25,999 nucleotides of DNA from a virus (taxonomy: Duplodnaviria > Caudoviricetes): IMG/VR virus record IMGVR_UViG_3300020381_000791, positions 1 to 25,999 of that record. One strand, written 5' to 3'. Both the position numbers and the translations under genes were made by a program. Below are positions 1-25,999 of this stretch, piece after piece (the first letter of the stretch is position 1; every line of letters starts with the position of its first letter). Under the pieces are notes generated by a model. The model searched no databases, had not been told where the DNA came from, and saw nothing but the letters and a program-made list of their open reading frames with translations.

Positions 1-857
1 TTGTTATTAATTATGTATCTAGTTTTGTAACTAATATTGTCAAACAATTTACGATTATCATACGAAGGTATAGAAATAATAATTTCATTATCTTTTTCTG
101 ATAGTTGAATATCGTTAACAATATTCTTATATTCTTTGTCAAATGATTGATCATAATTAGACATTAGATAATCATTTATACTGCCATACTCTGCGACAAC
201 TTCTTCCATATCGTTAACTTGACTTGTAATAGTACAACTATTATTACTGAAGCCATAATATGGATCGTCATAATCAAAACTATATGAATTAACAAATGAA
301 CTAGTTTTATAACTAGTATTTGAAAACCATATACCGTCAACCTCATTACCTAAATCTGGATTGATTATGAAAGTATTTTGATTATAAGCTGGATTATTAG
401 TTAAGAAAACTAATTTATCTGAACCTATAATCTCACCTAGAAAATCCGTGATACTTTTATTAGATAAAAAGTTACCTTTTAGATTTCTAAGTAATGTTTG
501 ATTAAATACTCTAGTATCTGACATATTTTTGGTTGGTTCTACACAATCTAGAACACCATTATGTGCAAATACTGTATTTTTATCAACTTCGAAAGGGTGA
601 CAATTAGCCAAGTTAGTTTTGCCTGATGTAGCAATTCTACAATGTATTAATATATCACTTGTTTTACTATATTTATTTTGAATATCTAATGCTTGATCGA
701 TAAATTTATCTGTTGACATACTTTTAAAAGTATTAATAGTATTATTATCGTCAATCCAACTGATACCAAAACCGTGACTATTGTTATTAGTCATAGTTTT
801 TAATGTACTTTCGGAAATTGTACCTACACCTTTAGGTATACTTGCTATGATACACAT
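1..857 (-). CDS. Class II (Ntn) glutamine amidotransferase domain protein, 3'-truncated by window edge
   Basis: Not in the ORF track. My translation from ATG at 857: MCIIASIPKG...NNNSHGFGISW...LIHCRIATSG...NCHPF...FAHNGVL...SDT. Cys at position 2, HxRxAT, NxHPF, HNG and SDT match GATase type 2 motifs. Starts 1 nt after the amidoligase stop. No stop seen in the parts I translated, including the codons at the window start. Confidence 0.88.
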   Translation of the reverse strand, partial: MCIIASIPKGVGTISESTLKTMTNNNSHGFGISWIDDNNTINTFKSMSTDKFIDQALDIQNKYSKTSDILIHCRIATSGKTNLANCHPFEVDKNTVFAHNGVLDCVEPTKNMSDTRVFNQTLLRNLKGNFLSNKSITDFLGEIIGSDKLVFLTNNPAYNQNTFIINPDLGNEVDGIWFSNTSYKTSSFVNSYSFDYDDPYYGFSNNSCTITSQVNDMEEVVAEYGSINDYLMSNYDQSFDKEYKNIVNDIQLSEKDNEIIISIPSYDNRKLFDNISYKTRYIINN

Positions 858-858
858 A

Positions 859-2316
859 TTAACTATCCTCTCTTTCATATCCATTTAAGTTATCTGAACC
901 AAACATTGAATTTAACAATCTGCCTTCTGCAGTTTCATTATTCCATATTGATTGTGCATATAATTGATCCTCACGCTGATGAGTATTATTATTATTATCC
1001 TCATAAAATACTTGGTGTAGTGTTTCGAAATTCTTAACACTATTTACAAGTTTTTCTTTTTTGATCCATTTTCTTACAACAAAGTAATTGAATAGATTAG
1101 GAAATTTATATCTATTAGCTCGTATAAATAACATAAAATTAGTTACGCTATTTTCTTTAAATCTAGCTAAATCTTGATAAGTCATTGCAGTTGTAAATTC
1201 ATACATTGCTTGTATGAACTCAACATTTTTTAATAACCTATTTATTTTTAGATTAGATCTAAAGTATCTAAGCTCTACTGTTGTACTACTGACATTAACT
1301 GCTTGTCTACTTGCACTATTAAGTTTGTATTTTACAACTTTTGCAAAATCATTAGGTTTATACAGATAAGCCCATTGGTTATCTTCACCTACACTTCTTT
1401 GTGCAATACTTGCAATTAATTTAGGATTATCATAGTGCATTGATAGGAAGGCATAATATTGAAAAGTATTAGTGAAACTATCCTTATTCAAATGTATATG
1501 TCCTCCACAAGGTCCATAATATCCTTTAGCATATTGACTTGCATTTTTGAATGCTTTGAATTGCGTTTCTGCAATATATAGTCCTGCTTTAAAAGCTCTA
1601 ATTGTCATTGGCATACTAACAAATTCTATGTCAACAGAACTATCGTGTTTTGCAATCCAAACTGGGTTAGATCTAGTACCATAAGCACCAAAACTAACAT
1701 TTAATAATGCAAGAAATTTGAACATTTCTTTATAGATAATATTACGATTATGATTTTCGTCATTATTATATGAATAACATTCTTCTGTCTCACAATATGA
1801 ATTATCCTCATAATCGTGTTCTTGATCGTGATTTTGACAATCCTCACATTGTCTATCAGTAGTTCTATAAATTAATTCTAATTCCATTCCCATTGGGATA
1901 AATTGCATTAATTCTGGTACAGTATTATTTTTATAATACTTACTTTCTTTTCTCCATTCTTGCATTTCATAAGTAATGAATTCACCTGTTTCTGGGTTAA
2001 AATCCAATACTTCTGCACCAAATGGTTTATAACTATAATCAAAAGGAAATATACTTTGTATTCCTAGTGGATAGTAAGCACCTACTTTTGTGTAACCTTC
2101 TAGATTATTATTATCTGTATATCTCATCATTTGTTTTGCAAATGCGTTTTTACTAACTGCATCACTCATACTATTAGTTAAGTGAACGAAGTTAGATAGA
2201 GACAAAGCATTACTATTAATAAAGTTAGACAGTATTTTTTCTGAATAACCTTTATTTTGTAGTTGATAGATACTACTAGTAAAGTTATTAGCTTTAGTTT
2301 GTTGTTTTCTTGTCAT
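859..2316 (-). CDS. Putative amidoligase (COOH-NH2 ligase, glutamine synthetase/gamma-glutamylcysteine ligase-like fold)
   Basis: Motifs GMELEL, HDSSVDIEFVSMP, CGGHIHL, AVN and TVELRYFRS match the amidoligase pattern (GxExE...DxS...ExxSP...GxHxH...TxExR). Start moved from 2349 to ATG 2316, which has a GGAGG RBS at 2321-2325. Confidence 0.8.
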   Translation of the reverse strand: MTRKQQTKANNFTSSIYQLQNKGYSEKILSNFINSNALSLSNFVHLTNSMSDAVSKNAFAKQMMRYTDNNNLEGYTKVGAYYPLGIQSIFPFDYSYKPFGAEVLDFNPETGEFITYEMQEWRKESKYYKNNTVPELMQFIPMGMELELIYRTTDRQCEDCQNHDQEHDYEDNSYCETEECYSYNNDENHNRNIIYKEMFKFLALLNVSFGAYGTRSNPVWIAKHDSSVDIEFVSMPMTIRAFKAGLYIAETQFKAFKNASQYAKGYYGPCGGHIHLNKDSFTNTFQYYAFLSMHYDNPKLIASIAQRSVGEDNQWAYLYKPNDFAKVVKYKLNSASRQAVNVSSTTVELRYFRSNLKINRLLKNVEFIQAMYEFTTAMTYQDLARFKENSVTNFMLFIRANRYKFPNLFNYFVVRKWIKKEKLVNSVKNFETLHQVFYEDNNNNTHQREDQLYAQSIWNNETAEGRLLNSMFGSDNLNGYEREDS

Positions 2317-2467
2317 TATTCCTCCATTTCCATATATAAAAAGCAACACGCATATACAAATCCATAACTATTTCATATAGCCAACCTGAAATTGTAAATG
2401 CACCGATTAAATAAACTGGGACTAATAACCAAAAGTAAAATTCCCAATCATTTAGATTTTTTATCAT
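2294..2467 (-). CDS. Small predicted membrane protein (57 aa)
   Basis: MIKNLNDWEFYFWLLVPVYLIGAFTISGWLYEIVMDLYMRVAFYIWKWRNNDKKTTN*. GGAGG RBS upstream, long hydrophobic stretch followed by a basic tail, overlaps both neighbouring genes as in an operon. Confidence 0.65.
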   Translation of the reverse strand: MIKNLNDWEFYFWLLVPVYLIGAFTISGWLYEIVMDLYMRVAFYIWKWRNNDKKTTN

Positions 2468-2573
2468 TTATTATTTCCTCCATTTCTTTTTTGCAACATT
2501 TTGTACAAGCCATAACTATACCTAAATAAGTTGGCTCACTACATATAGCACATATAGATAGTTGTTTTGACAT
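2448..2573 (-). CDS. Small CxxC...CxxC zinc-finger-like protein (41 aa)
   Basis: MSKQLSICAICSEPTYLGIVMACTKCCKKEMEEIINDKKSK*. GGAGGT RBS a few nt upstream of the ATG; first gene of the minus-strand operon. Confidence 0.65.
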   Translation of the reverse strand: MSKQLSICAICSEPTYLGIVMACTKCCKKEMEEIINDKKSK

Positions 2574-2754
2574 TAAATACCTCCATATTTAATAACAGTA
2601 TATCACTTTGATATACTTACCAACACACACAAGTTGTAGATACTTATTCATTAATCAATAAAATGAAATGTATGTGCTGGTAGCTATATCCCATACCAAA
2701 AGGAAACAAATTGAAAAAACTTAAAAATAAAAAAAAATATAAACATAGACCTTG

Positions 2755-2812
2755 AAAAAAAAAATAGTTGAAACCTACACCGAATTTAAACAAACTCGAT
2801 GTAGGTAACAAC
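2755..2812 (-). terminator. Probable Rho-independent terminator of the SSB-like gene
   Basis: GTTG-AA-ACCTACACCGA...TCGATGTAGGT-AA-CAAC inverted repeat. The mismatch within the main stem is a G-U pair on the minus strand, and the hairpin is followed on that strand by a T-run (A-run at 2755-2764 on +). Confidence 0.7.
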
Positions 2813-2819
2813 AGGGAGA

Positions 2820-3200
2820 TTATTGAACTAACTCAATATTTTTAACAACGATATTAGTATAGGTAACACCATCTTTATAATTTTTATCAATACCTCCAAA
2901 GTCGAACATTACTTTAATTGCAGTATCATCACTAGCTGTATACCAAGGGAAAGCACTATTATTCTCTGTGAAATATTCTTCACAAGCTTTTTTAACTCTC
3001 TCCCATTGCATATTCTCAGCAACATTTATAGATGCACTCTCACTAAATTCGAAACCATCGCAACCTAAATTAGTTACTAAAGTTAAGCCACCTAAATATT
3101 TAGCATATTGTGACTTACGAACTGTTAAGTTAGCATTAAAAGTATCACTACCTTTATTCCAATAAGGAATTAAATATCCAACCATTTTATTACCATTCAT
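2820..3200 (-). CDS. Hypothetical protein (126 aa), possibly an OB-fold single-stranded DNA-binding protein
   Basis: Strong AAGGAGG RBS at 3208-3214, 7 nt before ATG 3200. Beta-rich and aromatic; the C-terminal KDGVTYTNIVVKNIELV resembles the last hairpin and strand of SSB OB folds. No acidic tail, so the function is inferred only. Confidence 0.5.
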   Translation of the reverse strand: MNGNKMVGYLIPYWNKGSDTFNANLTVRKSQYAKYLGGLTLVTNLGCDGFEFSESASINVAENMQWERVKKACEEYFTENNSAFPWYTASDDTAIKVMFDFGGIDKNYKDGVTYTNIVVKNIELVQ

Positions 3201-3201
3201 T

Positions 3202-3908
3202 ATCAAACCTCCTTTTTTATTGATTTATGAATATTAACGACGACAGTCATACTGCGATTTGGCCCGGAGTCAAATCAGAAGTTACTTGAGATTGTAGGAG
3301 GAGTGGAAAAAAACACTAGGAATTGCCGAAGGCAAGGAATGTGCTTTTTTTATAAGGGACGACACAAAGCTCAGTAGATTGTGATTTGATGTAGGGATCC
3401 TGAAAGGACTAATGTGCACAATGATCCACGAAGTGGTCACACTAGAATTTTGTGATTTGTGACGGAAGGAACAAATTGCAAAATAGCTTGCCGATCTAGT
3501 GCTTGTTGTGTGCATTTTTGGTTGATGCTAAACGCTTGCGTTTTACAGATTTTGTCGTAACTCACAACTAATAATCAGCTTGCTGATAACAAGGGCGGCC
3601 ACGCAAGTCAAATCCGAGATAATGCTAGTGATGACGAAGTGTCGAGGTACGAGATGCGAGGAAGAATGTAGCAATTAATTTAGAGGTCGAACGGGCTTTA
3701 GCCCTTCGGCGTAGCGGAGCCGATAAATCGGATAAGATCTATGATCTGGTTGACTGAAGTGCGGAGTTTAGCCGCAGCCGAGTGATATTAGTGATGAGTT
3801 GACTACAAAAGCTGGTGCATCGCCAAATTAAGCAAATTGTAGTATGGTTAGTCGTCGTAATATTCTTAAATCTTTTGATCTATTGATCAATAAAAAAGGT
3901 GGTTTGAT
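3202..3908 (+). other. ~700-nt branched fold-back element (structured ssDNA signal or large ncRNA)
   Basis: Terminal arms 3202-3261 and 3833-3908 are complementary. Nested stems include 3411-3424/3503-3516, 3440-3446/3495-3501 and 3447-3460/3471-3484, plus many short hairpins. G-T pairs fall on the + strand. GC-richer than the flanks and no credible ORF. Confidence 0.75.
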
Positions 3909-3944
3909 TATTTTAACATTGATATGTTTATAGTTTCTTTTGAT

Positions 3945-4171
3945 CAATGTTTTCTTTTTAAAGAAAAGATTGTGCATTGTCGTTGCAATACGACTGCATT
4001 TGTTTTACTTTGTGCAAGCAAAGTATTTAATATGATTATATTTTTAGTTATTTTTAAGTTTCTTAAGTAAATAACGAGGGAGCCTGCGACTGAGATTATT
4101 TACAAGGGAAGGGGTTTCTGGAGACAAAACTAGAGATTAAGACAAACGACGAACATAAGAAGCCCCTTCCC
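3945..4171 (+). other. Cluster of consecutive hairpins
   Basis: TTTTCTT/AAGAAAA, GTCGT/ACGAC flanked by TGCA, TACTTTG/CAAAGTA, GTAAATAA/TTATTTAC, and a 14-bp stem GGGAAGGGGTTTCT (4106-4119)/AGAAGCCCCTTCCC (4158-4171) with one T-G pair. Confidence 0.6.
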
Positions 4172-4274
4172 AGACCTAGAGAAAGTCCCCACATTAATTT
4201 TGCGAAAACCCTTAGATTCTCTAAAAAACCCAATAATCAACTGTTATTTATATATATTGACTATATTCCCCTAT

Positions 4275-4460
4275 TAAGTCCCCTAAACTTCGTCCCATTA
4301 GTCCCTTAGTCCACCCTAAAGGGTGGACATAAGTGGACTAACTTTGGCTTTTTAAAAAACCTTATAATCATTGGACTAAATGGAAATCCCAATGATCTCA
4401 ATTCGAGAGTTAGTCCAGCCCCTTTGGACTAACTTTTAGTCCAATATCGTTGGACTAAAA
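4275..4460. repeat. Iteron-like TTAGTCCA/TGGACTAA array, candidate replication origin
   Basis: Seven exact octamer copies at 4306, 4334, 4372, 4410, 4425, 4436 and 4451 in both orientations, plus degenerate copies near 4275, 4298 and 4324. An AT-rich spacer lies at ~4349-4370. The array is immediately upstream of the helicase. Confidence 0.75.
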
Positions 4461-4500
4461 ATGAACTTTGTGTAATATAAAAATACAAATATGGAGGAAG

Positions 4501-5598
4501 ATGATAGTACCAGAGAAACTAAAGCTTTTATTAAAGCATCATAGATTACAAGAAAATTACAAACCACTTTCATACATCAAGGGCGAAGATGTAACTAACT
4601 TAAAACCGCCTGATTGGTTAATTGAGGATTTTATTATGGAAGAGGGATTTACCGTACTTCACTCTGACGCAGGAGTTGGTAAAACATTTTTAGCTCTTGA
4701 TTGGGCAAACACAATATCAAATGGTTGGTCTTGGTTTGGTAGAGAAACTGAGAAAACTACTGTATTATACGTACTTGCTGAAGGTGTAGGGTACTTAGGT
4801 GCTCGTGTAACCGCTTGGAAGAACAGAAGAAATGCCTCCATATTTCCTCCTGTCTTCTATTACACGAGCGCTGTACCCTTATTTGCTCCTCCAGGAAAAC
4901 TTCCTACCGCAGAACAATTAGATTTTTTAGATATGGTTGAATCTGTGGATCCAGGGCTTATAGTCTTTGATACTTTACAACGTTGTACCGTAGGTGCTAA
5001 TGAAAACTTACAACAAGATATGGGACAGGTTGTAGCTATGGTTGATACCATTAGACAAAACTTTAATTGCGCAGTTTTGGCCGTACACCACGATACAAAG
5101 AGTGGAGAATCTATGAGAGGATCTAGTGTTATTAGAGCATCTGCTGATACGACTATACACCTTACTGCACGTGGGGAAAATGACGGATTTATTGAAATGG
5201 AATGTACAAAACAAAAAGATGCCGAGCCATTTAAACCTTGGAGTCTAATGCTTGTATCTGATCCTGAAAGTAACTCTGCCTCGCTGACGGCGTACCAAGA
5301 AGGTGTTAAAGCTAGGGACTATACCTTACTCAAAGCTTTGGCTGATATTACTACTCATAGAGGAGAGAAATTTTACAATAAAGCTTGGAGAGAAGCTGCT
5401 GATATGGAAGGTGGACGTTTTGAAAGACCAAAGGCTCAGCTTATCAGGGAAGAACTTGTAGAGCAAACTGGAGAAGGAAGACAAAAACAATATAGTGTTT
5501 CTAAAGCAGGTTGGGATATAATAGAAAGTGAGAGTTCTAGACCTGTTCCTAGAATTGAGCACGTCCAGGACGATTTGCTAGATGAGGAGGGCAAATAG
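4501..5598 (+). CDS. RepA/AAA_25-type (SF4-like) DNA helicase with probable C-terminal winged helix
   Basis: PDWLIEDFI, Walker A SDAGVGKT, VLYVLAEG, Walker B LIVFDT, AVHHDTK, RGSS and KQKD are typical of RSF1010 RepA-like ATPases. GGAGG at 4493-4497 supports ATG 4501 over 4468. Confidence 0.85.
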   Translation: MIVPEKLKLLLKHHRLQENYKPLSYIKGEDVTNLKPPDWLIEDFIMEEGFTVLHSDAGVGKTFLALDWANTISNGWSWFGRETEKTTVLYVLAEGVGYLGARVTAWKNRRNASIFPPVFYYTSAVPLFAPPGKLPTAEQLDFLDMVESVDPGLIVFDTLQRCTVGANENLQQDMGQVVAMVDTIRQNFNCAVLAVHHDTKSGESMRGSSVIRASADTTIHLTARGENDGFIEMECTKQKDAEPFKPWSLMLVSDPESNSASLTAYQEGVKARDYTLLKALADITTHRGEKFYNKAWREAADMEGGRFERPKAQLIREELVEQTGEGRQKQYSVSKAGWDIIESESSRPVPRIEHVQDDLLDEEGK

Positions 5599-5732
5599 TA
5601 ACTGTAGAAAGGTGCAGAAATTGCGGCGTACGAGCAAAAGATGTGTTCGGTATGCCTACTGAGATAGAAGAAGGATTTTGTAAATCCTGTAGGGAGATAT
5701 TGTCTCAGATTTTACCAAAAGTTAACAGTTAG
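5595..5732 (+). CDS. Small CxxC...CxxC zinc-finger protein lacking a canonical start codon
   Basis: Frame reads (I)VTVERCRNCGVRAKDVFGMPTEIEEGFCKSCREILSQILPKVNS*. It fills the helicase-terminase gap. GAGGAGG at 5584-5590 precedes ATA 5595 and GTA 5598. Confidence 0.5.
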   Translation: MVTVERCRNCGVRAKDVFGMPTEIEEGFCKSCREILSQILPKVNS

Positions 5733-5747
5733 TGTTATAGTACGACT
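5733..5747 (+). promoter_or_regulatory. Extended -10 promoter, probable leaderless terminase transcript
   Basis: TGT-TATAGT (5733-5741) ends 6 nt before ATG 5748; no Shine-Dalgarno sequence in between. Confidence 0.5.
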
Positions 5748-7658
5748 ATGACTAAAGATGTTAAGGCAGGAAGGCCTAAACGTTCTGACGCAGATTTATT
5801 GTCTGATAGAGCGAAAGTTAAAGCACAAATCTTTGGAGCAAATAATGAAGTTTTTCAATTCGATCAAGATGCCGAAATTTATTTACCTCCACCGCCAGCA
5901 AAAAAAGGTACAAGTCTCTGGAAAGCGTGGGCTATGGAGTCTTTCCTGGAATGTATTAGGTACGGACTTACCTACACCGAAGCTTGTAAACGTATCGGTG
6001 TTACAAGAAAATGGTGGGAAGAAAACTCGCAGCGACATAAGGACTGGGCTGCTGAAGCAAGACAAATTAGATCTGGTGATGCAGTTAAAGATTCCTACCC
6101 TGATTTATCGAATATGTCCTTTTCTGAATTTTGCAAATTATATTTTAACGTTGACTTTGCTCCGCATCAATTTGAAATAGAAAAAAATTTAGCTGATCCT
6201 ACAGGCCGACTTGTTTTAGTATTAGGCCACCCTGAATCTGGAAAGTCCACTTTATCTGCATTGTGGTACCCAGTATATAAAATGTGTCAGAATCCAGACA
6301 TACGTATTGCTTTGGTAACTAAGTCTGGAGAAAAAGCACAAGACTTGCTTGGAAGAATTAAAAGATATTTAACTGATCCGCATTTGTATAAGGACTGCGA
6401 AAGAAATCTAATAGAAGATTTTAATGGATTTAAGTCACAAAAATCTGACGGTTTTGGTTGGTCTAAAGACCAAATAACCATACGACAAAGAGAGTCTGGT
6501 GAGAGAGATCCAACTGTTCAGGCCTTATCAGTAGGTAAGCAGATTTATGGGTCAAGACTTGACTTATTAATTCTTGATGACGCTTTGACATTAGAAAATC
6601 AACAAACTGATGTTAGACGAAGAAGAATTGACGAGTGGTTTACGCAGGAAGCTAGGTCTAGGGCTCAAAGAGGTCAGACCTTAGTTAACGGAACAAGAAT
6701 TCACCCATTAGATAATTATGGACAATGGAAAGATTCTTGGAAAGAACATAAAATATTTAAACACGTATCTATACCTGCAATTTTAGAAGAACATACAGAT
6801 AACGAAAAACCTAATTGGAAAGAGTATTGGTCCTTAGACGGTAAATGGGAAGAAGATGAATCAATTGGTACAGAAGTTTTTATACCTGGGCTTAGAGACA
6901 TACGAGATGAAATATGTTCTAGAGATCCGCTAAGGTGGAAACTTGTGTATCAACAAGAAGATGTTCAAAACGAAGAGGGGATATTTAAACAAGAACTTAT
7001 AGATAATGCTTTAGAACTAGGTGCTTCTAGAAGTATTGGTCAGGTATATCCTGAAGAAATTTTAATACTTGGAATTGATCCTGCTACTACTGGTAGAGCT
7101 GCATCAGTTTTGCTTGCGTACAATCCTGAAACAGGAGTTAGAACAATTGTTGATATTTTTGTGGGATTTAGATTAGGTGCGACTGGCGTACGAAATAAAT
7201 TAATGTATGAGTTTTGGGAAAAATACAAAGACCATAGAGTTGCTTATACAGTTATTGAAACAAACTTTGCTCCTACGATACTTGGAGATGATACTGTAAA
7301 GAATCGTGCTGAGTGGGCAGGAACTCGTATGATTGAGCATAAAACAACTGGTGCTGGTAAAAAACGAGGATCTAAATGGGACGAAGAGTATGGAGTTGGC
7401 GCTATGCAGGCTTTATTTTATAGCGGCCTTATTGCGTTCCCTTCAGCAACAATTTCTGATAAACAAAAGCTTGAGCCTTTGATAGATGATATGCTAGTAT
7501 TTCCTTGGGCGAAACAACAGGACGCTTTGATCGCTTTGTGGATTGCAAATGGAGAGTGTAAGAACTCTTCATTATTTAGTGTTGATTTAACAAAAGTCGT
7601 GTCAAGACGAAATATTCCGCCTATTATAAGAGATAGAATGTTTACAAGGAACAAATGA
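5748..7658 (+). CDS. terL: Terminase large subunit with N-terminal HTH-like extension
   Basis: Q-motif PHQ, Walker A GHPESGKST, Walker B LLILDD, motif III-like NGTR, YQQ and RNase H-like nuclease motif LGIDPA; directly upstream of the portal. Confidence 0.92.
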   Translation: MTKDVKAGRPKRSDADLLSDRAKVKAQIFGANNEVFQFDQDAEIYLPPPPAKKGTSLWKAWAMESFLECIRYGLTYTEACKRIGVTRKWWEENSQRHKDWAAEARQIRSGDAVKDSYPDLSNMSFSEFCKLYFNVDFAPHQFEIEKNLADPTGRLVLVLGHPESGKSTLSALWYPVYKMCQNPDIRIALVTKSGEKAQDLLGRIKRYLTDPHLYKDCERNLIEDFNGFKSQKSDGFGWSKDQITIRQRESGERDPTVQALSVGKQIYGSRLDLLILDDALTLENQQTDVRRRRIDEWFTQEARSRAQRGQTLVNGTRIHPLDNYGQWKDSWKEHKIFKHVSIPAILEEHTDNEKPNWKEYWSLDGKWEEDESIGTEVFIPGLRDIRDEICSRDPLRWKLVYQQEDVQNEEGIFKQELIDNALELGASRSIGQVYPEEILILGIDPATTGRAASVLLAYNPETGVRTIVDIFVGFRLGATGVRNKLMYEFWEKYKDHRVAYTVIETNFAPTILGDDTVKNRAEWAGTRMIEHKTTGAGKKRGSKWDEEYGVGAMQALFYSGLIAFPSATISDKQKLEPLIDDMLVFPWAKQQDALIALWIANGECKNSSLFSVDLTKVVSRRNIPPIIRDRMFTRNK

Positions 7659-9388
7659 GTAATAATTTAAATTTTGGTACACCATTAGAAAATGCAAGTT
7701 CAGCAGGTAGAAATCTTTCTCCTTCTCAAAAATATTGGGATAGAAGAAATCAATTAATAGAAACTCACTCTGAGCATAAAGCTAGAGTAAAAGAAATTAC
7801 TTCCATTGTTAATGGAGAATGGCATATGCTTTGGGCTAATTTAACTGCTACCGCAGAAGCTCCTTCAGTTGCAAATATTATTGAAATGGGCATACATCAT
7901 TGGTCTGCTATCGGTGGTGCCGTTATACCTTCAGTCAGAATTCCTGTTCCTGTTAATGCAGATTTAAAAGGCGGCGAAAGAGCTGCAAGAAAAAGAGAAC
8001 GTAGAGTAAAAGAATTATGGAGTGGCTCAAACATAAATGAGCTAATGGCTCAATGGTGGGGTGATTATGCAGGAGCTGGTGCAGCATATTGTGGCGTATG
8101 GGCAGACTTTTCCGAAGATCCCGCTAAAAGAAATCCATATCTACAAAGGTTAGATCCTAGATATTGTTATCCAATTAAAGATACAAAAGGAAATCTTATT
8201 GAGCTATTAGTTGCTAAAAGAGTATCTACTGATGTTATCTTAAAACAATATCCAGTAGCTAGAGGTGTGTTAGATCCTAGAGTTACCGAAGTAGAAGAAT
8301 GGTTTTGGTTTTTTCCAGACAAATATATTCATATGATTGCTGATGCTTCAAAAACAGGTATGCAAAAAAGAACAGGAATTATCCTAACTGAAGAAAAAAA
8401 CAAGTTAGGTAAAGTGCCTGTTGTTGAAGTTACAGTACCGTCATTTGACGGACAACCAAGAGGAATTTTTGATCAAACAAGACACATACTCAGAACAATG
8501 CACAGGTTAATGACATTAACAATTACAAGTTCAGAAGAAGAAGTCTATCCACCTGTGTTCGAGTATGATGTTATGAATCCAGACGACTTTGGTCCTGGAG
8601 CCGTTATACACGGAAGAAGTCCAGAAGCTCGTATGGAGCGTATGCAATCTAGAAGTCATTTTGACGCAAAAGATTTAATCGGTAGATTAGCTTCTGAAGC
8701 AAGAGCTCAAGCATCTTTCCCTGGACAACTTTCAGGAGATCCAGGTGCAAGTATTGTTTCTGCTGCTGGTATAGACGCTTCTATGGGACAGATTGACGCA
8801 AGACTTGCTTTAGCTCATAAACAATTTGAAACTTTCTTAGAAAAAGGAACAGAAATATTGTTGGCTTTTGATGAGAAGTATTGTGACGGAGAGAAAACAA
8901 TTCACGGAGATGCTGCTGACAAAAAGAAACCAGAAATTTTTATACCTTCAAGAGATATAGCAGGACATTATGAAAATAACGTAAGATACGGTATTGGTGC
9001 AGGAACAGATCCTTCTCAAAGAGAAATGAGACTTGCTATGAACTTAAATCAAAATTTAATTTCAAGAGAAACTGCAAGAGACGAAATGGATTTCTTGGAA
9101 GATCCTACAAGAGAAGAAGTAAGGATTGTGAAACAAAGAGTAACAGACTCATTAATGGAAGGTATTTATCAACAAGCTGCTCAAGGTAATATTGAAATAG
9201 CAGCAGAACTTCTTAACAATATGAGCAAAGAAAGTGTCGATTTAAATGAAGTAGTAAGTAAACTTTTAGAAAATTTGCAACAAGAACAACAAGTTCCAGA
9301 ACAACCTGGTTTACCTCAACAACAAGGAGGATTACCACCTGAAGCTGCGAACTTGCCTTCTCTTGGTGCATTAGGCATAGGAGGATAA
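7655..9388 (+). CDS. Portal (head-tail connector) protein
   Basis: 577 aa, ATGA overlap with terL. RLDPRYCYP and NKLGKVPVV...G motifs are typical of portals; helical content and a Gln/Pro-rich C-terminus resemble podovirus portals. Confidence 0.85.
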   Translation: MSNNLNFGTPLENASSAGRNLSPSQKYWDRRNQLIETHSEHKARVKEITSIVNGEWHMLWANLTATAEAPSVANIIEMGIHHWSAIGGAVIPSVRIPVPVNADLKGGERAARKRERRVKELWSGSNINELMAQWWGDYAGAGAAYCGVWADFSEDPAKRNPYLQRLDPRYCYPIKDTKGNLIELLVAKRVSTDVILKQYPVARGVLDPRVTEVEEWFWFFPDKYIHMIADASKTGMQKRTGIILTEEKNKLGKVPVVEVTVPSFDGQPRGIFDQTRHILRTMHRLMTLTITSSEEEVYPPVFEYDVMNPDDFGPGAVIHGRSPEARMERMQSRSHFDAKDLIGRLASEARAQASFPGQLSGDPGASIVSAAGIDASMGQIDARLALAHKQFETFLEKGTEILLAFDEKYCDGEKTIHGDAADKKKPEIFIPSRDIAGHYENNVRYGIGAGTDPSQREMRLAMNLNQNLISRETARDEMDFLEDPTREEVRIVKQRVTDSLMEGIYQQAAQGNIEIAAELLNNMSKESVDLNEVVSKLLENLQQEQQVPEQPGLPQQQGGLPPEAANLPSLGALGIGG

Positions 9389-9808
9389 ATGAGTGACGGC
9401 ATAAGTCAAATTACTGATTTAGGTGGATTACCTTACGGCGAAAAAGAAAATATGGAAGGTCTAGCATCTGAAAGTGGTGTGTCTCTTGGTATGCAAGGAG
9501 ATACAAGTGTTCCAGGAACACCTGCAAGAATTGCACCTCAACCTCAAGAAAGTTTAAGTATAGGAAATGTATCTGATTATGTAGCTAATGCTGGTAATCA
9601 AGGTGGGTTAGCAAGTGACGGATTGCCTTTTGGTCAAGGTATGGGACCAGAAGCTCCTCAAATAACAGAATTAGATCAGCAAAGAAAAAGTGCATTAGAT
9701 AATGCTCTAGAAATTTATGCTAATACAAAAATCCCAGCAGCAAGAGTTGCCGCCGCCAAAATAATTCAAGGCGTGGTTATATCTCAAATGCAGGGTGACG
9801 ATGAGTGA
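9389..9808 (+). CDS. Hypothetical virion-associated protein (139 aa, Gly/Gln/Pro-rich)
   Basis: GGAGG RBS, abuts the portal stop, contains GLPYGE and GLPFGQGMGP motifs; function not assignable. Confidence 0.65.
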   Translation: MSDGISQITDLGGLPYGEKENMEGLASESGVSLGMQGDTSVPGTPARIAPQPQESLSIGNVSDYVANAGNQGGLASDGLPFGQGMGPEAPQITELDQQRKSALDNALEIYANTKIPAARVAAAKIIQGVVISQMQGDDE

Positions 9809-12800
9809 TTTAGAAAAAAGATTAGAAGAAGATTCAGAATATAAACCAGAGGAACAAGAGTATGACGGTGCATTGTCTTACAACTTACCTACACCAAAAG
9901 ATTTAACAAATTATTATCCTTCTTCTGAAAATGTAAATGTAGAACGATACGAAAAAGCAATTTTAAATACTAATGGAGAAGTTCCTTCATCTTGGGTGTT
10001 AAGTTTAACTCCTGAGCAAATAGATGAACTAAATTCTTATAGTCCAGATTTTGTGAATGAACTTTCTAGTGTAGCAAATTACTATGACGATTTGTTTGAT
10101 GTAGAAAATGATATTCAAGAAACTGCTATGCGAAGAGCTAACAGTAGAGTCAATAGTATAAATTGGGGAGCAGCTTTAGGTGCTGGAGCTGGAATAGTTG
10201 TTCCAGGAGAAAAACCAAAAGATTTACAAGAAGAGTATGACCAAGCTTTAGATGAAGTAAGACAAGAAAAATTAGGAGCTGAACTTTCTTTATTTGAAAC
10301 TTCAGACAAAACTATGGAAAATGTAACTAATGAAAAAATTCCTAATAATGTTCAAGAAGGAGCAATGGGAAATCTTTGGCAAAAAGTTAAGAGTAATTTT
10401 AGCGATAGCTATAGAACAGGAGTTTTTCTAGGAAATGCAATTTTTAGACCTAAATCTCTTAATCCTGCTGATGCTCCTGAAGAATTTAAACCAGAATCAT
10501 TTAGAAATCCTATTTCAACAATAGTACTTGCAGGTAAAGCAACTAGTTGGGCAGGAACAAAAATTTTAAGTTTATTGCCTGGAGTAGATTTTAATGATGA
10601 AGATATTAGTAAAGGTGAGCAAAACAATATTTCAACTGTTGAAGCAGCTAGAGATTTAAGTATTAAAAGATTTAGAGCAGTTTCAGCAGCTAATACTTTT
10701 GAAGCGGCTATGCAGTCTGATCCTTGGCTTGCTAATGAAATACTTAATCTTCCTATTGTGCAAGGTGACGTTATGAAAGCTCAAGCCATTTTTCAAGTTA
10801 TGACTGAAGCAAACAATCCTGAATTTATGGACGCAAACAATCAGTACGTAGAAGCGGTATATGATGCAACAAATGATCAAATTAAAAAAATTGTATCAGG
10901 AGAAGATACCGTAGGTGAAGCTTTAGTCAATGGATTAGGTTGGTATAGCAAACACATTGTAGGAGGTTTTTCTACTGGAGTTTTTCTTTTATCTACTGAA
11001 GACGGTAGACAAATGGCTAATGAATTTGGTTTAAGAGATGCAGTTAAAAAAATGGATTACAAACCTTCAGAAGTTCTTGGTTATAGCGATACCTTTACAG
11101 GAAATATGATTGACTTAGCAACACAGTTTGGATTTGATCCGACTATATGGTTGTTTACTCCTGCTACTGGAATTAGAGGTGGAGCAGTAACACAATTTGC
11201 TAAAGCAAAATATGTTAAGGGTTTTATGAGTACTGGAATAGGAAAACAATTTGCAGATGATTTATATAAAGTTTTAAGAGACGGAAGTAAATTACAAAAA
11301 CAAACATTACTTAGAAATTTTGGTGACAGGAATCAAGCTAGATTAAGAAACATTGTTAAGGACGATGTTGCTAGAGGTGCTTCTGAAACAACAAGTGAGC
11401 GTTTTTATAAAATATATACAGACTCTTTGTTAATGGGAGATAATCCGTATGTATTTCATAAAACTGCTTGGAATAGACTTAAATCTCAAAGAACTGCAAA
11501 GATTATAGAGAAAGCTTCTGAGGGAGACGGTAAATCAATAAAAGCTTTTGCAAAACTTTTAACAAGTAAAAATATTTCAACCAAAGTAAATTTAGCAGGT
11601 CCAAATCCTAAACGTTCAATTATGGAAGCTATTGAATCTATGATTCACGGAACTAAGTTACCTGAAGAAGATATTGTAAATATTTTAAATGGTTTAGAAA
11701 ATAATCTAGATGAATTGTTTGAAGCTACTTTAGGTGGAGGAACAAATTTTGCTGGAGATGCTATTGCAGCAGCAAGACTTTCAATAATAAATCAATCTGA
11801 TCTAATTAATTATTTTGAAATGGCTTTAGGAAGAAGACCTAGAAACATAATTAAAAATTTAGATAATAATACTACTGCCTCTGGTCAAAGCATTAGAAAT
11901 TTAGAATTAGATGAGATTGGTGAAGGTGTTAAAAATCTTGATATGCCTGTGTTTAGTTTTAAAGGAATAAGTGAAATTATTAAAAAAGCAGAAAAAAAAT
12001 TAAAAACATTAAATAAAAATAATGCTGCTCAAGAACTTATTGATAAACAAGTTGCTTACATAGCAAGATTAAAAGAACAAAGAAAAGCTGGAATTGTAAA
12101 ACCTGTCAAAGGAACTAAACAAGGAGAGTTGCAAACTTACGATAGATTTGATGTAGACAGTATTTTTAATCAAGATGATTTTTGGAGAGGTAGTGCTAAC
12201 AAAGAATATATGCAGCAATTACTAGATGATGCAAATGAACTAGCTGGACTTGTTCCTGGATCTAAAGAATCTGTTAAAGCATCAGCTCAGTTCAATAAAT
12301 TATTAGATGATTTTTATGTTCAATTAGATGATGTTTTAAGTGGAGCTGCAAAAGGTAGAGACTTTAATGCAGTAAGTGCTTTGATTCAAAAAACACATTA
12401 TCAACTTATGAACAAATTAGATAATTTAATGATGGATTATGACAAATTATTAAATACGTCAGTTAGAAGTTTACAACAAAACGCTATGTTAGATTCCTTA
12501 AACAATCTTGTTGTGAAACTTGGTTGGCATAATTACAAAAGATTTAAAGGTGGTTGGTACGAGTTAGTAAGTGTCGGAGATAAAATGTACGATCAAGCTA
12601 AAGCAGTTGCTAAAGGTGCTCAGAAAAAAGATAAAGCAGCAGTTCTTAAAGATCACCCAAATGCAGTTTGGGTAGAAAATCCAATTAAAATTACACGAAA
12701 TAAAAAAGGCGATATTACAAGAATAGATATCGATTGGGCAACTCTTAAAATAATGATGAATTATAGAGATGAGGTTGGTGCAGCTTCAGCAGTTTTAAGA

Positions 12801-15800
12801 GGTCAATCTAAAATTTTTGATAGACCGCAAGGTTCAAGATTTATGTACAACGAAACAGAAGAAGCTTTTATGGCTGCTGGAAGAAAGTATGATGATCAAT
12901 TAGTTCGTGATCTTAAAAAGAATTTTAAATTACCAAAAGATTTACCTGATGAAGAAGTAATAGCTTATGTGGAACAAGTTAGAGATTTAAAGAGAACTAC
13001 TAATCAAGTTGTTGAAGGAGAGCTACCAATTAGTCCTTTAGAATTTGCTCTTATCAATTCAGCAGTTGAAGGAAAAAATGTTACTAATGTGTTTAGACAA
13101 TTAAACGCAAAAGGTTGGTATCAAAGAGCAGAGCAATTTCAAAGAGCTTGGTCTTTTGAAAAAGTTATGAGACCTGGTACTGCTTTCGTTGCAGCTTTTG
13201 ACGAATTATTTTTTTACAAATCTATATTTGGTTGGAAAGGAACAGGTAAAGATTATATCTTTAACAGAGGTGTAAGAAAAACACTTAGAGAAATTAAAAA
13301 ACGTGGTGGTATCAACAAAGCTATGAATGATCCAGCATTAGCAGATGAAATAAACAAATGGGTTTATGAAGCTTTAGAAAGACAACAAAAATTACCAATA
13401 GAAGTTGCACAGAGGTATAAAATTGGTTTTGATAAAAATGCCCCTGTGGAATTGCTATCTAATACAGATGCAGGATTTTTTCAATTTGCCCAGCAACATA
13501 TAGACGGATTGCTTAAAGATTATGGTTTTCAGCAATATGCTCAAATAATTGACAAACTTAGAAAATTAAAACCAAGTAAAGATTTAACTCAAAAACAAAT
13601 AGATGATATGTTTCTTAAGGGCGAAGAAGATTGGGCCAAATGGTTTTCATCATCAGATGCAGATTATATTAAAGGATTAAAACTTTACGGCTACAAACAA
13701 GGAGGAGGCCCTATAAGTTCTGTGTATGTAAGTTTAGGAAAGAAAGCGGTACCTCATCAACATTATTTAACTAATTCAGAAGAAGCTTGGAAGTATTATG
13801 AATCTCTTAAAAAATGGTACACAATGGGAGTTCCTGCTAAACACGTAGACGATGTTTGGAATTCTTTTATTAAATCAGCTTTAGAAAGAACTAAAAAAGG
13901 TGGAAATGTAAATGCTTTACCAGATCAAAAATGGATAGGGAGAATTAAAGTTCCTGGAGTCAAGAAACAAAATGGTTGGTTAGGTCAAAAAAATCCTCTT
14001 ATGGCTAGAGACTCTACTTTAATGGAGCAAATGTTTGGTAATCCTGCTTGGAATAGGGCAAACTTGTTTGCTAATAAAGCTCACGCAACTAGAGTTGCAC
14101 AATTAGAATCTTTATTTAAATCTCAAGGAAAACAGATTATTAGAGCAGAAGACATAGGTAGTGGATTTGGTATTGCTACTGATGCAGTAGATCCTAGATT
14201 TATGTCAGATGCGTGGGGTATGTCTTATTTTGATGATCAATTATTTAATGCTGGATATGTTACTGATAACTATATAAATGCTTTAGCTGCTGATTATGCA
14301 ACAAGTGAAATAGATGATCTAATGTTAAAGTTTCATTTGTCTACACCAATAGGTAGAGATTTTAGATTTTTAGCTCCTTTCGGTGGTCCTTGGGCTGACT
14401 TCTGGGGAAGATACTTAAAAGATTTATCTAGACGTAGCCAACTTAGAGGTAACTGGTGGGCGTTTACAGATGAAAAAACTGCTGGTAATTTTGCAAAAAA
14501 ACGTATAGCAGACGTGTTAAATCATCTTCCTAATATGAGAAGATTTAGCTATATGTCTAGGGTTGCTAATGCAGATTTAGCTGGAACTGCTGCTAATCCA
14601 TTTCACTCATTTGGACTTGGAGAAGAACGTATGCAATATGACTTTTCTCCAGTAACTTTCTTGCCTAATGGAGACAGTCCAATGTTTGCAGTTAATCCAA
14701 TTGGAGGTTTTATTCCATTGATACTAATAGGTACTGCTATGAACACATTAGACGATGACGCTTACTTTGAGTTACAAGATACCATAGAAGATTTATTTCC
14801 AGCTACTAATTTTTTTCCTCCAGAAGAAAAATGGAAGAATGACGGCTTAGGAACTCTTGGGAGTTATCTTGCTGGCGGCGGTGTTTTAAATCAAACAATG
14901 AGATCATTAGATTTTGTGCAAGAAGCTTTAGGTATGCACGAAGCTCCTCAATCAATAGGAGATGTTTCTACTCAATTAAAATACGGAAGAACAGAAAACA
15001 ACTACTTTCATAACAATACAAATATTGTTTTAAATATGGAAACTAATTGGGAGACAATTGGAGATTTTCAAGAATATGTAAATACAGTTGCTAAAGATGC
15101 TAGAAATAATGCTGCTATGTCTGCTGGTGCTCAAGGAGTAGTTAGGTTAGGCGTTCCTGTAAATGTTAAATTTACAACAAGATATACAGATGTTGCAGAT
15201 AACTGGATTGATTTTAGTAAAGCAACAGGAGTTTTTGAAGATGTTGTGAGACCAGCAACAAGAAAACTTTTAAAAGATAATCCTTATAACGAAGATAACA
15301 AAGTACAAGCATTAAATGACATAAGAAGATGGTGGTTTAATTTAGGAGATACTACTGAAGGTAGAGCAAAACAATTAGTTTTATCTAAGAAACACCCTCA
15401 AATTTATTCATTGACTATTCCTGGCTATACAGTAACAGAGTTAGGAGCAAGAATACTTCCTAAAAGAGAAGGAAAAATTTATAGTGAAGGAGATGTCTTT
15501 AGAACTGGAACACAAGATAATTCAAGTCAGTATGCTGATTATTTATCAGAAGGATTAATACAAGTTAGATTACCTGATGAAAAAGTAAAACATATAATTC
15601 ACGAAAACGCAGCTTGGGTAGTAGATGCAGTTCCAGTAGTTTATGATCGTATGGCTGAAATTCTTAATGAACCAGAAGTACAAGCAGCAGAAGCTATGGC
15701 TTTTGGTGGAAGGACTGCCGCAGAAATATTGTCTAATGCTGATATGAGAGAGATATATGGAATATCTCTTGCTTCTTCAGATGTTAAAAATATAGAAGAT

Positions 15801-16949
15801 ATATCTGCTGATTTCCTTAAAGTTATATTTACACCAGAACAATTAGGTCCAGAGGTTTCTAATCTAATACAAGAAATATTACAAGGTACTGGATATGAAG
15901 ATCCAATTAATGGATTTTATTCTCCAATAGATATAATTCCTTATTTATATGCTGCTCAAAAAGCAGGTAAAGCAAATCCTTCTTATGTGTTTTCTTCTCA
16001 AAATCCAGATGATCAACAACTTAATAAAGGTTTACAATTACTTACAGGTTTAACTAAAGCTTCAATTTTCTGGGACGAAGATGAAGACGGATATGAACAA
16101 TTACAATTCCTAACTAATTTTGAAAACAAGATATGGGCTTTAAATGAGTTGTGGGAAAACAATGACGGACAGATTGCTAACAATGATGAAATACAAAATT
16201 TGGTAGATGATGTGTATGAATCATTTACAATCTTTAACCACATTATGGGAGACATAGAAACTTTTAGTAAAAAGAATGTTTTAAGTGGCGAACAATGGTG
16301 GAACTTTTATGTTAAACCTAAATTTAAATCTTTAAGTTTAGATTGGAAGATGCCTGTTCCTTCTGAAGGTTCAATTGAAAATCAAACTTTTAATGTTGTT
16401 TTATCTGACAAAAATGTAACTGCTGAGTTTCAAACAATTGCAGCAGCTAAACCGTTTAAGGCAGTAAAAATTAATGCAACATCTTCACAAGTTCCTGACG
16501 GTGACACAATTAACTCAATGTATAGTGCAAAGGATTCAGAAGCTATTCGTGTTATAGGAATTATGGCTTATGAAATGTCTACTGATCCAGTAGTTGATCC
16601 AGAAGAAAGAGAAATTGCTATAACACAGAAAGCATTTTTACAACAATTAGTTGATAGATACGAAGGAAGACTTTATTATGTCACCGATGCTAGATTTGGA
16701 AACGACAACAGAAAAGATCCATACAACAGAGTCTTGGGTTGGTTGTTTGTGGAAAATGGTATTAATGGGGATTTAGCTGACGGTCAAGGAGAATATATAT
16801 TTTTCGGAGATCACTTCAGTCCAGCAGATAACTATTACAATATAAATAGAGGCGGAGCTTCTAGTGAAAAAGAATTTGAAACTAAAGATGATGAAAAAGG
16901 AATTTACGATTTGAGCACTTTTGAAGATACAATAGAGATTGATGAATAA
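9801..16949 (+). CDS. Very large probable internal virion (ejection) protein with C-terminal thermonuclease (SNase)-like domain
   Basis: ~2380 aa in the virion operon. The C-terminus contains VPDGDTI...IRVIGIMAYE...KDPYNRVLGWLFV, matching the SNase pattern DGDT...RLxGIDxPE...DxYGRxLAYV. ATG 9801 preferred over GTG 9795. Confidence 0.7.
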   Translation: MSDLEKRLEEDSEYKPEEQEYDGALSYNLPTPKDLTNYYPSSENVNVERYEKAILNTNGEVPSSWVLSLTPEQIDELNSYSPDFVNELSSVANYYDDLFDVENDIQETAMRRANSRVNSINWGAALGAGAGIVVPGEKPKDLQEEYDQALDEVRQEKLGAELSLFETSDKTMENVTNEKIPNNVQEGAMGNLWQKVKSNFSDSYRTGVFLGNAIFRPKSLNPADAPEEFKPESFRNPISTIVLAGKATSWAGTKILSLLPGVDFNDEDISKGEQNNISTVEAARDLSIKRFRAVSAANTFEAAMQSDPWLANEILNLPIVQGDVMKAQAIFQVMTEANNPEFMDANNQYVEAVYDATNDQIKKIVSGEDTVGEALVNGLGWYSKHIVGGFSTGVFLLSTEDGRQMANEFGLRDAVKKMDYKPSEVLGYSDTFTGNMIDLATQFGFDPTIWLFTPATGIRGGAVTQFAKAKYVKGFMSTGIGKQFADDLYKVLRDGSKLQKQTLLRNFGDRNQARLRNIVKDDVARGASETTSERFYKIYTDSLLMGDNPYVFHKTAWNRLKSQRTAKIIEKASEGDGKSIKAFAKLLTSKNISTKVNLAGPNPKRSIMEAIESMIHGTKLPEEDIVNILNGLENNLDELFEATLGGGTNFAGDAIAAARLSIINQSDLINYFEMALGRRPRNIIKNLDNNTTASGQSIRNLELDEIGEGVKNLDMPVFSFKGISEIIKKAEKKLKTLNKNNAAQELIDKQVAYIARLKEQRKAGIVKPVKGTKQGELQTYDRFDVDSIFNQDDFWRGSANKEYMQQLLDDANELAGLVPGSKESVKASAQFNKLLDDFYVQLDDVLSGAAKGRDFNAVSALIQKTHYQLMNKLDNLMMDYDKLLNTSVRSLQQNAMLDSLNNLVVKLGWHNYKRFKGGWYELVSVGDKMYDQAKAVAKGAQKKDKAAVLKDHPNAVWVENPIKITRNKKGDITRIDIDWATLKIMMNYRDEVGAASAVLRGQSKIFDRPQGSRFMYNETEEAFMAAGRKYDDQLVRDLKKNFKLPKDLPDEEVIAYVEQVRDLKRTTNQVVEGELPISPLEFALINSAVEGKNVTNVFRQLNAKGWYQRAEQFQRAWSFEKVMRPGTAFVAAFDELFFYKSIFGWKGTGKDYIFNRGVRKTLREIKKRGGINKAMNDPALADEINKWVYEALERQQKLPIEVAQRYKIGFDKNAPVELLSNTDAGFFQFAQQHIDGLLKDYGFQQYAQIIDKLRKLKPSKDLTQKQIDDMFLKGEEDWAKWFSSSDADYIKGLKLYGYKQGGGPISSVYVSLGKKAVPHQHYLTNSEEAWKYYESLKKWYTMGVPAKHVDDVWNSFIKSALERTKKGGNVNALPDQKWIGRIKVPGVKKQNGWLGQKNPLMARDSTLMEQMFGNPAWNRANLFANKAHATRVAQLESLFKSQGKQIIRAEDIGSGFGIATDAVDPRFMSDAWGMSYFDDQLFNAGYVTDNYINALAADYATSEIDDLMLKFHLSTPIGRDFRFLAPFGGPWADFWGRYLKDLSRRSQLRGNWWAFTDEKTAGNFAKKRIADVLNHLPNMRRFSYMSRVANADLAGTAANPFHSFGLGEERMQYDFSPVTFLPNGDSPMFAVNPIGGFIPLILIGTAMNTLDDDAYFELQDTIEDLFPATNFFPPEEKWKNDGLGTLGSYLAGGGVLNQTMRSLDFVQEALGMHEAPQSIGDVSTQLKYGRTENNYFHNNTNIVLNMETNWETIGDFQEYVNTVAKDARNNAAMSAGAQGVVRLGVPVNVKFTTRYTDVADNWIDFSKATGVFEDVVRPATRKLLKDNPYNEDNKVQALNDIRRWWFNLGDTTEGRAKQLVLSKKHPQIYSLTIPGYTVTELGARILPKREGKIYSEGDVFRTGTQDNSSQYADYLSEGLIQVRLPDEKVKHIIHENAAWVVDAVPVVYDRMAEILNEPEVQAAEAMAFGGRTAAEILSNADMREIYGISLASSDVKNIEDISADFLKVIFTPEQLGPEVSNLIQEILQGTGYEDPINGFYSPIDIIPYLYAAQKAGKANPSYVFSSQNPDDQQLNKGLQLLTGLTKASIFWDEDEDGYEQLQFLTNFENKIWALNELWENNDGQIANNDEIQNLVDDVYESFTIFNHIMGDIETFSKKNVLSGEQWWNFYVKPKFKSLSLDWKMPVPSEGSIENQTFNVVLSDKNVTAEFQTIAAAKPFKAVKINATSSQVPDGDTINSMYSAKDSEAIRVIGIMAYEMSTDPVVDPEEREIAITQKAFLQQLVDRYEGRLYYVTDARFGNDNRKDPYNRVLGWLFVENGINGDLADGQGEYIFFGDHFSPADNYYNINRGGASSEKEFETKDDEKGIYDLSTFEDTIEIDE

Positions 16950-18592
16950 TGGCTGATAAAAGAAAAAATCCATATGAAAATTATGCGCAAGAGATAATAT
17001 CTCCTGATGTTATAGCTGGATATACAAAAAAATATTTAGACAAGTATATGAACACTAAAGTTGAAGGTAAAGCTTTTATGCCTTTGTTGTTCTCTGTGAT
17101 ACATCACGAATCAGCTGGTATGAACAAATGGATAAAAGCTAGAGGAACTGAAGGATCTTTTGGATTATTTCAAATTAATTGGAGAGTTCATTCAGAAAAT
17201 ATTATAAAAAATTATCCTCAATTTGCAGCAGCTGGTATTCAAGATATGGATATTAGTGAAATGGACGAAACTATGTATGCAAGTTTAGTAGAACTAATGG
17301 GTGATTTAGATTTCCAATTTTCTTATGCAAGAACATTAATGGACAATAGAGATGCTAATAGTGATAATATATTTGCAGATTGGAACGCTTATAACGGCGG
17401 TGGCTATGCTCAACATTTTAATAATTATGTAAGTGTTGTTCAACCTTACGAAAATATGAACGATGCAGATTTAATAAATCTTGCTAACAGTTATACACCT
17501 CTTGGTGGTCCAACAGGTTTAGAGGACGCTATTACAGATACAGATCCAGCAGATTCAAATCTTGTTAGTGGAGCTCCAACTCAAAATCAAGAAAAATGGA
17601 AACAAATTAAACAATCTTATGGTGGTGAATTTTATGATTATGAAAATGATGTATGGATAGGAGATTACGAAAATCAACCTGGTTTTAAAGCTTGGGAATT
17701 TGCATTTCAAGGAGGTTTACGAGGTGATGAAAATAAAGGTTATGTCGATTGGTTTACAGATTCTGCTCAAGATAGAGCAGGAGTTTTAGATAAAGAGTGG
17801 AATGCTATATCTAATCAAGACGGATATTTTAATCCATTTCAAATAAGTGCTTTATCAGGACCTCCAACAATGGCTGATACTGTAAAGATAGCTGTATATA
17901 ACAGATTCTTACGTTCAGCATCTAACGCAGGTTTTAACGCTAGTGTTGCCCAATCTATGGCTTTACAACATCTATCAAATCCAATTGCAATAAATCGTAT
18001 GGACAGAGCAGTTGGATTAGGTATGGAAAGAGGATTTACAGTTGAAGATATAATAAATATTGTTTCTAAAGATATTCAAAATTATCAACACGATCAACAA
18101 TATAAAGAGTGGTCTTTTAGATTACCTACTTATCAAGAAACTTCTTATAGAGAAACTCAAAGTTTAAACGAAAAAATAAATAAGAAGGTTAGTTCTGTGC
18201 TACTTCAAGATGCACCGTATCTAACTGATGAAATTAGAAATGCTTATACAGATTACAAAATTATAAATCCTAATACACAAGTTTCAATAGAAGATTTTGC
18301 TATGCCTTTCATTAAGCAGACAAGTAGATACAAAAGAATATATCATCAAAAACCTGCAATGTTTACACCAGAACAATACATTAATCAATATGTTCAAGGT
18401 GTAGGAAGTGTTATGGCCCCTGGAGATCCAAACTATCAACAAATGATTGCTAGTCAGGCATCTATGGGTGGAACTGCACAAGAAGCGCAAACAGGTGCTT
18501 TCTTTGGAAGTTCTAATGTAGGATTAGGAGATACATTTAGAAATAAAGTATCTTCTTTAGGAGAAAGAATAGGAGCGTTGTTTAATAGATAA
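16949..18592 (+). CDS. Probable internal virion protein with N-terminal lysozyme-like/lytic transglycosylase domain
   Basis: VIHHESAG (catalytic Glu-Ser), GSFGLFQIN and WNAYNGG motifs in the first ~155 aa; TAATG coupling to the previous gene. Confidence 0.75.
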   Translation: MADKRKNPYENYAQEIISPDVIAGYTKKYLDKYMNTKVEGKAFMPLLFSVIHHESAGMNKWIKARGTEGSFGLFQINWRVHSENIIKNYPQFAAAGIQDMDISEMDETMYASLVELMGDLDFQFSYARTLMDNRDANSDNIFADWNAYNGGGYAQHFNNYVSVVQPYENMNDADLINLANSYTPLGGPTGLEDAITDTDPADSNLVSGAPTQNQEKWKQIKQSYGGEFYDYENDVWIGDYENQPGFKAWEFAFQGGLRGDENKGYVDWFTDSAQDRAGVLDKEWNAISNQDGYFNPFQISALSGPPTMADTVKIAVYNRFLRSASNAGFNASVAQSMALQHLSNPIAINRMDRAVGLGMERGFTVEDIINIVSKDIQNYQHDQQYKEWSFRLPTYQETSYRETQSLNEKINKKVSSVLLQDAPYLTDEIRNAYTDYKIINPNTQVSIEDFAMPFIKQTSRYKRIYHQKPAMFTPEQYINQYVQGVGSVMAPGDPNYQQMIASQASMGGTAQEAQTGAFFGSSNVGLGDTFRNKVSSLGERIGALFNR

Positions 18593-20469
18593 TGGTTAGA
18601 AATTTTAGAAGATCAATTACTTTTGACTTTGCACCAGGAAGACCTGCTAGTGAAGTCATAAAAGAAATACGAGAAAAAGCAGTTAAAGAAGTTGTGAAAG
18701 CAAAAGTAGAGGAAGCTCCTAAAGGAACTTCTGTTGCAAATATTGTACAAGAAATAAAAAATGATCCAGTAGTTCAAAGTTTTATTCCTGATCCAGCTCC
18801 AGCACCAGCTTCAGCACCAGCTTCAGCTCCAGATCCTGAGCCAGCACAAGCTTCAGCTCCAGATCCTGAGCCAACACCTGCACCTGATTATGGAAGTGAT
18901 TATAGATCACAAGTTCCTCAAATAGCTCAAGACATAATTGAAAGTCAAGTAGGTAGTTCAACTGAAGCAGAAGTAAATGCAGTTTTAAGTAATATAGGTC
19001 AAGATTTAGAAGTACCTGAAGTTGCAACAGGATATGATGAAAGGAAAGTTTTTCAAGAAGCTTTAGATCAAGCAATGGAAACAAGTATTATAAATACTTT
19101 AGCTGAAAGTGGAGAACAAGAAAGAAATACATTTTTAAATGCTTTAGGTTATGAAGATTTAGCAACAGGACCAGGAATGCCTACACAAGCTACGGAAGGT
19201 GTTCCAACAACAGGAGGATTTGATAACAATATAGATACTGGTAATGGTAATGAGGACAATCAAGGCGGTGGTGAAGAAGTAGTTATTCCAACTATTGAAA
19301 CTTCTGAACCATTAAAAGAATTAACTCCTTATGCTCAAGGTGGAGTTTGGTATGCAGTAACAGGTTATCCTGGATTGCCAGTAGCTTATTTTGTGGAATA
19401 TACACTTCCAGGTGGAAACAAGATTTATTACTACGCAGATAGAAAAGATTTAGATACATTACAAGGTATTGGTGCAGGCAAAGAGCCGCCAATTGTTGCA
19501 ACTGTATCTTATAACGAATTTAAACAAGGAAGAATATCTGGAGGAAGTATTTCAGATGTTGTGGGAACTGAAGAACATTACTCAACAAGAGTAGAAAGAA
19601 CATTAATGGCTCCTACTGGTGATTTATTATTACCAACTTGGGCTAATGATGATCCAGAAATAAAAGATTTATTTTATGTCGCAATAGCAGAAAATTGGAG
19701 TGATACTAAATTTTTAAGAGAAATGGCTAAGAAAAATTCTTTTAAAGAAAGATTTCCTGCTTTTCAAGATATGCTTTCTTTAACAGGAGGAAATCATCAA
19801 CAAGCTTTAGTTAACTATCAAGAGTATGAAACTAGAGTCAGAGAATTAAATAACAGGTATGGAGAGTCTGCTGATTCTCAAGCTTTAGCTGCTGAAGCAA
19901 TTAAAAACGGTTTTACTCTTGACGACCTATCAGCAACATACGATATTTTTGAAAGAGCAGAACAAAACTCTTCTACTTTACTTGCTTTTCAAAAAGTAAT
20001 TAATGCAGAAGGACTATCTTTTTCTGTAACTGATCCTCAAGGAATTGTACAATTTTTTAAAGGAACTGCTCCAACTCAAATTTACGATCTATACGAAGCA
20101 AGCTCTATTACTGAACAAGCTTCTAAATTACAGTTGAATGATTTGTCTGTGGACGAAGCTTTAGAAATAGCTAAAAATACTCCTGGACAATTAACTAATC
20201 AACAAGTTTCTAGTGCTTTACAATCAGCAGCACAAACACTTTTAAGATATAGAGAGTATGTTGATTTAGGTAGTTATGGTTTAGATGCAGATCAAATTAT
20301 AAATCTATCTCTAGGATATAGAGAACCAGGCGGTATGACTGAAACAGAACTAGCTACTTCTTTATCAAGAATTTATCAAACAGATGATAATTTACAAAAC
20401 TTAGCTTCAGGTATTACTGCAAGTAAAAGTTTTCAGCAGAAAGATAGACAAATCCGATCTATTGGTTAA
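18592..20469 (+). CDS. Hypothetical structural/internal virion protein with Pro-Ala-rich linker
   Basis: 625 aa, TAATG coupling, acidic, PAPA-type linker near the N-terminus; assigned by position only. Confidence 0.6.
   Translation: MVRNFRRSITFDFAPGRPASEVIKEIREKAVKEVVKAKVEEAPKGTSVANIVQEIKNDPVVQSFIPDPAPAPASAPASAPDPEPAQASAPDPEPTPAPDYGSDYRSQVPQIAQDIIESQVGSSTEAEVNAVLSNIGQDLEVPEVATGYDERKVFQEALDQAMETSIINTLAESGEQERNTFLNALGYEDLATGPGMPTQATEGVPTTGGFDNNIDTGNGNEDNQGGGEEVVIPTIETSEPLKELTPYAQGGVWYAVTGYPGLPVAYFVEYTLPGGNKIYYYADRKDLDTLQGIGAGKEPPIVATVSYNEFKQGRISGGSISDVVGTEEHYSTRVERTLMAPTGDLLLPTWANDDPEIKDLFYVAIAENWSDTKFLREMAKKNSFKERFPAFQDMLSLTGGNHQQALVNYQEYETRVRELNNRYGESADSQALAAEAIKNGFTLDDLSATYDIFERAEQNSSTLLAFQKVINAEGLSFSVTDPQGIVQFFKGTAPTQIYDLYEASSITEQASKLQLNDLSVDEALEIAKNTPGQLTNQQVSSALQSAAQTLLRYREYVDLGSYGLDADQIINLSLGYREPGGMTETELATSLSRIYQTDDNLQNLASGITASKSFQQKDRQIRSIG
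18787..18886 (+). repeat. In-frame low-complexity repeat encoding PDPAPAPASAPASAPDPEPAQASAPDPEPTPAP
   Basis: AGCTTCAGCTCCAGATCCTGAGCCA occurs twice with a 30-bp period, plus 12-bp CAGCACCAGCTT units. Confidence 0.8.
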
Positions 20470-20479
20470 AATTGGTAAT

Positions 20480-20567
20480 AACAAGAGATTACTCAAACCT
20501 CTTGTTTGAAATAACTGGCTTTGAGTTAAGACAAGTATAAGAATACCACTCGATCCCTATAAGAGTG
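20480..20567 (+). promoter_or_regulatory. Predicted H-type pseudoknot plus hairpin in the scaffold leader
   Basis: Stem AACAAGAG (20480-20487)/CTCTTGTT (20499-20506). Loop ACTCAAA (20491-20497) is complementary to TTTGAGT (20520-20526). A second hairpin CACTC/GAGTG spans 20547-20567. Confidence 0.5.
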
Positions 20568-20589
20568 TGTAGACATAATAGGAGTAATA

Positions 20590-21084
20590 ATGTCAAATGA
20601 ACAAGGAGCTGGTTTGTCTAACGAAGAATCAATCCCAAATTTACGTGAAGCTTTAGATAAAGCTAAAGCGGATAATAGTACGTTGCAAGATCAATTTAAC
20701 GTAGTATCTGGAGAACTAAAAGGTATGAAAGCTAAAGAAGCTTTTAGAGCTGGCGGTTATCAAGATTCTCACGCTGAATTATTTCTTAAAGCAAATCCTG
20801 ATGCTGAGATCACTAATGAGACAGTTTCAGAATTTGTAACTTCGTATAATTTATCCCCTCAAAGTGCACCAGTAGAACAATCTGCTGGCTTAAACGATAT
20901 GGGTCAAGTTGCTGATAATGCAAGTCCTTCTGTTGTTGGAACACCTGAAGGTGGAAAAATGACAAAAGCAGACTACAAAAAATTACAAGTAAGTGATCCA
21001 ACCGCAGCACACGAAGCGTTAATCCAGGGCAAAGTAGAGATGAGAGACGATAATTACGTAGCTAACCAGACTTTTAATCAATAA
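20590..21084 (+). CDS. Probable capsid scaffolding protein
   Basis: 164 aa, acidic, N-terminal coiled coil (LREALDKAKADNSTLQDQF), AGGAG RBS, directly upstream of the capsid gene. Confidence 0.7.
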   Translation: MSNEQGAGLSNEESIPNLREALDKAKADNSTLQDQFNVVSGELKGMKAKEAFRAGGYQDSHAELFLKANPDAEITNETVSEFVTSYNLSPQSAPVEQSAGLNDMGQVADNASPSVVGTPEGGKMTKADYKKLQVSDPTAAHEALIQGKVEMRDDNYVANQTFNQ

Positions 21085-21102
21085 AAGAAGGGAAAGTGAC
21101 AA

Positions 21103-21981
21103 ATGGTCGACTTTACAAGTAACGATACAAATACCACTACGTATAATGATACAGTTTATGCTGCTATCATTAACGATGATATTTTAGATGCTTTACAAGC
21201 AGCCGTTGTGACACCTCCACTTCTAGCAATGTTCGATTTATCAGGACAACCGTCTAAAGCAGTAGATATTCCAATAGCTGATGCTGAATCAGCTGCTGCA
21301 GTTTCAGAAGGTGCGGAGCTTTCAAACACAGCTCTCTCAACTTCTAAAGCTACTCTTACTGCTTCTGAGGTCGGAATTATGGCTACAATTACAGACGTCT
21401 TAGACGTATCTTCTATTGCCGCAACTCGTGGTGCTCAAATGAGACAAATGGGTAACGCAGTAGCTCAAAAGATTGACGTTGACATCTGTGCTTTGTTAGC
21501 TGGATTCAGTACCGCAGTAGGTGCTTCTGGATCTAATCTATCACTCGCTAACTTATTCTCAGCAATTTATACTCTAGAAGCAGCTAATGCTCCTGGACCG
21601 TATGTTGGTGTATTACACCCAGTTCAAATTGCTGACTTAAGAACTGCTATTGAGGCTTCCTCTTCAGGAATCTTTACTGGCGGCGGTGTTAGATCAGGTG
21701 CTGGAGAAATTGGAACAAACACCGATACAGGTTACTTCGGTAACTTTATGGGTATTGACTTTTATCAGTCAACAAACGTTCCAACTGCAAACTCTGCTGC
21801 TGACCGTGCTGGTGGCGTATTCGCAAAAGATTACGCACTCGGTATGGTACAGAAATGGCCTGCAAAGACAGAAATTATGCGTTGGGCTCCAATTCGTGGT
21901 TTCGTAGTTGTTGTGTCATCTATGTATGGTGTCGGAGAAATCGTTGATAGTGCTGGTGTGGAAATCACAACAGACGCTTAA
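21103..21981 (+). CDS. Major capsid protein (HK97-like fold)
   Basis: 292 aa, Ala/Gly/Thr-rich. Segments AVSEGAEL, MGNAVAQKIDVDI, VLHPVQIADL, GNFMGIDFYQSTNVP and MYGVGEI follow the usual capsid pattern; located after the scaffold. Confidence 0.85.
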   Translation: MVDFTSNDTNTTTYNDTVYAAIINDDILDALQAAVVTPPLLAMFDLSGQPSKAVDIPIADAESAAAVSEGAELSNTALSTSKATLTASEVGIMATITDVLDVSSIAATRGAQMRQMGNAVAQKIDVDICALLAGFSTAVGASGSNLSLANLFSAIYTLEAANAPGPYVGVLHPVQIADLRTAIEASSSGIFTGGGVRSGAGEIGTNTDTGYFGNFMGIDFYQSTNVPTANSAADRAGGVFAKDYALGMVQKWPAKTEIMRWAPIRGFVVVVSSMYGVGEIVDSAGVEITTDA

Positions 21982-21996
21982 GCGTTTTAAGTCTGG

Positions 21997-22045
21997 GTAG
22001 GCAGAGTATTTTATTGTCGTGTGTTCCTACTAACACACACGACAA
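21997..22045 (+). promoter_or_regulatory. Perfect 11-bp hairpin (possible pseudoknot) between the capsid gene and the next RBS
   Basis: TTGTCGTGTGT (22014-22024)/ACACACGACAA (22035-22045). Loop CCTAC is complementary to upstream GTAGG (21997-22001). Followed by AGGAG rather than a U-tract. Confidence 0.5.
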
Positions 22046-22054
22046 AGGAGAGAT

Positions 22055-22573
22055 ATGGCTGAAAAGAAAAAAACAAGAGCTAAAAATGACAAAGGTCAAT
22101 TTATAGCTGATGACCCTAGCACTCCTGATGTTAATGAAGCTTATGTCCAGGAAAAAAAAGAAGACGAAGGTTATGTAAAAACTAAAAAGTTTAAAGGCCT
22201 AGTCTTAAAATTTACCGAACAAGGTAAATATCCTGACGGAAGAAAAGTGCCTTTCAAAAATATGAAAACTATGAAAGCGCTGCAAGTTGATTCTGACGGT
22301 ATGGTAACTGGAAATGTAGTTCAATTACCGTGGGAACAAACTGTTAACAATGGTGTAGCTGGAAATCCTGAAGACCAGATTGGTCTTAAAAAGTATGAAA
22401 GAAAAGGTTTTATATTCTGCGTAGATAACGACGGAACACCTTTATTTTCAACTCTTTGGGACGATTGGTCTGAGTATGATGCTAAATATGAGCACAAACT
22501 TAGACAACAAAACTTAGGTGAGTCTGGTAAGTTTGCATCTAACGCAACAACTTCAAGGACAATGGGTGGCTAA
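22055..22573 (+). CDS. Hypothetical phage protein (172 aa)
   Basis: AAGGAG RBS; N-terminal RAKNDKGQFIADDPSTPDVNEAY motif. Confidence 0.7.
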   Translation: MAEKKKTRAKNDKGQFIADDPSTPDVNEAYVQEKKEDEGYVKTKKFKGLVLKFTEQGKYPDGRKVPFKNMKTMKALQVDSDGMVTGNVVQLPWEQTVNNGVAGNPEDQIGLKKYERKGFIFCVDNDGTPLFSTLWDDWSEYDAKYEHKLRQQNLGESGKFASNATTSRTMGG

Positions 22574-23138
22574 AAAAGATAAGAAAAAAAAAGACAAAGA
22601 TAATTTAGGCGATGCGTCTAAATTAATGGAAGATTCTTTTGGTTTGGACAAACACCTGAAACCTAAAGCTTCTGATTTAGGAGAAGAAGAATTAGGCGAC
22701 GGTGTTTTCCAAAAAAAAGTTCGTGTTCATAGAGATGCTGCAGGAGAAATATCTCAATTAATAGATGCAGATGATCCTTTAACTAAAGAAGAAGAATTAG
22801 CTATGATGAAAGTTTATTCTAAAGTAGCTGAACAACCTCCTGTTATAAAAAAACCTCCTATAACTGATAAAGGAAAAGTAATTCATATACTTGCAACTCG
22901 TCTCTTTCAAGACTATGTTAAGAATGCAAGCAATATGACTAGACCGAATCCACTTAGAGACGGTATACCTGGTTGTGCGTGCCCTGTTAAGAGTAAGATA
23001 GGTTGCGTGGATTGGTGTGGTAAAGATAAGCTTGGTCCTAGGATATGGACGGCATCAGCACAAGAGGTATACGATTGGATAGTAGAAGTAGTGAAAAGAC
23101 GAGCTAATATAGTAGACTCGAGTAAGAAGAGTAAATAG
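22566..23138 (+). CDS. Hypothetical protein with C-terminal four-Cys cluster
   Basis: Likely start GTG 22566 (MAKKDKKKK), with AAGGA upstream and overlap with the previous stop; contains GCACPVKSKIGCVDWCG. Confidence 0.65.
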   Translation: MAKKDKKKKDKDNLGDASKLMEDSFGLDKHLKPKASDLGEEELGDGVFQKKVRVHRDAAGEISQLIDADDPLTKEEELAMMKVYSKVAEQPPVIKKPPITDKGKVIHILATRLFQDYVKNASNMTRPNPLRDGIPGCACPVKSKIGCVDWCGKDKLGPRIWTASAQEVYDWIVEVVKRRANIVDSSKKSK

Positions 23139-24037
23139 TGGCTACCGCAGCTGCAGTTAGACAACGTATTAAAGATTACCTTTATGGATCTGATTACCTC
23201 AAAAGACCATTTACAGATTTTTTAAATCAATCTGGTAATGTTTCATCAACAGACACAGTAATAACAGTTACTAACATTAATAGTTGGGCTGCTGGAGACA
23301 TTGTTGAATTTATTACTGGAGAACAAGCTTACATTAAAAGTGTTGATGTAGATAATAGTAGATTTACTGTGGCTAGAGCTTGGAACGGAACAACCGCAGC
23401 AGTTGTAACTGATTTAACTGCAATAGAAAAAAATCCTAAATTTACAATGTCTAAAATAGATAATGCAGTAGATGCAATTTTAGAAGAATTATATCCTGAA
23501 GTTTATGTTTTTAATACTGGTAGTGCTACTGCTAATAAAAACAGTTGGTATTACACAACTAACGATACAGGTTTAAAAGAAATTTTATCGTGTTATTATC
23601 CTCGTTCAGGATCTATTGGAAATGATGAGCCGTGGGTTATTAACACTTGGCGTATGACAAAACATATGCACACTTCAGGTTTTGCAAATGGAATAGGTAT
23701 AACAATGTGGGATTATGGAGAACTATCTCACGGAGATACTTTCTACTATACGTTTAAAAAGAAAATCGCTGCAACAACAGACTTACTTGATAGACAAGTA
23801 GAGCTTGTGGTTTTAGGTGCAGTATTTAAATTAATGGGATCTACTGTTCCTGCTAGCACTAACGATAGCAAGGACCAAAGACAATTAGTTCAACCAGGTC
23901 AAGAAGCTAGAGATTCAAATTGGTTTTACGGAGAATATCTTAGATCTAGAAAAGAAGAAAATATGCGTCTAAAGGAGGAAGAGCGATTTGTCTTAACTAG
24001 CAGGCAAACTAGAAGAAATAGAAATTATCGTGATTGA
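23138..24037 (+). CDS. Probable head-tail adaptor (tail tubular protein A-like) with inserted beta domain
   Basis: 299 aa. N-terminal helix, then a TVITV...AGDIV...GE...VARAWNGTTAA beta insert, IDNAVDAILEEL helix and helical C-terminus; precedes the nozzle-like gene. Confidence 0.55.
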   Translation: MATAAAVRQRIKDYLYGSDYLKRPFTDFLNQSGNVSSTDTVITVTNINSWAAGDIVEFITGEQAYIKSVDVDNSRFTVARAWNGTTAAVVTDLTAIEKNPKFTMSKIDNAVDAILEELYPEVYVFNTGSATANKNSWYYTTNDTGLKEILSCYYPRSGSIGNDEPWVINTWRMTKHMHTSGFANGIGITMWDYGELSHGDTFYYTFKKKIAATTDLLDRQVELVVLGAVFKLMGSTVPASTNDSKDQRQLVQPGQEARDSNWFYGEYLRSRKEENMRLKEEERFVLTSRQTRRNRNYRD

Positions 24038-25934
24038 CGGATATTTTCACATTAAGCTAGGAACTTATAAATATCGTTTAGCAACTAATGCAGCAGACGA
24101 TCACTACAAAGCTCGTTTACTTCCTTTAAATATATCTAATGCACAAATTGTGCAATCATCTGATCCTAAATATGATTTAAGGCCTGATACTGCCGTATGG
24201 GAATTAACTGATTGGTCTGCTGGTGAAGGATTTAAAAAATGGGATAGAGAAAAAGCAAATGGTTATGATTTTTCTACAAACATAGATGCTTTACATACTC
24301 CTGGAAGTATTCGTTTATCTCACGCAGTAGAATCTGCTGGAACAAATGTAAACAAAACAGGAACATTAGTAAAAGCTTCTGATAAATTATTACACTTTTC
24401 TTCTTCTGATGATTCAGTAGCAACTTATTCTGGAACATTAGCTAACACAACTTGGGATATTCAAGATGCTGGTAGCTCAGATATAGCAGATGACGACTAC
24501 TTTGGAGTAAGAGGAGACGGAGACGGTAAATATGTATTTATACCAGTTAGCGGAGGACTAAGTGATATATATAGATTTGAAGTTCAAAGTACTTATACTG
24601 ATGATTTTGCAGATACAGACAAATGGGTAGATACAGATAGTCAAGATGTTTTTGAAAGACCTTTGGTTAAAATTGGTAGTCATTTGTATGTAGTTCATTT
24701 AACAGGAGAAAAAATATCTGTTATAGAATACAATGCTTTTACTACTTCTTCTCCTCCAGTTACAGGATCAGAAATTTTTGTAGTGCACGAAGGAAACTTA
24801 GATGCAGGTAAAAATCAAGGAATTGTAGCTAGAGGAGATAACGAACTATTTGTTTGTGTAAGGACTAAAGCTGGTGAAAGTGTTTTATATAGAATTGTTC
24901 CTGGTACTGCTTTAGGTGATAGTTATGGAGTTGAAGTAGCACGTATGCCTGGATTTTCAGTAGATTGTATTTGGTATGCTTCAGGAGTATTACTTATGGC
25001 TGGAACTTCTACTACAACTGGAGTAGATGAACGAGTAGTTTACTACGTTAAAGGAACTGAATTTGGAACATTTGGTTTGTTAAGACAAGATGCAGACTTT
25101 ACTGCTGGTAAATTAATAACAAGTACAGATGCTTCTCGTATGGATAGAAGTTTTTTCTTAGCTCCTACTGGATCATCGGCTGATACTTGGACATTATTTA
25201 CAATAGATTTATTAACTGGTGCTATATTTGGTGGACCAGAGTTTAGTGCAGTAGTAAATCCAAATTCAGTTGTAGATTTTTTAGGTAGAGTTTTCGTTTC
25301 TGAAAACAAAGGCAGCAGCAATACACAAACTTATAGAACTGCTAGCACTTACGCTGCAAGTGGATCTTTATATAGTTCAGTTCATAACTTTGACATTGGA
25401 GAAGAAAAAACTTTAATGTCTATTAGATTAGCTACTGAACCATTACCAGCTAACACTTCAGTTCAAGTACATTACCAGAAAGACCAGGACGGAAGTTGGA
25501 CTTCTGCTGGAACATACGATACAGATAGCGGAACAGGAACAACATTTAAAATATCTACAAGTGCCTCTTCTGTGAAATTTAAAAACTTACAATTAAAAAT
25601 TACATTAAACACTAGTAACTCTGCAGTAACTCCAGTAGTTAGATCAGTTCAAGTTAGATGTACTCCTTCAGAATACGTTAAAGAGTGGGATTTAATTTTA
25701 GACATTACTGATGAAGATGCTCAAGCTCAAAGCAGAGCTTTTACTGGATCACAACTTATAGATTATATTAAAGCTGAGGCAGATACAGAAAATATTTTGA
25801 CGTTTCAAAATGGATATGAAATTTCTTCAAGTGGATCATACGATACACACAATGTAATGATTAGGGAGTACAACTTACAATTAGATACTCCTGGTCAAGG
25901 TATAGCTACTATTAAAGTTAGAGAAGTAGAATAA
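24030..25934 (+). CDS. Probable tail nozzle (tail tubular protein B-like, beta-propeller) protein
   Basis: 634 aa, Ser/Thr/Gly/Asp-rich with repeated short beta strands; TDWSAGEG near the N-terminus and KTLMSIRL...LQLKITL near the C-terminus; follows the adaptor. Confidence 0.55.
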   Translation: MIDGYFHIKLGTYKYRLATNAADDHYKARLLPLNISNAQIVQSSDPKYDLRPDTAVWELTDWSAGEGFKKWDREKANGYDFSTNIDALHTPGSIRLSHAVESAGTNVNKTGTLVKASDKLLHFSSSDDSVATYSGTLANTTWDIQDAGSSDIADDDYFGVRGDGDGKYVFIPVSGGLSDIYRFEVQSTYTDDFADTDKWVDTDSQDVFERPLVKIGSHLYVVHLTGEKISVIEYNAFTTSSPPVTGSEIFVVHEGNLDAGKNQGIVARGDNELFVCVRTKAGESVLYRIVPGTALGDSYGVEVARMPGFSVDCIWYASGVLLMAGTSTTTGVDERVVYYVKGTEFGTFGLLRQDADFTAGKLITSTDASRMDRSFFLAPTGSSADTWTLFTIDLLTGAIFGGPEFSAVVNPNSVVDFLGRVFVSENKGSSNTQTYRTASTYAASGSLYSSVHNFDIGEEKTLMSIRLATEPLPANTSVQVHYQKDQDGSWTSAGTYDTDSGTGTTFKISTSASSVKFKNLQLKITLNTSNSAVTPVVRSVQVRCTPSEYVKEWDLILDITDEDAQAQSRAFTGSQLIDYIKAEADTENILTFQNGYEISSSGSYDTHNVMIREYNLQLDTPGQGIATIKVREVE

Positions 25935-25961
25935 TGAAAACTTATAAGGTAAAATAGCAAT

Positions 25962-25999
25962 ATGTATCAACCGATTAGTGATTTTTTTGATTTAAGACC
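25962..25999 (+). CDS. Possible start of next gene (MYQPISDFFDLR...), truncated by window edge
   Basis: ATG 25962 is open to the window end and preceded by TAAAAT ending 6 nt upstream, with no SD. Confidence 0.35.
   Translation, partial: MYQPISDFFDLR

Follow-up and report, generated by a model that had tools for sequence, protein, structure and literature searches.

Conjugative plasmids reach the recipient as a single strand, and single-strand promoters have been described in them (PMC11541004, PMC12672017). In the portions of these accounts drawn on here, the Frpo or ssi promoters of the IncF and IncI1 leading regions (classes 1–3) are fold-backs of the template strand that rebuild the −35 and −10 boxes in a stem; they lie directly upstream of an SSB gene, are predicted to be silent in duplex DNA and may prime complementary synthesis. 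The element that we report here, at positions 3202–3908 of a 25,999-nt stretch of viral DNA (the window), is predicted to share the fold-back, the rebuilt boxes and the place beside an SSB gene, and may share the silence in duplex DNA and the priming. It differs in its setting, which is a dsDNA tailed phage (terminase, portal and capsid, with no relaxase or oriT noted), and in its scale: the Frpo search regions span 50–350 bp in those portions, whereas the phage elements span 230–870 nt and are multi-branched, with a promoter that crosses a junction. Unlike Frpo, the phage element has DNA mini-hairpins as caps and an outer repeat around it, and its distant relatives duplex an entire gene. The element would be Frpo-like in its working and is not a member of that group, as it belongs to a phage and not to a conjugative element; the likeness meant here is one of design.

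Structured single-strand origins, which include ssoA and the M13 minus origin, provide a second comparison. The parts used here of two reports on RSF1010 ssiA/ssiB and the phage G4 origin (PMC8567376, PMC13037366) describe structured ssDNA in which SSB is excluded by mini-hairpin caps, a build that the present element is predicted to share. The ssiA and ssiB sites are 40 nt long, with a hairpin at nt 7–27, GTG at 31–33 and RepB′ as the cognate primase (PMC8567376, same parts). The loop given for ssiA, CCGAAGG, is also present at 3326–3332 of the phage element, and the phage group likewise possesses RSF1010-type replication genes, namely a RepB′-like primase and a RepA-like helicase. However, ssi sites are read by a primase, whereas the 707-nt element lacks the ssi layout and points at a ribosome-binding site (RBS) and gene; it is a separate site at 4303–4336 that approximates ssi. 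The promoters of the N4 virion RNA polymerase, as far as the same source was available (PMC13037366), are GNA-capped hairpins on a single template strand that serve the first transcription, as would be the case here. They have a 5-bp stem and their own polymerase. The phage element instead carries hexamers of the sigma-70 type, and no family of polymerase was recognized: the 2384-aa protein of this phage has no Pfam or PHROG polymerase match, and its Atlas matches are to hypothetical and staphylococcal-nuclease (SNase) clusters only, searches that a divergent polymerase could escape. Among large structured RNAs, GOLLD and ROOL are often phage-borne. The predicted fold of the element is similarly large and ornate to those of GOLLD, ROOL and OLE in the part of PMC12286853 consulted, but unlike them it has no Rfam match, no RNA tetraloop bias and no topology that is conserved across lineages.

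The window is a 26-kb tailed-phage contig with a terminase gene (5748–7658), a portal, the 2384-aa protein and a capsid. Its leftward genes (GATase, amidoligase-like and small ORFs) diverge from the rightward genes across the non-coding region 3201–4500, and ARAGORN found no tRNA or tmRNA in the window. An assembly artefact was ruled out, as contig X3 from another study spans 1500–4123 in one piece with two differences; an inversion suggested by a contig joint on 'opposite strands' proved to be the outer repeat aligning to itself. The features of the region are as follows.

2714–2747, plus strand: left arm of the outer inverted repeat (34 nt, 88% complementary; partner 4031–4064), paired in the fold of 2700–4190

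2767–2812, minus strand: hairpin with a T run behind it, immediately beyond the SSB stop codon; probably an intrinsic terminator, from the inverted repeat and sequence

2820–3200, minus strand: SSB-fold gene, 126 aa, without an acidic tail; first leftward gene (AlphaFold2 pLDDT 87.9; Foldseek)

3202–3262, plus strand: 5′ (template) arm of the closing stem, including the complement of the RBS AGGAGG (3208–3213), from the folds

3263–3396, plus strand: branch 1, with the −35 duplex and the cap TTGCC-GAA-GGCAA (3323–3335), from the folds

3398–3516, plus strand: short hairpin (3398–3408) and branch 2, a three-way junction with CCAC-GAA-GTGG, from the folds

3517–3827, plus strand: branch 3, with G-CTTG-C and C-GNA-G mini-hairpins (3530–3543, 3574–3587, 3634–3640 and 3709–3720), from the folds

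3833–3908, plus strand: 3′ (non-template) arm of the closing stem, with a degenerate copy of the RBS, from the folds

3950–4171, plus strand: further chain of hairpins up to a terminus-like box, from folds and inverted repeats

4501–5598, plus strand: RepA-like AAA_25 helicase (PF13481, E value 1.3e-32)

The first leftward gene had been called SSB-like in an earlier note made from the sequence, and its AlphaFold2 model bears this out in having a predicted SSB fold: the Foldseek PDB matches listed are SSBs throughout (best E value 2.2e-3, probability 1.00, TM 0.4–0.6). Homologues of the protein match PHROG SSB families with E values of 9e-4 and 3.7e-3. By sequence, the SSB alignment gave no meaningful match in the PDB, and a search for loci with the SSB protein returned none, just four close proteins. 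The terminator scan did not list the hairpin at 2767–2812. This hairpin, the SSB gene and the fold-back are all enclosed by the outer repeat, the duplex energies of which show no strand preference.

The plus strand of 3202–3908 folds with an energy of −131.7 under DNA parameters and −239.1 under RNA parameters (z −9.62 in both cases), and the minus strand with −115.6 (z −9.47) and −199.2 (z −8.01), respectively; none of 20 shuffles reached any of these values. Energy does not tell DNA from RNA here, the z score being the same under both parameter sets, and it is the loop types that do so. When the window is divided into 36 tiles of 707 nt, this one stands out as the outlier, with a residual of −8.1 SD on the plus strand and −5.5 SD on the minus strand, and the next most structured tile is the adjoining one, 3909–4615 (−3.9 SD). 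Folding windows of 150 nt missed the element because its pairing is long-range. The whole structured domain extends over approximately 2714–4171 and is thus larger than 3202–3908; the hairpin chain at 3950–4171 includes the outer right arm (4031–4064), a tandem-GA module (4067–4103) and a further hairpin (4106–4171).

The hairpins listed in the earlier note all read as described, and several of its details can be refined. The two arms, said to pair over about 55 bp, do pair, and the DNA fold gives 53 pairs between 3202–3262 and 3833–3908. Three of the four G–T pairs reported in the closing stem are present in the DNA fold, and the fourth (3246/3848) closes in the RNA fold. The stem was said to cover the start region of the gene; the arm does cover the complement of the RBS, but the start codon ATG lies just outside it at 3200–3198. 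Of the GNA triloops, five are of the C-GNA-G type on the plus strand, while TCCT-GAA-AGGA is closed by T–A and not C–G. The choice of the plus strand as the one that folds is upheld by its lower energy, by 12 G–T pairs in its DNA fold and by the lack of any A·C apposition among its seven 1 × 1 mismatches. Over 3201–4186 there are 14 G–T pairs in the plus-strand fold against two in that of the minus strand. The inner part of branch 3 (3517–3827) is less well defined, as the MFE structure differs from the centroid.

Related loci were found via the helicase (62 in all), and those with enough upstream DNA were sorted into lineages: A (the window and L002), B (L005), C (L013, L009 and L052), D (L014, L015, L042, L054 and L036) and E (L023, L025, L027, L046 and L049), together with L044, L019, L050 and L061. 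The intergenic regions of the lineages do not align with one another by blastn, and a blastn search with the element against 50,697 phage records gave three short matches at chance level, each covering 4–5% of the query. The plus strand is the lower in energy in all 21 folded regions. Versions of the outer repeat proper to each lineage occur in 11 relatives (L002, L005, L007, L013, L052, L014, L015, L042, L054, L036 and L044), and none was seen in L009 (where the contig is too short), group E, L050 or L061. An SSB gene beside the fold was not identified in groups E–G (L023, L025, L027, L050 and L061).

The compensatory changes that a functional structure should show are found both against L002 and within group D. 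L002 is a full homologue of the window element, 64% identical over 570 aligned columns. Of the 253 pairs of the window element, 108 are unchanged in L002, 25 differ on both sides and 13 on one, while 46 are broken and 61 gapped. The closing stem retains 49 of its 53 pairs (44 the same, three changed on both sides and two on one side; two are broken and two gapped), and in the short hairpin 3398–3408 with branch 2 the corresponding counts are 25 the same, three both-side, four one-side, four broken and three gapped. Group D has both-side changes at 28 of its 81 pairs, a value reached by none of 500 shuffles and compared with 2–6 in slid controls, and group E with L061 has them at 58 of 177; these counts rest on few related sequences and are not to be read as probabilities. 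When groups A and C were aligned together the covariation term was positive (unfavourable), as the interiors are not alignable and the promoter core alone aligns.

The plus strand is the template of the leftward SSB-fold gene, and three features are of importance.

3246–3251, minus strand: −10 position in the duplex sense, TATGAC, without the −7 T, as read from the sequence

3268–3273, minus strand: −35 box TTGACT, carried by the template strand with a spacing of 16 nt to the −10 position; the fold pairs it with TTGATG (3386–3391)

3843–3848, plus strand: −10 box TATGGT, which comes from the 3′ arm and has wobble pairs at −8/−7 in the fold; TATGGT or TAAGGT in all five elements of groups A and C

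In the duplex sense the window reads TTGACT-16-TATGAC, while the fold gives TTGACT-16/17-TATGGT. In the fold the template is continuous through the junction, and the partner strands contribute TTGATG (from 3386) and TATGGT (from 3843). Transcription would start near 3239 and produce a 39-nt leader carrying AGGAGG. A consensus promoter scan of 2300–4600 gave five sites against 9.9 expected and was uninformative. For the next leftward operon an ordinary TG-A-TATACT is seen at 2605–2597, and it is the SSB gene alone that appears to depend on the fold.

To judge from their sequences, relatives with unrelated folds seem to repeat the same promoter design. On the template, group C reads TTGYAA-17-TAWGAA, with TAWGGT on the partner. 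In group D the −35 box TTGACT is on the template in all five loci, facing TTTACT with an invariant mismatch, and the spacer covaries; the −10 box (TAAGGT, TACGCT or TATACT) is on the partner only, where the template reads TGGAGG, TTGAGG or TTGACT. In this group TAnnnT is restricted to the 3′ arm, where it faces a bulge. Measured linearly, the spacing of the partner arm is 22 nt in four of the five, and the fold absorbs the excess in a 4-nt bulge. The duplex-sense −10 lacks key bases in the window and in groups C and D, but L002 has TATAAT in the duplex sense at 15-nt spacing. The hexamer TTGACT also occurs in L138, a distant relative. A scan for composite promoters found them in 12 of 18 plus-strand folds and two of 18 minus-strand folds, this being a loose scan of related loci without a shuffle control, and none in six of the 18 elements (L005, L036, L044, L023, L025 and L027). 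Group E has nothing beyond TGn-TAGAAC to offer. In L013, L009 and L052 the top site of the scan is internal and also valid as duplex DNA, and the site near the start comes from reading the fold.

In our view, the element is, on balance, probably a Frpo-like single-strand promoter for the SSB gene, located at the genome end that enters first; its promoter part, taken alone, we regard as likely. We favour a promoter over a single-strand origin because the folding strand is the template and the boxes come into register only in the fold. The earlier note had proposed structured ssDNA serving as one or the other, and the ssDNA part of that proposal agrees with the covariation, the census of DNA-type loops (below), the absence of Rfam matches and the SSB fold of the gene. 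Under this mechanism the plus strand near the first-entering end would be single-stranded and would fold, aligning the −35 box of the template arm with the −10 box of the partner arm. From this promoter the RNA polymerase of the host would make a leftward transcript of the adjacent SSB-fold gene. The branches capped by mini-hairpins may speed folding and shield the promoter from SSB and nucleases. The same RNA may prime re-synthesis of the minus strand, which would turn the promoter off.

The placement at a genome end relies on the first of the following features, and the other two bear on the source of the single strand.

4184–4211, plus strand: conserved box AGTCCCCACATT...GCGAAAACCC, likely terminal-repeat boundary; core CCCCAC(A/T) in 17 of 17 loci

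4303–4336, plus strand: ssi-like 20-nt hairpin (4309–4328) with GTG 4 nt after it; probable RepB′-type priming site, separate from the fold-back, from its fold and ssiA layout

16347–16946, plus strand: SNase-fold domain at the C-terminus of the 2384-aa protein, a probable internal virion protein; candidate strand remover, from profiles and Foldseek

The box lies approximately 280 nt from the fold-back element. In the Streptomyces BF phages (Beephvirinae: Immanuel3, Manuel, WRightOn and FlowerPower), GTCCC and AGTCCC mark the terminal-repeat boundaries: in all four the repeat, of 253–276 bp, starts with GTCCC and ends before AGTCCC. We infer from this likeness that the box at 4184 marks a genome end, on the strength of a motif of 5–10 nt shared with phages that are 27% identical in terminase. 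Of the 31 contigs with an end upstream of the helicase, 11 start 14–44 nt to the left of the box, although some are duplicates and graph breaks look alike, and contig X6 has a 259-nt piece (4180–4438) with a depth of 7.2 compared with 5.4 to its left, which is too weak to call a terminal repeat. Should the box be the terminus, the element would be within roughly the final kilobase of the right arm, ahead of the first gene to point inwards. Immanuel3 has the same layout of a rightward structural arm, a leftward right arm and a long non-coding right end; it differs in that this end is weakly structured (z −1.6 to −4.6), in its DnaB and other primase annotations and in having no SNase match. In T7-type genome entry it is the analogous end that enters first. 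By this analogy the end with the element would enter first, with the plus strand leading by its 3′ end, and the minus strand would be removed 5′→3′ by an end-resecting nuclease of host or phage over at least 1–1.5 kb. Resection is the weaker link of this explanation.

More distant relatives bear on this point. A terminase profile gave 585 loci, from 11 of the 64 parts of the collection; of the best 80 we noted 73 at about 30% identity, and 44 of these, with ct2KA10 and Immanuel3, all with enough upstream DNA, form a distant set of 46. Hairpins of 0.8–1.1 kb occur in three (L118, L144 and L181), the first two being 87% alike and L181 unrelated to them in DNA, and L138 has a branched fold with TTGACT-16-TATGAC/TAGACT. 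In the other 42 no long hairpin was found by blastn, which is insensitive to branched folds; an energy scan covering 22 of 34 distant loci flagged L138 and L144. Each giant hairpin pairs the whole first leftward gene, of 117–119 codons, with a non-coding inverted copy. Fourteen distinct copies came from 17 loci in two follow-up scans, with L187 and L201 left out as too short and L189 as a duplicate. In these, 74–83% of the bases of the gene pair with the non-coding arm, which best matches its own gene or near-identical ones, indicating that arm and gene co-evolve. The template strand folds lower in all 14, by 1–14 kcal/mol, with no strand bias in G–T counts. The encoded proteins look OB-like by eye; as SSBs they gave an hhalign probability of 0.15 and no Pfam or PDB match, with G5P at 0.87 as an Atlas lead. 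Four of five records of these phages contain a DnaB-type helicase, and the factor shared with the window is therefore position and not replicon. We favour an end-related source, namely resection, because these relatives, in records that are 37–76% complete, showed neither the virion nuclease domain nor RSF1010-like replication genes.

The same fold and promoter could instead receive their single strand during replication or packaging, through RSF1010-like displacement by the RepA-like helicase and RepB′-like primase or through terminal-repeat duplication, so that the element would be a single-strand origin and an ssDNA sensor tuning the supply of SSB. We consider this unlikely, but it has several observations in its favour. 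Complete relatives encode RepB_primase (E values 1e-7 to 1e-2) and AAA_25, family A polymerase was not found in any of the three near-complete records, and the ssi-like hairpin with GTG is present at 4303–4336; the hairpin of 4309–4328 is common to eight of 15 loci, with a variant in L050 that lacks the GTG spacing. Single-strand origins sit in the part of the strand that is displaced last, which is the place the element would have on a plus strand displaced rightwards. Against this, the giant-hairpin relatives use DnaB, with RepA and RepB not found in their loci, an ssi-like site on the plus strand would copy the element rather than expose it, and skews at four-fold sites carry no strand-specific mutation signal.

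It is improbable that the element instead encodes a large structured RNA, transcribed from the plus strand as an antisense to the SSB leader or as a protein sponge in the manner of GOLLD or ROOL. The RNA fold is as exceptional as the DNA fold (z −9.62) with many G–U pairs, the phage location and the sizes of 230–870 nt would suit such an RNA, and there is a weak rightward promoter match at 3386. The loops argue otherwise. In the window element there are five C-GNA-G hairpins on the plus strand and one on the minus strand, against a shuffle mean of 0.56 (none of 1000 shuffles reaches five), and three C-TT-G hairpins on the plus strand against none on the minus strand (P 0.047); GNRA is not enriched over shuffles. 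Across 17 loci the plus-strand, minus-strand and mean shuffle counts are 34, 13 and 10.1 for C-GNA-G (maximum of 200 shuffles 20), 54, 18 and 19.1 for C-TT-G (maximum 32) and 48, 10 and 18.6 for GA-2bp-loop-GA (maximum 28), so that all three exceed every one of the 200 shuffles on the plus strand and are no higher than shuffle level on the minus strand. The two GNRA counts (32, 28 and 38.7; 10, 8 and 10.7) are at shuffle level, and C-UUCG-G is absent from both strands. With one locus per lineage (nine loci) the plus/minus counts are 17/5, 35/6 and 24/5 for the three motifs in the same order and 19/19 for GNRA. At one aligned position the cap is exchanged among GC-TT-GC, AC-GTA-GT, GC-GTA-GC and CC-GCA-GG, and groups E–G have a recurrent module of a helix, a bulged A, tandem GA and a two-pair cap. 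In 34 distant loci the census of loop motifs showed no plus-strand bias (57/66, 76/50 and 53/75).

Loops of the gCUUGc type and tandem GA pairs form in RNA too, which favours the RNA reading to that extent, and C-TT-G alone is therefore not diagnostic of DNA. For the C-GNA-G triloops the earlier note had cited exceptional stability in DNA, and the same is stated for GCGNAGC hairpins in the part of PMC13037366 used here: these and GCGNNAGC hairpins are far more stable in DNA than in RNA form, with poor binding to SSB and resistance to nucleases, and such mini-hairpins are found in the single-strand signals of G4, ssiA and N4. Enrichment of these triloops and not of GNRA or UUCG stands against an RNA, as does Rfam, which the earlier note had named as a check: no match was found in the window at E ≤ 1 or in ten related loci at the gathering score, the models for large ncRNAs, GOLLD, ROOL, OLE, HEARO, introns, tmRNA and RNase P included. 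Furthermore, the antisense segment is already paired within its own molecule, the conserved positions are promoter hexamers, neither sequence nor topology is conserved between lineages, and whole-gene hairpins are hard to make sense of as RNA.

A mechanism without any single-stranded phase seems to us highly improbable. The arms might be an inverted duplication of a promoter and RBS cassette, giving two divergent duplex promoters maintained by gene conversion, or the fold might be a cruciform extruded by supercoiling, as for the N4 promoters. The 3′ arm does resemble the 5′ arm, RBS included, the 3′ arms of L138, L036 and L054 also read as rightward duplex promoters, the outer repeat is without strand preference, and GCGGAGC at 3714–3720 is the mini-hairpin of the N4 promoters. 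However, conversion would not select G–T over A·C, nested branches or strand-biased caps, and G–T pairs are more numerous in the plus-strand fold than in the minus-strand fold in 20 of 21 elements. The 2384-aa protein, for its part, matches no RNA polymerase family.

We give very little credence to delivery of one strand by the virion itself, in which the SNase domain would degrade the minus strand at ejection and the plus strand would enter 3′ end first. Competence nucleases degrade one strand in a like manner, and the geometry suits a plus strand that enters in this way. The domain is present at the C-terminus in all five close relatives, at 37–74% identity, with DGD, R, E, KD and R invariant, and occurs on other proteins of 2400–2500 aa. 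It matches a PHROG endonuclease (E value 2.3e-6), its PDB profile matches are all SNase (best E value 0.02), and SNases account for all of the top 50 Foldseek matches listed (probability 0.96–1.00, E values 0.013–0.041). On the other hand, the position equivalent to D40 is M or Q, the domain is missing from the ends of the large proteins in L138 and L144 although these phages have folds, and the virion location of the protein is a deduction from its size and gene position. Retron msDNA was rejected, as RVT_1 was found in none of five records and none of three near-complete ones, while the control search matched in three of 14.

If the preferred single-strand promoter reading holds, the same promoter logic has arisen several times in unrelated sequence at a likely dsDNA-phage genome end, which implies a single-stranded phase of the life cycle. 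More broadly, and tentatively, these may be widespread, probable actinobacterial podoviruses with a conjugation-like leading region, in which the first kilobase or more is single-stranded at entry through resection or a virion nuclease and DNA-only architectures, ranging from branched promoter folds to kilobase-long hairpins that restore a whole gene to duplex form, have evolved repeatedly to express a gene from it. No account of a single-stranded phase in such dsDNA phages was found in the literature searched, which covered few subscription journals. If true, this would change thinking on entry, end protection and the evasion of restriction or end-resecting enzymes, and the elements would be natural, covarying ssDNA folds on a kilobase scale.

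Near-complete relatives are 34–39 kb in length and encode a RepB-type primase, the AAA_25 helicase, an exonuclease, a Rad52/Erf-like annealing protein, a second SSB-like gene, a ferredoxin and an r1t-like holin. Among cultured phages, the BF phages are the best terminase relatives (26–27% identical). From Fer4_15, the r1t-holin-like gene and the relatives of the terminase and primase, the host would be an actinobacterium; metagenome bins with contigs of this phage group are titled Pelagibacter and Gammaproteobacteria. Among sequencing runs, with rows below a share of 0.2 of the sampled words left out, all five that contain at least half of the sampled words of the window are marine metagenomes; they come from three studies, and two of the rows may be the source sample.

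Several relatives encode a primase apart from the helicase, and the window carries a repeat-rich region before its own helicase gene:

L065:5281-6153, L064:17194-18069 and L068:1311-2192 (loci of relatives), stand-alone RepB'-type primase, with the AAA_25 helicase encoded separately
Window 4276-4460, ahead of the helicase, AGTCCC/GGACTAA repeats, an ssi-like hairpin with GTG and two TTAGTCC...GGACTAA palindromes

The two proteins represent halves of one fused family, both matching phrog_3123, and no polymerase was found alongside them in three near-complete records in which family A was looked for. Judged from this gene content, we describe a tailed phage with an RSF1010-like replicon. Region 4276-4460 is probably the replication origin, and perhaps lies inside the terminal repeat.

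Additional hairpins and repeated stem caps occur in further lineages:

L061:8630-8890 and L023:4780-4990, also L046 and L049 (groups E and G), to the left of the main fold, 5-8 short, perfectly paired hairpins in a row
L050:2990-3700 and L061:8960-9640, repeated stem caps ACGA-CC(G/T)CTT(G/A)GGA-GAT, several in each element

These caps may be multi-copy protein sites.

Much larger structures are found upstream of the terminase in distant relatives:

L144:3422-4505, L118:1-830 and L181:8505-9425, kilobase imperfect hairpins

In these, a whole small leftward gene is paired with a non-coding inverted copy, which co-evolves with the gene. There are two such families (L185-L193 and L194-L201), unrelated to each other in DNA.

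Two points concern the records. In the 55.7-kb record G003 (L067-L069), one phage genome is followed by a second, related one, with helicases, terminases and capsids each occurring twice; the record is a chimeric or concatenated assembly. L060 and L061, phage contigs of the window's group, sit in bins titled Pelagibacter and Gammaproteobacteria and are probably misbinned.

Other genes include the following:

Window 16347-16946, SNase-fold domain at the C-terminus of a very large protein (further copies P0009, P0012, P0022 and P0014)
Window 3-2349, early arm, GATase_4 gene adjoining an amidoligase-like gene
Window 18760-18900, Pro/Ala-rich repeat (APAPASAPDPEP) within a 625-aa protein
L063:5994-6242, late region of genome G001, Fer4_15 ferredoxin of 82 aa

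The D40 position of the SNase-fold domain is substituted, and the very large proteins ending in it are probable ejection proteins; SNase is present in 48% of the 88 members of an Atlas cluster of 1507-aa proteins. The GATase_4 and amidoligase-like pair occurs in every near-complete close relative examined. The early arm of one distant relative contains a gene (L136:7336-7761) with a match, at E = 8.5e-4, to an ocr-like anti-restriction family.
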